DNA from: a virus
Virus record (IMG/VR): IMGVR_UViG_3300044859_002168
Coordinates: 25,854 to 89,853 of that record
DNA: 64,000 bases
Strand: one strand, 5' to 3'
This document shows, piece by piece, positions 1 to 64,000 of this stretch (the stretch's first letter is position 1; every line of letters starts with the position of its first letter). The notes below the pieces were generated by a model. It saw only the letters and a program-made list of their open reading frames with translations. It did no database searches and had not been told where the DNA came from. The translations under genes were made by a program, and so were the position numbers.

Positions 1-96
1 AAGGGAATCTTTCATTTTGTTGATAAAACTGTTGTTTCCTTGGTAGTTACGAACTTTCTCGGTGATTTTGATGGTGTCAGTCATGGTTGTTGTCAT
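1..96 (-). CDS. hypothetical protein, 5' part only (runs off the window)
   Basis: ATG at 96, open to position 1 (MTTTMTDTIKITEKVRNYQGNNSFINKMKDSL); TATCTTTG promoter at 105-112. Confidence 0.7.
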   Translation of the reverse strand, partial: MTTTMTDTIKITEKVRNYQGNNSFINKMKDSL

Positions 97-104
97 TTGT
101 TATA

Positions 105-112
105 CAAAGATA
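105..112 (-). promoter_or_regulatory. Bacteroidota sigmaA-type -7 element (TAnnTTTG)
   Basis: TATCTTTG 8 nt upstream of the ATG at 96. Confidence 0.7.
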
Positions 113-140
113 CAAATAAACTTCATTCCCACAAGCAAAA

Positions 141-176
141 AGAAAAAAAATCCCCTCTTTTTTTCAGAGGGGATTC
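141..176 (-). terminator. intrinsic terminator
   Basis: AATCCCCTCT/AGAGGGGATT stem followed by a T-run on the minus strand, just after the stop at 183. Confidence 0.8.
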
Positions 177-182
177 TCACTC

Positions 183-662
183 TTAGTTTTGAGTGAAGGC
201 TTTGTCAGCCCAAGTTTTAGCTCCCATGAAGTCCCAAATATTCATGTCACACATGTTGGGGAAACTACTTCTCATGTCACCAACGGTCAACACATCCAAG
301 AAACCTTTATCGATTCCGTGCCACTTGTTTCCTTTAGTTGTGAAAACATTGTGCCATAATTCCATTCCATTGTCGTAAGTCACCTTAACTTGAACGTTTA
401 CCAAAGAGTTTTTCTTGTACCCTGCGATAACAGACTGAGCGGTACCTTTGGTGTCGTGGATGACGAGGAAACCCGCTCTACACTTAACAACGATACGGAA
501 TTCATATTCAGCGTTCACGTCTTTGATATGGTTAGAGACAGTAACAGACAGACGTTTGCCGTTGGTGGTGGTGTCAAAGGAGCCGTAGAATACGTCTCCT
601 GCCATTGTTCCTTCAGTAACTTTGATGATTGATTGGGTCGGGGTAGAGATTGTGTTTGTCAT
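183..662 (-). CDS. hypothetical protein
   Basis: ORF; ATG at 662 (MTNTIS) preferred; promoter at 686-693 and terminator downstream. Confidence 0.75.
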   Translation of the reverse strand: MTNTISTPTQSIIKVTEGTMAGDVFYGSFDTTTNGKRLSVTVSNHIKDVNAEYEFRIVVKCRAGFLVIHDTKGTAQSVIAGYKKNSLVNVQVKVTYDNGMELWHNVFTTKGNKWHGIDKGFLDVLTVGDMRSSFPNMCDMNIWDFMGAKTWADKAFTQN

Positions 663-685
663 AGTAGTGGTTTTTTTTAACACTA

Positions 686-716
686 CAAAGATACGCGCAA
701 AATCCGAACTGCCAAA
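686..716 (-). promoter_or_regulatory. Bacteroidota-type promoter (TTTG ... TATCTTTG)
   Basis: Minus strand TTTGGCAGTTCGGATTTTGCGCGTATCTTTG matches the -33/-7 architecture. Confidence 0.7.
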
Positions 717-723
717 CTTTTTT

Positions 724-1452
724 TTATTTTAATCTTGACATCTTAAAAATGTAATCGTCATCAATAAAATGTACGGTCTTTGGATTTTCAGGTATCTCAT
801 CAGTAAAATAATATAACGCCAAAGAATATCTTGAGATGTTATCGGGTGTGTTCAAAGGAACAGGGTGCCCGTGAGGAGCATTTTCAATATCAAATATAAC
901 CGCTCTATTAAAAATTGGTGAAATCTTAACACACTCCCTTGAAAAGTCTTTTTCCCACAATTCTAAATCTCCCCCCCATTCTTTTTCCCAATTTTTATTT
1001 AAGTATATTAACAAATTGAGTTTTCTACGATGATTGGTTTCAGGATGTCTATTATAATCAGTATGAATTGATAACTTACCACCTCTATTGATTTTATGAA
1101 CACCACCACCCATTAAAATATCATCACAATATAAATTTGAGTGACCTGTCAATTCTTTAAGAAAATTTAAAAATTCAGGCGTGTTTAAATAATCAATAAC
1201 TAAAGAAGTGTGTGGTATTTGTTTTTTTAATTGTATTATATCAGTATCATGATTTGGTGTGTAGAATTTATTTACCTCATACTTTTCAACCCATTCTTGA
1301 TTATTGTGATACCAATAATCGTGTTGTTTTAATTCCGAAAGAACTCTCTTCAAAAGATAATCAGGTAAAAAATTATCAATTACCGTATAGGGGAATGGGT
1401 GCGCATTTTGATACACACAACTTAATTTTTTAGATAAACTATAATCAATCAT
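724..1452 (-). CDS. 2OG-Fe(II) oxygenase (prolyl-hydroxylase-like family)
   Basis: PFPYTVIDNFL start, HTD...H iron triad, WGGDLELW, C-terminal RYSLALYY. Confidence 0.85.
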   Translation of the reverse strand: MIDYSLSKKLSCVYQNAHPFPYTVIDNFLPDYLLKRVLSELKQHDYWYHNNQEWVEKYEVNKFYTPNHDTDIIQLKKQIPHTSLVIDYLNTPEFLNFLKELTGHSNLYCDDILMGGGVHKINRGGKLSIHTDYNRHPETNHRRKLNLLIYLNKNWEKEWGGDLELWEKDFSRECVKISPIFNRAVIFDIENAPHGHPVPLNTPDNISRYSLALYYFTDEIPENPKTVHFIDDDYIFKMSRLK

Positions 1453-1457
1453 ATTTT

Positions 1458-1763
1458 TTAAATTCTACAAGAACCGTCACAAGTTTGTCCAACACCATCA
1501 ACATAACCTCTTCTTATATCAACGTGTGTGTTTTTGGTATAACTTGTTTTTCCACCACAAATAACACAACTATCATACTCATCGTCAGAACGTTCTTCAA
1601 TACCAACGACATGTCCGTAATCGTCAACAACTAACTTGACATGTTCATCAGAATTTTTTACAAGGTTATTAATCTCATTCCAATACTTTTCTCTAACGTA
1701 TTTTCCGAGTTCCAAATCATTTGGTCTTTCCAAAATTTCACGGGTTGCGATTTTTATTTCCAT
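1458..1763 (-). CDS. hypothetical protein with C-terminal Cys cluster
   Basis: ORF with CVIC...CDGSC; ATG at 1763 preferred. Confidence 0.65.
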   Translation of the reverse strand: MEIKIATREILERPNDLELGKYVREKYWNEINNLVKNSDEHVKLVVDDYGHVVGIEERSDDEYDSCVICGGKTSYTKNTHVDIRRGYVDGVGQTCDGSCRI

Positions 1764-1823
1764 TTTTATTTTAATAATACATACCAAATGTTGAAAAAAA
1801 ATACTATCAATTCAATTTTACGG

Positions 1824-1831
1824 TATTTATA
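1824..1831 (+). promoter_or_regulatory. phage-type TATTTATA promoter motif
   Basis: Recurring motif, here 14 nt upstream of GTG at 1846. Confidence 0.6.
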
Positions 1832-1845
1832 TTAAAAGTCATACT

Positions 1846-2622
1846 GTGACCAACGAGAAAATTTATCAATTAGTTTTAAAATACTCTTACTTGTTTGACC
1901 AAACGCCAAACATACTTGACCTTATTACCGTACAAATTAATAAATTGTGGGATTGGGAGTATGGCGGAAGATTTAGGAGATTTACAAATGATGATGATTC
2001 CATATTTGCAATTATGTTATATCTACATAGAAAAGGATATTCCTATGACCAAATTATAAATAAAATTAAAAACAGTACCGCAATAGTTCTTGGTTACGAC
2101 AACGAAGAACGTGTTTTAGAAACGTGTGGTGATTGTGAGGGAAGTGGTCGTGAAGAATGTACAATTTGTGGTGGTAGTGGAACAGTTGAATGTAATGATT
2201 GTGATGGAACAGGAGAAGTGTCGGGTGAGCCTTGCGACTCGTGTCAAGGCGGAGGTGAATTTGATTGTGACGAATGTGATGGAGACGGTTATATTGAATG
2301 TCGTGAATGTGAGGGTGGTGGTGATGTCGAAAACCCCGACAAAACTAAATTTACAACAGTTACTTATCTAACCTTTAATCCTGTGGTTGCCAATTATTTT
2401 AGAGAAAATTTAAATGGTAGCGTTCCCGAAATTTCAAACTCAACTTTTGATAAATTACATAAATTGGATGAAAGTGATTTTGAAGTTGAATTACAAAGTA
2501 ATTATAAAAGGGTGTCCAATTATGTTATTGAGGTAACTTCAGACCCTGAGGAATTAATTGAATTTATTTCGGACGCAAAAAACCAAATTGAAAATAACTA
2601 CTTATGGACTTTAACGGTATAG
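1846..2622 (+). CDS. protein with DnaJ-type CxxCxGxG zinc-finger repeats
   Basis: Six CxxCxGxG repeats (CGDCEGSG to CRECEGGG); no J domain. Confidence 0.75.
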   Translation: MTNEKIYQLVLKYSYLFDQTPNILDLITVQINKLWDWEYGGRFRRFTNDDDSIFAIMLYLHRKGYSYDQIINKIKNSTAIVLGYDNEERVLETCGDCEGSGREECTICGGSGTVECNDCDGTGEVSGEPCDSCQGGGEFDCDECDGDGYIECRECEGGGDVENPDKTKFTTVTYLTFNPVVANYFRENLNGSVPEISNSTFDKLHKLDESDFEVELQSNYKRVSNYVIEVTSDPEELIEFISDAKNQIENNYLWTLTV

Positions 2623-3143
2623 TAAAATTTTTAAAATCCCGAGGTGGATACCCTAACCCAAATATGAATTTATATTTGGAGATGTTTGACATGACTCAAT
2701 CAGAGTTTCTCATGTCCATGCACAAATCTTTAGGTGAAGAAGGTACCAAAACATTATTAACTAAATCAATCAAAAAATTAACTAAAGATGGACCATTTAA
2801 AATTGAAATAGACAGTTTAGAGGTTGGGTCATACGTTGAGTTAGATTTTAAAAATTCATCTGTTTATGTTGAAGAAATTAATGATGAAAGATATGCCACA
2901 GTATTAATAGAAAATTGGGACATACCAAATTCAAGTATAATTTACTTACATATAAATGACGATGGTGAAGAAGAGATGAAATATTTTGACATTGATGGTT
3001 TATTAGATTTTTTATGGGATGAAAACCCGTACGACTACTCCGACGCATTAAATGAATGGGTATCATTTATTGCAAAACAAATTAGTTCATATATGGGAAC
3101 CCCAATAGGATTGGCTGATAGAGCAAATAGAGCAAAAGAATAA
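2604..3143 (+). CDS. hypothetical protein
   Basis: 179 aa ORF overlapping the upstream gene; terminator follows. Confidence 0.7.
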   Translation: MDFNGIVKFLKSRGGYPNPNMNLYLEMFDMTQSEFLMSMHKSLGEEGTKTLLTKSIKKLTKDGPFKIEIDSLEVGSYVELDFKNSSVYVEEINDERYATVLIENWDIPNSSIIYLHINDDGEEEMKYFDIDGLLDFLWDENPYDYSDALNEWVSFIAKQISSYMGTPIGLADRANRAKE

Positions 3144-3174
3144 AAAAGGTCAGCCGAAACTGACCTTTTCTTTT
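3142..3174. terminator. bidirectional intrinsic terminator
   Basis: AAAAGGTCAG/CTGACCTTTT stem flanked by A and T runs between convergent genes. Confidence 0.8.
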
Positions 3175-3228
3175 GGGACTGACCGAATGACAGTCAATCA
3201 CTCCACCACCTGACATTATGTCAGGAAA

Positions 3229-3522
3229 TTATTTGGTAACTAAAGCTTCCACCTTAGATTTCATATGTTCTGACAAACTAAGTTCACCAACTGTTGGTGT
3301 AACCAAGGAAGTCAAAACAATAGAATCAACCAAATACTTGTAAGGAATGTGAACCAAGAAGTCGGTACCATTGAAGAAATCTAAATCTCCTTTGAGTTCC
3401 AAACAACCGTGAACCATCTTCAAAAACAACTTAAACTGAACACCATCAACAAAGGTTTCATTCAAGAGGGTTCCGAACTTCTCGTTCTCAATCCGAATAT
3501 TGTATGTAAAATTTATTTTCAT
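3229..3522 (-). CDS. hypothetical protein
   Basis: 97 aa ORF; TATATTTG promoter at 3541-3548. Confidence 0.7.
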   Translation of the reverse strand: MKINFTYNIRIENEKFGTLLNETFVDGVQFKLFLKMVHGCLELKGDLDFFNGTDFLVHIPYKYLVDSIVLTSLVTPTVGELSLSEHMKSKVEALVTK

Positions 3523-3569
3523 ATCTGTTGTTTAACACTACAAATATAAAAAGAACTTTCCATATAAAC

Positions 3570-3602
3570 AAAAAAACCCGAAGATTTTTTTCTTCGGGTT
3601 TT
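3570..3602 (-). terminator. intrinsic terminator closing the large ncRNA
   Basis: AAAACCCGAAGA/TCTTCGGGTTTT stem with a T-run on the minus strand. Confidence 0.85.
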
Positions 3603-4525
3603 GGCACTTAGGTTGAGAATACACCTTTGATTGAGAATCTTTAGGAACATTATTGTTTCTTTCCGTTTCCACTATCTTTTGAATAGTAATTCTCAGTGAC
3701 GGTTCCTTAGGGGTACCACTCCTTGAGTTGTAGCTTACTCTCTTTTTACTTATTACTCTCCGAGGTTGCCACCCCAGTGAATCCTTGCGGGATTAGAGAA
3801 CGTTCTCAAGAATCGTGTGGGTCTTGGAAACCCACAACGGCAATGAACATCTCATTACTATGTAGTCACCTTTCACCTACAACTGACGGACACTTTTCCT
3901 TTGTCTTTTAGTATTTGCATACCTATAAAATGCAAAGTTTGTTGTTTGTGGATGGATGAAAGTAGTGGTCCGCCGACCAGCCAAGCCATCTTTTGAACGA
4001 CTCGATACTATACTACTCTCTGAGATATCCCTACCTCAACACTTCAAGACTACTTCGTGACTTATGTCTTGGTAGACAATGGTCAAGGATGATTTCGGCA
4101 CCACCCGTTTGTCATCATACCTTTCGGTTTTAAGTATCCTTTGATATTGAATCCCGCAGTTATAAGGTTGGATTACCCTATTTCCCACAACAATTCTACG
4201 AGTTATTCTTATTGTTCTTCCGAACTCAACCCAACGACCCACATCGCTGAGTCATATTTCCATTTCATCTACAGTGTCACCCTCGATTACTTAGGACTTA
4301 TGATATCCCGCTTGCCTACTCGAGTTAATAAAACCGAAGTTTTAAAAACCGCAATCTCTTTTAAACTTGAGAGACCACTTTATCCCACTTTCGTGGTTTA
4401 TTTATCGACCATAGGCGGCCGATTATCTTTTCTCAGTATTTTCTCAAAATCAACCCAAGGGTCTCATCATCAACATACTGATGGAATAATCAATAATTTA
4501 AAGAACGTTTCAGTTTCCTGATTTG
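3603..4525 (-). ncRNA. large (~920 nt) structured non-coding RNA, probably GOLLD-class
   Basis: No credible ORF; own promoter (4531-4560) and terminator; many hairpins with GAAA, UUCG and GCAA loops; directly downstream of a tRNA in a phage. Family assignment rests on size, context and recollection, not a covariance search. Confidence 0.7.
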
Positions 4526-4530
4526 TTATA

Positions 4531-4560
4531 CAAAGATACAACAGTTTTTCATTCTGTCAA
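4531..4560 (-). promoter_or_regulatory. host-type promoter of the ncRNA
   Basis: TTGACA-N16-TATCTTTG on the minus strand. Confidence 0.8.
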
Positions 4561-4580
4561 GCACCTTCGTGTTTTTTTTG

Positions 4581-4653
4581 TAGCGGGAGAGGGAATCGAA
4601 CCCCCGACCTCAAGGTTATGAGCCTTGCGAGCTACCGCTGCTACTATCCCGCG
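4581..4653 (-). tRNA. tRNA-Met(CAT), initiator (fMet) type; CCA not encoded
   Basis: CGCGGGATAGTAGCAGCGGTAGCTCGCAAGGCTCATAACCTTGAGGTCGGGGGTTCGATTCCCTCTCCCGCTA; C1:U72 mismatch, CAT anticodon, TTCGA T-loop. Confidence 0.95.
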
Positions 4654-4768
4654 ATTTATTTTTAAGAACGTTCCCCGAAAAAAAGTCCCACAACTTATTG
4701 TATTCTCTCGAACACTCGTTGTAGGACTGTGAATTGAGGATTTAACTCCTCTTCTTCCGAGTGTCTCA

Positions 4769-4800
4769 CAAAGATAAAACAATTTTTTCAAATTGTCAAA
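4769..4800 (-). promoter_or_regulatory. host-type promoter upstream of the tRNA
   Basis: TTTGACA...TATCTTTG on the minus strand; a TATTTATA motif also lies at 4851-4858. Confidence 0.75.
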
Positions 4801-4878
4801 AGGGCTAAGTGAAACTTTTTTGTGGGGTGTTTCTACCTTTCGGTGGAGATTATAAATATAGACATACTATTGAAAAGT

Positions 4879-5307
4879 TCAATCTTTTTCAAAAATATTT
4901 TGTAAAATTGTTTTCAAATATACTCCTGTATCCATATTATTGACTTTATCCAAACCAAAATACCCACATTCAGTGTGTTCATGTCCATCTTGAGCGGTTT
5001 CAAGGTTAGGGTACATATACTCATGGGTATTCAACAAATAAACATACATCATACCTTTTATACTACCGTCAGTCTTTTTCTTTTTTGGTAGTATACCCAC
5101 AAAATCTAAATCGTAGTTATCTATGTTAATATCGGTCTCTTCGTAAAACTCTCTGTACGCAGCTTCTTTAGTTGATTCATCTTTTTCAACGTGTCCTGAA
5201 GGAATAGACCACATATTAGGGTAAGATGACTTACCGTTTCTTTTACACAATAAGCATTCACCGTTAACTTTAACGACCACACCACTCAACCTTTTATACT
5301 TTTCCAT
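4879..5307 (-). CDS. Nudix hydrolase
   Basis: Nudix box GHVEKDESTKEAAYREFYEETDI. Confidence 0.9.
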   Translation of the reverse strand: MEKYKRLSGVVVKVNGECLLCKRNGKSSYPNMWSIPSGHVEKDESTKEAAYREFYEETDINIDNYDLDFVGILPKKKKTDGSIKGMMYVYLLNTHEYMYPNLETAQDGHEHTECGYFGLDKVNNMDTGVYLKTILQNIFEKD

Positions 5308-5318
5308 ATTTATAAATA
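5307..5318. promoter_or_regulatory. palindromic TATTTATAAATA, a back-to-back phage promoter motif
   Basis: Perfect 12 bp palindrome occupying most of the 14 bp gap between divergent genes. Confidence 0.6.
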
Positions 5319-5321
5319 ATC

Positions 5322-5672
5322 ATGAAAGTTAAAATAGGCGATAACACCTTTACTGTAAAGGTTATGGACGATTACCGTAAACGTGCTGAAGGTATGATGA
5401 ACAAAACTTTTAACGAATATTTTAACGGTATGTTGTTTCTGATGACCGACCACACCAATTGTTTTTGGATGAAAAATTGTATAATACCTTTAGATATTAT
5501 CTACATTGACAACCAAATCATATCAAAGGTTCACCACAATTGCCCACCATGTGTTGATGAAGACTGTGAGAACTACTGTGGTAGAGGTTATCTTATATTA
5601 GAAGTTGAAGGGGGTACTTGTAAGAATCTTGGTATCAAAAAAGGGGACTCTGTTAAGTTTCTTATTAATTAA
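5322..5672 (+). CDS. DUF192 family protein
   Basis: GMLF...FWMKNCIIPLDIIYID...LEVEGG...GIKKGD. Confidence 0.85.
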   Translation: MKVKIGDNTFTVKVMDDYRKRAEGMMNKTFNEYFNGMLFLMTDHTNCFWMKNCIIPLDIIYIDNQIISKVHHNCPPCVDEDCENYCGRGYLILEVEGGTCKNLGIKKGDSVKFLIN

Positions 5673-7081
5673 CCTTCCTTTTTACTTTCCTGAATTTTTT
5701 CCTTTAAGACTTTAAAGAACTCTTGTCCAATCATCTTGACAAATTTGATGTACGGTGCATCATCTCTTTCAGGGTCATATCTATATGGTCCTGATGGTGG
5801 TCTTTTGGCCCTACCCAAATAATTAAGTCCTGAAATGTTGGTAATACATTTGTGTCCACCTGAATTGGCTTGAATCAAATCCCAAGCATTTACACCAATC
5901 TTATCCAACAATTCCATTTCAGGTTCACTTAACTCTGAGAATGGTTTGTCAATGATTGTTTTTAAATTATCTAATATTTGTTCTCCATTATCCATCATCA
6001 TAATATTACCACCATAAATGGCGTCAAAATCTTTGAATGTGAATCCAACCGATTCCGCACCCATACCTGATTCTGCAATATACTTGATTGTTGATAATGG
6101 AATTGTTCTATCTTGAAGTTGTGCTTTCCACTTATTCAAAACCTCGTCTTTAACTTCTCCAAGATTTACACCTTTGAGCTCTCTATCTTTTTTAAATGGA
6201 TTACAAGACGCTTGTACCAAACCTAAAGGCCACATGATAATTAAAAAGTCCGCATCAGGATTGTTTCTAAAAGGCGTATATCTATCGTAAGAACCAGTAC
6301 CTTTCAAAGTTCCCATACCATACTGAAGAATGATTCCATCTTCAACTTTCACATTTCGGTGATTCGCCATTGAGTCCATATAATCTTTGGCATTTCTTTG
6401 GAGTCTTTCAGGAGTCTCACGAGTGTTTTCACTCATCCAAGTTTTAATATTATTAAGGATTGAATAAAGTGACGGCTCAGAGTCCATCACCAAACTCTCT
6501 AAGAAACCTTTTTTGTTTTTAAACGCCAAGAGTAATTTGTTAGTTACTAAACCTAATAACATTTTATTTTTTGCCAGACCTTTCTCTTTATCTAATCTAA
6601 AAAGAAAATTAACAACTTCTTTTGTTGTTAAATCATGTTTTGCAAAGTCAGCCGAGTCAACTGTAGAAATCAAAAGAATGTCTGAACTTGGGAACAATTC
6701 TTTTGGTGAGATAATCTGAGAAATTGTTTCAACATTTGAACGAGCTTGTCTGAATGATTTTGAAGCATCCTTTTCAGCACCAACTTGAGTATCGTGGTGG
6801 TCTGTGTGAATGACAAACATCGGTTTACCGTGAGCAAAGTCTACTAACACAGGCATCACATCACCACTAGCATCAGGTTTCTTTACCGCAAACTCTTTCT
6901 CACCATATTGGATAACCTCAGAATCCACAACATCAATACCATTGTCTTCAAGGTATTTCTTCATCGCAATTGCTGTGGTAACACCATCTAAATCTTGGTG
7001 AAAATATATTTTAGCCTTTGGGTATCTTTTCGCCAAAGCTTTAATATCACGTAAACCTGATTCTTTGATAATCTTTTTCAT
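5669..7081 (-). CDS. DHH-superfamily phosphoesterase-like protein
   Basis: HQDLDG, VDFA, TDHH and C-terminal SGGH motifs; ATG at 7081 coupled to the upstream TAA. Confidence 0.7.
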   Translation of the reverse strand: MKKIIKESGLRDIKALAKRYPKAKIYFHQDLDGVTTAIAMKKYLEDNGIDVVDSEVIQYGEKEFAVKKPDASGDVMPVLVDFAHGKPMFVIHTDHHDTQVGAEKDASKSFRQARSNVETISQIISPKELFPSSDILLISTVDSADFAKHDLTTKEVVNFLFRLDKEKGLAKNKMLLGLVTNKLLLAFKNKKGFLESLVMDSEPSLYSILNNIKTWMSENTRETPERLQRNAKDYMDSMANHRNVKVEDGIILQYGMGTLKGTGSYDRYTPFRNNPDADFLIIMWPLGLVQASCNPFKKDRELKGVNLGEVKDEVLNKWKAQLQDRTIPLSTIKYIAESGMGAESVGFTFKDFDAIYGGNIMMMDNGEQILDNLKTIIDKPFSELSEPEMELLDKIGVNAWDLIQANSGGHKCITNISGLNYLGRAKRPPSGPYRYDPERDDAPYIKFVKMIGQEFFKVLKEKIQESKKEG

Positions 7082-7488
7082 TAGTCCCAACCAAAGTAAT
7101 GTACAATTTTATCAAATAAATCGCCATAATCAGAAACACATTGTTTAAATATTAATTTATCCTTATCAGGCATCGCATCCATGGTATCTTCTCCCCAAAC
7201 ACCATCAACAGGATAAACATTAATCATTGATTGGTATTTGGCAACTGCCTGAGCACTTTTTGATTTTGGATAGTTACCGATTGAACCGTCAATTTTTAAT
7301 GGTTGACCGGCATCATCTTTAACACCTTTTTTATTTAAGAAACATTGGATTGCACTATTGTAGTTGTATCTGTCAATAGTAGTCATACCACTATTCAAAT
7401 CTTCTTTTAAATACTGTCTTGAAGTCGCACCAATGTGCATTCCAAGAATTCTATTTTTTTCTTCTTCAGTTATTACAAACTTTTTCAT
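7081..7488 (-). CDS. peptidoglycan-binding domain protein
   Basis: IQCFLNKKG...LKIDGSIG...AVAKYQ...VDGVWGEDT, PG_binding_1 pattern. Confidence 0.75.
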   Translation of the reverse strand: MKKFVITEEEKNRILGMHIGATSRQYLKEDLNSGMTTIDRYNYNSAIQCFLNKKGVKDDAGQPLKIDGSIGNYPKSKSAQAVAKYQSMINVYPVDGVWGEDTMDAMPDKDKLIFKQCVSDYGDLFDKIVHYFGWD

Positions 7489-7489
7489 A

Positions 7490-7861
7490 TTAATATTTGA
7501 GAGTTAATAAATATTTTAATTTGTTAATTGATAACAACATTTCATCTCTAATATTCAATAAATCAGTATCCACTTTTGAATCTAAACCTTCAGTCATAGA
7601 TAATAAAAATTCACAGATACCATCAATGAAATTTTGCATTGATAGTTTATCAATGTCTTGAAACATGATAGAAAATTCTTCAGGGAATTTTGGTCTTCCG
7701 TACTTTCCCATCATACCTTCAACGAAGTCGTCAATTAAATCACCTAATCTATCATATACCTTACCATATGCTTTATGTTTAGCGTCAAACGTAGTTTGCC
7801 AATGTAAAAATCTAAATTGATTTTGAACTTGGACTAATTTTAAAATATATTCTTCTTTCAT
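7490..7861 (-). CDS. ferritin/Dps-like protein (DUF5856-like)
   Basis: HWQT...HKA...Y..L...ID.FVE...G.YGR and C-terminal NIRDEML..INKLKYLLTL. Confidence 0.8.
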   Translation of the reverse strand: MKEEYILKLVQVQNQFRFLHWQTTFDAKHKAYGKVYDRLGDLIDDFVEGMMGKYGRPKFPEEFSIMFQDIDKLSMQNFIDGICEFLLSMTEGLDSKVDTDLLNIRDEMLLSINKLKYLLTLKY

Positions 7862-8853
7862 TATACTGGACTCATTAATTTTGTTAATGCTGACGTAATC
7901 GGCGACATGGATATTTTTTCACCCACAGCAACTAAACTCTGTGGTGATACTTGAGTTGTTGTAGTTCCACCCAACTCAGTTTTTAAGGCTTCTTGACCCT
8001 CAGGAGTTGATTCATACTGTTTCATTGCCGCTAACATCTGTTCCTCACCCATCATACCTGAAAGTTCTTCAGGTCCAACAAAATTTCCAACACCCAATTT
8101 ATCTAAAAACCCAAGATAGAATTTTGTTTGACCCATTAGTACTCTTGTTCTTAAAGAACTTTTCCCAAACAGGTCAGAAAATCTACCTAAACCAAGACCA
8201 CCCCCATAAAGGAATCTTTGGAGGATATTTGGTTTACCTAATATTGCTGGGTCCATAAACTTTTCTCTTTTCAAAGCTGTTTCCAAACCTTGAACCAATT
8301 TCATTTGTTCTTGTGGTGTTTTATTTACCATTAAACGTCTAACACCCATGGACCTTCTTGACGCACTACTGAATAAGTTTACCCAACTTTGTAGAGTCTT
8401 TTTAAACCCTGATAATAATCCTCCCATATTTGGAATTTTATCAATTACTGTGTCAACTCTTGAAGTCCAATTTTGAGCGGTTTTAAATAATATGTTTGCA
8501 GGTCCTTCAACTTTTTCTAACATCTTAAGATTCTTGAGAGCCAATTCAGTATTACCAGCATTAATGGCTTTTTCAGCATTTCTAAGGTACTTAGTCCCTT
8601 GACTTCCGGCTTTCATGGTTCCTATAGCAGTTTTACCAACCACATCACCAATATATGGTACTGCGGATATTAAAGACAAAAACGCAAATAGGGTGTCACC
8701 TTGTTTATAATAAGAAATGGCATTTACAAAGTCAGTAATTCCTGTTGGGTCAACAATACCAACAACATCCAAAACAGTATTCAACCAATAAGCTTCATTA
8801 AGGTTTTGTTTCAACCCTTCAAGTTGATTTTCAGTTATCAAAATTTGACTCAT
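7861..8853 (-). CDS. hypothetical protein with a pre-toxin-like helical segment
   Basis: LDVVGIVDPTGITDFVNAISY...GD...A.LSLISAVPYIGD resembles pre-toxin (PT-TG-like) segments. Confidence 0.6.
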   Translation of the reverse strand: MSQILITENQLEGLKQNLNEAYWLNTVLDVVGIVDPTGITDFVNAISYYKQGDTLFAFLSLISAVPYIGDVVGKTAIGTMKAGSQGTKYLRNAEKAINAGNTELALKNLKMLEKVEGPANILFKTAQNWTSRVDTVIDKIPNMGGLLSGFKKTLQSWVNLFSSASRRSMGVRRLMVNKTPQEQMKLVQGLETALKREKFMDPAILGKPNILQRFLYGGGLGLGRFSDLFGKSSLRTRVLMGQTKFYLGFLDKLGVGNFVGPEELSGMMGEEQMLAAMKQYESTPEGQEALKTELGGTTTTQVSPQSLVAVGEKISMSPITSALTKLMSPV

Positions 8854-8888
8854 GATTTTTTAAATAAAAATATCTACTTATAAATACT

Positions 8889-9041
8889 ATGATACAACTT
8901 AATATAAAGGTTGGTGACACAATTTTGATAGGTAGATTCAAAAATAAAAAGGTGATAGTAAAAACTATCACCCTTGACCAACATGGTTTACCATTGGTAA
9001 ACGGAAAACCAATTTGTAATTTTCGTTACTCAAAAGAGTAG
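8889..9041 (+). CDS. small hypothetical protein (50 aa; not in the ORF track)
   Basis: MIQLNIKVGDTILIGRFKNKKVIVKTITLDQHGLPLVNGKPICNFRYSKE fills the intergenic gap. Confidence 0.7.
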   Translation: MIQLNIKVGDTILIGRFKNKKVIVKTITLDQHGLPLVNGKPICNFRYSKE

Positions 9042-9051
9042 AACAGTTGGA

Positions 9052-9930
9052 TTAAACCACCTCAATTGGTTTTTCAGGAAATTCTATAACCTGTTGTCTT
9101 TTTTGTTGAACAAAAAACCCAACCCTTTCATTAGCCACTTTGGAGTAGTTAGAACTGATTTCAATACCAATCCAACGACGGTCTAAAGTCTCGGCAGCAA
9201 CCATACTTGTACCTGAACCAGCAAACGGGTCAAGGACAATATCATTCTTATATGTGAGAATCTTAATTGCCTTGGTTGGGATATCCATTGAGAAGGTCGC
9301 CTTTGTCAATGAACGAGTATCGGCAAAATAATTCCACTGTCCAAATACCAAATCAATAAACTCACGTTTCTGTTGTTCGGTATACATCATCTTGGGTCTC
9401 ATGTTACCGTCTTTACCTTCAACCTCACCCATCTCACCAACCCATTCAGGTTGTCCTTTAACAATCTTAATATGTTTCTTCTTATACGCCAAGATAACAC
9501 ATTCCTTTGGATTGTAGATGTAAGGTGCCGAGGGACTCATCCATGACCCCCAAGCTGTGGTACGACTTCTGTGTGGTGATTCTTCTTCAAGGTCCACAAC
9601 TCCGAAGAACTTGTAACCAATCTGTTTCATAATTTGCCATACCTCACTCAACATGAAGATTCTTCCACCCTTGGCTTGTCGGTTAATCTCATACGGGATA
9701 TTCAAAGCAATCCTGCCGTCATCTTTCAACACACGGTATGCTTGTTCCATCCAGGAATATGTAAATTTAACATATTCCTCCCAAACCATATCATCATCGT
9801 GAACATCATATTCAATCCCGACACCATATGGTGGTGATGTCACAATCAAATCTACAGACCCTTCTTCCATGGTCTTCATCACTTCAATACAATCTCCGTT
9901 TACTATTTTTCCTAAATAATTTTCTGTCAT
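9052..9930 (-). CDS. DNA methyltransferase, N4-cytosine/N6-adenine family (beta order)
   Basis: VDLIVTSPPY precedes VLDPFAGSGT. Confidence 0.9.
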   Translation of the reverse strand: MTENYLGKIVNGDCIEVMKTMEEGSVDLIVTSPPYGVGIEYDVHDDDMVWEEYVKFTYSWMEQAYRVLKDDGRIALNIPYEINRQAKGGRIFMLSEVWQIMKQIGYKFFGVVDLEEESPHRSRTTAWGSWMSPSAPYIYNPKECVILAYKKKHIKIVKGQPEWVGEMGEVEGKDGNMRPKMMYTEQQKREFIDLVFGQWNYFADTRSLTKATFSMDIPTKAIKILTYKNDIVLDPFAGSGTSMVAAETLDRRWIGIEISSNYSKVANERVGFFVQQKRQQVIEFPEKPIEVV

Positions 9931-9931
9931 T

Positions 9932-10135
9932 TTAATATATTGTTACTTTGTGGTCTCTTACAATAATAGGATTTTCTGTTTCAAATTCCAACCATGCTTG
10001 ACCACCGTCTAAGAATGTTTTTGTTTTAACCGATACCTGAAATTCAAGACACCTGATTGTAAGTTTTTTATCCTCGGATTGTATTACCCAACCGACTTCC
10101 ATGGAACCTGTCGCAGCCAATCTGTACTTCATCAC
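9932..10135 (-). CDS. hypothetical protein
   Basis: Coupled small ORF in an operon. Confidence 0.65.
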   Translation of the reverse strand: MMKYRLAATGSMEVGWVIQSEDKKLTIRCLEFQVSVKTKTFLDGGQAWLEFETENPIIVRDHKVTIY

Positions 10136-10347
10136 TCAATAACCAAACAACAATCTTCAATGGTAATTTTTTTAGCATTACAAGTAATATGACCTGTTTC
10201 TCTACCATCATCTCTATACCCGCTAGAAGAGTTTATCTGACACAGAAATTCTATTGAATCAACTTTTAAAAGTTGTTTATCAATAAACACTTTCCATGGT
10301 CTGTCTCCGTTTTTGTGGTTTGAATTATATCGTACCTCAACCAACAT
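10132..10347 (-). CDS. hypothetical protein
   Basis: Coupled small ORF in an operon. Confidence 0.65.
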   Translation of the reverse strand: MLVEVRYNSNHKNGDRPWKVFIDKQLLKVDSIEFLCQINSSSGYRDDGRETGHITCNAKKITIEDCCLVIE

Positions 10348-10564
10348 TTTCTAAATTATCAATCTTCCTTTGAAGATACCAAAGAGCTTTTTTTAAGTCT
10401 TGTAATTCTTTATCACTACCTTTCTTACCAGCCCTTGAGATATACTTCACCGTATTCCCAAGATGGAAGTCAAGTTCCCAAGCCTCAATTACTTTGATGG
10501 CCTCATACATATTATCCTCACCCCCATAATGAACCGGGTGGTTTACCATTTCATTTAATGACAT
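10337..10564 (-). CDS. DUF3310 family protein
   Basis: VNHPVHY...EAIKVIE...FHLGNTVKYISRAGKK...DLKKALWYL. Confidence 0.9.
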   Translation of the reverse strand: MSLNEMVNHPVHYGGEDNMYEAIKVIEAWELDFHLGNTVKYISRAGKKGSDKELQDLKKALWYLQRKIDNLENVG

Positions 10565-10565
10565 A

Positions 10566-10784
10566 TTATCTTAAAGTAATGTAATAATTTTTTAGTTTAA
10601 TTGATTTTTTGTATCCGTTCCTAACAGAAAACAAAGGGTTTTTAGTCCAACATATTTTGTATGAAAAGATTCCTATCCACCCATTTTCTTCTGACCTAAC
10701 CAAAGAAAAGATATATTTCTTTCCCCAAGTCAAATGAATCTCATTGATAAATTTATTCTTGAGTCGATATAGTTTTAATGACAT
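10566..10784 (-). CDS. hypothetical protein
   Basis: Small ORF in an operon. Confidence 0.6.
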   Translation of the reverse strand: MSLKLYRLKNKFINEIHLTWGKKYIFSLVRSEENGWIGIFSYKICWTKNPLFSVRNGYKKSIKLKNYYITLR

Positions 10785-10953
10785 AATATTTTGAAGCTAA
10801 TGGAGTTTCAATTATTAGACCCTGTGATACAAGGTCTTCCAAATACTTTTCTGTAGTCTCCAAGTCCTCCTTCAAAATATATCGTGAGATGTACGATATG
10901 TGAAGGGGTCTCCGTAGTTTTAAAAGGAGACTATTTAGTTTTTTTTCGTCCAT
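10753..10953 (-). CDS. small hypothetical protein, possibly winged-helix
   Basis: Helix-turn-helix-like pattern ending LVSQGLIIE. Confidence 0.55.
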   Translation of the reverse strand: MDEKKLNSLLLKLRRPLHISYISRYILKEDLETTEKYLEDLVSQGLIIETPLASKYYVIKTISTQE

Positions 10954-11161
10954 AAGATTTCTTCTCTACTTCTTTTGATTTCTTTTTCTTTGGCTCCTCC
11001 ATCACAACCTCTTTCTCACCTGTTGAACCTTTAAACTCAGACTTGGAGATGTAATTCCAATATCCTGTTGATACTCTACGCTCAGCGTCTTTGTCTACAA
11101 CACGCAGCATGTGACCCTCTTTGTAAGGTCCTGTTGATTTTATCGCTTTAATACATTTCAT
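10931..11161 (-). CDS. hypothetical basic protein
   Basis: ORF with a Lys-rich tail. Confidence 0.65.
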   Translation of the reverse strand: MKCIKAIKSTGPYKEGHMLRVVDKDAERRVSTGYWNYISKSEFKGSTGEKEVVMEEPKKKKSKEVEKKSYGRKKTK

Positions 11162-11367
11162 AAAAATAAATTTTGGTTTTGTTTTTTAAGTGTGGAAAAG
11201 ATTTGAGATTCATCGTGACCCTGTTGAAATAAATTAAAAACATCAGATGATATGGTATCCATAAAAATAAAAGCATCCACCCTCGGAGAGAACAGAGTCT
11301 TTAAATCGGAATTTTCCAAATGAACTTTTACCGTCTTTTGGTCTACGAATCGTTTTGTGAATCCCAT
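11158..11367 (-). CDS. hypothetical protein
   Basis: Coupled small ORF. Confidence 0.65.
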   Translation of the reverse strand: MGFTKRFVDQKTVKVHLENSDLKTLFSPRVDAFIFMDTISSDVFNLFQQGHDESQIFSTLKKQNQNLFL

Positions 11368-11376
11368 GAGACAATA

Positions 11377-12162
11377 TTAGGAAATAATTTTTAGACTGTC
11401 AAACGATTCCCAATCTTCTTTTGGAACACTTTGAAGGATATATGCCAATAGTTTTCTCTTTAACATCGGAACCAAAGTCTGTTCAAATGGGAAGTTTTCA
11501 TTGGTCTCTACCTCAAATATCGGTAACTTGGTGAAATCTACCAAGTCCTTCCACGATGTCGCATCTTTTACTAACGTGGTAACTCGTTGACCTTGGGGGT
11601 CACCACTCCATACCATATCAAAATAAATCTTGGCGTCTGATTTGGTTCTCTTCATCTTTCTAATTGAATACTCCCACAAAAATACTTGTTTCTTACTTTT
11701 GTTGGGGTAATAGATGTATCCGTGACCAAACCCCATATTGTCTTTGTTTTTCTTTAGATTGATTGCTGTTGATTCATATACTATGGACCAAATGGACTTT
11801 CCAATATTAAAAGTGTCCATCAATCTGTTACCAGAAAAAACCAATGTCTTTTCTAACTCACTGAAATCACTGTCTTGTAGTTCGGGTAACTTAAGTGGTT
11901 GAAGTTCTTTCAAGAGAATCTCATCATCACAAGATTCAAATTTCTTTTTTGTTTGTAGTAACCTTTTTTCTTTAACTAAAGATTGAACATTCGCTAAGTG
12001 AAGTGCCAACTCAACAAAATCAGGATAAATTTTAAACTCGTCAAAATTTTCCTCACATTTTTGAATGTAATTAAGTAAGGTATATTTGTTATACTCAAAA
12101 TCTATTGGTTGCGAGAGCATCCAATCAGGATTTAATTTAAATGATTTTTTCTTCCTCGCCAT
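11377..12162 (-). CDS. hypothetical protein
   Basis: 261 aa ORF. Confidence 0.8.
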   Translation of the reverse strand: MARKKKSFKLNPDWMLSQPIDFEYNKYTLLNYIQKCEENFDEFKIYPDFVELALHLANVQSLVKEKRLLQTKKKFESCDDEILLKELQPLKLPELQDSDFSELEKTLVFSGNRLMDTFNIGKSIWSIVYESTAINLKKNKDNMGFGHGYIYYPNKSKKQVFLWEYSIRKMKRTKSDAKIYFDMVWSGDPQGQRVTTLVKDATSWKDLVDFTKLPIFEVETNENFPFEQTLVPMLKRKLLAYILQSVPKEDWESFDSLKIIS

Positions 12163-12189
12163 TTACATAAGAATAAAACACCATTTTAT

Positions 12190-13218
12190 TTATTCAACTC
12201 TTATGATAAAATAAAGAACACCCTCTACTTTTTGTTCATCAACTTTGCCATCATAATGAGACATTATCTCATAACCATCACTATCAATCCACCCTTCAAT
12301 TAACTCATCTTCATTAATAAAGTTTGAAAGTTCTAAATCCCATTCCCTAATAAAACTTAAACTATCGTCCATAACATCATTTACCCTCTCCTCAATTATT
12401 TGGTTAATTAAATCATCAGGAAAATCACCTTCAGGACTTTCTTCTATTTCTTCTATCTTTTGCTCAAACTCATAGATGGCATTATCTTCCAATTGGGATA
12501 TTTTATTTTCAAATACCCCACGTAATTCTCTTGGCGACTTTTCCATTAATTGTTGCAAATTAACAATCTCACCCTTAACTTTTTCAATCTGATAATTTAA
12601 ATACTTTATTTCATTATCTTGAACATATGAAGTTTCTCTCTGTGACTCGTCCAACCAACTTTCAGGGTCTTGGTAAATCAAATCATTGTACATGTCCTCA
12701 GCATATCTTTGAACACTATCATCATCAATATAATTTTCAAGAAAACTTTTTGAGAAAAAATTTATACCCTCACTTTCAATAATTTGTTTGGCGTATTCCT
12801 CAGCAGACCACTTTAATTCTCTTTCATTACCTATTGCATATTGGCTATTGTCCCATGAAGTTTCAAAAATTTCCATATTACTATAGAATTCTTCATTTTT
12901 TGGGGTAATATCGTACACATCGTAATAATCATCAAACTCAGATAACTCTTCATCAATTTGTTCTAACTGTTGTTGTAAACTAGTCTTTAACCCTTGAGTG
13001 TCATTCTGTATTTCATCCTCAATTTGACTTTTTCTTAACTCAAGTTGTTTTTTTCTTTCTTTACCTTCTTCATCCAATGCATTTATCTCATTACTATACA
13101 CCAAATGGTCAAATAAAGCATGTGCCATTAATCCTTCTTTGGGACAATCAGGTCCTAATTTCCACAGGTCCTTCTCTCTTCTTAATTCTGCACTGATATT
13201 ATTTACTTCTGAACTCAT
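12190..13218 (-). CDS. acidic coiled-coil hypothetical protein
   Basis: 342 aa ORF; TATTTAT motif at 13227-13233. Confidence 0.8.
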   Translation of the reverse strand: MSSEVNNISAELRREKDLWKLGPDCPKEGLMAHALFDHLVYSNEINALDEEGKERKKQLELRKSQIEDEIQNDTQGLKTSLQQQLEQIDEELSEFDDYYDVYDITPKNEEFYSNMEIFETSWDNSQYAIGNERELKWSAEEYAKQIIESEGINFFSKSFLENYIDDDSVQRYAEDMYNDLIYQDPESWLDESQRETSYVQDNEIKYLNYQIEKVKGEIVNLQQLMEKSPRELRGVFENKISQLEDNAIYEFEQKIEEIEESPEGDFPDDLINQIIEERVNDVMDDSLSFIREWDLELSNFINEDELIEGWIDSDGYEIMSHYDGKVDEQKVEGVLYFIIRVE

Positions 13219-13284
13219 TACAATTGATAAATATTAGGATATGTTTATATTTATAATCAATAAACCTTTAATTTAAATAAAGTC

Positions 13285-13428
13285 ATGGGATGCGGTTGTA
13301 AAAACAAAAACAACACTAACACAAATCAGATTCAAGCGCCAGTGGTTAAACCCCAGGCTCAACCTGTTAATGAAAACATCAAAGATGCCATTAAAAGAAC
13401 AGTAGAAAAGTATTACGTAAAGAAATAA
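13285..13428 (+). CDS. small MGCGCK protein (47 aa; not in the ORF track)
   Basis: MGCGCKNKNN...KYYVKK; TATTTATA at 13248-13255 and its own terminator. Confidence 0.7.
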   Translation: MGCGCKNKNNTNTNQIQAPVVKPQAQPVNENIKDAIKRTVEKYYVKK

Positions 13429-13452
13429 ACTAATCTGAGATGTTTTTTAGTG

Positions 13453-13479
13453 AAGGGTGGAGAAATCTACCCTTTTTTT
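13453..13479 (+). terminator. intrinsic terminator
   Basis: AAGGGTGGA/TCTACCCTT stem plus T-run. Confidence 0.75.
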
Positions 13480-13493
13480 GTATTTATAAAAAT

Positions 13494-14423
13494 ATGGCAC
13501 TTATTGATTTAGCAATTAAAGATTTCAACGAGGGTGATTACGACCTAATTGAAACAGCATTTAATGGCGATATATTCTCATTCTTTAATTATGCTGATAA
13601 AAGAGGTAAATTTGATGAAATTATTGCCGATGATTATAATCACAACGATTATGAAAACGATTACACTCTGTGGGTTTCTAATAACAAACCAGAAATTTTC
13701 CGTAAACTTATTGAAGACAAATTATCCGATGTGAAATACATTGATGGTAAATGGTATTTTATAACATCTGATAGGGGAGATTTATCCAAACTTTATTGTG
13801 ACAGTAGAGATATTAGTCGTGAAACAATAGAATCTATATTGTCAGGAGAATATGATAGTTCTGATTATTGGGATTCAGGAATAGATGTCTATGACAACGT
13901 AATTGATGATTTAAATGACCAAAACAAACAAACTTTAATTGAAAAATTATTAGAGGAATTGAAAGATGAAAGAATTACACCGTCAACAGATTTATTAGAA
14001 GAAATTGCATCGTCACAAGGTCATGATGAATATGTATCTTTAGATACTGAAACATTAAATAGAATAATAGATGATAAAGATTCTATAAAAGAAATCCTAC
14101 CCGATGATTTAGACAGTGAGTTAATAAGTTTATATTGGAGTGCATATAATGCCGCATATGAAGATGAACTCTACAAATCTATTTGGGGTGAACTTGATTC
14201 TATATTTGAAGGTAATGGTGAATGGACTCAAACACCATCCCCTTTTGATAAAAATAAATTTATCCAAGCATTTAAAATACCTTTTATTAATTTGGAATCA
14301 ATTGTAAAAGATTATCTTGAGGATAATCTTAGATATAGAGATAGAACCTTGGAGTATTGGGGTAACATCATTAATATAATAGATGATACTCACGATTGTT
14401 TAAGAGTTAGAGTCCCTGAATAG
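13494..14423 (+). CDS. acidic hypothetical protein; may extend to 14483 past an in-frame TAG
   Basis: ATG at 13494, 5 nt after TATTTATA; the track start at 13440 runs through a terminator. Confidence 0.8.
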   Translation: MALIDLAIKDFNEGDYDLIETAFNGDIFSFFNYADKRGKFDEIIADDYNHNDYENDYTLWVSNNKPEIFRKLIEDKLSDVKYIDGKWYFITSDRGDLSKLYCDSRDISRETIESILSGEYDSSDYWDSGIDVYDNVIDDLNDQNKQTLIEKLLEELKDERITPSTDLLEEIASSQGHDEYVSLDTETLNRIIDDKDSIKEILPDDLDSELISLYWSAYNAAYEDELYKSIWGELDSIFEGNGEWTQTPSPFDKNKFIQAFKIPFINLESIVKDYLEDNLRYRDRTLEYWGNIINIIDDTHDCLRVRVPE

Positions 14424-14479
14424 GCAGATTGGACTGATACTAAAGAAAATATTAATTCTCTTTACAACGATTACATTTC

Positions 14480-17400
14480 TTAAAGTAATCTTTTTTCTTT
14501 CGCCTTTACTACAAGTTTTTGAGCTCTGTCTTCAATTGAGTTAATAATAACTTCTTGCTCTTTTAAAGCTTCAATACACACGGCAATCATCTCTTTGTAT
14601 TTCATGGTGTAGTGTTTTTCTTCACTACCAGATACAAGTTCAGGGAAATATGGTAAAACTTCTTGAGCAATAAAACCAATGTTTTTATGTCCAAGTTTTT
14701 CTTTATCATCCCAATTATAATAGAATTCAACACCACGAATTTTAATTAAATTTTCAAGTGCAGATTCAATAGGTTCAATGTTTGTCTTTAATCTAATGTC
14801 GGATGGTCCTGTAGGTCCTGTAGCACCTTGTGCACCCGTATTACCCGTGGCTCCTTGTGCTCCTGTAGCACCTTGAGCACCAAAAGTAGAACCTGCCTTT
14901 CCTTGAGCACCTGTAGGTCCTTGAGCACCACCTGCACCAGGTCCTTGAGCACCTGTTGCACCTTGGGAACCTGTAGGTGCGGTACCTGGAAAACCTTGAG
15001 CACCTTGAGCACCCGCACCTTCAGAAGGAAAACCTTGAGCACCTTGTGTACCAACCGCACCTTGAGCACCTTGTCCTCCTTGTGGTCCTTGAGCACCTTG
15101 TGGTCCTTGAGTTCCTTGTCCACCCGCAGCACCTGTTGAGCCACCTCCACCCTGAGAACCTTGTCCTCCTTGAGTACCCTGAGCACCTTGTCCTCCCTGA
15201 GCTCCTTGTGAACCTTGTCCTCCTTGAGTACCTTGAGCACCTTGACCTCCTTGAGAACCTTGTGAACCTTGAGCACCTGTAGAGCCACCTCCACCTTGCG
15301 AACCTTGTCCTCCCTGAGCTCCTTGTGAACCTGTAGCACCTCCACCACCAGCACCACCTTGCGAACCTTGTCCTCCTTGAGCTCCTTGTGAACCTGTTGC
15401 ACCTCCACCGCCAGTTCCTCCTTGAGCACCTTGTCCTCCTGTTGGTCCTGTGGCACCTTTACCTCCTTGTGAACCTTGTCCTCCTTGTGAACCTTGTCCT
15501 CCTGTTGGTCCTGTGTCACCTTTACCTCCTTGTGAACCTTGTCCTCCTTGTGAACCTTGTCCTCCTGTAGACCCCTGAGCACCTTGAGCACCTTGTCCTC
15601 CTTGTGAACCTTGAGCACCTTTACCACCTTGAGAACCTTGAGAACCTGTAGCACCTCCACCACCAGTCCCACCTTGAGAACCTTGACCTCCTTGTGAACC
15701 TTGTGAACCTTGAGCACCTGTGGAACCACCTCCACCTTGAGAACCTTGACCTCCTTGTGAACCTTGAGCACCACCTCCACCTTGAGAACCTTGACCTCCT
15801 TGAGTTCCTTGTCCTCCTTGAGAACCTTGTCCTCCTTGTCCTCCTTGAGTACCTTGTGAACCTTGAGCACCCTGACTACCAACACCACCTATCGAACCTT
15901 GAGCTCCCTGACCACCTTGAGTACCTTGGAAACCTTGTCCTCCTTGAGCCCCTTGATTACCTGTTGCTCCTTGTGAACCGGTCGCTCCTTGGAAACCTTG
16001 TCCACCCTGAGCTCCTTGGGAACCAACCGCACCTTGAGAACCTTGTCCTCCTTGAGAACCTTGTCCTCCTTGTGAACCGACCGCTCCTTGCGAACCTTGC
16101 CCTCCTTGAACACCCTGAGCACCTTGTCCTCCTTGAGAACCTGTAGCACCTTGAGAACCCTGTCCTCCTTGAGTACCCTGAGCACCTTGTCCTCCTTGAG
16201 AACCTTGTGAACCAACCGCACCTTGTGAACCTTGAGCTCCCTGTACTCCTTGACCTCCTTGAGCACCTTGACCTCCTTGAGCACCTTGACCTCCTTGAGA
16301 ACCTTGAACTCCTTGACCCCCTTGAGCTCCTTGTGAACCTATATTACCTTGAGTTCCTTGAGTTCCTTGAGCTCCTTGTCCTCCTTGAGAACCTACAGGA
16401 CCTTGAGCACCTTGTCCTCCCTGAGTTCCCTGAACACCTTGACCTCCTTGAGAACCTTGTGAACCTATATTACCTTGAGCACCCTGTCCTCCTTGAGCAC
16501 CCTGTCCTCCTTGAGAACCTTGTCCTCCTTGTCCTCCTTGAGTACCTTGTGAACCTTGAGCCCCTTGACCTCCTTGAGCCCCAAGTGAACCAAGACTACC
16601 TTGTGAACCTTGACCTCCTTGAGTACCCTGTCCTCCTTGAGCGCCAACAGCTCCTTGTGAACCTTGACCTCCTTGAGTACCTTGAGCACCTTGTCCTCCT
16701 TGAGCACCTTGAGCTCCAATAGAACCTTGAGCTCCAATAGCACCTTGCGAACCTTGTCCCCCTTGAGCACCTTGATTACCTGTTGCTCCTTGTGAACCAA
16801 CCGCACCTTGAGCACCTTGTCCCCCTTGAGCACCTTGATTACCTGTTGCTCCTTGTGAACCAACCGCACCTTGTGAACCTTGTCCTCCCTGAGTACCTTG
16901 TGAACCTGTATTACCTTGAGCTCCAATAGGACCTTGAACACCCTGAGCGCCTTTAGCTCCTACATTACCTTGACTTCCTTGGCTTCCTTGACCTCCTTGA
17001 GCACCTTGACCTCCTTGAGCACCTTGCGAACCTACAGGACCTAAAAATCCTTGAGAACCTTGAGCGCCATCCGCACCTACCGAACCTTGAGCACCTATAC
17101 TACCTTGAGAACCTTGAGCACCCTGAGCTCCTTGTCCTCCTTGAGAACCTTGTGAACCTATATTACCCTGAGAACCTTGAGCACCCTGAGCTCCTTGTCC
17201 CCCTTGTGAACCCTGTCCTCCCTGAGTACCTTGTGCTCCTTGAGTACCTTGTGAACCCTGTCCTCCCTGAGTACCTTGTGAACCTACACTACCAACAGCA
17301 CCTTGTGAACCTTGTCCCCCTTGAGAACCCTGTCCTCCTTGAGTACCTTGTGAACCTTGAGGTCCTTTTCCACCTTGAGCACCTTGTCCTCCTTGAGAAC

Positions 17401-17779
17401 CAACATTACCTGTTGCACCTTGTGAACCAACATTACCTTGAGCACCTTTACCACCTTGAGAACCCTGAGCTCCCGCAGCACCTTGAGAACCCTGAGCTCC
17501 CGCAGCACCCTGAGCTCCTGTTGGTCCGGTATTTGCTGTACCCGTCCAAAGAGCATTATTAACTACCGTACCTGCAGTTGTTGCAATAGTACTAAAAACA
17601 TAAAGATTGTTAAAAAACAACCTAAATTTAGGTGAGGTATTAATAACTTTAAAATAAACAGTAGTACTGACTTTCCAATCAAGTACAGCACTGGAGTAAA
17701 CCCAAGTTGCCTTAGTATTATTTGTATCATACAACTCAACAGTTGCACTACCTGGTAATATAATGATATCCTTAGCCAC
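14480..17779 (-). CDS. Gly-X-Y repeat fibre protein 1 with C-terminal peptidase S74 chaperone
   Basis: About 900 aa of GAQ/GSQ/GGQ triplets, then SDIRLKTNI...GFIAQEV. Confidence 0.9.
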
Positions 17780-20700
17780 CTATTTTTGTACTTAAATCTT
17801 TAAGAAAATTATTCAACACTTCAACTCTTTTTTGGTTTTCAATTAATGCTGATACACCAACCGAAACCAATAGTTCATATTGTAAATTCTTATAACCATA
17901 TTTATCTGTCCAAACTAAATCTGGATATTTTTCTTCAATTTCTTGAGCAATAAATCCAAGATTCGTACCTGTAATTAGATATCTGTACTCTGGTAAATAA
18001 TCTGATAATTGAGGAATGTCCTCAACCCAATCAAATTTAACACCTCTCATGCTAACAATGTTTTGTCTAACGTTTGTGAGAGGTTTAATATTTGTTTTAT
18101 ATCTGGCATCTGACGGTGGTCCTTGAGCACCTGTGGCACCTTGAGCACCTTGTGGTCCTTTACCACCTTGAGCACCTGTACCTCCACTCGGTCCTTTTGC
18201 ACCTTGAGAACCCTCAGCACCTTGAGCTCCGTTACCACTCGGTCCTTTTGTACCTTGAGCACCTTGTGAACCTTGTCCTCCTCCAGGTCCTTTTGGTCCT
18301 TGAGCACCTTGTGGGCCTGGCGTTGGTGGACCAATTGACCCTGCAGCACCTATAGTTCCTTGAGCTCCTGTATTTCCCGTGGAACCTGTATTTCCCGCAG
18401 CACCTTGAGCACCCTGAGTAGAACTCGCGCTACCTTGAGCACCTTGGGCTCCTTGAGCTCCTGTATTAGCACCCTGAGCACCTTGTGCTCCTTGAGTTGT
18501 ACTATTAGCTCCCTGAGCACCTGTATTACCTTGAGCACCTGTTGCACCTTGAGTAGAACCTTGAGCTCCTTGAGCTCCTGTGGAACCTCCACCACCTTGT
18601 GAACCCTGAGCACCTGTAACACTACTTTGAGCTCCTTGAGCACCTTGTCCTCCTTGAGAACCTTGACCTCCTTGTGCACCTTGTACAGAACTTTGAGCTC
18701 CTTGAGCACCTTGTCCTCCTTGAGAACCTTGACCTCCTTGTGCACCTGTACTAGCCCCTTGAGCTCCTTGTGAACCCTGAGCACCTTGGGCACCTGTAGC
18801 ACCTTGAGCTCCTGTACTAGCCCCTTGAGCTCCTTGTGAACCCTGAGCACCTTGTTTACCCGTAGCTCCTTGGTCACCTTGAACCGAACTTTGAGCACCC
18901 TGAGCACCTTGTCCACCTTGAGCACCTTGACCACCTTGAGCACCTGTATTAGCACCTTGAGCTCCTTGTGCACCTGTTGAACCTCCACCACCTTGGGAAC
19001 CCTGAGCACCTGTCACACTACTTTGAGCACCAGTACTTCCTTGTGAACCCTGAGCACCTGTACTTCCTTGAGCACCTGTAGGTCCTCCTTGAGCACCTTG
19101 TGCTCCTTGAGAACCTTGTTTACCAACAGCACCTTGAGCACCTGTAACTCCTCCTTGAGGACCTTGAGTACCTTGAGCACCTGTATTACCTGTAGCTCCT
19201 TGAGCGCCCGTATTACCTCCTTGAGCACCTGTACTACCTTGAGTACCTTGGGCTCCTTGAGCACCTTGGGCTCCTGTGTTAGCTCCTTGTGCCCCTTGTG
19301 CTCCTTGAGCTCCTTGAGCTCCTGTACTACCTTGAGCTCCTGTAACACCACCTTGAGCTCCTTGAGCACCTTGAGCTCCCGTATTACCTGTGGCACCTTG
19401 AGCTCCCGTGGTTCCACCTTGAGCTCCTTGAGCACCTTGAGCTCCCGTATTACCTGTGGCACCTTGAGCTCCCGTGGTTCCACCTTGAGCTCCTTGAGCT
19501 CCTTGTCCTCCTTGAGCACCTGTAACTCCCGTAGCACCCGCAGTACCTCCTTGAGCACCTATATTACCTTGGGCACCTGTATTACCTGTCGCACCTTGGG
19601 CACCCTGTACAGAACTTTGTGCACCTTGAGCTCCTTGAGCTCCTTGTGAACCTGTATTACCTTGAGCACCTTGAGAAGCTCCTTGAGCTCCTTGAGCTCC
19701 TTGAGCACCTGTATTACCTGTAGCACCTTGAGCACCTTGGACGGAACTTTGAGCTCCTTGAGCTCCTTGAGCTCCTTGAGCACCCGTACTACCTTGAGCA
19801 CCTGTAACACCACCTTGAGCTCCTTGAGCACCTTGGGCACCTTGTTTACCTATAGCTCCTTGAGCACCTGTACTAGCACCTTGAGCTCCTTGGAATCCTT
19901 GAGCACCTTGAGCACCCGTACTACCTTGAGCACCTGTAACACCACCTTGAGCTCCTTGAGCACCTTGAGCACCCGTGTTTCCTGTAGCACCTTGAGCACC
20001 TGTGACACTACTTTGAGCACCCACAGAACCTTGAGCACCTTGGGCTCCTTGAGCCCCTTGAGCTCCTGTGTTAGCTCCCTGAGCACCTTGAGCTCCTTTA
20101 GGTCCTTGAGCACCTTGAGCACCTTGAGCACCTGTATTAGCACCCTGAGCACCTTGGGAACCTGTTGGTCCTTGAGCTCCCTGAGCTCCTTGAGCTCCCG
20201 TACTAGCACCTTGAGCTCCTTGAGCTCCTTGTCCACCTTGTGAACCTTGCCCACCTTGAGCACCAGGAGTATCATCCGTACTACCCTGAGTACCTTGGGC
20301 TCCTTGTGCACCTGTACTACCTTGAGCTCCTGTACTCGCACCTTGAGCTCCCTGAGCACCTGTTGGTCCTTGAGAACCTTGTGCACCTGTTGGTCCGATT
20401 ACAATACTCGCAGTTCCTTGACTACCTTGGGCACCTTGGGCACCTGTATTACCTTGAGCACCCGTGCTAGCACCTTGAGCACCTTGGGCACCCTGAGCAC
20501 CTTGGGCACCTGTATTACCTTGAGCACCTTGTGTGGAACTGTTAGCACCTTGAGTTCCTTGAGCACCTTGGGCACCCGTTTTTCCTTGAGCACCTTGGAC
20601 TGAACTTTGAGCACCTTGAGTACCTTGTGCACCTTGAGCTCCCTGAGCACCTGTATTACCTTGAGCTCCCGTACTAGCGCCCTGTGCACCTTGAGCACCT

Positions 20701-23700
20701 TGTGTACCCTGAGCTCCTTGAGCACCTGTGTTAGCCCCTTGGGCTCCCTGTCCACCTTGTGTACCTTGAGCACCTTGTCCTCCCTGAGAACCTTGAGCCC
20801 CTTGTGCTCCTTGGGGTCCTTGTGTACCTTGAGCTCCTGTTGGTCCTTGTGTACCTTGAGCTCCTTGAGCTCCTTTAATATTGGCTTGTGAACCTATCCA
20901 TTCTCCAAGGTAGTTAATAATCTGAACATATGTAGAACTACCATCCCACGCGTAAATACCTTCACCACTACTTAGGTCATTAACAGAAAAACCTTTAGAA
21001 GTGACTGCTTGAGTACCAATACTACCTACAGAAGAATCTGTGGATGATGAAAATGTTAAATCACCATTAGCATTAACTTTTTGAACCAACTGATTACCAG
21101 TGGCATCCTCATAAATAATAAAAGGTACACCACCTGAAAAGGTGTTACCTGAAGGGTATATTATAATATCATTAGCCATTAGTAATTCTCAATATATTCC
21201 TCTAACATAGTTAATCTTTCATCAACAGATGCAATGTTATTTTGATGTTCTTTAATACCTTCCACTAAATATGCATTAAGTTGCGGATAAAGGATATAGT
21301 AATATCCATTTTCTCTCATTCTTACCACTTCAGGGATGTGTTCTCTAACTTGTTGAGCAACAAATCCTAAAGAGTGTGTTTTGTTATTTTGAAGGTAATA
21401 ATCATATTCAGGAGTATTTTCTGTCCAATCAAACTCAACAGGTTGTAACATCATCAATTTTGTTAATGAGCCCTCTAAAGTTATAACTTCATTTTTAAGT
21501 CTTAAATCTGAGAAACAACATACCAACGTACAAGTTACATCTACAGTGGCTTGATACTCCGCTATTACCAAATTAATAAGACTATCACAACCAGAACAGT
21601 CATCTATATCATAAACTTTATCATTTGAGGTACAGTTAGGCATCATCACATTCGAGTAAACATTTGGCATTCCCATCGGCGCTAGAAAATCACAATCTGG
21701 AAATAATCCAACAAAACCAACATCATAACACGCAGGTGCTGCTGGAGGCCCTGTCGCTCCTTGAGCACCTTGAGCTCCTTGAGGACCTTGTGTACCTGTT
21801 GCACCTTGGGCTCCTTGAAGACCTTGACCTCCTGTTTGTCCTTGAGCCCCTTGTGCACCAGGTGAACCAGGAATACCCGTACCACCTTGAGCCCCTTGAG
21901 CTCCTGTATTACCAACACTACCATTCACACCTTGAGCCCCTTGAGAACCTTGCGACGGCAATCCGTCAGGACCTTGAGCGCCTTGTCCTCCGGTAGCACC
22001 TTGAGCACCAGGACTAATTCCTGTACCTCCTTGAGAACCTTGTCCTCCTGTTGGTCCAAAACCTCCTTGAGCACCTTGAGCACCTGTACTACCTTGAGGT
22101 CCAAGATTACCAGTATTACCTGTAGGTCCTTTACCACCTTGAGCACCTTGTGAACCTGTGTCACCTCCACCACCTGTGGGACCAACCGCACCTACAGAAC
22201 CTACACCACCTTGAGAACCCTGAGCACCCGTGGAACCTTGAGGTCCTATATTACCCGTAGCACCTGCATTACCTTGTGCTCCGGTATTACCTGTATTACC
22301 TTGAGGTCCTATATTACCCGTAGCACCTTGAGGTCCTTGTGCCCCGGTATTACCTGTATTACCTTGAGCTCCTGAATGACCTGTAGCGCCCTGAGCTCCT
22401 GTGGAACCTCCTCCACCAATAGCACCTTGTGCACCTGAATGACCTGTAGCACCCTGAGCTCCTGTGGAACCTCCTCCACCAATAGCACCTTGTGCACCGG
22501 TGTGTCCTTGAGCACCTGTGTTACCTTGTGAACCTACAGGTCCTGTAGCACCTGTCGGACCTATATTACCTTGAGCTCCCGTATTACCTTGAGCTCCCGT
22601 ATTTCCTGTGGCACCTTGAGCACCTGTATGTCCTGTTGCACCGGCACCACCTTGAGAACCTTGAGCTCCTGTAGAACCCTGTGGTCCTATGGCACCTGTA
22701 TTACCTTGAGCACCCGTGGAACCTTGAAGTCCTGTTGCACCTTGTGGTCCTACCGCTCCTTGAGCTCCTTCATTACCAAATACACCTGTAGGTCCTGTAG
22801 CACCTTGTGGTCCTATTGGTCCTTGAGCACCTGTTGAACCTTGAGAACCTTGTGGTCCCGTGGCTCCTTGAGGTCCAATAGACCCCGTACCACCCTGAGC
22901 ACCTTGTGCACCTGTGTTTCCTGTTGCACCTTGAGCACCCGTGTTTCCTGTTGCACCCGTGTTTCCTGTTGCACCTTGTGGTCCCGTAGCACCTTGTGGT
23001 CCAATATTACCTTGAGCACCTGTTGAACCTTGAGAACCTGTTGGTCCTGTTGCACCTTGTGGTCCAATATTACCTTGAGCACCCGTTGAACCTTGAGAAC
23101 CTTGTGGTCCGATGGCACCTTGTGGTCCGATATTACCTTGAGCACCCGTTGGTCCTTGAGCTCCTTGTGGACCTTTAGGTCCTTGTGGGCCAATTGACCC
23201 TTGGCTTCCTGTATTACCTTGAGAACCTGTTGGCCCTATATTTCCTGTCGGTCCAAGGTTACCTTGAGCACCGGTATTACCTTGAGCACCTTGTGGTCCT
23301 ATATTACCTTGTGCACCTGTATTACCTTGAGCACCCGTTGAACCTTGAGAACCTGTTGGCCCTATATTCCCTGTGGGTCCAAGATTACCTTGAGCACCTA
23401 TATTACCTTGAGCACCAACGTTACCTACATTACCTTGAAGTCCCACCGCTCCTTGAGCACCTTCATTACCAAATACACCGGTGTTACCAGTCGCTCCTTG
23501 AGCTCCTGTATTACCTTGAGCCCCTTGTGGTCCTTGAGCACCTTGTGGCCCCGTATTTCCTTGTGGTCCTAAAGCACCTTGAGCACCTGTATTACCTTGT
23601 GAACCCGTTGGTCCTGTAGCACCTGTTGGTCCTACAGCACCTTGTGCACCTATATTACCTTGTGCACCCGTATTACCCGTGGCTCCTTGTGCTCCTGTAT

Positions 23701-24460
23701 GTCCCGTGTTACCTTGAGCCCCTTGTGCACCAGTATTACCCGTAGCTCCCTGAGCACCTGTATGTCCTGTATTACCTTGAGCCCCTTGAGCACCGGTATT
23801 ACCCGTGGCTCCTTGAGCACCTGTATTACCCTGAGCACCTGTATTACCCTGAGCACCTGTATTACCCTGAGCACCTGGAGGACCAATAGGTCCTTGTGCA
23901 CCTGTATTACCTTGTGCACCCGTATTACCCGTAGAACCTTGAGCTCCTGTATTGCCCGTAGAACCTTGTTTACCTTGAGCCCCTTGGTCTCCTTGAGCAC
24001 CTTGGTTACCAATTTTACCTTGAGCACCTATAGCTCCTTGAGCACCTGTATTACCTGCAGCTCCTTGAGCACCTGTGTTACCTTGAGCACCTATGTTACC
24101 CTGTGCACCCGTTGGTCCTTGAGCTCCTGTAAGTCCTTGAGCTCCTTGAGCCCCGATATTACCCTGTGCACCCGTTGGTCCTACCGCACCTGTTGGCCCA
24201 ATATTACCTGTTGCACCCTGTGCTCCGGTATTACCTTGAGCACCTGTATTTCCTACGGCTCCTTGAGCACCTGTATTACCAATGTTACCTTGAGCACCTG
24301 TATTACCCGTAGCTCCTTGAGCACCTGTGTGTCCTGTATTGCCTTGAGCACCTTGAGCACCAACGTTTCCTTGAGCACCTGTATTACCCACATTACCCTG
24401 AGCACCAATATTACCTGTATTACCCTGAGCACCAGTATTACCCGTAGCGCCTTGAGCTCC
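14800..24460. repeat. degenerate 9-bp tandem repeats (consensus ccttgagca) encoding the GXQ triplets, in three blocks
   Basis: Directly visible; includes near-exact 66-bp duplications (about 19350-19490). Confidence 0.9.
17772..21179 (-). CDS. Gly-X-Y repeat fibre protein 2 (periodically interrupted) with S74 chaperone
   Basis: (GXY)6 plus 4-residue spacer units, then SDARYKTNI...GFIAQEI. Confidence 0.9.
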
Positions 24461-24742
24461 AACAATATTTGTAGTTGGACCTACCCATCCTTTAGTACCA
24501 TTTAAAACTTGAACACCATTAACAGATAAATTATCCGTAACGTTAAGATTTCTAATAGTAAATTCGGTATCAGATAATTTGAATATTGTGTTAACTCCGA
24601 CAATCCATTGGAAACTTGTTGTTGAACCACCTGTGGCAACCACACGACCTGTCATTGATGCTGTTCCACCATCAAAATAAAAATAAGGAACTGTTATACT
24701 TGAACCATCCCCCTCGGGATAAATAGTAATATTTTTAGGCAT
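21179..24742 (-). CDS. Gly-X-Y repeat fibre protein 3 with Cys-rich tip and S74 chaperone
   Basis: GAQ/GNT/GPQ triplets, Cys-rich segment, SDLRLKNEV...GFVAQQV. Confidence 0.9.
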
Positions 24743-24761
24743 ATTTGGATTTTATACTCTC

Positions 24762-24769
24762 TATAAATA
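24762..24769 (-). promoter_or_regulatory. phage-type TATTTATA motif heading the fibre operon
   Basis: 19 nt upstream of the ATG at 24742. Confidence 0.65.
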
Positions 24770-24807
24770 CAAGGAGTTTTAAAACAAATCAAGAAAAAAC
24801 CATTAAA

Positions 24808-24833
24808 ATAAAAAAGGATGGTCACCCATCCTT
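24808..24833 (-). terminator. intrinsic terminator
   Basis: AAGGATGG/CCATCCTT stem with a T-run on the minus strand. Confidence 0.7.
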
Positions 24834-24836
24834 CAA

Positions 24837-25118
24837 TTATTTTATTAAATGTTTTTTTACTATGTCTAATGCCTCGGTGAGCTCATTATAATCTCTTTCG
24901 GGAGCATATAAAAATGATTTACGTTTTTCACCACCATCTTTAATAATCATAAGTGCGGGTATGTAATCATTTTCAGTCGCTTCAACAAACAAATTATATT
25001 CATCAGAGTATTTGTCAATGTCTCGGTCAATGAATCTAATTTTGTTTTCTTTGAGCATGTCCTTAAACTCCGTGCAGAAAGGACATCCCTTCATAGTATA
25101 AACAACAACCGTGGTCAT
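24837..25118 (-). CDS. glutaredoxin-like protein
   Basis: VYTMKGCPFC, YIPA cis-Pro motif. Confidence 0.85.
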   Translation of the reverse strand: MTTVVVYTMKGCPFCTEFKDMLKENKIRFIDRDIDKYSDEYNLFVEATENDYIPALMIIKDGGEKRKSFLYAPERDYNELTEALDIVKKHLIK

Positions 25119-25429
25119 TAATACTGTTCCATAAGTTCCATTATCTGTTGTTGTGTCAAAACTCCTGAATTGGTTTTAACTACTTCACCATCTTTGAAAA
25201 TTTTTACTGTAGGTACAGAACGGATTCCCATCTCTGATGTTAGTTCACGGTCTGAATCCACATCATATTTGAACATCTCCATTGGGAGTTCTTGACCACT
25301 GTCTGCAAGTTTTTGCATATTTCCCATTAATACTTTACACGGCCCACACCAAGTGGCATACATGTCCAAAAAGAAAGTCTCTTTGTTTGAAATCTTTTCT
25401 CTAATCTCTTCTGCTGTAAGTTGTTTCAT
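25118..25429 (-). CDS. trxA: thioredoxin
   Basis: ATWCGPCK, IRSVPT, FKDG. Confidence 0.9.
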   Translation of the reverse strand: MKQLTAEEIREKISNKETFFLDMYATWCGPCKVLMGNMQKLADSGQELPMEMFKYDVDSDRELTSEMGIRSVPTVKIFKDGEVVKTNSGVLTQQQIMELMEQY

Positions 25430-25433
25430 AATT

Positions 25434-25748
25434 TTAAATATTTGTATTTTTTTTAGTTGTTAGACTTTTAATAAAGAAGTTTACGTCTGTTGTTTGTTCA
25501 GGATAAAAATAAATATCCATAGTATATGTTGGACCCCCACCTCTTTCGTAATGTAATATAAATCCGTTGATGGTCTTGTAAACAATCTCACGATATTCCT
25601 CTGAAGTGTGAACCTTATCAAAATAAAGACAGGTAATTTTACCACTGTCTGTATTTGGTAAACCACAATCTATACTTCTTATTACCGAAAATATTTTACC
25701 GGTAGACTCTTCAATTTTTCGTACAACGAAATGGTGTTTTGGAAACAT
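25434..25748 (-). CDS. hypothetical protein
   Basis: 104 aa ORF in an operon. Confidence 0.65.
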   Translation of the reverse strand: MFPKHHFVVRKIEESTGKIFSVIRSIDCGLPNTDSGKITCLYFDKVHTSEEYREIVYKTINGFILHYERGGGPTYTMDIYFYPEQTTDVNFFIKSLTTKKNTNI

Positions 25749-25758
25749 AGTTTTAAAG

Positions 25759-27402
25759 TTAAATTAAAAAATCAAAAAATGAAGATGAATTTCTATCCAT
25801 TTCAAAACCATTATCATCTACCCACTTAAACCCAAAACCATTCTCATTTGGTTTTAATTTATACTGATATGTTTTTGATTTGGTTTCTTTTTTCAAACCC
25901 ATAATAAAAACAAATTTACGGAGGTTTTTGTTTACCATGTCATCCACAAAGTTTAAGGCTTCGTTCCAACACTCATCCAAGTTCTTATTGTATTTTGCCA
26001 AGTATTGAACTCTTTTCATAAGATATTTTCCATGAGTTATTGAAACTTCGTATTCTACCGTAGCCCTTTCATCACCTTTTCTTAATGATAATACAAAAGA
26101 AGATGTTTTATCAACATACCCTCTGACGCAGTTATATTGATGAGAACTCTCCTCATTGAAATCGTCAGTAGTTAATAATACTTTAGGGTGATACTTCTCA
26201 CCGTTAATTTCAAACGATTTGAATTCATTTAAAAATCCATCAGAATAGATTCGTGTGAATTTACCAATAACATAAGATTGTTTCAGTTCAGACAAAAATT
26301 GATGTTCTTGTGAAAAGTCAACAATGTTTTTACTTTCCCATTTTACATCTTCACCAACTTCTTTGAGGTAGTTCAATAATTTGATATGGTCAACAAAGGT
26401 ACTGAAAGATGTCTTACTCCATATAAATTTTTTAAACATATCAAAACACCTTTTCTTTTCACCAATTGACCAGTTAGAAATACTGATATTTGTTTCACTA
26501 CTGCTAATCTGGTGTTGATTATTAAATAATTCCGTTAATAATTCATCGTCCTGATGAATCCATTCGGTACCAAATAAATTTATAGCAATTCTATACCAAC
26601 CCAAATTTACAAATGATATTTTATGTAGAACTTTTTTAACTTTATCACCTTTAAGATTATTACGGAGCATAAAGGCATCCACATACTTCATCTTTGTTTT
26701 CTTAAACTCCTTCATCGTTGGTAGGAAATCAAGTTTTCCGTGACCCGAGGTAAACAAATTTACATTGTTAGGGTATTTTATACCCTTTTTTGTCAGATAA
26801 AAAATATACAACAAATGAATGGGACTGGATGGTAAGAAAGTTCTACTTTCCATATGGGTAATCATTTCATACTTGAATATGTTTAACAAGTAATCAATAT
26901 ATTCATTTCTTTCATCTTTATCTTTAATATAAGGAAAAAAGAAATCCGAAAGAATACCAGGTAAAAAAGAGACTGTTGCATCGTAAAAACAATTTCTTCT
27001 TATATGTTTAGTTCGTTTTATTTTGTTTTGGTAGTTCAATAACTTTCCTTGGTAGAAATCACCTGTAACCAAATTTACAGTAATAAACCACATGTGTTTC
27101 TTTTCCTTAAAATAAGATGTACCCCTTGTTCGGGTTTTGAATTTTTCATACATCTTAATGGATAACTTATCACCCACTCTTTCAATATAAAAAGTCTTCG
27201 TATGACAACTCACACTCGCCATAGGGTCGGCAAAGTGTTTTACATACATCTCCTCGTCGTCATTATATTCTTGAGCCGTTCTGAATAACAGCTTTCCATC
27301 CTTACCATAACGTTTTGACGATATCGGATATGTATTGGATTCTTGGTGTAACCCAACCCAATATGTTTTACGTAAATCTGAAAAAATAACTTTTCTATCC
27401 AT
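25759..27402 (-). CDS. PcfJ-like domain protein
   Basis: C-terminal E.SHQYNCVRGY...LSLR...RATVE...Q...YN; TATCTTTG promoter at 27432-27439. Confidence 0.7.
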   Translation of the reverse strand: MDRKVIFSDLRKTYWVGLHQESNTYPISSKRYGKDGKLLFRTAQEYNDDEEMYVKHFADPMASVSCHTKTFYIERVGDKLSIKMYEKFKTRTRGTSYFKEKKHMWFITVNLVTGDFYQGKLLNYQNKIKRTKHIRRNCFYDATVSFLPGILSDFFFPYIKDKDERNEYIDYLLNIFKYEMITHMESRTFLPSSPIHLLYIFYLTKKGIKYPNNVNLFTSGHGKLDFLPTMKEFKKTKMKYVDAFMLRNNLKGDKVKKVLHKISFVNLGWYRIAINLFGTEWIHQDDELLTELFNNQHQISSSETNISISNWSIGEKKRCFDMFKKFIWSKTSFSTFVDHIKLLNYLKEVGEDVKWESKNIVDFSQEHQFLSELKQSYVIGKFTRIYSDGFLNEFKSFEINGEKYHPKVLLTTDDFNEESSHQYNCVRGYVDKTSSFVLSLRKGDERATVEYEVSITHGKYLMKRVQYLAKYNKNLDECWNEALNFVDDMVNKNLRKFVFIMGLKKETKSKTYQYKLKPNENGFGFKWVDDNGFEMDRNSSSFFDFLI

Positions 27403-27462
27403 CTTAAAAAAGTGCCATATCCAACACCTAACAAAGATAATGAAAAAAATTAAATGAAAAAC

Positions 27463-27741
27463 TTAGTTTAGAAAAATATTTCCGAATTTTGTTTCAAGTA
27501 TGAATGACTCAATTTTTGATTTCTTCTTAGAACCACCATTAATCATCACACAAATGTCAATAAGTTGTTTTTGAGTAAGGGATATTTCTTTACCTTCTTC
27601 AGCGTTGGAATCTGCAACCTCCCTAACCTTTTCATAAAAATCATCCTTTAGATTCAAAGGAATAAGATTTGCCAAGTCATCAGGGTTCTGATTGAAGAAC
27701 CTTTTGAATTCTGATAAATAGATTTGAACATCGACGTTCAT
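27463..27741 (-). CDS. hypothetical protein
   Basis: 92 aa ORF. Confidence 0.7.
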   Translation of the reverse strand: MNVDVQIYLSEFKRFFNQNPDDLANLIPLNLKDDFYEKVREVADSNAEEGKEISLTQKQLIDICVMINGGSKKKSKIESFILETKFGNIFLN

Positions 27742-27754
27742 AGTAAAAAATCAA

Positions 27755-29143
27755 TTATAAAGTTTCATCATCTTGTGAGAACTTGTCCCACATACCCGTT
27801 TCCATTTCAGACCAACCATTAGCTTCCAATGACTTAGGAGCCGATGATACCCCAGTATTCTTAAAGTTGATAAATTCCAAACTTTCCATAGTCGCCAAAC
27901 ATTCAGGTAAACTTGTCAATTTAGGGTTATCCATAACACCCAAAATGTTTAACTTACTTAACTGACAAACATAATCGGGTATAGAATCAACACAATTTAC
28001 TAACACTAAATGTTTAAGGTTTTGAAATCTTGTAATTGAAGATGGAATGTTAATGATAGCGTCACTGTCTCTATTTTTAATTTTAATTTGTTCCAAAGTT
28101 TCAGGTAAAGAATTAAATAGTTCTTCTAATCCAAAAATACTCACAAATTTACCAACTATACCGGAATTAAAACCGTCAATCTTTAGGTCCCTACCCGAAC
28201 CAACAACTAAAGATTTTGCAAATTCAGGCTTAAAAAATTCTTTAAGTTCAGGATTTTCTTTGAAGAAAGAATGTAAATTAATTTGGTCATCATCAGCATC
28301 CATAAATTGTTGGTCAGGAAAATGGAATTGGTATCTTTCCCCTGAAAGTCCACTTACTCTACCAACTTCATCTCCGAAACCACCAAAAATTCTTGGTTGG
28401 TTAGGAATAATAACAAAAAGTGGACCTTTACTAATATAATATTTAAAATTTCTATCATAACCCGGAGATGATGTGCACCAATCTGTTTCACCCTGACCAG
28501 GTCCTAACATATTTCCGCCATAATAACATGCGGCATCTCGACCTAATTCATCACCACGTGAAATTTTAACGATAGTCCACTTCGGTCCTCTATAAACAAC
28601 ATCAGCACCAGGATGTTCATATGTTCTTGAGGCGACTTTCTTTTCATCTCTTGTGGCTTTTTCTTTCTCTAAAGAAAAACTTGAGACTAAGTTTTCTAAT
28701 GTATCTATAGATAACTTATCAATATTCCTAAATTCAACATCTAATCTATTTTTGAACCTATCAAACTTCCTCAAATTTTGTGTAACCTTTATTAAGTCCT
28801 CCCAAAATAATCGTTTAGTCTTTTTTAATTGTTCTTTATACAATTTACTATTTGGTTCAATAATTTGACCATCTTCATCTGTAGGTTTAAGGTTAAGATA
28901 TTGTTTAATAATCCATTGAACATACGGACCCGTTTTTTTAAAACTTGACCAATCACCATCAAAATTGTCAATGTCAACACCTTCTTCAACTTTAGTCAAG
29001 GGGTCTGCCACGGCAAGTGCAAAAAGTTCTTCCGCTGTTAATAAAGATTCCTTTCCTTTTATGGGTTTCAAAAATTTATTAGATAAAACGTCTATTCTTG
29101 CATCTTCAAGAATAACGTTTTTTAAAATTTCATAGAATTTCAT
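27755..29143 (-). CDS. WCT-motif domain plus C-terminal leucine-rich-repeat protein, paralog A
   Basis: YYGGN...TDWCTS...YQFHF; LRRs IPSSITRFQNLKHLVL, LSKLNILGV, LTSLPECL. Confidence 0.75.
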   Translation of the reverse strand: MKFYEILKNVILEDARIDVLSNKFLKPIKGKESLLTAEELFALAVADPLTKVEEGVDIDNFDGDWSSFKKTGPYVQWIIKQYLNLKPTDEDGQIIEPNSKLYKEQLKKTKRLFWEDLIKVTQNLRKFDRFKNRLDVEFRNIDKLSIDTLENLVSSFSLEKEKATRDEKKVASRTYEHPGADVVYRGPKWTIVKISRGDELGRDAACYYGGNMLGPGQGETDWCTSSPGYDRNFKYYISKGPLFVIIPNQPRIFGGFGDEVGRVSGLSGERYQFHFPDQQFMDADDDQINLHSFFKENPELKEFFKPEFAKSLVVGSGRDLKIDGFNSGIVGKFVSIFGLEELFNSLPETLEQIKIKNRDSDAIINIPSSITRFQNLKHLVLVNCVDSIPDYVCQLSKLNILGVMDNPKLTSLPECLATMESLEFINFKNTGVSSAPKSLEANGWSEMETGMWDKFSQDDETL

Positions 29144-29193
29144 AAAATTGAAAGTTTACATTAATAAATAGTCAGATAAAACTAATCTAATTA

Positions 29194-30525
29194 TTATACT
29201 TCATCATCTTGTGAGAACTTATCCCACATACCAGTTTCCATTTCAGACCAACCATTAGATTCTAATGACTTTGGTGCGGATGCTCCTGTGTCCTTGAAGT
29301 TAATGAATTCCAAGTTTTCCATTGTTCCTAAACATTCAGGTAAACTTGTTAGTTGAGGGTTACTCATAACACCTAAAATATTCAAGTTGTTCAACTGACA
29401 AATATAATCAGGTACATTATTAATACAATTTACCAACACCAAGTGTTTAAGATTTTTGAACCTTGTAATTGAAGGTGGAATATTAATGATTGTACCAGCG
29501 TTGTCTCTATTTTTAATTTTGATTTGTTCCAAACTATCAGGTAATGAATTAAACAATTCTTCTAACCCATAAAGACCAACAAATTTACCAACAGAACCTG
29601 AACCAAAACCATCAATCTTCAAATCTTTACCAGAACCTGCCGTCAAACCTTTTGCAAATTCAGGTTTGAAGTATTGTTTAAGTTCCGCCATAGGACCGTT
29701 CAATAAGTCCACCAAATTAACACTTCTATCATCTTTATCCATGAATTGATTAGAAGGGAAGTGGAATTGATACCTTTCAATAGGTAATCCTGTTTGTGGT
29801 GATATCTTAGGGTCGTTTGGATTATACACAACATATAAAGGTCCATCCTTGATGTAGTTGTTAAACCAACTCAAACCAGGTGCGGAAGTACACCATCTTG
29901 TCTCTTGTTGATTACCACCATAGAAACATGCAGCTTCTTTACCTCTTTCACCTTTATCTTCAATTTTTACGACTTTCCATGTCTCACCATCATAACTTGA
30001 GTCAGCACCAGGGTGAACAGGAAGACTCTTTCTCTCAGCCTTTGTTGTTGTCGCCAACGTTAAATCAAAGTCCTTAACTGCATCATATAATGCATCTGTA
30101 CTTAATTTATTAATATCTCTCTGTTCAACAGGAAGTCTACCCTTGAATCTATTAAACTTTTTCAAGTCATCCGTAACCTTATAAAGGTCTTCCATGAAAC
30201 GGTCTTTCATGACCTTCACTTCTTGGTCATATCCATAATCACCAAATGCACGTTCTGTTGTTGGATTTAAATATTGTTTGATTAACCATGGTGTGTATTC
30301 ACCAACTTTAACCTTTTCCAAGTCTTCTTTAGTTGCATTGTCCAAATCAACATTATTCAACCTTGATGTTGGGTCGGCATTAATAAGTTTGTAAAGCTCC
30401 TCTTTTTTCATTTTTGGAGCAATAACCTTTTCCCCTTTTTTCTTTGGTTTTACAAATTTGTCCATCAAGACTTCAAATCTTGATTGTTCTAAAATAATCT
30501 CCTTTAATACAGACGTGAATTTCAT
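29194..30525 (-). CDS. WCT-motif domain plus LRR protein, paralog B
   Basis: Same architecture; ATG at 30525 (MKFTSVLKE) follows TATTTATA at 30541-30548. Confidence 0.75.
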   Translation of the reverse strand: MKFTSVLKEIILEQSRFEVLMDKFVKPKKKGEKVIAPKMKKEELYKLINADPTSRLNNVDLDNATKEDLEKVKVGEYTPWLIKQYLNPTTERAFGDYGYDQEVKVMKDRFMEDLYKVTDDLKKFNRFKGRLPVEQRDINKLSTDALYDAVKDFDLTLATTTKAERKSLPVHPGADSSYDGETWKVVKIEDKGERGKEAACFYGGNQQETRWCTSAPGLSWFNNYIKDGPLYVVYNPNDPKISPQTGLPIERYQFHFPSNQFMDKDDRSVNLVDLLNGPMAELKQYFKPEFAKGLTAGSGKDLKIDGFGSGSVGKFVGLYGLEELFNSLPDSLEQIKIKNRDNAGTIINIPPSITRFKNLKHLVLVNCINNVPDYICQLNNLNILGVMSNPQLTSLPECLGTMENLEFINFKDTGASAPKSLESNGWSEMETGMWDKFSQDDEV

Positions 30526-30567
30526 CTTTATATGTTTATCTATAAATACACAATAACTCAAGAAATA

Positions 30568-31407
30568 TTAATAATTCATTATCAATAACTCTTCCCCCAT
30601 GTTTTGGGTCTTACCTTTCTTAGCGGCAGCTGCTTTAACAAACTCTTTTTTAACCCATCTATATTGGTCTTCAGGAAACCACTGATGTAGTAATTCAAAA
30701 TCATAATACGATAACGAAAACTTACCCGTCACATTATGTAATACGTTTGCAAGTCGTTCATGGTCCTCACGGTCAAAGTCATGATTTGAATAATAGTTCT
30801 CAGTCTTCCAATATGGTGGGTCCAAATAAATGTAGGTAGTTGGTGAATCATACTTAGTAATCACATCTGCAAAGTCCATGTTTTCAAAGTTAGTTATTCT
30901 AATAAACTTATCCAACCATTTTGGGTTGATTAGTTTGTCACGGAAGGTAAGATATTTGGACTTGTATTTACCCTTTAGGTCAATATAAGAACTTGATTCA
31001 GGTTTGGAACCACTAAAGACCTGAGTTAGAATATATGCATACTGTGCCGCTATCATATAATCAGGTGTCTTCAATTTTAAATCACTACTAAAAAGTGTTT
31101 GTTGGTAGTTCTTGAATAAAATTGGGTATAATTCAGGTGTTTTTTCAATACCAAATTCCTGACAGGGTATTGAGTTTATTGCCTTGAGTAGTTCTGTTGG
31201 GTTTTGAAGACAGTTAAATAGATTATGATTTAGTGGATTAAAATCATTATACACCACTGTCTTAAGATTTGGAAACTTACTCAAATCCATATTATAAAAA
31301 CACCAAAACATTCCTCCGAATGTTTCTACATAGGTTTCCATGTCCTGTGGGTACTCCCCAACAATCCATTTACCTATCTTACTTTTTCCACCAATATATG
31401 ATAACAT
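30568..31407 (-). CDS. Dam/D12-class DNA adenine methyltransferase
   Basis: YIGGKS, YVETFGG, VYNDFN, YLDPPY, ELLIMNY. Confidence 0.9.
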   Translation of the reverse strand: MLSYIGGKSKIGKWIVGEYPQDMETYVETFGGMFWCFYNMDLSKFPNLKTVVYNDFNPLNHNLFNCLQNPTELLKAINSIPCQEFGIEKTPELYPILFKNYQQTLFSSDLKLKTPDYMIAAQYAYILTQVFSGSKPESSSYIDLKGKYKSKYLTFRDKLINPKWLDKFIRITNFENMDFADVITKYDSPTTYIYLDPPYWKTENYYSNHDFDREDHERLANVLHNVTGKFSLSYYDFELLHQWFPEDQYRWVKKEFVKAAAAKKGKTQNMGEELLIMNY

Positions 31408-31577
31408 ATTTTAAAATATAAGAGATTTATTACTTTAATACAAATGTAGGTCATAATCACAACAAAGCAAGTTTCCAATGTTAAATTTTTCATCTGACTT
31501 GTCTTATGTGTGGTAAATGTTATATTTATGTTAAGAGAGTGTTAACACTTTCCATAAACCACAAACAATATTTACAT

Positions 31578-31811
31578 ATGAAAAAGTTATTTTTGGTTTT
31601 GATGATGGGATTAATTATGTTACCATCATTCGCTCAGGACGGGAAAGGAAAGAAGAAACACAGAAGAAACAACAATACAGAAGTTGTATCAGAAGTGCGA
31701 CCAATTCACAGAGAACGTTGGGTTGAAAAAGATGGTGATAATTACGTGATAGTTTCACGAACAACCATTACTAAATCGGATTATTTAAAGATAAGAAACG
31801 CTCCAAGGTAA
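31578..31811 (+). CDS. small secreted protein
   Basis: MKKLFLVLMMGLIMLPSFA|QD signal peptide with Gln at +1. Confidence 0.7.
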   Translation: MKKLFLVLMMGLIMLPSFAQDGKGKKKHRRNNNTEVVSEVRPIHRERWVEKDGDNYVIVSRTTITKSDYLKIRNAPR

Positions 31812-32699
31812 TTACTTGTAGCAATTCTTGTAGGGTCTACAAGAAGCTTTTTGACTAAACCCCATGGAACCACATGGGGTTTTTTCACAATATGACTTAT
31901 CATACTTTCTTGGTTTCTTGAACTTACTTTCTTCTTTAAGTTCATCACCAGACTTATAATTTTTAATATCTGTAGCAATTTCAATTACGGTTGAATATAA
32001 CATCTTAAGGAATTCCCCCCACATTTCAGGGTTATTTGCCTTGAGAAGCATTAAAACTTGAATTACATGTGGTAACTCCTCACCTAAAGATTCTGATGAA
32101 ATATCTAACAGAACATTTTTAGCAGTCTCGTCAGCTTCACCTTCAACAGCAAAATATTTCACTAAAGATTTTAAACTGTTCAATATTTCTTCCTTTGTTT
32201 TAACACCTAAAAGACTTTTATACTCATTGACAATCCCTTCTAAAATTTCGTTGGTGTATGCCCTGAATTCAAAGTCGTGCCCCCAATATTCATCACTACC
32301 AGCACTTTTATATTTCTCTATTTGTTTAGGGTTTAAATAAAGAGTTGTGTTCAAATCAATCATGTGTTGAATTTCGTGATAGATTACATTGTATAGGGAC
32401 TTCTTATTTGGTATTAAAACTTTATCAGGATTGACAATCATAAAAAGATTATCCAAAGAACGTGGTTTGGTTTGGTCTTGTTGGAAAACAGCACCCTGTT
32501 CACTAAAGTCACTTAAATAATATACCGGTATATCAAACTCAGCACCTGATGGGTCATTGACATAAATCGTACCTTTCAACGGATTTTCATCATCCAAGTC
32601 TTCATAGTCTTTCCAAATAACATCAATAACATTTTTGATGTCGGATATGGTTCTTTGATTTAACTTAACTCTTTTGGAACCCTCGTTGATTGTTTTCAT
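31812..32699 (-). CDS. HExxH zincin-like protein with Cys-rich C-terminal motif
   Basis: YHEIQH...EFRAY; tail YCEKTPCGSMGFSQKASCRPYKNCYK. Confidence 0.6.
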   Translation of the reverse strand: MKTINEGSKRVKLNQRTISDIKNVIDVIWKDYEDLDDENPLKGTIYVNDPSGAEFDIPVYYLSDFSEQGAVFQQDQTKPRSLDNLFMIVNPDKVLIPNKKSLYNVIYHEIQHMIDLNTTLYLNPKQIEKYKSAGSDEYWGHDFEFRAYTNEILEGIVNEYKSLLGVKTKEEILNSLKSLVKYFAVEGEADETAKNVLLDISSESLGEELPHVIQVLMLLKANNPEMWGEFLKMLYSTVIEIATDIKNYKSGDELKEESKFKKPRKYDKSYCEKTPCGSMGFSQKASCRPYKNCYK

Positions 32700-32715
32700 A
32701 CAATCATAAATACCC

Positions 32716-33642
32716 TCAATTAGATTTCAAATCAGATTTGTTGAACTTAACTCTTAATTTAACATACATATCCCCTGTTGGATAACCTTTCCCTTTAAGT
32801 CTTAAAGGTTTGTTTGTATCAAATTCATTTGGTGACGGAATTTTAATATCACCATCAGGGTGTGGGATATGATATACATCATTTTTAAGCTCATCATAAT
32901 TGAACTCTAAATTATAAATCAAATCATTACCCATCTTTTGAAACTCTTTTGTATTGTCCATAACCACTTGAATTATCAAATCACCATAGAAACCATATGA
33001 GAAATCACCCTTTTGAGAAATGCGTAGGAACTGCCCATCATCAACATTCTTTGGGATAGTAATTTTTATGGTTTCAAATTTTGGTTTGGTACCTACACCA
33101 CTACATGAATTACAATATTTTGTTAGAATTGAACCTGTTGCGCCACAGTGTCCACATCCACGTCTAACAACTTGTTGTAAGAATCCTGAACCCATGACTT
33201 GAGTAGTGAATCCTTGACCTTGACAGTGATGACAAGTGACTCTATCACCACCATTACCCCCACAATCACCACACGGATGGTTTCGTTGGAAGTTTAAGTC
33301 TTTATCCATACCCTTATATGAATCTATCGGTGTGACGTTTAGTTTGACAATCTTATCGGCATTTTTTCTCGGACCTTGTGGTCTTTGACCCCCACTAAAC
33401 ATGTTTTTAAAGAAATCCTCAAATTCAGTTCCATTAAATGGGTTGTTTTTTTGGCTTAAGTAGTTATTCTTTTTAGTGGGGTCTGAAAGAACGTCGTAGG
33501 CTTCGGCTATTTCACGAAATTTTTCACCACCCTCAGGATTAACATCAGGATGGTATTGTTTAGACAATTTTCTATAAGCACGTTTAAGTTCTTCATCAGT
33601 GGCATTTTCCTGTACGCCTAATATTTCATAGTAATCTTTCAT
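32716..33642 (-). CDS. dnaJ: DnaJ chaperone
   Basis: [12 protein letters not shown], four CxxCxGxG, C-terminal domain. Confidence 0.92.
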
Positions 33643-34288
33643 GTTAGTAAATCCAAAGTATCAAATAGTTCTTTTCAAAGATAAGGTTAAAAAAAAGATA
33701 ATAAAGAAGTTTAACAATTTCAAAAATTGTGAAAACTTTTTTAATTTATTAATGGAAGAATCTGACAAAGTTATCTTCCCAAAACAAATTGAAGGTACTG
33801 TTGAATGTAAATTTGAATTGGGTATCCTACAAGATGGTTACAAGTCTGATATTCCACAATACACCACCGATGAATTTGGTAGAAATGTTAAAATACAATT
33901 GATTGATAATAAATGGGGACTAATTAAGGTGTCCGTATACAATCAAGAAGAAACGATTTACGACATTAAAAACAAAAAGAAGGTTACAGTAGCTCAATTA
34001 ATTTCAAAACATCTAAATGGTGACGGTCTAAAAATGATTAACTCACTACACAATAAAGTTATCATACAAAAAGATGATAATTTTTCAGTATTCACAACTA
34101 AGTCACCATCTGAGACATCAAGATTACTTGATTGTCTTACCGAACACTTTATAAATTCGCAAAAGAAAGACTGTCTTATTGTAAAAGACACATCAACGGC
34201 TCAGAAAAAATACTTAATAGATTTTTTAAATAGTAATGGGTTTGATAAAAAACTACTTTACAGACAATACACTACTTTTCCTCGGTAG
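33641..34288 (+). CDS. hypothetical protein
   Basis: 215 aa ORF divergent from dnaJ. Confidence 0.75.
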
Positions 34289-34559
34289 GTTCCTCAGGAG
34301 CTTCTTCAGAAACTTCCTTAGGAGTTTCCTCAACCTCTTTTTTCAACATGAAGTAAAACTCAACACCTGAGATATCAATCAAGAACTGTTTGTGATGTCT
34401 ATCAATCTCCCTGAAATGACCTATGATTTTGTCGTATTCAGGTTTATCTAATTCAAAAACCATCATCCTATCATAATTTGGGAATAGGTCATTGATTGCG
34501 TCAGATAACAACGCTAATTTTTCTAATTCCCCCAAAGGAGCTTCTGTATTCTTTTCCAT
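34272..34559 (-). CDS. hypothetical protein
   Basis: ORF in an operon. Confidence 0.7.
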   Translation of the reverse strand: MEKNTEAPLGELEKLALLSDAINDLFPNYDRMMVFELDKPEYDKIIGHFREIDRHHKQFLIDISGVEFYFMLKKEVEETPKEVSEEAPEEPTEEK

Positions 34560-34705
34560 ATTGAATTTTTCGGTTTTTGAAATAAATCAGTTTTTTTCAT
34601 TTGAATGAGTTGTTGAGTAAATCTTTCCTTTTCCCTCATCAACTCAGCTTGGTCTTTTTGTTTTTCCTTATTCAGCCAGTCCAATAGTCTCTCCCTGTGG
34701 TTCAT
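34523..34705 (-). CDS. hypothetical protein
   Basis: ATG at 34705 (MNHRERLL). Confidence 0.6.
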   Translation of the reverse strand: MNHRERLLDWLNKEKQKDQAELMREKERFTQQLIQMKKTDLFQKPKNSIWKRIQKLLWGN

Positions 34706-35096
34706 CTGTCTCAACATTTAAATTCGCAGTTTCATCAAAACCAATTGAAAGATTTTGTAAATGTTTTAAATCAGTTTTTTCAAACGTCTTTTTTAACTCT
34801 GCAACTACATTATGAAATAGTCTTTCTTTTTCTTCCCTTTCTCGGTTCAACTTAATCACCTTGAGAATCATCTCAACGTTTTTCTGAACAGTCTTTTCAT
34901 CAAACTCACAAACAAAACTCATTCCTCTCCAACCTTCTTCCTTATAATCAAAAGGAACTACTTGAAATTCTGTTGTAGTACTCTTTGGCATTGACCAGTT
35001 AGCAGGAAATTTAACATCCAAACTAATATGGGTCTCAAGTCGTCTTATTGCGACGAAAAAATTTTCAAACTGATTTAATACTGTATAAAGTGTCAT
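34668..35096 (-). CDS. hypothetical protein
   Basis: 142 aa ORF. Confidence 0.7.
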   Translation of the reverse strand: MTLYTVLNQFENFFVAIRRLETHISLDVKFPANWSMPKSTTTEFQVVPFDYKEEGWRGMSFVCEFDEKTVQKNVEMILKVIKLNREREEKERLFHNVVAELKKTFEKTDLKHLQNLSIGFDETANLNVETDEPQGETIGLAE

Positions 35097-35272
35097 GTCC
35101 TAATAATATAAGTGATAATATAACTCAAGGAAAGTCCAAAAAACAAAAGGTCCCTACTGGAGAAATCAATTTCTTTCCCCAATAGGGTACCTATGAGTTT
35201 AATGAAATTTTTGAATAGGACCAACAAAGAAAAAATAAAAATAAATAAGAACAGTGTGTCCGTATTAAACAT
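35093..35272 (-). CDS. small two-TM membrane protein (59 aa; not in the ORF track)
   Basis: MFNTDTLFLFIFIFSLLVLFKNFIKLIGTLLGKEIDFSSRDLLFFGLSLSYIITYIIRT; coupled to both neighbours. Confidence 0.7.
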   Translation of the reverse strand: MFNTDTLFLFIFIFSLLVLFKNFIKLIGTLLGKEIDFSSRDLLFFGLSLSYIITYIIRT

Positions 35273-35273
35273 A

Positions 35274-35447
35274 TTAGTCTTTTTTTGAATGTTCCAAAAT
35301 TTCAGCTCTCAATTGTTGCAGTAAACTCTTAAGTTCTTGAGCAGATTTACGAGCTCTTGTACCAGCGCTCTTGTTACCTTTGTAGAACTTTTCTGAATCA
35401 ACAGATAGAGTTTCACAAGCTTCCTTAATTTTTTGTAATGTTTCCAT
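35274..35447 (-). CDS. histone H1-like Hc1 family protein (57 aa; not in the ORF track)
   Basis: METLQKIKEACETLSVDSEKFYKGNKSAGTRARKSAQELKSLLQQLRAEILEHSKKD; GNKxAGTRARK signature. Confidence 0.85.
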   Translation of the reverse strand: METLQKIKEACETLSVDSEKFYKGNKSAGTRARKSAQELKSLLQQLRAEILEHSKKD

Positions 35448-35505
35448 AAATTATTTTAAATTATTTTAAATTAAAAATAGTGGATTATGTTCTCTCGTCA
35501 ATAGA

Positions 35506-35973
35506 TTAACCAACATGAATTACTTTATTTTGTAATGTTTTGTATAATTCGGTTAAAATATCTAAATCAGATTTTGCGAACGGTTTATTTAAATCAAACA
35601 ACTCCTCAATAAATTCAGGAATTGCCTCCCGATAATCAATTTGAGATTGTGAGTAAAAACTATCGTGAAAGAAATTCCACAAATATTCTTTGTGTTCACC
35701 ATCGGAGTCAATTAATATATTTTCTTTTTCATAATCTTTTATCATTTTACTCCAACACCAATCAAAATGGTTCTTCTTATCGTGGCTGGATAATATTACT
35801 TTAGTTTCGTGACTTTCCTCACCAAAATAAGTATCAATTATTAAAATCGCCAAAGAATTGAATATATCACCAAAGAGTTCAACTCTTTCTGGTATGATGT
35901 TATGCACACTGAACCATATATCAACTTCACTGAATGGGAGTGGCTTGGACATCCAATTATAAAAATTCTCCAT
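35506..35973 (-). CDS. hypothetical protein
   Basis: 155 aa ORF. Confidence 0.75.
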   Translation of the reverse strand: MENFYNWMSKPLPFSEVDIWFSVHNIIPERVELFGDIFNSLAILIIDTYFGEESHETKVILSSHDKKNHFDWCWSKMIKDYEKENILIDSDGEHKEYLWNFFHDSFYSQSQIDYREAIPEFIEELFDLNKPFAKSDLDILTELYKTLQNKVIHVG

Positions 35974-36018
35974 AGGGTCTCTATGGAGAATTTAATATAA
36001 AATTAAAATTATTAAAGA

Positions 36019-37833
36019 TTATTGAGTTTTTTGGTTGTATCCAACGATATTCATCATTCTTGAAATCTGCTCATTCATAAGATTTGTTTTCTTATCTTCT
36101 TTAGATTCCAATTGTTTGAAAATCTTTTCGGATTTTTGAGAACCCTTTTTCAACTTCAAATCACCATCTTCAGTTGCTTCACCAGCTTGGTCTACAGGTT
36201 GAGGATATCTCTTATAAGATGCGTTCATTTGTTCTGCGCCATATACGTTATCCTTGAAGTTTTTATACATTTTTTCACCAAGTTCAGATGATACAACATT
36301 ACCTAAGTCGTTACCGTCTTTATCTTTTGTTGCGTTTCCTGTTTTTGAAGAACCTTTCAAGTTAGCTTCAATCCACTCATCATTTGGTTTGATTTCATCA
36401 TAAACCAAATTTGTTTGACCAGGGTAAGCAAACGCATCAATATACTCTTCAACAGCATCTGAAGGTTTGTAAGCCTTCTTGTCCATCTCTTTCATTTCAC
36501 CGTTACCTTTTGGGAAATGTTTAGGTTCTGTGGTGTATCCTTCAACATTACTATCTTTAGACCATTTTTCAAGTTTTTCCTTAGTCGCCTTTAAACTCTC
36601 TTGGTTTGTATTTTTGTTTTGTTTAGATACTTTCTTTAAGTCAGTTTGAGCAGCAATTTTGTTTTGTTCCATAACAAGTCTTTCAATTAATTCAATAACT
36701 TCAGATTCTGTCATTTGAACACTCTCGTGTTTAGCTCCCTTGAATCCTCCGATGTTTTTAGCAAAATTAGCCATCTTAACAACTTTACTGTCATCTGACT
36801 TCATTGCTTTATCAATACATTTTTTAGTAACTTCACCATCTTTATCCAAACCTTCTTTTTTACACCAATCACCGAATTTACCTGAAGTACCTTTCTTTTC
36901 CATTTTCTTGGTTGCTTTTTGAATGAACTTTTCTTCTTTCTTTTCTTCACCAATCCACATGTGTGACGCATACTCATCATCCTCAAATTCGTCAAAGTCA
37001 TCATGTTTCTTCATATCAACCTTCATTTCTTCTTTATCTTTCTTTGGGAATAATCTCGTATTTCTTTTTAGAGCATCTTTAACAAATTTAGATAAGAAAT
37101 CGTGGTCATCACTTTTCTCAGGGAAAACCTGACCTTCTTTAACTTCATAAGTTTTACCGTCAACTTCAAAAGAGGATTTACCTTCTTCTTTAGCTTTTGC
37201 TAACGCTCCTGAAAATGCGTTACCTTCTTCAGTTTCTCCTTGTTCTTCCATTCTTTTTTTACGTAATTTCAATGGTCCCCATTTGTCACGATATGCGTTA
37301 AATATTCTTCTACCACTATCACTTTGGTCTCCACTTTGAAACCACCTTTGATTGCCAGCCTTTTCAGTAAATGAATCATAATCATCAAACTCTTCCTCGT
37401 CATAATCAAAATCAAAACCACCAGTGTACTCTCTATCCCTTTCATCAGTCCAATACTCTTTATCACCTCTGTTTTGACCTAAAAATTTACTTTCATTGAA
37501 TTCTTTAGCAACTTTCTTTTCGTAATTGTATCCTACATTTTTAACCTTACCTACTTTTTTAGGACTGTCTGTTGAGAAATCTCCATAAGGTTCAACTTTT
37601 TCAATTTGGTCGTCACCCATAGTGTATTCTTTCATGTCTTTTTTAGTTCTTAATTTTTTGAAGTCAGCGGCGGTAATTTTACCTTTTGGCTCTGCAACAT
37701 CAATTTTGTGTTGTTTACCATGTAACTTAGATTTTTTTTCAATCTCAGATACAAGATTGTCAACTTTTTTATTTAAAGTTTCATCAAGGACTTGTTTTAC
37801 AACTTTATCCAAATATTTTTCAAATCTATCCAT
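36019..37833 (-). CDS. large charged protein, putative internal head/scaffold-type
   Basis: K/E-rich with many x-x-E sites; TATTTATA at 37850-37857. Confidence 0.6.
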   Translation of the reverse strand: MDRFEKYLDKVVKQVLDETLNKKVDNLVSEIEKKSKLHGKQHKIDVAEPKGKITAADFKKLRTKKDMKEYTMGDDQIEKVEPYGDFSTDSPKKVGKVKNVGYNYEKKVAKEFNESKFLGQNRGDKEYWTDERDREYTGGFDFDYDEEEFDDYDSFTEKAGNQRWFQSGDQSDSGRRIFNAYRDKWGPLKLRKKRMEEQGETEEGNAFSGALAKAKEEGKSSFEVDGKTYEVKEGQVFPEKSDDHDFLSKFVKDALKRNTRLFPKKDKEEMKVDMKKHDDFDEFEDDEYASHMWIGEEKKEEKFIQKATKKMEKKGTSGKFGDWCKKEGLDKDGEVTKKCIDKAMKSDDSKVVKMANFAKNIGGFKGAKHESVQMTESEVIELIERLVMEQNKIAAQTDLKKVSKQNKNTNQESLKATKEKLEKWSKDSNVEGYTTEPKHFPKGNGEMKEMDKKAYKPSDAVEEYIDAFAYPGQTNLVYDEIKPNDEWIEANLKGSSKTGNATKDKDGNDLGNVVSSELGEKMYKNFKDNVYGAEQMNASYKRYPQPVDQAGEATEDGDLKLKKGSQKSEKIFKQLESKEDKKTNLMNEQISRMMNIVGYNQKTQ

Positions 37834-37875
37834 AACGGTCGTTTTAATCTATAAATATCTAAACTTATAGAATGA

Positions 37876-38616
37876 TTACTTTTTCTTCTTTTTAAAATGA
37901 TTATAAAGAATCCTTTTTATTATTTGTTCTTCAACACCCAATCTTGTACTCACATTTTTAATTGCCTCATCTAAAGATGACTTATTTTTGTAAACAACAG
38001 CACCAGCCCCTTGATTACAATATGGGAATGTTAAACACTTCTTTTTAACTTGAGCGAACTTGCCACCTTTGTAAATTGGTTTTTTACCACCTCTCCAATT
38101 CTTATCGTTTTTAGCAACAAATGCCGGTGTGGAATATTGACCTGAAGACGCTGTGGTGGTCGCTTCTGTAGCTTCAATTTTCTTTAAATTATCGTAATAA
38201 TTTGGGTCTTCAAAAAGATGGTCTTTAGCAATTTCCATCGCAAAATCAACACTATTGGTGTGTTCCATTTCAACTTTGATACCTTTCATCAATTGACTCT
38301 TCAAATGTTTTAACATATCGTCAATATGGTTATACCCTTTCTTGTCGTGTTTTTTTGCAATGTCTTTTAATGTTTTGTTTTTTGAAAGACCTCCAGGTAT
38401 TTTCTCCTCTTCTTTAGTTTCTTCCTTGGTGAATAATGGTGATGAAAATGCTCCCGCAGAAGCGGCTCCTGTAGCTTCAGTGGTTTCCTCATTTTCAGTC
38501 ATTTCATCAGAATACTTATCTAAATCTGACACAACATCAATATCTTTTGATATTGTCGGGTCGTTTATGTAAGCCTTTTCAAGACTCTGTTTGAATAAAT
38601 TAGATGATGATTTCAT
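37876..38616 (-). CDS. DUF5661-like domain protein
   Basis: GIKVEMEHT...EIAKDHL.EDPNYY. Confidence 0.7.
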   Translation of the reverse strand: MKSSSNLFKQSLEKAYINDPTISKDIDVVSDLDKYSDEMTENEETTEATGAASAGAFSSPLFTKEETKEEEKIPGGLSKNKTLKDIAKKHDKKGYNHIDDMLKHLKSQLMKGIKVEMEHTNSVDFAMEIAKDHLFEDPNYYDNLKKIEATEATTTASSGQYSTPAFVAKNDKNWRGGKKPIYKGGKFAQVKKKCLTFPYCNQGAGAVVYKNKSSLDEAIKNVSTRLGVEEQIIKRILYNHFKKKKK

Positions 38617-38620
38617 TTGA

Positions 38621-38866
38621 TTATGCGTTCTTTAATCTTGGCTCCCAATAACTTCTATTCATCCACATAAATTGATAGAATTCTCGGAACATTCTAAGTG
38701 TAATATCTTTAATATCACCCTCAAGTTTACCTCGTTTAATTTCTTTAGCAATCTTATCAATTAACTTATCTTCAAATTGTTTTAATGTATTACTCTCCAA
38801 GAAACTTTTCATCTCTTTTCTAATTAATACTTCAACTTCTTTTACCTCTGAACTAGTTAGTGCCAT
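38621..38866 (-). CDS. hypothetical protein
   Basis: 81 aa ORF. Confidence 0.7.
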   Translation of the reverse strand: MALTSSEVKEVEVLIRKEMKSFLESNTLKQFEDKLIDKIAKEIKRGKLEGDIKDITLRMFREFYQFMWMNRSYWEPRLKNA

Positions 38867-38868
38867 AG

Positions 38869-39300
38869 TTATTTTGTTATGTATAAATAGGTTAATGTAC
38901 CAATTAAAACTCCTGAAATTATATTAGTGAAAGTTCTTTTAGCTTTAATTCTCTTTAATTCTTTTTGGGTAAACTTGAGTTCTTTTTGATAAATCTCTAT
39001 TTTCTTTCTTTCGTCTGATATAATCAAATTGTAATTCTCTTCTTTCAACTTCATTTTATCAATTACAGAATCTTTTAAAGAAACCATGTTCTCAAGTTCA
39101 ATAATATGTTGATTAGACATTTTCAATTGAGCAAATGCTGAATCCCCCCTCAATAAATCAATCACTATTTGTTTTGCCACAGGGACTGACAAAACTATCT
39201 TTTGTGTATCAGTATAACTCTTTGTAACGGTCTGCGAAAAACATGTCGAGCTCAACATGACCATACTTAGAAGCATCACTAATTTTTTTACTAAACTCAT
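38869..39300 (-). CDS. exported coiled-coil protein with C-terminal TM (spanin-like)
   Basis: Signal peptide (CFS|QT), coiled coil, C-terminal TM; overlaps the next gene. Confidence 0.55.
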   Translation of the reverse strand: MSLVKKLVMLLSMVMLSSTCFSQTVTKSYTDTQKIVLSVPVAKQIVIDLLRGDSAFAQLKMSNQHIIELENMVSLKDSVIDKMKLKEENYNLIISDERKKIEIYQKELKFTQKELKRIKAKRTFTNIISGVLIGTLTYLYITK

Positions 39301-39583
39301 TTCCTACTTGGGTTTTTGTTTCTTTTATGGTTTCAACTCTTGTCTCCACTACCTTTATTTCTTCATTTACTTTATCAATGTCTGATTGAATTAGTTGTTG
39401 GTTAAACTCAACCATTTCTATATGGGACTGTAAAGAATCAAGTTCTCTTTTACTTTCTTTTGATATCTTAACTACTGTTGTTATTTGTATCAAATACCAA
39501 AGTATCACTAAAACAAGAATAACCTTGAGAACATTTTTCAAGGTTAAATCTTTTTTATCAAATATTTGATTAGGACTAATCAT
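39209..39583 (-). CDS. N-terminal TM plus coiled-coil protein (i-spanin-like)
   Basis: VILVLVILWYLI TM, then heptads; near the amidase. Confidence 0.55.
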   Translation of the reverse strand: MISPNQIFDKKDLTLKNVLKVILVLVILWYLIQITTVVKISKESKRELDSLQSHIEMVEFNQQLIQSDIDKVNEEIKVVETRVETIKETKTQVGNEFSKKISDASKYGHVELDMFFADRYKELY

Positions 39584-40160
39584 AATCTTCAGGTGCTTGT
39601 TTTCTTGCTGCCAATACTTTAGACCACTTGGATTTAAACTTTTCATAAAAAGTCTTCAACTTATTAATCATCTCTAAAGTTGAATCGTCAATTTTTAACA
39701 TGTCACCATTGATATAGATTCCACTGTCTTCCCCAATAGTATAAATGAACTCAACGTCACTGTCAATGATTTTACCTGACCATTCCACCGTGTTCGGATA
39801 AACATTCAATTGATTGAAATCAACCAAGTCAGATACTTCTTCAGTGAATTCATCAATGGTGTCTTGGAATGCAACTTTATCATCCGAAGTAATATCGGTT
39901 TCAGATTTTGTTTTACCATGAATCGCCATTATTGAACCAGAAATTTTATATCTCTGTACAAAATTAGTTTCTTCTTCCTCACCTCTGTTTTTTGGTTTTT
40001 CAATGGCGGTTTCAAATGTGTTATCATCAATACTTGCTTCAATGTCAGCTGCAACATTTATTGGCCCAAGTTTTTCGGCGTTAAGTTGTTCATTGATTAG
40101 TCTTGCTCTTTTGACTAAATCTTTAATAGAGTCATACCTCTCGTTCATATAATTGTTCAT
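39576..40160 (-). CDS. hypothetical protein
   Basis: 194 aa ORF. Confidence 0.75.
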   Translation of the reverse strand: MNNYMNERYDSIKDLVKRARLINEQLNAEKLGPINVAADIEASIDDNTFETAIEKPKNRGEEEETNFVQRYKISGSIMAIHGKTKSETDITSDDKVAFQDTIDEFTEEVSDLVDFNQLNVYPNTVEWSGKIIDSDVEFIYTIGEDSGIYINGDMLKIDDSTLEMINKLKTFYEKFKSKWSKVLAARKQAPEDYD

Positions 40161-40749
40161 TTTCTAGTTCTTTTTTAAAGGTATCAAAATCAAATGCAGG
40201 ACTAACATCTGTATATCTTTGATGGTAATTACTTCTTGTTGTTACACCTTGAAATAATTCTATACCGTCAACTTTTACATTGTGTCCCACGAATTTATTA
40301 GGAATTTCCAAATCTTTACACAACGTCTTACATAACTGAGCTGTTTTAATAATCTGCTCGTTTGTATATGGTTGCCAAAAATTATAATCTCTCCATTTTT
40401 TTTCGTAAACCTCTTGTTTATAAATATTACCAAACCAATTAAGGTAAAAAGATGATAATGGTTTTTTATTTAACCAACCCAAATTTTCAAGGACAATTGA
40501 AATCCCCCCACTTTTCATTGAATTTTCTGAAAAGAATTCTGAACTGTATTTCGGATTTAACAACTCATAAATTACACCTTCCTGTGAAATTACATAGTTA
40601 GGTATCTTTTTATACTTACCATTATACCTAAATTTAAGAGAGGTCAAGTATTCACCGACCTCCCTTGAAGTATGACAAAGAATTATTTGTCTTTTTTTCT
40701 TGGGTTTACCAAACCCTTTAAAATTACCATATTTGATAATATCAACCAT
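40132..40749 (-). CDS. N-acetylmuramoyl-L-alanine amidase-like protein (Amidase_2)
   Basis: IILCHT, NYVISQEG.IY, ISIVLEN, YTNEQI, TDVSPAFD; some Zn ligands appear degenerate. Confidence 0.7.
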   Translation of the reverse strand: MVDIIKYGNFKGFGKPKKKRQIILCHTSREVGEYLTSLKFRYNGKYKKIPNYVISQEGVIYELLNPKYSSEFFSENSMKSGGISIVLENLGWLNKKPLSSFYLNWFGNIYKQEVYEKKWRDYNFWQPYTNEQIIKTAQLCKTLCKDLEIPNKFVGHNVKVDGIELFQGVTTRSNYHQRYTDVSPAFDFDTFKKELENEQLYEREV

Positions 40750-41452
40750 TTCTACCAGTATATCTTAATACTTTTTTCTCAGGTTGTGTAATGTTTTCAT
40801 CTTCTTCCTCTGTTAATACAGAAAACTTATTGGATGTGATATGTTGTAATACATCCTCAAGTTTTTCTAAATCTTCAGGTGTTGGGTTAATTTTTTCAGG
40901 TTCTTCATTCAATAATTCACCTTCCTTCTTACCAGCATCTTTAGAAATTTTCTCAATATCAACATCTTCTATTGGGTTAACATTGTTTTTTCCTGACTCT
41001 TCAAACTTGACTAACATATGTAGGAATGATAATGAAATAAGTGGTAACATACCACCGGAAAACAACGCTAAGAATCTTTTATGTGAAACCATACTACCTG
41101 ATTCAACACCAATATAAGAAACTATTGGGTCAACCATCTCTACCCAACTTTGGAATGACGCTGAGTTAATATCTATGTACTGATAAGCAAAGAAGATATT
41201 ACCTAAGAACTGAATTAACGTAACAATACCAAATGGGAAATATACTTTATTTCCCATCTGTGCCGATATTGCCGCAAGAGCCGCTAATGCCGCAATTTCA
41301 ATACCAACTGACAAATATATTGCCCAACTAATTGGGTTTGTTATACCATACCAAGTTGTTACGTGAGATATTGAAACAAACGCAACTGTTAATATTGGTA
41401 CTAAAAACGCAATATAGATTATGGTTTTAAATTTTTTCTGAAACCAATTCAT
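40742..41452 (-). CDS. multi-pass membrane protein
   Basis: About four TM helices and an acidic tail; adjacent to the amidase (possible holin). Confidence 0.7.
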   Translation of the reverse strand: MNWFQKKFKTIIYIAFLVPILTVAFVSISHVTTWYGITNPISWAIYLSVGIEIAALAALAAISAQMGNKVYFPFGIVTLIQFLGNIFFAYQYIDINSASFQSWVEMVDPIVSYIGVESGSMVSHKRFLALFSGGMLPLISLSFLHMLVKFEESGKNNVNPIEDVDIEKISKDAGKKEGELLNEEPEKINPTPEDLEKLEDVLQHITSNKFSVLTEEEDENITQPEKKVLRYTGRNG

Positions 41453-41456
41453 TTAT

Positions 41457-41711
41457 TTATTTTTTGCTTTTTAATGCGTTTACTGAAATCTTTTCTTTGT
41501 CTGAAATTTCTTCAATTCTAAGACTTTCCCACATTACGGTGGTTTCAAAAACATTTTGAACGTCTTGCTTAGTCATCAATGAATCTTCAAGAACTTGAAC
41601 TCTCTTACCTAATTTAGATAGTTCTCTTGAGTCCCCACAACTTTTGAATAAACCTAATACTGCAATCACTAAAACGATTACGGTGAAGTTCTTTTTGATA
41701 AATTCTTTCAT
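41457..41711 (-). CDS. small membrane-anchored protein, possibly a lipoprotein
   Basis: Hydrophobic N-terminus ending LFKSC; TATTTAT at 41725-41731. Confidence 0.6.
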   Translation of the reverse strand: MKEFIKKNFTVIVLVIAVLGLFKSCGDSRELSKLGKRVQVLEDSLMTKQDVQNVFETTVMWESLRIEEISDKEKISVNALKSKK

Positions 41712-41731
41712 AGTTTTTTTATTAATAAATA

Positions 41732-42532
41732 TTATAGATACTCAAACAGGTCGTTGGACTCATTACGGAGTTTACGCAATGCCTTTTCCTTGATTTGTCG
41801 TACACGTTCTTTTGTCAATTTGAAGTCATTACCAATATCCTCTAAAGTTCTTGTTTGACCTGACAAACCAAAGTAATCTTCAATAATAATTTTTTCTCTA
41901 TCATCCAAGATTCCCAAAATTTCTTTTAATTTCTCTTTGAGTATTTCCTTTGTGTCAAATACTGAGTCAGGTAATTCCGCATCAGGATTCTTAATCAAAT
42001 CCAATAACGTATCACCTTCTTCATTTAGAGGTGCATCATAATTTATTGTCGTTGGGAGATTAACAAATTTATCAGGTAAATCCGCTCCGTTTTTTTCAAT
42101 TTCTTTCTTGGCCTTCTGAAGTTCTTGTACGACGTTAACCGGAAGTCGGATAGTACGAGCATTTTCATTCAAAGATTGAAGAATTGATTGACGAATCCAC
42201 CAAACTGCGTATGAAATAAAACGTAGTTCTTTAGTCCAATCAAAATTCTTAACCGCCTTTAATAGTCCCAAATTACCCTCAGCAATCAAATCTGATAATT
42301 CAAGACCTTGGTTTTGATACTGTTTAGCAACAGTTATAACAAATCTCAAATTACCAATTAAAAGTTCCTGTTCAATTTGTTTCTTTTCTGATTCTGTAAT
42401 ATTATCCGATAGGATTTTTTGAGCTAATGTACGCTCTCTCTCAACTGTCATAACTTTAATCTTGCGAATATCTTTAAGATATGTCGCAATTTCTTCTTGA
42501 TTAATTGGGATTGTAGATAGTTTGTCTTTCAT
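41732..42532 (-). CDS. RNA polymerase sigma factor, RpoD/SigA family (no region 1.1)
   Basis: NLRFVITVAKQYQNQG, DLIAEGNLGL, FISYAVWWIRQSI, LTKERVRQIKEKALRKLR. Confidence 0.92.
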   Translation of the reverse strand: MKDKLSTIPINQEEIATYLKDIRKIKVMTVERERTLAQKILSDNITESEKKQIEQELLIGNLRFVITVAKQYQNQGLELSDLIAEGNLGLLKAVKNFDWTKELRFISYAVWWIRQSILQSLNENARTIRLPVNVVQELQKAKKEIEKNGADLPDKFVNLPTTINYDAPLNEEGDTLLDLIKNPDAELPDSVFDTKEILKEKLKEILGILDDREKIIIEDYFGLSGQTRTLEDIGNDFKLTKERVRQIKEKALRKLRNESNDLFEYL

Positions 42533-42533
42533 G

Positions 42534-43070
42534 TTATTTAGATAGTTTTTGTAGTAATTTTTTTTCGTTTTCAGTTAAAGAGTTAAGACCAAATTCTGTG
42601 ATTTTATCCAATAGGTCATCCAAAGATAGTGTATTCTTTTTAGATTTTTGAATAATTGTTTTAATTTCATCCTCATCATCATCGTCATCATCCTCTTCCA
42701 TCATGTCCATCATCTCCTGTTGTAGTTTTTCAAAACCACTATACATTTTAACAGTATCGGGTTGAACATTGGAGTTTTCAATCTCTTGTTCTAAATCCGT
42801 TAAATGACTTACAAAGTCATTATCGGCAAGTATGGTAACATTTTCCGAAGGTGAGACTATAACCATATCAACTTGATTATTTAAAACATCTTTAATGTAA
42901 CTAGTGATATAGTCTAAATCCCAGTCAGATTCAAAATGTGATATAATAAAAGTATCTGATTTTGAAATTTTCAACTCTTTTGAGCTAACCATAGGTGCGA
43001 GACAAATATTAATTGCCCTAACTTTATCACTGTCTTGGAAATCACCAAACATTGTAATTAAATAATTCAT
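42534..43070 (-). CDS. hypothetical protein with acidic tract and LDDLLDKI...GLNSLT C-terminus
   Basis: ORF; TACCTTTG promoter at 43089-43096. Confidence 0.75.
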   Translation of the reverse strand: MNYLITMFGDFQDSDKVRAINICLAPMVSSKELKISKSDTFIISHFESDWDLDYITSYIKDVLNNQVDMVIVSPSENVTILADNDFVSHLTDLEQEIENSNVQPDTVKMYSGFEKLQQEMMDMMEEDDDDDDEDEIKTIIQKSKKNTLSLDDLLDKITEFGLNSLTENEKKLLQKLSK

Positions 43071-43122
43071 ATGTCTTTTTATTTACCACAAAGGTAATAC
43101 CAAAACGTCACTATTTCCAAAC

Positions 43123-43650
43123 CTACTTGTGAAAAATCCAACAATTATCCATAATCATCTTGTCAGGAAACTTTTCATCTACCGCCCTAACTACACCTGG
43201 CCAGTCATTTTCATAGTCATGTCCGGCCAACAATCCACCCTTCTTAACTTTTGGTAACCAAAGTTCAATGTCCTGTTTGACAGATTCATAGGTATGTGTT
43301 AAATCTATAAAAACAACATCAAGACTTTCATCTTCAAATTGATTCACAACTTCAGATGAAAGTCCACGGATAGATTTGTAACTTCTTTCCCCCATGTTTT
43401 TTTTGAAAACTTCATAGATATCAACTTGGGTTGCCAATTGGTGTGTTGATGTTAATTCGTTGGGAGAACCTTTCCACGAATCAATTATAATTACATTCCT
43501 ATCAACAGCATAGTCTACCAAATATGATGACGATTTACCTAACCATGCGCCAAGTTCAACAATAGTTCCACCTTCAGGACAGTTCTCAATCAGGTAATCA
43601 TATGTTGTTAAATGGTTGAACCAACCTTGTATATCTTTGTAAGTTTTCAT
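43123..43650 (-). CDS. class I SAM methyltransferase (Methyltransf_24-like)
   Basis: VELGAWLGKS, LDVVFID..HTY, KKGGLLAGHDY. Confidence 0.85.
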   Translation of the reverse strand: MKTYKDIQGWFNHLTTYDYLIENCPEGGTIVELGAWLGKSSSYLVDYAVDRNVIIIDSWKGSPNELTSTHQLATQVDIYEVFKKNMGERSYKSIRGLSSEVVNQFEDESLDVVFIDLTHTYESVKQDIELWLPKVKKGGLLAGHDYENDWPGVVRAVDEKFPDKMIMDNCWIFHK

Positions 43651-46022
43651 TATTGTATTACTTTAGATATATTTTCTTCTTTCTTAATCCTCACAACACT
43701 ATCCGCCCAATTAGTAACCAAGGGATTGTGAGTAATAACAAATATTTTTTCAAAGTATTCTTTAATCTTACCGAAGAATTCACCAACAAGTTCAAGGTTG
43801 TCGTTTGAAATTTTTCCAAACACCTCATCCCAAACAATGATATTTGGTTTTGGTAATGAACATATCTTGCTCAACACGGCTCTCAGTGCCATGCTCGCAA
43901 TTGTTCTTTCATAACCTGAACCTGATGACATCAACTTTTCAATACCTGTTGAATTGTCAATCATGATAAACTCAACTTCATTCTTGTCGTTGATTCTAAT
44001 CTCCAAATTAAAGTAACAAGAATCTTGTAACAATCTTTGAAGTTCTTGATTAATCAATGGCATCATGGTTTTCATGATGATTTTTGAAATACCGTTCTTA
44101 CCAAACAATTCCAAGTAGATTTTATAAATCTTTTCCTTCTCAAATTCAACTTTAATCTTTTCAATTATTTCAGAATTTGTTTGAATCTTGGCCGTTGCTG
44201 AATTAATATCATTGCTGTTATTGGTTTGAGCCCTTTCAAGTTCTCTCTTTCGGTTAATCAATTCATCAATACGTAATTGAGCCTTAATAATCTTTGCCTC
44301 AAGTTCTTGGTTCTTCTTAATCTTTTCTTGAGACTCAATATATCTTTTAAGCACATCTTGTTTTTTCTCAAGTTTAAGTTTTTCAGCTTCTAATCCAACC
44401 TCAAATTTTTCCTTGATAAGTTTGTTACGTTCATACTCATCAAAGTCTTTTTTGAGTTGTGTATAGGATTTTTCTTTGGAGTCAAGGTCTTTCCATTGTT
44501 TTGATAACTTATCAACCTTCTTCTCCCAATCACTTAATTCATCAATCTTTTTCTTTGTCAACGCGGCCTCCATCAATTTGATTCCACAGTGCTCACATTG
44601 AATTCCATCTCCAAACTTCTTAACCAATTCTTCAATATCTTCAACTTTTTTCTGAGCAAGAATGAGTTCACCGTTTGTGGTTTTCATCCCATCTTTAATC
44701 TCATCATGTTTGTCCTCATGATAGTATGATGTGGGTTCCTTAATAATAACACCATTGATTTGGATTTTAATTTTTTCACATTCCCTTTCTGAGTTTGAAA
44801 TTTCACTCTGTATGTTGATTGGATTTAAACCCAAAAGCTCTTTGTCTATGTCAGAGTATTTCGCATTTAACAAACCGTCTTTATATTCTTGGCCAGTTGA
44901 TAATCTTTCGGTAACATCAACAATTTCCTTTTCAACATCAACATTAGTCTGTTGAAGGGTGATGATTTTTTCTTTCAACAAATCAATATCACCCTTTAAT
45001 GTCTCAGTATTGTAGACGTTAGACATCATACTTTTGGTAAAGGTAGAAACAATTTCTTTACCCGTTTCTTCCTTTATTTTCAAGAATTCAAGACCCATAA
45101 ACCTACTCAGGACTTGTCCACGAGCAGTTGGTTTAGAATCAATGAGTTCCTCCAAATTAGTAGATGTTGTTAAAATAGTCATCAAAAAGTCATCCATCTC
45201 ACCAATAGAATTCTTAATAAACTTCTCAGTTTCTCTTCTTTGTTCTCCTGTGAAGTTTTGGTAAGAACCATCCCCCAATTTTTTTAAGAAGTCCAATTCA
45301 GTTTTGACATTCCAATCACCAGACTTAGACTTCTTTCTTTCAATTGTACGAGATACCACATACTCATCACCATCAATAACGATGTCACCCCTAACCTGTA
45401 CTTTGTTAGAGTCACGAAACCTATTGAAAATTTCTTCCGATTTCTGTGTTTTAGTTGTGGTGTTAAAGAATAGGAACATCAATAAGTCCACAGTTAAAAC
45501 TGTTTTACCACCAAAGTTCGGTGGGTCTGATTCCACAACAGTTATACCGTTACACTTCTCAAAGTCCAACACTTGATTGTCACCATAACTCAAAAAGTTA
45601 GAGAAGTGAATCTTCTTAATATACCATTTTTGAAATGGTGTAACCTCAACATTCTGTTGAATTAACTTATTCTCAACCGCCTCATCAATCTTTACGATGT
45701 CATCATACTTGTCACCACTACCCTTACTCTCCAAGAAAGATTTCATCAACTCACGTTGATAGTTCTTATCCATAATGTTAAATGAAACATCCACAGTTTG
45801 TTGTCCTGTTTCAGTTTGTTTTGACTTGGTAATGACATTAACATTTAATGAATTGTATTTCTTTTGGAAATAAGTCTTCACACTCTTGATTCTCTCTTGA
45901 GTGAGGTTTTCAGGTGCGTCTTCCCAAACAACCTGAACGTAGGGATTTTCGTATTCTTCTAATTTTATTCTTTCTGACATAGTAGTTAAATCGTAATTAA
46001 TTGGTGGATTAAATAAGTCCAT
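43650..46022 (-). CDS. sbcC: SbcC/Rad50 (T4 gp46-like) ATPase with N-terminal extension
   Basis: FSNFLSYG, Walker A PPNFGGKT, zinc hook CEHC, SGYE signature, Walker B IVWDE, ITH. Confidence 0.88.
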   Translation of the reverse strand: MDLFNPPINYDLTTMSERIKLEEYENPYVQVVWEDAPENLTQERIKSVKTYFQKKYNSLNVNVITKSKQTETGQQTVDVSFNIMDKNYQRELMKSFLESKGSGDKYDDIVKIDEAVENKLIQQNVEVTPFQKWYIKKIHFSNFLSYGDNQVLDFEKCNGITVVESDPPNFGGKTVLTVDLLMFLFFNTTTKTQKSEEIFNRFRDSNKVQVRGDIVIDGDEYVVSRTIERKKSKSGDWNVKTELDFLKKLGDGSYQNFTGEQRRETEKFIKNSIGEMDDFLMTILTTSTNLEELIDSKPTARGQVLSRFMGLEFLKIKEETGKEIVSTFTKSMMSNVYNTETLKGDIDLLKEKIITLQQTNVDVEKEIVDVTERLSTGQEYKDGLLNAKYSDIDKELLGLNPINIQSEISNSERECEKIKIQINGVIIKEPTSYYHEDKHDEIKDGMKTTNGELILAQKKVEDIEELVKKFGDGIQCEHCGIKLMEAALTKKKIDELSDWEKKVDKLSKQWKDLDSKEKSYTQLKKDFDEYERNKLIKEKFEVGLEAEKLKLEKKQDVLKRYIESQEKIKKNQELEAKIIKAQLRIDELINRKRELERAQTNNSNDINSATAKIQTNSEIIEKIKVEFEKEKIYKIYLELFGKNGISKIIMKTMMPLINQELQRLLQDSCYFNLEIRINDKNEVEFIMIDNSTGIEKLMSSGSGYERTIASMALRAVLSKICSLPKPNIIVWDEVFGKISNDNLELVGEFFGKIKEYFEKIFVITHNPLVTNWADSVVRIKKEENISKVIQ

Positions 46023-46026
46023 AACA

Positions 46027-46212
46027 TTATTGTCCTGACATCACAAATCCTGTGTTTTCTTCTGTGGTACCTGTTGAAGCCTGTTCTCTTAGGTCTTCCA
46101 AATACTTTTTCAATTGCTCATTGTAAAGTTTTTCATAGGTACGTTGAGCACCTTTGATTTTTTGGTTGCGAGCAGCAACTTTTTTCCTGTGTTCTTTTTC
46201 TCTTTTTCCCAT
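46027..46212 (-). CDS. small basic hypothetical protein
   Basis: ATG at 46212 (MGKREKEHRK). Confidence 0.6.
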   Translation of the reverse strand: MGKREKEHRKKVAARNQKIKGAQRTYEKLYNEQLKKYLEDLREQASTGTTEENTGFVMSGQ

Positions 46213-46213
46213 T

Positions 46214-46534
46214 TTATTTTTTGTTTTCAAACCATTCAATGATTGAGTTCACCGCCCATACGCCTCCTGAAGCTAATAGTCCGTCAAAGAACCATGAAAT
46301 CCATGTTGGCATGTCATACAAGAAACTTGTAGGTGAAAATACGGTTAGACCCAAGAAGAATCCAACCCATGTTGATGTACACATCATACAAGAGATAAGA
46401 CCTGAGACGAATTTCAAAATTGGTGAAAGTTCCGCCCAAGCGTGAATCCATTGTCTTTGTGTGTCAAAGATAGAACCGTAAACCAAAATTTGGCTCAGTC
46501 CATACGCTAAAATAATCCAAGTGAATATTATCAT
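46214..46534 (-). CDS. membrane protein, DUF1360-like
   Basis: TM helices with LISCMMCTSTWVG. Confidence 0.65.
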   Translation of the reverse strand: MIIFTWIILAYGLSQILVYGSIFDTQRQWIHAWAELSPILKFVSGLISCMMCTSTWVGFFLGLTVFSPTSFLYDMPTWISWFFDGLLASGGVWAVNSIIEWFENKK

Positions 46535-46537
46535 AAT

Positions 46538-47389
46538 TTATTTATAAAGTTTATTGTCCAAGTTAGAACCTTTTAAATATAAGGCTTTTTGGTCTTGTTG
46601 TAACTTGTTTAGTTCGTTAATTTTACTTTTTAATTCAGAAATTTCAACATCTCTATCAATTACTTGTTGCCGAATTTTTTGTAAGGTATCTTGAAGTTTA
46701 TTTGTGTTATCAGGTTTGTCTGTTTTTTGTTTAAGTTCATCTAAAGAATGTCTAAGTTCATCTAGTTCTTCAACCTTTTTAGACATTCTATTTTGGAAAA
46801 TATTCTCGTTTTCAGTGGTTATAGTGGAAAATTTTTGTCTTAATGACTCAATTTCACTCTCTTTAGTGGAAAATTTTTGTCTAAGTTCATCTAGTTCTAA
46901 ACTACTTTTAGACATTTCAGTTTCCAACTGTTGTATTTTTGACAACAGTTCGTTTACCTCTTTATCATCAGTCACATAGACTTCCCGTTCAACTACTCGG
47001 TCTACCGGAATTTCTTTGATGACTTCCTTGATAACAACTTTCTCAACCGGTATTTCTTTAGTAATTTCAACAATCTTTTCAACCACTTTTTCAACCGGAA
47101 CTTCTTTGATGATTTCTTTTTCAACTATAATTTCAATTATTTTTTCAACCTCTCTAATAACCTCAACGGGCACTTCCACTCGTATTTCTTTTATTACCTC
47201 TTTTTCCACCCATTTTTCTTGAACTCCGCCCGTTTTACTCAACAATCCATACTTTTCAATATGGTAACCTTGTTTGAATGAATCCTTTATTAAAGTATCA
47301 ATATCCAAACCATTTAGAGCACAGAAGGATTCTAAGTCTTTTAACTCTTCCTTAGTTAATACTATCCCCTTCTCTACCCCAAAACTCAT
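46538..47389 (-). CDS. VPV/IEK repeat plus coiled-coil protein
   Basis: EVPVEVIREVEKIIE...KEVPVEKVVEKIVE repeats, then a long coiled coil. Confidence 0.75.
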   Translation of the reverse strand: MSFGVEKGIVLTKEELKDLESFCALNGLDIDTLIKDSFKQGYHIEKYGLLSKTGGVQEKWVEKEVIKEIRVEVPVEVIREVEKIIEIIVEKEIIKEVPVEKVVEKIVEITKEIPVEKVVIKEVIKEIPVDRVVEREVYVTDDKEVNELLSKIQQLETEMSKSSLELDELRQKFSTKESEIESLRQKFSTITTENENIFQNRMSKKVEELDELRHSLDELKQKTDKPDNTNKLQDTLQKIRQQVIDRDVEISELKSKINELNKLQQDQKALYLKGSNLDNKLYK

Positions 47390-48168
47390 TATACGTTTGC
47401 CAATTTTTCCTTACCTGTCTCTAAGTCCTCATAAGAAGATATCTTGAAAGACAAGAAAGGTTTTGGGTTTGGTAAATCAATGAAAATGTATTTGTCCTCC
47501 AAAACATCATAAATACCGTACCCATGTTTGTCTAACGTTTCCCCAAAGTTTTGTTGAATCGTTGAACCAACCATGTAAGCTTTCTTTTTGCCGGGAATAT
47601 CAAATACCTGACGTTTATGGATGTCACCACATAGAACCAAATCCAAACCTGAGAAATTATTACTATCAAACCCATCTTCAAATTTGTAACCAATGTCTGT
47701 TGAAAGCCCGATAACAGGTCCATGAAATAATCCAATCTTAACCCTATCAGTTTGAGGAATCTCAGGTTTAATGTTGTGGTCCATAAGCGAATAAACCACC
47801 CACTCAATGTTCTCATCTTCGTAAGAACCTCTGTTTTTATAGTAGACAATGTTTTCATTTTTAAGTGAATCAATAATTGGTGACAAAGCATCCAACCTTG
47901 ATTGGTTATTTTCAAGGAAGTCGTGGTTACCAATAATTAGAACGGTTTTAGTAATTGATGCACATTCGGTTAAAATCCAAGCAACAAACTCTACCAATTC
48001 AGGTGTCATTTGATTCTTAGAATGTACCAAATCACCAGTGAAAACAATACGGTCAGGTTTCAACGCTTTCCACTCACTTAAAGCTTGTGTCAAGATTTGT
48101 TTATACAAGTCGTGGTCTTTGAATAGACGCACGTGTAAATCCGAAAAGTGAACTAATCTTTTTATCAT
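47389..48168 (-). CDS. sbcD: SbcD/Mre11-like metallophosphoesterase
   Basis: SDLH, TGDL, GNHD, FHG, GDIH; ATG at 48168. Confidence 0.85.
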   Translation of the reverse strand: MIKRLVHFSDLHVRLFKDHDLYKQILTQALSEWKALKPDRIVFTGDLVHSKNQMTPELVEFVAWILTECASITKTVLIIGNHDFLENNQSRLDALSPIIDSLKNENIVYYKNRGSYEDENIEWVVYSLMDHNIKPEIPQTDRVKIGLFHGPVIGLSTDIGYKFEDGFDSNNFSGLDLVLCGDIHKRQVFDIPGKKKAYMVGSTIQQNFGETLDKHGYGIYDVLEDKYIFIDLPNPKPFLSFKISSYEDLETGKEKLANV

Positions 48169-48371
48169 TCGGGCATTGCAAATTCTGAGTTTATGTGACC
48201 ACAACTGTCACACTTATAGATTGGGAACGGAACAATTCCGTCGTTCATTGAACCAGTCATAAGTTTAGACACTTTTTTGAATTGGAATGCTTCAACAAAA
48301 GTGGTGTTTTCACACTGTTCACAATTAAGTGTTTCAGCGTCTTTTAGATTTATAGTTAATTTTTGTTCCAT
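48165..48371 (-). CDS. zinc-ribbon protein
   Basis: CEQC...CDSCGH. Confidence 0.7.
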   Translation of the reverse strand: MEQKLTINLKDAETLNCEQCENTTFVEAFQFKKVSKLMTGSMNDGIVPFPIYKCDSCGHINSEFAMPE

Positions 48372-48375
48372 ATTA

Positions 48376-49248
48376 TTAGAAATTTTCAATTTTTGTTATC
48401 ATTTGTTTCATAACTCGTTCAATCATATTGATAACGTCATCTTGGTTATCACCATCGTGTCGTTTTACGATTTTCAAATCTTGTTTAAGTTCTTCCAAAT
48501 CCAAGTTTTTAATAAGTCCAATCTTCTTATCAACGTTGTTCTTAGCTTTACGATATTGGAACTTGTTAAGTGCTTCAACACGATACATAAACATGAACTT
48601 AGTTAAGTCTTCATAATCCCACCCATTTTTGTTAACCAAGTTATCTTCAATAGAGTTGTCTACCTGATTGTAAATTTGAACAGTACCACCAAGGGGATTT
48701 TGAGTTTCTTCAGTAAAGAACGCCAACTTATTATAGTTACTATTCTTTTGCTCACCTTTTCTAATTAGATATGCCAAGAAACCATTTTTGGTATATCTGG
48801 CAAAAGAAAAATTATCAGTTTTTGCCGCGGTACACCACCTCGTATTAGAACCGTATTTCAAGGAACCTGTTCTAGTTAGAGGTTCTAAAAACAAATATTT
48901 TTTATCCTCATAGAGAACTCGTATGTGTTCATCACGATTGAACTCAGAATCAAATTTTTTTTCTTTAGCAGTTTCAACAACATACAATAATGTTTCCAAA
49001 GATTTGTATTTCATGTCATACAAATCTTTTTCTTCAATCAAATGAATGTGTGATTCAAAATCTTTTACCGCTTCAATAATATCTTTACTACTGTAGGTTA
49101 AATTTTCCATTTTTCTAATAACCCACATACTACAAAAGTATTTTAAATACTTCGTGGTTTGAGTATTGTCCGCATTGGAAAACTTATTAAACATCGCCTT
49201 TCCAATCTGCGTTTCATATTGTTGTCTTAATTCATCTCTTTTAGACAT
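48376..49248 (-). CDS. WCT-motif domain protein (no LRR)
   Basis: SLKYGSNTRWCTAA, related to 27755-30525. Confidence 0.7.
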   Translation of the reverse strand: MSKRDELRQQYETQIGKAMFNKFSNADNTQTTKYLKYFCSMWVIRKMENLTYSSKDIIEAVKDFESHIHLIEEKDLYDMKYKSLETLLYVVETAKEKKFDSEFNRDEHIRVLYEDKKYLFLEPLTRTGSLKYGSNTRWCTAAKTDNFSFARYTKNGFLAYLIRKGEQKNSNYNKLAFFTEETQNPLGGTVQIYNQVDNSIEDNLVNKNGWDYEDLTKFMFMYRVEALNKFQYRKAKNNVDKKIGLIKNLDLEELKQDLKIVKRHDGDNQDDVINMIERVMKQMITKIENF

Positions 49249-49283
49249 AATTTGATTTTTTAAAAAATATACAAAACTTTTTT

Positions 49284-50144
49284 TTACTTACCAAGTATAG
49301 TTTTCATATCCATGTTCATAATAGTTGACATAATATCTTTTGGAACTCGGAACTCTTGATAGGTCTCATCGTCTTTGAGTAATACTACAATACATCCCAA
49401 TAGTTTGATGTTCTCATATTTTGTCCCTTCCAACATCTTAACCAATAACTTACCGTAAAAAGGTAGTTGAAGATAGTAGTGACCCAATGCGTTGTTTGGG
49501 TATGAATCAAACGGAGCGTACATTGATTTTGTAAACCTATTGGTTTCAAAGTTTTTTTCTTTGTTTGTCTTCCAATCCGTAATTAACAAACCAAACTCAT
49601 CACCTTTAGCATTCACAGTCAACCATACCTTATCGGGTTGTCCTGTATAACCCAACTCAGGATGACCCAATACCATTTCCGTATCTAACAAAGCCAAACC
49701 TCGTTGTTCTGACAAATCAAGGTAATGTTTACCAGCACGAATCATGGAGTCACTTTTCGCTTGAGCAAAAATGTCACACTCAAAAACAGGTTGACGAACT
49801 TCCTTATAACCCCCATTTCGGGCAATGGTCTCAGTTTCCAAATGAAAGTGGGTTCTACTTCCCAAGTTGGTGGATTCAAGCCCAAGTTGTTTCCACTCTT
49901 CCATCAAACGTTCGGCTTCAATGTAGTCACCACCCGACTTTTTAAATGCAGCCTCTTCAGTTGGGAACTCATCATAAAACTTCTTCAACACCTTTGATAC
50001 TGATGGAAAGTTATCACGGACGTTACCATCCAAATCTTTCATCAAGTATTTGTGCTCATCTTCAAAGAACTCTAATCCAAATTCTTCTCGTTTCTTCTCA
50101 ATAATCAAACGGATGTCTTCCGCAGTCTCGTTTAGGTTTATCAT
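49284..50144 (-). CDS. PD-(D/E)XK exonuclease
   Basis: PSVSKVL, GSRTH, GQPD, ITDWKT, YYLQL..Y. Confidence 0.8.
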   Translation of the reverse strand: MINLNETAEDIRLIIEKKREEFGLEFFEDEHKYLMKDLDGNVRDNFPSVSKVLKKFYDEFPTEEAAFKKSGGDYIEAERLMEEWKQLGLESTNLGSRTHFHLETETIARNGGYKEVRQPVFECDIFAQAKSDSMIRAGKHYLDLSEQRGLALLDTEMVLGHPELGYTGQPDKVWLTVNAKGDEFGLLITDWKTNKEKNFETNRFTKSMYAPFDSYPNNALGHYYLQLPFYGKLLVKMLEGTKYENIKLLGCIVVLLKDDETYQEFRVPKDIMSTIMNMDMKTILGK

Positions 50145-51055
50145 TTTATTTCGTAGTAGTATTCGTCAATCTTGCCTTTTAAGTCACATACGTCCTTATC
50201 CTTCGGCAATTTAAGGATTTTAATTCTATTATACAAGCGTCCACCGTTTAAGTTGTGATAGACTCTAAGTGCGTTTTCCCAAGCGTCACCATCCAAACAA
50301 ATGTGGATATCACCCTGAACTTTTTCATATAGGGTGGTAAACAAATTCTCAGATAACATCTTTCCTAACATAGGGATTGGGTTGGGTAAAAAGAAACCGT
50401 CAAATACACCTTCACAAAGATACACATCTTTTGTCCAATCTATTCTACTTTCATTAAAAATAATTTCATCTTTTGGAACTGATGGGTTTTTATATTTCAT
50501 TTTCTTCGGTGTCCACGCTCGGGCAACAAAGTAATTCAGTTTACCTTCCATGTCATATGACGGAACAATAATCCTGTAGGCGTAATCACCGGTGACTGTA
50601 TATCCAATGTCGTATTTCTGAATTATATCATCAGTGATACCACGAGAATAAAGATAGGTAATCGCCTCACGGTGTGGTATGAACCTTATGTTAGAGTCTT
50701 CAAACTTTTTATAACCTTCAGGTAGTCGTGCCCATACTTTTGGTTTTTCTCTAACAAACTCTTCAGGTGGACGGATAAGTTCGTATGTCTTCTTTTGTTG
50801 TTTGGTCCCAAAATGGTCAAGTAACTTACCGAGGGGTCCTTGGGTTCCGTTAGTTTCGGAACAAGCCCAACATTTGTAAACCCCTCGGATGTAATTGATT
50901 TCCAAGTTACCCTTACCATCAGACTCAAGACCCTTTTCTTGGGCACATACGGGACAGTCAAAAGATATCTGTCCCTTTGACTCATAGTGTTGTTTCTCAT
51001 TACCCAATACGTCAATGAGAAGTTCTACTATTACGTCGTTTTCTTGAGTCATCAT
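50141..51055 (-). CDS. DNA primase (Zn finger plus TOPRIM)
   Basis: CPVC...CWAC, YL.SRGI, CEGVFD, CLDGDA, KDVCD. Confidence 0.88.
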   Translation of the reverse strand: MMTQENDVIVELLIDVLGNEKQHYESKGQISFDCPVCAQEKGLESDGKGNLEINYIRGVYKCWACSETNGTQGPLGKLLDHFGTKQQKKTYELIRPPEEFVREKPKVWARLPEGYKKFEDSNIRFIPHREAITYLYSRGITDDIIQKYDIGYTVTGDYAYRIIVPSYDMEGKLNYFVARAWTPKKMKYKNPSVPKDEIIFNESRIDWTKDVYLCEGVFDGFFLPNPIPMLGKMLSENLFTTLYEKVQGDIHICLDGDAWENALRVYHNLNGGRLYNRIKILKLPKDKDVCDLKGKIDEYYYEIK

Positions 51056-51077
51056 TCAAAGATAGTAAAGTTTACCA

Positions 51078-51458
51078 TCAATTCCAAATAATATTTTTGA
51101 TTTTGAAAGAACCGTAATGTTTTACGTTCAAACCAACTAGCTCACAAAATGACTCTACAGAATCTTCAAGTTTCCTTCTGAAGAATTTATTCAGTTTAAC
51201 CTTGGATATACCTGATTTAGTGAGAATATCATTATTCAACCATTCAGATTTTCCACCTACACTAGCATAAATTTTACCTTGAAAAATAACATCTACTTCG
51301 TGAAAGTAAGGGGCCCAACTGTAATCAGTTTTGTACTTACGAATTTTTTTGAATTTAAGTACACCGTCAAGTTGATTATTAGAAACCAAAACACCTTTTT
51401 TACTCAATTTTTGGACTATGGTGTTGAGTTTTGGGTCTTTGATGAGTTCCTTTTCCAT
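51078..51458 (-). CDS. hypothetical protein
   Basis: ORF; TACCTTTG at 51463-51470, 4 nt from the ATG. Confidence 0.7.
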   Translation of the reverse strand: MEKELIKDPKLNTIVQKLSKKGVLVSNNQLDGVLKFKKIRKYKTDYSWAPYFHEVDVIFQGKIYASVGGKSEWLNNDILTKSGISKVKLNKFFRRKLEDSVESFCELVGLNVKHYGSFKIKNIIWN

Positions 51459-51486
51459 ACCTCAAAGGTATGACAAGTTTTTTAAA

Positions 51487-52083
51487 CTACCAAATTTTTT
51501 CTGTATTCATATACCCAAGAACACAAGTATATGAATCACTCATATCAAAGTTTTCCTTCTTAAGTGTATTGTTCTTAGTATAGAGCCAAGTAATTTGTGG
51601 TTCTTTCTTAGCAACTTGTTGCCAAATGATTTCTTTCTTGTCGGCGTTTTTGGGATACCCACCAAATAAAACAAACTTGTTCTTATCGTTCTTTTGAACC
51701 AATTCAGGAAATGCAGCCTTACGAGCGTTGTACGTTGAAATAAGTTCAGGTATAACACCCAACACATCCCACACCTCTTTACAGATTAGAGTGTTGTATC
51801 TCATAAGAGTTCCTACAGTATAAACATTATTTGAGTTCAACAATGGTTCCTCAATAATAACTTTTGTAATACCCAAATCTTTATATTCAATTAATTTTTG
51901 ACGAAAAATTTCACTCTTACGAATTAGTTCCTCAATCTTATTTTCACTCTTTGGTTTTGGTACCGGTGATACGTGAGTTAATTCCAATAATTGTTGGGAT
52001 GGTATATCAAAAAGTGCAATACCGATTGTTTTAGTACTCACATCTAAACCAAGTACTTTTGGTGTGTTTTGGAATTTTGTCAT
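51487..52083 (-). CDS. RuvC-like Holliday junction resolvase
   Basis: VLGLDVSTKTIG, VIIEEP, FDMSDS. Confidence 0.75.
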   Translation of the reverse strand: MTKFQNTPKVLGLDVSTKTIGIALFDIPSQQLLELTHVSPVPKPKSENKIEELIRKSEIFRQKLIEYKDLGITKVIIEEPLLNSNNVYTVGTLMRYNTLICKEVWDVLGVIPELISTYNARKAAFPELVQKNDKNKFVLFGGYPKNADKKEIIWQQVAKKEPQITWLYTKNNTLKKENFDMSDSYTCVLGYMNTEKIW

Positions 52084-52084
52084 A

Positions 52085-54274
52085 TTAAAAGTCTAACTTC
52101 ACCACAAACTGTTGAATACCCTGTCTTTTAACAGGAGATTGTAGCTTAGAAATAACTATAAGGTCTTTGGCGGAATCGTAAAGTCCAATTTCCGTAATAT
52201 AGGGATTTGTACCAAATACATACGATGGATTTGATGAAGAAGTAAACTGATTTTGCCCCAAATTAATCAAATACTTCATTTCATAAATGGTTGCTTGAAT
52301 ATCTGTTTCTAAATTACCATAGAAGAAATACTCATCACCAAAGTTCAAAACATTTGGTTCATTTAACTCAGGTAAGTCAATATAATTCGCCAAGTTGTAA
52401 GTTGTTGCTCCTGTGTAATCTTCAAGTGATACTTGGAACACTTGACCTGTTACTCCACTCACAGGAATAAATCCATTAACCAAAGTTATCTGACTTGTTA
52501 CATCAATTTCTTTCCATGCGGTAGCACTTGGTTTTGTGTCACCCGATATTTTTTGAACCAACAACTTCATTGAAGTTGCAGTAAATCCTGTTAGTGGGTC
52601 TTCACCCATAAATGGAAACTCATCTCCGAATCTAACGGCAACATTCTGTGAAATTGTACCAACAGTTTTAATAGGTCCTGAAATCTTAGAGTAGTAATTA
52701 CAATGTAATGAGTCTGTGAATCCTGTAGTATCAAATCTATATGTTAACCATAATTTATCAGCCTCATTATCCAATATACCTGTAGATGTCTCATCAGTGA
52801 AACAAGAGTTTGGTGTTAATAAACTTAATTGTGGTGCAGGTAATGTCCAGTTTCTATTTGCTTTGTATGACATTGCAGCAATAACTTCCTCATCATCAAT
52901 AATCACAATTTCTTGGTCAGGGAAGACTTTACCAATACGATTCAAATTACCATTAGCATTGGCATTTAAATCATATAAATGATAGTATCTAATACCCGGG
53001 TCATTCATGTCAGCATTCTCAGTTGACTTTATGTATTGAGGATAACACAAGTCATAACCTGGAGGGTCAATATAAAACACTTCACCAATTGTAGTTCCTG
53101 TGGTTTTGTGCCACATCAATGTAGGAATTGTCAATTTAAAACTTCTTGCTAATCCTGGGTCAGTTGTTGGATTCTGTGGGTCAAATGGATTTGTCGCAAA
53201 TTTCTCACCATAAACATTATCAATAGATTGATTTGTGTAGTGAATAATTGCAATGGCTTTTTGTTCTCTTGGTTCAACAATAATCTTATCATTAAATGAA
53301 TTGTAATAGAACGTAGAACTTGTATCAGTTTGACCACTATTTTGTTGGTAACCCAAATATTCTTTAGTTCCAATATAATCCACCGAACCATAATATGGAT
53401 ATGATTCATAAAGGTTTGAGAATACACCTGCAGGGCTTTCACTCCATGGAATATTCATATTCCAAATAGGTGTTATCTCACGTTGGGATACATCACACGG
53501 ACTTTCAAAATTAAATGAATCGTTTTGCCAATAAGGTGCCGGTGTTACAGTATCATACAACTGAGTCATTCCTGAAGGGTAAATTAATACTCTACCAATG
53601 GTTCCACCAGGTAAACTTGAATAATCAGGTACCGGCCTATCCAAAGTCAAATTCCAAGTTGTTGTTCCTGTAGTTCCTGTTGTAGGGTTTAAACTAAGAA
53701 TTTGATAAGTTAAAATTGGTGATGTTGTAAACTCACCTGTATTACTACCATTACCATCCAAATACATAACGATGATATCACCAATACTTGGTGTTCCTGA
53801 TGTGGTCGCCGCAAAGTCATAATTGATAGTTACACCACTTGTTTGACCCGTTAAGGTTCCCATATCAACAATATAATTTGATGTTACGGTATAGGCTGAT
53901 GAAGTTTGTGCTGAGAAGGGATATGAGGAACCTGTGAAAAATCCTAAAGGCGATTGTGAATTGTAAATAGGTTCAACTTGAGCATCCATGAATGGAATAC
54001 CATATGTGTTACCTGAAGTACCATCAACATATAACGGATATTTAATATTTTGTTTGTTTGATTGTGGTGAACCGGTATCATTTTGAGCATTAAATGCCGG
54101 CATTAAAATACTGTTATTTGTTAAATTATAATTCGGTACTGCAGTATAATTAACCTCACTATCACCGATTGAAAAATATGATACTACGAAATTACCCTGC
54201 GATATATTTCTTCTACCAACATCAGTGATTCTTGTGTTGATTAACCCCGCGGTATTTTTGATAATGTATGCCAT
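52085..54274 (-). CDS. virion structural protein, tail-collar/baseplate-type
   Basis: N-terminal ITDVGR...FSIGDSE; C-terminal YITEIGLYD...ISKL..PV....FVVKLDF. Confidence 0.65.
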   Translation of the reverse strand: MAYIIKNTAGLINTRITDVGRRNISQGNFVVSYFSIGDSEVNYTAVPNYNLTNNSILMPAFNAQNDTGSPQSNKQNIKYPLYVDGTSGNTYGIPFMDAQVEPIYNSQSPLGFFTGSSYPFSAQTSSAYTVTSNYIVDMGTLTGQTSGVTINYDFAATTSGTPSIGDIIVMYLDGNGSNTGEFTTSPILTYQILSLNPTTGTTGTTTWNLTLDRPVPDYSSLPGGTIGRVLIYPSGMTQLYDTVTPAPYWQNDSFNFESPCDVSQREITPIWNMNIPWSESPAGVFSNLYESYPYYGSVDYIGTKEYLGYQQNSGQTDTSSTFYYNSFNDKIIVEPREQKAIAIIHYTNQSIDNVYGEKFATNPFDPQNPTTDPGLARSFKLTIPTLMWHKTTGTTIGEVFYIDPPGYDLCYPQYIKSTENADMNDPGIRYYHLYDLNANANGNLNRIGKVFPDQEIVIIDDEEVIAAMSYKANRNWTLPAPQLSLLTPNSCFTDETSTGILDNEADKLWLTYRFDTTGFTDSLHCNYYSKISGPIKTVGTISQNVAVRFGDEFPFMGEDPLTGFTATSMKLLVQKISGDTKPSATAWKEIDVTSQITLVNGFIPVSGVTGQVFQVSLEDYTGATTYNLANYIDLPELNEPNVLNFGDEYFFYGNLETDIQATIYEMKYLINLGQNQFTSSSNPSYVFGTNPYITEIGLYDSAKDLIVISKLQSPVKRQGIQQFVVKLDF

Positions 54275-54300
54275 CTATATTAAATACTTATAAAGAAATT

Positions 54301-56301
54301 TTATACCCCACCACCAGCTTGATTAGCCCCAAGAGTGTGTTGCATTATTGCAGTTCCTTCACTACTTACAACAGCACAACATATACATCCTGATATAGAC
54401 TGATTGGTTGTTGATACTGTAATATTTTGTTTAAGGACAGTTGCACATCCCTGAACAATTCTTGGGAGAGTAACTTCCATATCAGATACTGATGTACCAC
54501 TCACAACATCGTTATAACCCATTGTAATTGTTGTATAGGTTGAAATATCAACGGTTTGTGTTTGAGTATTTGGTGAACAATATGGTCTATTAGTTGTTGA
54601 TGAACTTGATACTGGTGTGGTTGTTAATGTTGCGTTGTTTTTCTTAACTACATTTGTATAATCAATTATACCGTCACCAGGTCTCTGAACCAATTGGTCA
54701 TTATTAATTAATAAATCAAATGTAATTTGTGTACCTTGTGGGATTGGTGGTATAATATTAACCTTCCAAGTCATTGACTCTTGATTTACTCCAATTGGAT
54801 TTGATAGTTTTTGAATTCCAATACTATAAGTTGTTGTCAATCCTTGGTTTGCCACAGTTGTTACTTGTGAGTATTCGTCACCGTTACTGTCTTTAACAAC
54901 CACACTATAACTTCCACCACATAAATTGGAGAAGATATTTGAACTTTGGAATGTTGTTCCATTGTTAATTGAATATTGGTATGGTGCGGTTCCACCTATT
55001 GGATTTATAAGGATTGAACCGTTACAAACATTTTCACAGTTTGCCAAACTTGTTAAGATTTGAGCTGATAAGAACACGGCAGTTGAACAAGATTCATCCT
55101 GAACACTTACTGTTGCAGGGATTTCAGAACCAACTGAATACCAACCACTCAATGGTGGTACTGTTGGTGATTGTGAGTTAAGTGTTCCACCATATGCTGT
55201 GTATCCACTCGTTACCCACACACCTTGATTTGGGTTCCAAATAACATTATATCCTGAACCATTAGTCCAAGATGGTTTGCCATTAACAACACCATTTGGT
55301 GTAAACTCAATTTGAACAGGAACTTGTTCTTGCCAAATAATATTAAAACACAAAGTAGGATAAACTGGTGAAGGTGTTGGTGTCATGGTTGGTGTTAATG
55401 TTGGTGTTGGAGTTGGTGACGGAACTATCATTGAACATGTAGTTGTTGCCGTAAAATCTTTATAGTAATCAACAACAGTTACCGTATAGTCTCCACCACC
55501 TAAATTAAATAGGTATGGTGTTTTTTGTCCACCCTCCCAAGTAATATTATAAGGAGCAGTTCCACCTGTTATTCTCAAATACAATTTTCCATCGTAACTT
55601 GTTGAAGACGATGGGTTGGTTCCATAACATTCAACCCCAAGTGGAAACAATGTAATTACATCACAATTGTTTGCCAATTTTGTGAAGGATTGATTACTTG
55701 GAGTAATCGTTGGAGTAGGTGTTAAAGTTGGTGTGGGTGTTGGTGTCTTTGTATTTGTCGGTGTTGGCGTAAGAGTATTTGTTGCCGTTATTGAAGGTGT
55801 CGGTGTTGGTGTTACACAAGACGTTGACGCTGGTACCCCCAATTTAACAACACCGTTGTATGGCTTTGTGTAATCAAAAATAATTGCGGTTTCTTCTCCG
55901 TTCCCTTCTTGGAACACTCCACAACAATCATAATAATAATATTGTCCTGTGGTATAACCTGAACCACAAACTATTGATGTTGGTGTGGGTGTGTGGTTTG
56001 GAGTTCTTGTTGGGAATGGACTTGGGGTAAAAGAAGGTTCAGGAGTATCCTCACAAGGATAAAGTAATATACCCTCAAAATTAATATAACCTGTTCCACC
56101 ATTTTCAATATAAACATCCTCAGAATCTGAGTAAGCACCGCTTTCTTGACAACCACAAACACTGTAAAAATTACCAGGTTGGACTGTTGCACTTTGTAAT
56201 GTTGTACCATCGTTGCAGGAGTATGAGTAAAAAATCTGAGGTAAATCAGATTCGTTCCACACCATCCATCTAATACAAGTAGTACAAGCCATCAGGGACA
56301 A
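54301..56301 (-). CDS. Thr-Pro repeat, Cys-rich protein with SprB-like repeats
   Basis: TPTPT tracts; [10 protein letters not shown] and [13 protein letters not shown]...[16 protein letters not shown]. Confidence 0.75.
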
Positions 56302-56939
56302 ATAATAAAGTCAATTATGATTCCTGTTGAATCTATTTGTACCGCATATGTACTAGCACCAAATGTCATTTTTCTCCACCTATTAATTTGATTTACCGGA
56401 TTGTATAAAATACCTCCAAGATTTGTTGAATAAACCTCTACACCCAATACAGGTATTGTTGGTGTATCAACATAATAAGTATAGTATTGAGTTACCAAAA
56501 GTGAATCATCACAAACACCTGAATAACCAACATATAGATTAGCACCTATGGTGTGTCCATATACAAGTGGTGTTGGAGTTGGGGTTGGCGTTTTAGTTGG
56601 TGTTGGAGTTGGTGATGCAGCAATACTTGTTGATACCGATGGAGTTACTGTTGGAGTAACAGTTTTTGTTGGCGTGGGTGTTGGAGTCTTTGAAGACGTA
56701 GGTGTCATTGTTGGTGTTGGGGTAGGTGTTATCGCTACCGTGTGGTAAATAATACAACCAGCAACATCTACAATTTTGATTGTAAAATTTTCTGTGGCAT
56801 ATGTGTCATCAACTTCAAACACATACGGTGCATTTGCAACAGTTGAGACATAGGTACAACTACCACTTAAAGCATCACAAACATACACCTCAAAAGGAGT
56901 GTTAGCTGTAATTGTAGTTATTTCTATATTAACTGGCAT
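56292..56939 (-). CDS. Thr-Pro repeat protein
   Basis: N-terminal domain shared with 56957-58216; TATTTATA at 56944-56951. Confidence 0.8.
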
Positions 56940-56956
56940 CAGTTATAAATAATATT

Positions 56957-58216
56957 TTATTGGTATTTTATGTATACCGGTTGATTAACAACAAAATTTA
57001 TTGGCGAACCCGAAATCAACACAAGTTGTCCCGCTTGAAGTGGTGCGGTTTCATCGTGGAAGAAGTTAAAACCATCAATAGCAAAACTAACCGTATTACC
57101 ACTATATGTTGCCGTCGCCCCACTTTGAGTAAATGTAATTGAATAAAAATTGGTTGTTAACAAATCAGAGTAATAACTGTATCTGTTTACACCATCCATA
57201 TCCACATAACTCCAATATACCGCCCTATCAGAAACTGCGAATTGGTTTGGTGTGGTGATTCCTGTTGATGTAATATAATTTAAGAATACCGTATCACCTG
57301 TTGGTGGTAGGTTGAAGTTTGTGTTTAACATATAACCAAAACCAACTATAGGTCCTGATGACGGAGTTGGTGTTGGTGTTACAGTACTACTTGGGGTTAA
57401 TCCCGGTGTTACTGACGGTGTTGGTGTAGGCGATTGAGTAGCCTCAGGAGTAATTGAAGGTGTTACCGAAGATGTTGGTGTCGGACTTACAATTAAGGAA
57501 CTAGTTGGGGTTATAGTGTTTGTTGGAGTAACTGATGGACTTACTGTTATACTTGGTGTAATAGTTTGAGTTGGTGTTAACGAATTTGTCGGAGTTACTG
57601 TTGGGGTTACTGTAACTGTTGAAGTTGGTGTTATTGTTGGAGTTGGCGTTTGAGTTGATGTCGGTGTTTGGGTTGGAGTTTCAGTTGGGGTTGGAGTTTG
57701 AGTCGTTGTTTGTGAAGGTGTGTTAGTTGGTGTGTATGTTGGAGTAACTGTAGGAGTTGGTGTTTTACTTGTTGTTGGGGTAAGTGAATTTGTTGGTGTT
57801 ACTGTAGGCGTTAACGAATTTGTTGGGGTTGAAGTTTTAGTAGGTGTAACGGTTGGGGTTGAAGTTTTGGTTACAGTTGGTGTCGGTGTTTGTGTTGTAG
57901 TACTAGTTTGAGTTACTGTGCTTGTTGGTGTAATCGATGGAGTTAAACTTATTGACGGTGTAACAGTCGGCGTTGGTGTAGGAGTTACGGTATAAGCAAT
58001 TGATGTGATACCTGTTATCACACAATTTTCATCATCCACAACTTTAACCATGTAACTATCACCATTGTTATATGGTGATGGTATATCAAATATGTACGGT
58101 AAATCACCAGTTACAATAGTTGATATGTAAAAGCACGAGGTACCACCACTTTGACAGATATAAACGTCATATGGTGACGTTCCTGTAAGAGAATTGATTG
58201 TAACTTTTATTGCCAT
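56957..58216 (-). CDS. Thr-Pro (mucin-like) repeat protein
   Basis: About 210 aa TPT/TPS tract between two globular domains. Confidence 0.8.
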
Positions 58217-58217
58217 T

Positions 58218-61200
58218 TTAACACTCCGTAATTGTTGATGGTGTAATTGATTTAACCCTCAGAACACTTCTTGATACCGTGCTCGGTAATGATGTATTTT
58301 GACAAAACTCACAAGTTGATGAAACATAAGTTTTAGAACCTGAGGTCTGACCTTGTTGAATAAATACTGTTAAGTCTTCCGTGGTATTACCCAAACAATC
58401 AAATCTTTCAATTTCAAATACAATTTTAACTTGTTGAATTGCCGAAACAACAATGTTATTATTTGTTAAGAACACAGTTATTTTATTAGATGTTGTTGTG
58501 TAACCACCACATTGGTCAGGTAGATTGTTACCAAAGTTTTCATCCGTCCAAGTAATACACCCAGTTTGAATAGTACCCGAATTTGAAGTCGCACAAGACT
58601 CACAATTTTCATATACAACAGTACTTAAACCATTGAAGTAATTACCACTATAATTAACAATATTTGTGTTACCAACAGGGTAGTAACTTTGATATTGTCC
58701 AACATAATTCCAACAGTTTCCTTCAGCATCTTGGAATGAACCACCATTGGTAATTGCGAATTCTACAAATGAAGTTTGAAGAACGGTTGTTTGTGGATAA
58801 TCAAATCCGTTTAATGTACAAGTTTGAAATACGTAAATCCAAGCCACGTTAGTTGATGAAGGTGTAGGCGTTATTGTTGGTGTAACCGTTGGTGAAGGTG
58901 TTATTGTTGGTGTAACCGTTGGAGTTGGAGTGAAAGCAACTTCACAATTCACACAATTACCATACATGGCTTTAATTTGAGTAACATTTGAGTTAGCCGA
59001 AACATTGTCATCGTTTCTAACATAAGTTAAACAGAAGTCGTAACCATCCAACACTCCCAAGAATGTAGTTCCAACAACCAAAGGTGTTCCACTGAATACC
59101 AACGAATCATTTGTATAGAACTCAAGGTCACTTTGACAATCCTTAAGAACTTTAGTTGTGACACATGTGAATGTTTCGTCAATAAATCTATAGGTTACCG
59201 CTCCAGCAACATCCACAGTTCTTGTCGGACTTAAAGATAATGTTGGAGTTGGTGATGGAGTTTCAGGTAAGAATCTTTCAAAATCAAAATCAATACCCGT
59301 ATTACATGTAGGTGTTGATGGTGTCGGTGTTGGCGTAACTGCAAACTTGGTAAATTCAAAATTAACTACGTCACAAGTTATTGATGGTGTTGGTGACGGA
59401 TATGGGACATAATCACAATCAAAATACGCAACAAAATCTAAAGTGTTACAATTTATTGGTGAAGGTGTTGGTGTTGGACAAGGTCCTGTTGTAAAGTAGT
59501 TGGCTGAAATGTCAGGACAAGGATTATAACATGGGTGTGCTCCCTCCAATAAACAACTACCACCCAAAGTATCACTTAAACACCAAAATGAACCTGTGTA
59601 GTAAATGTAACCTGTTGTAACACTGTCTCCTGTATAATAATATCTTGAGTTATATGTTCCCCCAATTTCATAGTTACCTGAGTAATCTACCAAATCAGGT
59701 AGACTGGTTCTCAAACAAAATTCTGTAGTTGCACATACACCCACCGATGGTGTTGGTGTTGGTGTTGCGTTTGGTGTTCTTGTTGGGCTTGGTGTAGGAT
59801 TAATCACACAAATACCTGTTTGAACCACAATTACCTCAGAAGGTGCAATTATAGTATCTTCACAAACACAATATGTTGTCACCTCTAAAGGTGCCAATTC
59901 AACGGTCAATTCATTTCCATAACAATCAATATAACTAACTTCAGCAAAGGTAGTGTCACTAGTATTTGTTATATCATATTCCAAACAATTACAAAGAATT
60001 GTTGGGGTGTCTGTTACTGAAGGTGTGATAGTTGGTGTAACCGAAACACTTGGTGTTATAGATACTGATGGTGTAACTGTTGGAGTTGTTGTTGGAGTAA
60101 CTGTTGGTGTTTTTGTAACTGATGGTGTAACAGAAACCGAAGGAGTTACCGACACAGAAGGTGTAATTGATACTGTAGGTGTTAGTGTCGGTGTAATAGA
60201 AACCGAAGGAGTTACCGACACAGAAGGTGTAATTGATACTGTAGGTGTTAGTGTCGGTGTTAGTGTTGGTGTAGGTGTAACTGATGATGTAGGTGTTAGT
60301 GTCGGTGTTTGTGTTTGAGTTGGTGTGGGTGTTGATGAAGGACAGACATATGGTTGATTAGTAAAACAGTCATTACAAGTTAATTGATATGTGAATATGT
60401 GTCCTGTACCGTTGTATAACGGTCCACTTGCAACATAAGGTATTATTGTTGCACAACCTGTAAATGAAGGTCCTGTAATACCATAGGTATCACCCTCATT
60501 TAAAATACCCGATACATTTTGGAATCTAAATAAATTTGTTGCATCACAACAATCTTGGAACAAATACACATCATACGGTTCTGACGATGACGGAGTCATT
60601 GTATTCGTGGGAGTTACAGTATTTGTAGGTGTATTTGTAGGTGTAATTGAAGGTGTTGGTGTTTGTGTTGGAGTATCTGTTGGAGTGATTGAGGGCGTTA
60701 CAGTTGGGGTATTCGTTGGTGTTGCAGTTGGGGTTTCTGTTGGAGTAACCGATGGTGTTACAGTTGAAGTAATTGATGAAGTAGGAGTTATTGTATTAGT
60801 TGGTGTTATTGTATTAGTTGGAGTTGTTGTATGGGTTGGTGTAACTGTTGGTGTTAAAGATTCTGTCGGACTTACTGACGGTGTATTGGTTGGTGTTGTA
60901 GATGGTGTTAATGGTGGTGTACCTGTTGGTGTAACAGAAGATGTTGGAGTTATGGTATTAGTTGGCGTAATTGTTGGAGTAATAGTGTTGGTTGGTGTAA
61001 CACTATTTGTAGGAGTCACCGTTGGAGTTACGGATTCTGTTGGTGTCACAGTAACTGACGGTGTTAAAGAACTTGTTGGCGTAAGTGAAGGTGTATTTGT
61101 AGGAGTATTGGTTGGTGTAAGTGAAGGCGTATTGGTTGGTGTAAGTGTTGGAGTATTCGATGGTGTGTTTGTTGGAGTATTTGTTGGAGTATTTGTTGGT

Positions 61201-62165
61201 GTTAAACTATTTGTTGGTGTATTGGTAGGAGTATTGGTAGGTGTGATGGTTGGTGTATTGGTTGGTGTCTCAGTCGGTGTTGGTGTTGGAGATGGACAAA
61301 TAACACACTCAGAACAATTTGAGAAAATTTCTTTAGATTGTATCAAAACAGAACCTGTACCACCTAAAGTAACACTCTGAACTTCCCAACAAGTACCTAA
61401 GTAAGATATTACATTTCCATTAACAGGAACTGTACATCCCGCAGCATCAATTGATGATGTATTTGTACCGTCACAACAATCTGTTAATGTTGCGGTCCAA
61501 TCAAAACAAGGATTAACTCCTTCACACTCAACACAACCATTATGGAACGTGTTGTAAACACCAATAGACTCACCAGGTGTTCCTGAAATAATTTCAAAAC
61601 AACATCCATCAACATCATATACAAGTCCAACACTTGAATTCGCATTTGGTACCGTAATTGTTAGTTGTACCGTACCAGTACAACAATCTTCTACTAAAAC
61701 ATCTGTCAAAGTTTGTCCTGGCGATACTGTTGGTGTTGGCGTTTGTGTCGGAGTCTTTGTAACCGTTGGTGTTACAGTCGGCGTTTTTGTTTGAGTAGGT
61801 GTAACTGAAGGTGTTATTGTTGGTGTTGTTGTTGGAGTTCTTGTTGGAGTTGGTGAGGTAGGTATTGAGTTTAAAGCAACATTACAACTAACCGCAGTAC
61901 ATTGAGGGTCACTACAATTAGTTGGAACTAAAACAAGTCCTGTAACGGCGGGTTTTAAAGTATCTGTTGCCGAAGGAGCGCCACCACTAGGTCCGTTGTA
62001 AATTACTTCCAAACATAAACCAGAAACACCTACCCCTACAGTTGTAAAGACATCACCAACAATACTAAATTCTACGTCATTATACAAGGCATTACCGAAA
62101 GGGATTTGAACCCTACGGCTTGTTCCTAAACAACACCTTAAAACAACAATATCCCCTACACTCAT
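58218..62165 (-). CDS. large Thr-Pro (mucin-like), Cys-rich modular protein
   Basis: Cys-rich modules (DCC...C..C) separated by long TPT tracts; TATTTAT at 62182-62188. Confidence 0.8.
60132..60260. repeat. exact 63-bp direct repeat, period 66 bp
   Basis: 60132-60194 is identical to 60198-60260. Confidence 0.85.
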
Positions 62166-62266
62166 TAATTAATTCTTTTCAATAAATACCCAAATGATAT
62201 TTTTCATCAAAAAAAGATATGTTGTTTATGTTATTAATAAAGGAATTCTTCAATATATTTATAATT

Positions 62267-62452
62267 GTGAGACTTTTAAAAACAATAAAGAAAGTAATTG
62301 AGGAGGCTGAGGATAGATATCTCTCAGCATGTGAAAATAATGTTCCATTAAAAGAGTTGGACAAACTTGAGGAAAATTATAAAAAATCACTAAAGTTGAT
62401 GGAGATGTTAGAAACAAAATCTCTTGAAAAAACAATCAAAAAGAAATTTTAA
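62267..62452 (+). CDS. small hypothetical protein
   Basis: GTG at 62267, 3 nt after TATTTATA; MRLLKTIKKVIEEAE. Confidence 0.6.
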   Translation: MRLLKTIKKVIEEAEDRYLSACENNVPLKELDKLEENYKKSLKLMEMLETKSLEKTIKKKF

Positions 62453-63212
62453 ATTTCTTATCAGGTAAGGATACTCCCTTTTTACTTACCACATCAGAAC
62501 ACACTTCATTCGCAAAATTAATAGACACTTTAATGTCCGTTGTCTTATAATACATTAAAGTAAATGCGGAAATAAAACTATCACCAGCACCACTAACATC
62601 AATCGTTTCTTGTGGTTTATTGGAACCAAAAACTTCATTCAAAAACATCGCACCTTTTGAACCAAGAGTAATCACAAATTTTTCAAGGTTATCACTGACG
62701 AGTTGTTTGTTTTGATTGTATTCAATCTCATTCAACTTAACAAAATTCAGATTTTCAATACTTTTTTCTGTCAGTCTTTTTTTAGAATCCATTACAGAAA
62801 ATTTTGACTTTTCAGTAATTTTACTAATAATATCTTCACTCAGATATCCTTTATTATAATCACTTATAATAACAATATCACTTCTTAGAATCTTACCAAT
62901 TATCTCAGTATCTAACGATAATAAAGGTGAAATACCGTTGGTTTCACCCTCATCTAATCTCATAAACATGTGATTACTCTTTTGTTCAACATATCTGGTC
63001 TTAACAATATTTTCTATTTGGTGGATATGTTCAACATGAACGTCATCAGATAAACTTTTTAAGTTTTCCACTACGTTTCCTGCCATACCATAATTCTCAA
63101 CTATGGTTGTTGGTTTAAGAATTGGGACGGGTGCTTCAGGTGAAAGTCTTTCAACATTTCCATAAACATACTTGTCGGTACAAAGTTCGCCGAAAACTAA
63201 AATCTTTATCAT
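62436..63212 (-). CDS. RfaE/HldE domain I-like sugar-phosphate kinase (PfkB family)
   Basis: RLSPEAPVP, GMAGNV..NL, SDYNKG, TLGSKG, DVSGAGD. Confidence 0.85.
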   Translation of the reverse strand: MIKILVFGELCTDKYVYGNVERLSPEAPVPILKPTTIVENYGMAGNVVENLKSLSDDVHVEHIHQIENIVKTRYVEQKSNHMFMRLDEGETNGISPLLSLDTEIIGKILRSDIVIISDYNKGYLSEDIISKITEKSKFSVMDSKKRLTEKSIENLNFVKLNEIEYNQNKQLVSDNLEKFVITLGSKGAMFLNEVFGSNKPQETIDVSGAGDSFISAFTLMYYKTTDIKVSINFANEVCSDVVSKKGVSLPDKKFKISF

Positions 63213-63991
63213 TACAGTAATAGATGTTCTTGTGATTGTCCTTTATTAAACCATGGTCTACTAATAATACCAGACCAAGCATCCATTGTCGCCCCCATGT
63301 CAATTGCGATTTTACCAAACTCATCTCTGAGAATCACACCATAGTCTTTCTGTAAACCAACACCTAACAAAACAACGTCTTCTTTTATTTTTTCAAATGA
63401 TTTCAAAAATTCATCTCTATTTCTAAAGTTCACACCTTGTGAGTGATGGGTAAATCCAACCTCGGTTTCTAATCTTTTTTCCAATTGTTTAGGAATTAAA
63501 ATTTCAGTGTTTGGAGAGATAATATTTACCGAGTGTCCGTTCAATACTTTTTTCATTGAGTCTATATTACCCAACTCTAAACTTCGGGAAATCATATGGT
63601 CACATATTTTAATGTCTTTAATATTTCTCCCCCATAGTTCCGCTTTATATTTTTCAATTGACCATATATTGTAAGTATAAAGTACTCTTACAACTTTGGT
63701 ATTTGGGTCCATCAGACCAACCACATCAGATTCAACAAATGCCTTTTTGATTATTTTTGAAGCGTCGGTAACAAAATTATCCGATTCTTCAGGAAAACGG
63801 TAACCCCAAAGTTTACAATTCAATTCTAAAAATTCTTTGGAATAATTATTATTTAAGATGTAAATTTCACCATCACCAAATCTTGTTAGTGCAAACGGTG
63901 TCTTACTTTCAATTTTTTCTTTGATTAATTGAACCGTATCAACAATTGATATGTTTGGTGTTAGAAAATTAATATTAGAAACTGATGTCAT
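63212..63991 (-). CDS. GT-D fold glycosyltransferase-like protein
   Basis: FALTRFGDGE near the N-terminus and AIDMG near the C-terminus. Confidence 0.7.
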   Translation of the reverse strand: MTSVSNINFLTPNISIVDTVQLIKEKIESKTPFALTRFGDGEIYILNNNYSKEFLELNCKLWGYRFPEESDNFVTDASKIIKKAFVESDVVGLMDPNTKVVRVLYTYNIWSIEKYKAELWGRNIKDIKICDHMISRSLELGNIDSMKKVLNGHSVNIISPNTEILIPKQLEKRLETEVGFTHHSQGVNFRNRDEFLKSFEKIKEDVVLLGVGLQKDYGVILRDEFGKIAIDMGATMDAWSGIISRPWFNKGQSQEHLLL

Positions 63992-64000
63992 ATTTTTTAA

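Follow-up and report, generated by a model that had tools for sequence, protein, structure and literature searches.

A GOLLD RNA gene of an uncultured large freshwater phage, with a possible rRNA-type leader

The window analysed here, a stretch of 64,000 nucleotides from a virus record (89,853 nt, with an estimated completeness of 30%), carries a GOLLD RNA gene on its minus strand at positions 3565-4560. This identification is practically certain, and it is very probable that the locus as a whole is explained as the GOLLD gene of an uncultured large freshwater phage. GOLLD RNAs are among the largest bacterial and phage non-coding RNAs and form an RNA-only cage larger than the ribosome. A preliminary description had read the stretch either as a GOLLD-class RNA (the RNA reportedly treated by Weinberg et al. 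2009) or as a new giant RNA class; the first reading is borne out, and the second excluded, by a full-length match to the Rfam GOLLD model RF02032 at 3610-4020, whose 318.8 bits exceed the gathering score of 150 bits (E 1.8e-90; the untruncated match takes in model positions 1-416 of 416). The locus is a typical member of the GOLLD family, such that the element itself is not new and adds no new class, but provides a clean, abundant and widely distributed lake example. The features on which the argument depends are the following, all on the minus strand and listed in the direction of transcription.

4580-4653, minus: tRNA-Met (CAU), directly upstream of the GOLLD gene; ARAGORN, Rfam tRNA 50.5 bits
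4531-4560, minus: promoter-like site TTGACA-N16-TATCTTTG, 10 of 12 in a consensus scan; putative function
4510-4521, minus: leader hairpin UCAG-GAAA-CUGA (boxB-like), read from the sequence
4497-4507, minus: boxA-like word CGTTCTTTAAA in the leader, between promoter and RNA, by conservation; putative Nus-binding site
3604-4473, minus: GOLLD RNA as found in contigs of four studies, probable mature form of ~870 nt
4021-4473, minus: 5' domain of GOLLD, by analogy the counterpart of the env-38 cap domain; homologous to over 90 IMG/VR loci and to two megaphages
4378-4399, minus: conserved 5'-domain word AAACCACGAAAGTGGGATAAAG with GAAA tetraloop hairpin, by pattern scan and covariation
3610-4020, minus: GOLLD conserved 3' domain, 411 nt; Rfam RF02032, model positions 1-416
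3885-3955, minus: variable linker (J13/15), an unpaired stretch of the Rfam alignment
3781-3793, minus: L21a-like hairpin, loop CGCAA (3785-3789); Rfam alignment, name by analogy
3762-3775, minus: L21b-like hairpin, loop UGGCAA; Rfam alignment, name by analogy
3611-3625, minus: terminal hairpin, loop GUAUUCUCA (L27-like by analogy), holding the second UUCUCA tract; Rfam alignment
3565-3602, minus: intrinsic-terminator-like hairpin and U run; 12-pair stem 3602-3573 with five G-C pairs, T run after

Family identity, relatives and fold

In the RF02032 alignment all helices of the 3' domain, including the long-range helix, are present, and a handful of pairs are flagged as non-standard. The scan of large-RNA models proposed in the preliminary description returned GOLLD above its gathering score, and no match to ROOL in the window at the gathering score, nor within 3300-4900 at E values up to 1.

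Relatives of this RNA are numerous among uncultured viruses. The 5'-domain word occurs in at least 115 viral contigs by exact pattern scan, and among the matches listed there are 93 full-length IMG/VR loci with identities to the window RNA from 99% down to 67%, most of them aligned over 820-1010 nt. From the related loci 54 representatives were taken, and it is to this set that the covariation, loop, leader and tRNA counts given below refer. A BLASTN search of cultured and deposited phages found no cultured relative and only two records, the uncultured megaphages LR756502.1 and LR745206.1 (635-642 kb, lake/subsurface), which cover 23-24% of the query, match within the GOLLD 5' domain and carry Rfam GOLLD matches of 275 and 287 bits, respectively. 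A tRNA is found somewhere in 29 of the 54 related loci, and on the same strand within 400 nt upstream of GOLLD in 11, while the remaining 43 have none within this distance; both the phage location and the tRNA neighbourhood of the window gene fit the GOLLD family. A Bacteroidota jumbo phage, as the preliminary description supposed, is a plausible source, since the leader word discussed below matches Bacteroidota rrn leaders.

The ~450 nt upstream of the Rfam match are a covarying GOLLD 5' domain. This agrees with the family pattern, in which a 5' domain of lower conservation, though structured, brings the RNA to a total of ~800 nt or more. In an alignment of the 54 representatives over ~4459-3970 (132 pairs, 23 helices), 96.2% of the cells are paired, compared to 80.9% in shuffled and 37-41% in slid controls, the latter comparison being favourable to the fold because the structure was derived from the same alignment on which it was scored. 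The covariation score is 0.504 compared to 0.207 in the control, a value reached by none of 500 shuffles, and 91 of the 132 pairs are changed on both sides, so that the test of covariation across related phages suggested earlier gave a strong signal in this domain. The pair 87:94 at the GAAA hairpin, for example, covaries (AU 43, UG 10, UA 1), and the covarying helices include three hairpins already named in the preliminary description. The minimum free energy of the 870-nt RNA is -250.9 kcal/mol, as against -214.8 +/- 5.6 for 20 shuffled sequences (z = -6.5).

The individual hairpins first noticed on this strand are all to be found: CCAC-GAAA-GTGG at 4385-4396, TAAAAC-TTCG-GTTTTA at 4329-4344, ACC-GAAA-GGT at 4119-4128, TTTGCAT/ATGCAAA at 3936-3930 and 3920-3914, and GTGGGT/ACCCAC around 3835-3815. 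The proposal that two 5' UGAGAA tracts (4446-4441 and 4435-4430) pair over long range, or between molecules, with two 3' UUCUCA tracts (3637-3632 and 3619-3614) fared less well. Complementary tracts do exist in the sequence, but the long-range pairing is unsupported and was rejected: the first 3' tract has a local partner within the 3' domain, and the second lies in the terminal loop common to the family, which, as RUAWUCUCA, is found in all 54 relatives, compared to 13 of 54 with the 5' UGAGAA tracts.

That the stretch instead represents a giant RNA of a new class, with no relation to GOLLD, or codes for small proteins, is almost inconceivable, because, although several short ORFs overlap it, both the full-length Rfam match and the abundant compensatory changes in the 5' domain contradict such a reading. 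The longest of these ORFs (126 aa, plus strand, 4141-4521) was tried as a gene and rejected, as its frame is broken among the relatives: the 85%-identical relative L088 aligns over residues 1-62 only, and one to four stops interrupt the aligned frame in most of the 51 relatives hit. Codon-level conservation of an overlapping ORF, named at the outset as evidence against a structured RNA, is therefore not found for this frame.

The RNA in lake metatranscriptomes and its boxA-like leader

Freshwater metatranscriptomes of four studies yield contigs that span 3603/3607 to 4463/4473 of the window and leave the adjoining sequence nearly uncovered. In X15 a single contig of 890 nt extends over 3604-4473, with Illumina adapter letters directly after 4473, and the remaining coverage comes from pairs of contigs in X19 (3603-4325 and 4298-4472), X18 (3607-4230 and 4232-4404) and X17 (3621-3799 and 3770-4463). 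In three studies the contigs stop at 3603-3607, just before the terminator. In three runs the flanks have a depth of zero, and in the fourth the two values are 15.5 and 8.5, coverage alone being used here, as contig depths are unfit for ranking genes. Such contigs say little about RNA ends and nothing about strand or level, and DNA may be present in RNA libraries. This extent, with flanks almost bare, suggests a mature RNA of ~870 nt. We consider it highly likely that the RNA is discrete and abundant, while precise ends at 4473 and ~3604 could as well be wrong as right. The transcript of ~920 nt originally envisaged is close both to this length and to the ~955 nt expected from promoter to terminator, and the contigs provide the RNA-level indication of a ~0.9 kb transcript that had been called for. 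The probable ends (~4473 to ~3604) also define a construct and, with GOLLD RNA seen in metatranscriptomes from four studies, both its ends and its timing could be resolved from raw reads, with no need for a cultured host. Positions 4474-4578 are uncovered by RNA contigs at 90% likeness or more, a gap that has no bearing on a tRNA-GOLLD co-transcript. One X15 contig of a relative continues into a leader that holds the boxA-like word (loose end at 4477), indicating that leader removal is incomplete or not general.

Between the promoter-like site and the RNA the leader contains a small hairpin and a boxA-like word. Where the hairpin sits, relatives have UCGGAAACGUCCGA or UCAGGAAAAGACCUGA, and, as judged by eye, leader hairpins of differing sequence occupy the same place, although eight relatives with short leaders seem to be without one. 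Of the 54 relatives, 52 have the word itself, as GTTCTTT(G/A)A, at most 180 nt ahead of the GOLLD core, and none of the 54 RNA bodies or the antisense controls contains it; in 31 of 34 relatives it lies 17-31 nt after the promoter word TAnnTTTG. In the window CGTTCTTNAA occurs five times where 0.58 occurrences are expected.

This arrangement recalls the leader of bacterial rrn operons, with a promoter, a boxB hairpin, boxA and a Nus antitermination complex (PMC4807359, PMC10250234). As in the rrn leader, a promoter is followed by a small hairpin, the GTTCTTT(A/G)A word and a long untranslated structured RNA, but here no rRNA follows, and the unit is phage-borne and contains a single gene. An extended form of the word, the 14-mer GTTCTTTGAAAATATTG, stands 121-181 nt before a 16S start in five of 120 genome hits, four of them in Bacteroidota, and is preceded by TAnnTTTG promoters in three of these five; close variants of the boxA-like word are found in the rrn leaders of four Bacteroidota genomes, at -120 to -185. 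By itself the word says little, since 115 of the 120 hits are not near a 16S start (113 lie beside neither a 16S start nor a tRNA), and its meaning rests on position and conservation. Taken together with the hairpin, the boxA-like word, which is kept in relatives and matches Bacteroidota rrn leaders, suggests an rRNA-style, termination-resistant transcription, and we regard a Nus-type leader as an evenly balanced proposition.

A rather unlikely alternative is that GTTCTTTAAA only resembles the rrn leaders and serves as a processing signal, as a signal close to the promoter or as a piece of the RNA fold. The word is short and AT-rich, the great majority of the 14-mer hits are unrelated to rRNA, and in eight relatives it directly adjoins the core, at 42-44 nt before the 5'-domain word. 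Against this reading stand the occurrences ahead of 16S genes, with their preceding promoter words, the variants in Bacteroidota rrn leaders, the lack of any complement of the word in the window RNA and its absence from all 54 RNA bodies. A search of the open-access literature for an rRNA-type boxA leader on GOLLD found no such paper, but only unrelated papers or passing mentions. If the Nus-type leader is real, it would provide a testable explanation of how an untranslated RNA of this length avoids Rho and reaches its fold.

Transcription unit and the neighbouring tRNA

The promoter-like site lies where the preliminary description had placed it, with TTGACA from 4560, a spacer of 16 nt and TATCTT(TG), the second hexamer ending at 4533 and TATCTTTG occupying 4531-4538; likewise the terminator is present, with a T run after its 12-pair stem. 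A scan of the 160 nt ahead of the GOLLD core found TAnnTTTG in 35 of 54 relatives, preceded in 25 of 54 by TTG at 15-19 nt. Across the whole window TAnnTTTG is not enriched (103 occurrences compared to 88 +/- 9 expected; 9 of 100 shuffles as high), and for this reason the window-wide count is not used as evidence on the host.

A gap of 20 nt separates the tRNA-Met from the GOLLD promoter downstream. The tRNA gene is preceded by a promoter-like site (4771-4799) and a boxA-like word (CGTTCTTAAA, 4661-4670) of its own. Initiator tRNAs are characterised by a CAU anticodon, a mismatch at 1:72 and an anticodon stem that ends, next to the loop, in three consecutive G:C pairs. The tRNA here, previously called tRNA-fMet, has the anticodon and the mismatch (C1/U72 is flagged non-standard in the Rfam alignment), but in its anticodon stem CAAGG/CCUUG two G:C pairs beside the loop are followed by A:U, so that two of the three G:C pairs are present and the initiator identity is unproven.

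An independent transcription unit, the other part of the original proposal, is plausible because the promoter word is kept in relatives without an upstream tRNA. The unit has its own promoter-like site and terminator, but the terminator scan found no terminator-like site between the tRNA end at 4580 and the GOLLD gene, and hence read-through is possible. It is conceivable, though improbable, that the RNA is made mainly in this way, from the tRNA-Met promoter, and freed by tRNA-processing enzymes, with the site at 4531-4560 inactive. GOLLD genes lie beside tRNAs, including the 11 relatives with a same-strand tRNA close upstream, and the RNA contigs start at 4473 rather than at the predicted start of ~4524, which makes a processed 5' end likely whether the RNA arises by read-through or from its own promoter. 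Yet a tRNA within 400 nt upstream is lacking in 43 of the 54 relatives, while TAnnTTTG precedes the core in 35, and the boxA-like word keeps its fixed distance from TAnnTTTG in 31 of 34. Transcription by read-through and from the gene's own promoter are not mutually exclusive.

For transcription from the gene's own promoter, we would envisage that host RNA polymerase starts at ~4524 from TTGACA-N16-TATCTTTG, and that the nascent leader hairpin and boxA word recruit a Nus antitermination complex, such that the Nus-loaded, long untranslated RNA could escape Rho termination and fold while it is being made. Transcription would end at the terminator 3602-3573, and trimming of the leader and the terminator hairpin would leave the ~870-nt RNA from 4473 to ~3604. 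More generally, freshwater Bacteroidota phages might make GOLLD in the manner of rRNA, with an rrn-type promoter, a hairpin-boxA leader, Nus loading and trimming to the 870-nt cage RNA, and the tRNA-Met, with the same promoter and boxA word, would then form with it a phage 'stable-RNA operon' under rRNA-type control; we place the chances of this picture slightly below even. If true, rRNA-type control of such an operon would tie GOLLD to the translation apparatus. Our best guess, a doubtful one, is that the GOLLD cage acts on that apparatus (tRNAs or ribosomes) in lytic growth.

Cage features and comparison with known cage RNAs

The closest points of comparison are provided by the env-38 GOLLD, for which Kretsch et al. 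2025 (PMC12286853) describe, by cryo-EM, an 833-nt RNA forming a D7 14-mer cage and a gene directly downstream of tRNA-Met. The window RNA shares with env-38 its phage origin, its position directly downstream of tRNA-Met and a 3' domain with a separate covarying 5' domain. In both, a variable linker has a kissing pair with L20, the L21a loop is self-complementary, L21b is present and the L27 loop is conserved, the helix names (L20, L21a etc.) being given by analogy with env-38 and not by sequence alignment. The window RNA differs in its length of ~870 nt (RNA contigs) and in its linker, which has a 7-bp hairpin and is without a tRNA; the L20 kissing tract is GGAAA:UUUCC and not the commoner GC:GC core.

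The linker contains a lineage-specific hairpin (3914-3936), and its GGAAA at 3885-3889 is complementary to the loop UUUCC at 3826-3830. The pair between the linker flank and L20 is Watson-Crick in 51 of 54 relatives (GC 21, CG 24, AU 6), which none of 2000 shuffles equalled, and the two core pairs of linker:L20 are Watson-Crick in 51 and 54 of 54. By analogy, the linker-flank:L20 pair probably corresponds to bridge B7 of Kretsch et al. (PMC12286853). The L21a loops of the 54 relatives are CGCAA in 36, GUCGAA in 13, CGGCAG in 3 and CAUAA in 2, with a self-complementary central dinucleotide in each case, and the self-complementary loop may be the counterpart of the intermolecular bridge B8 in the same source. 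With the bridge nucleotides intact, a cage like that of env-38 is predicted, and we consider it likely that the window RNA forms one. Its copies would assemble into a closed structure like the env-38 14-mer, for which the RNA keeps the kissing pair of linker flank and L20, the self-complementary loop of L21a, and both L21b and the L27 loop.

ROOL, an octameric RNA-only cage according to PMC12286853, is similarly a large phage RNA near tRNAs but has a different sequence and fold. The GOLLD of Streptococcus agalactiae, according to a review (PMC12990946), is 700 nt long, forms a dodecamer and is without P21b and several 5' helices. It belongs to the same family and has the same 3' domain, whereas the window RNA has a second P21 hairpin and thus resembles the env-38 type.

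A GOLLD gene behind tRNA-Met

The minus-strand stretch at 3570-4560, which the preliminary description took for a GOLLD-like RNA of about 920 nt, is a true GOLLD RNA gene and adds a new member to an established family. The Rfam model RF02032, which is limited to the conserved 3' half of the RNA, matches the minus strand at 3610-4020 over its full length (model positions 1-416, not truncated), with a score of 318.8 bits against a gathering score of 150 (E 1.8e-90) and the same result on rescanning the whole record, GOLLD and tRNA (4581-4653) being the only Rfam families above threshold in the 64-kb window. All features named in the preliminary description are present in their places, and the folding energy of the 870-nt RNA corresponds to z = -6.5 (20 shuffles). 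According to Kretsch et al. (PMC12286853), env-38, the 833-nt GOLLD RNA with a published cryo-EM cage, was originally discovered downstream of a Met-tRNA; the main guess of the preliminary description was correct, and the arrangement, with tRNA-Met likewise followed by GOLLD here, is a textbook one.

Features around the GOLLD gene
724-1452, minus strand: endonuclease V / 2OG-Fe(II) oxygenase (PHROGs, weak match)
4507-4497, minus strand: boxA-like word CGTTCTTTAAA in the leader of the GOLLD gene
4560-4531: promoter-like site of the RNA gene
4580-4653: tRNA-Met, anticodon CAT (ARAGORN)
4670-4661, minus strand: second boxA-like copy, CGTTCTTAAA, before the tRNA
4799-4771: promoter-like site of the same form, before the tRNA
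4879-5307, minus strand: NUDIX hydrolase (PHROGs, 8.4e-22)
7490-7861, minus strand: starvation-inducible (Dps-like) regulator (PHROGs, 1e-16)

The preliminary description had named codon-level conservation of an overlapping short ORF as a refuting outcome. A protein-coding reading can be rejected: relatives do not preserve the longest overlapping ORF (126 aa, plus strand, 4141-4521), only its residues 1-62 aligning in a locus of 85% identity, and in most of the 51 relatives matched the aligned frame contains one to four stops.

Conserved fold and candidate cage contacts

Among deposited phages, a BLASTN search with 3570-4560 gave two matches, LR756502.1 (642 kb) and LR745206.1 (635 kb), both restricted to the 5' domain and both with Rfam GOLLD directly downstream (275 and 287 bits); these megaphages were obtained from a lake in France and from a subsurface sample in Japan (PMC9723777). 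At least 115 IMG/VR contigs contain a 22-letter word from the 5' domain (window 4399-4378), and 8 of the 115 listed are longer than 200 kb. From the listed matches 93 loci were long enough for the full RNA and were aligned to that of the window; identity is 99% for L012, L015 and L045, 97% for L077, 85% for L088 and 76% for L034, the remaining loci being mostly 67-73% identical over 820-1010 nt, while for L002 (LR756502.1), L003, L043 and L098 the alignment is confined to the 5' part. Merging at >=95% identity gave 54 representatives, so that 39 near-duplicates are not counted. In L108, an IMG/VR contig of 14,520 nt, the 5' word stands at an identical index on both strands, probably a head-to-head inverted duplication and likely an assembly artefact.

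The preliminary reading depended on covarying structure among relatives, and such structure is found. RNAalifold applied to the 5'-domain alignment of the 54 gave 114 pairs, 87 of them changed on both sides, and a second run gave 132 pairs in 23 helices, with both sides changed in 91. In the 132-pair structure 96.2% of cells are paired, against 80.9% on shuffling and 37-41% on sliding, a slid comparison flattered by the structure having been built from the same alignment, whereas the shuffle result and the variety of pair types are independent of this; the covariation score (0.504 vs 0.207) was reached by 0 of 500 shuffles. The hairpins CCAC-GAAA-GTGG, TAAAAC-TTCG-GTTTTA and ACC-GAAA-GGT correspond to helices 3, 6 and 17.

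The long-range or intermolecular pairing proposed between 5' UGAGAA and 3' UUCUCA tracts did not survive comparison. The Rfam alignment places the first 3' tract (3637-3632) in a local helix, as the 3' strand opposite GAGAAU at ~3694-3689, and the second (3619-3614) in the loop of the terminal hairpin; this loop, RUAWUCUCA, is present in 54/54 representatives, whereas a 5' TGAGA tract occurs in only 13 (at least two tracts in nine). Since, in addition, L27 is described as a hub for intramolecular contacts (Kretsch et al., PMC12286853), the pairing is rejected; helix names are used here by analogy with published descriptions.

Other contacts point towards a cage. A linker has the 3' flank AAG-N and the loop of the L20-like hairpin reads N'-C, N:N' being Watson-Crick in 51 of the 54 (GC 21, CG 24, AU 6), which 0 of 2000 shuffles match, and the adjoining pair in 54/54. 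By analogy with the covarying linker:L20 pairing that Kretsch et al. (PMC12286853) established as intermolecular bridge B7, N:N' is taken as that pairing, and in the window it could be extended (GGAAA at 3889-3885 with UUUCC at 3830-3826). Similarly, the L21a-type loops (CGCAA 36, GUCGAA 13, CGGCAG 3, CAUAA 2) have a self-complementary central dinucleotide in every variant, which fits bridge B8, for which a GC/CG switch is published (Kretsch et al., PMC12286853). The CAUAA loop of L018 and L020, with central AU, is an addition to the GC and CG forms in print. The Rfam alignment also gives the window RNA a second P21 hairpin, unlike the dodecameric Streptococcus GOLLD, in which a review (PMC12990946) describes it as missing. 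From these likenesses we infer that the window RNA would form an env-38-like cage, and we suggest, tentatively, that its most likely role is to assemble itself into a cage that acts on the translation machinery in lytic growth.

Expression and the boxA-like leader

Fourteen DNA runs from 11 studies, labelled either lake water or simply 'metagenome', contain the stretch in near-identical form (0.92-0.97 of sampled words), and about half of its words are found in six freshwater RNA runs of four studies. RNA contigs were compared over 3200-5400 in one run from each study (X15, X17, X18 and X19).

RNA contigs on the GOLLD stretch
X15: 3604-4473 (890 nt, 7 differences)
X17: 3621-3799 and 3770-4463
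X18: 3607-4230 and 4232-4404
X19: 3603-4325 and 4298-4472

The contigs span 3603-4473, in agreement with the discrete transcript of ~0.9 kb that had been predicted, and depth over the flanking genes is zero in three of the four runs, X18 having one low contig at 3326-3507 (15.5) and another on the tRNA (8.5; 5 differences in 77 nt). In X15 Illumina adapter letters follow immediately after 4473, the pattern that a fixed fragment end would give. Because contigs prove neither ends, strand nor level, and because the runs were picked using this same stretch, the existence of a discrete, abundant RNA is well supported, its extent from ~4473 to ~3604 (870 nt) no more than hinted at. Were these its ends, a leader of ~50 nt and the terminator hairpin would be removed; a relative's X15 contig, extending past 4477 into the leader with its boxA-like word, counts against complete leader removal. 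A conserved word, UUAUCCAU(C/U)CA(G), lies in 4474-4496 and in relatives after the boxA-like word and ahead of the first RNA hairpin, immediately before the RNA's apparent 5' end (4473), and may be a processing signal.

The RNA gene, described earlier as an independent transcription unit, does have its own promoter-like site, but a scan with loops <=8 nt found no terminator-like site between it and the tRNA, so that read-through from the latter could occur. A long-loop hairpin (loop >8 nt), AGTCCTACAAC ... GTTGTGGGACT followed by seven U (4676-4729, minus strand), lies between the tRNA promoter and the tRNA's boxA-like word and looks like a terminator or attenuator ahead of tRNA-Met.

TAnnTTTG is the Bacteroidota promoter consensus. 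When the 180 nt upstream of GOLLD are aligned for the 54 representatives, the order TTG-N-TAnnTTTG, small hairpin of variable sequence, AAAC, GTTCTTT(G/A)A is kept. TAnnTTTG is present in 35 (some segments end at -180) and GTTCTTT(G/A)A in 52 (53 with a looser pattern), the latter in 0/54 RNA bodies and 0/54 antisense controls, and it follows TAnnTTTG by 17-31 nt in 31 of the 34 relatives having both. Within the window the boxA-like pattern was found five times against 0.58 expected.

The relatives' 14-mer AACGTTCTTTGAAA occurs at no fewer than 120 loci of a genome collection, 49 of them Bacteroidota by title among the matches listed; of the 120 listed, five have a 16S gene starting 121-181 nt downstream (Saccharicrinis, a Bacteroidetes bacterium, a Bacteroidia MAG, a Flavobacteriaceae MAG and one Bacillota MAG), two precede tRNAs and 113 precede neither. 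Four Bacteroidota genomes, reached via these listed loci, all carry close variants in their rrn leaders, namely GTTCTTTAAGA at -158 in five Sphingobacterium copies, GTTCATTGACATATTG at -135 in three Kordia copies and, by eye, GTTCATAGACATATTG in Flavobacterium and GTTCATTAAAG in Pedobacter. The variants stand ~50-100 nt behind TAnnTTTG in the first three; in Pedobacter, where the leader is incomplete, no promoter was found before it. Both position and sequence of the leader word fit boxA of rRNA operons, which is associated with Nus-dependent antitermination (PMC4807359, PMC10250234). In the open-access library searched no publication was found linking GOLLD to boxA or antitermination, the matches for GOLLD with boxA being plant papers.

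Genomic setting

At this locus the fold is well supported, there is evidence that the RNA is expressed in lakes, the nucleotides of the cage bridges are intact and the leader is of rRNA style. The virus record (89,853 nt) is rated 30% complete, and the full genome would be roughly 300 kb if this estimate holds; the rrn-type word and the promoter form suggest a Bacteroidota host. G+C is 0.51-0.54 in three blocks of 15001-24000, with dips to ~0.40-0.43 between them, and 0.30-0.35 elsewhere.

The neighbouring tRNA had been called tRNA-fMet, with which CAU and a C1/U72 mismatch agree, but the anticodon-stem base has only two G:C pairs. Some tRNA is present in 29 of the 54 loci and inside the GOLLD RNA in none; a same-strand tRNA lies <=400 nt upstream of GOLLD in 11 (tRNA-Met in five), and one within ~300 nt downstream in 10 (tRNA-Met in four). 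In L018, L020, L033 and L091 tRNA-Met stands immediately downstream, 789-884 nt after the 5' word, and not upstream. In LR756502.1 a tRNA-like T-arm and acceptor end (GGTTCGACCCCG...), uncalled by ARAGORN, lies upstream of GOLLD at ~2370-2395 of the locus, and at 3337-3410, ~10 nt past the GOLLD 3' end, ARAGORN calls an odd tRNA with a two-letter anticodon.
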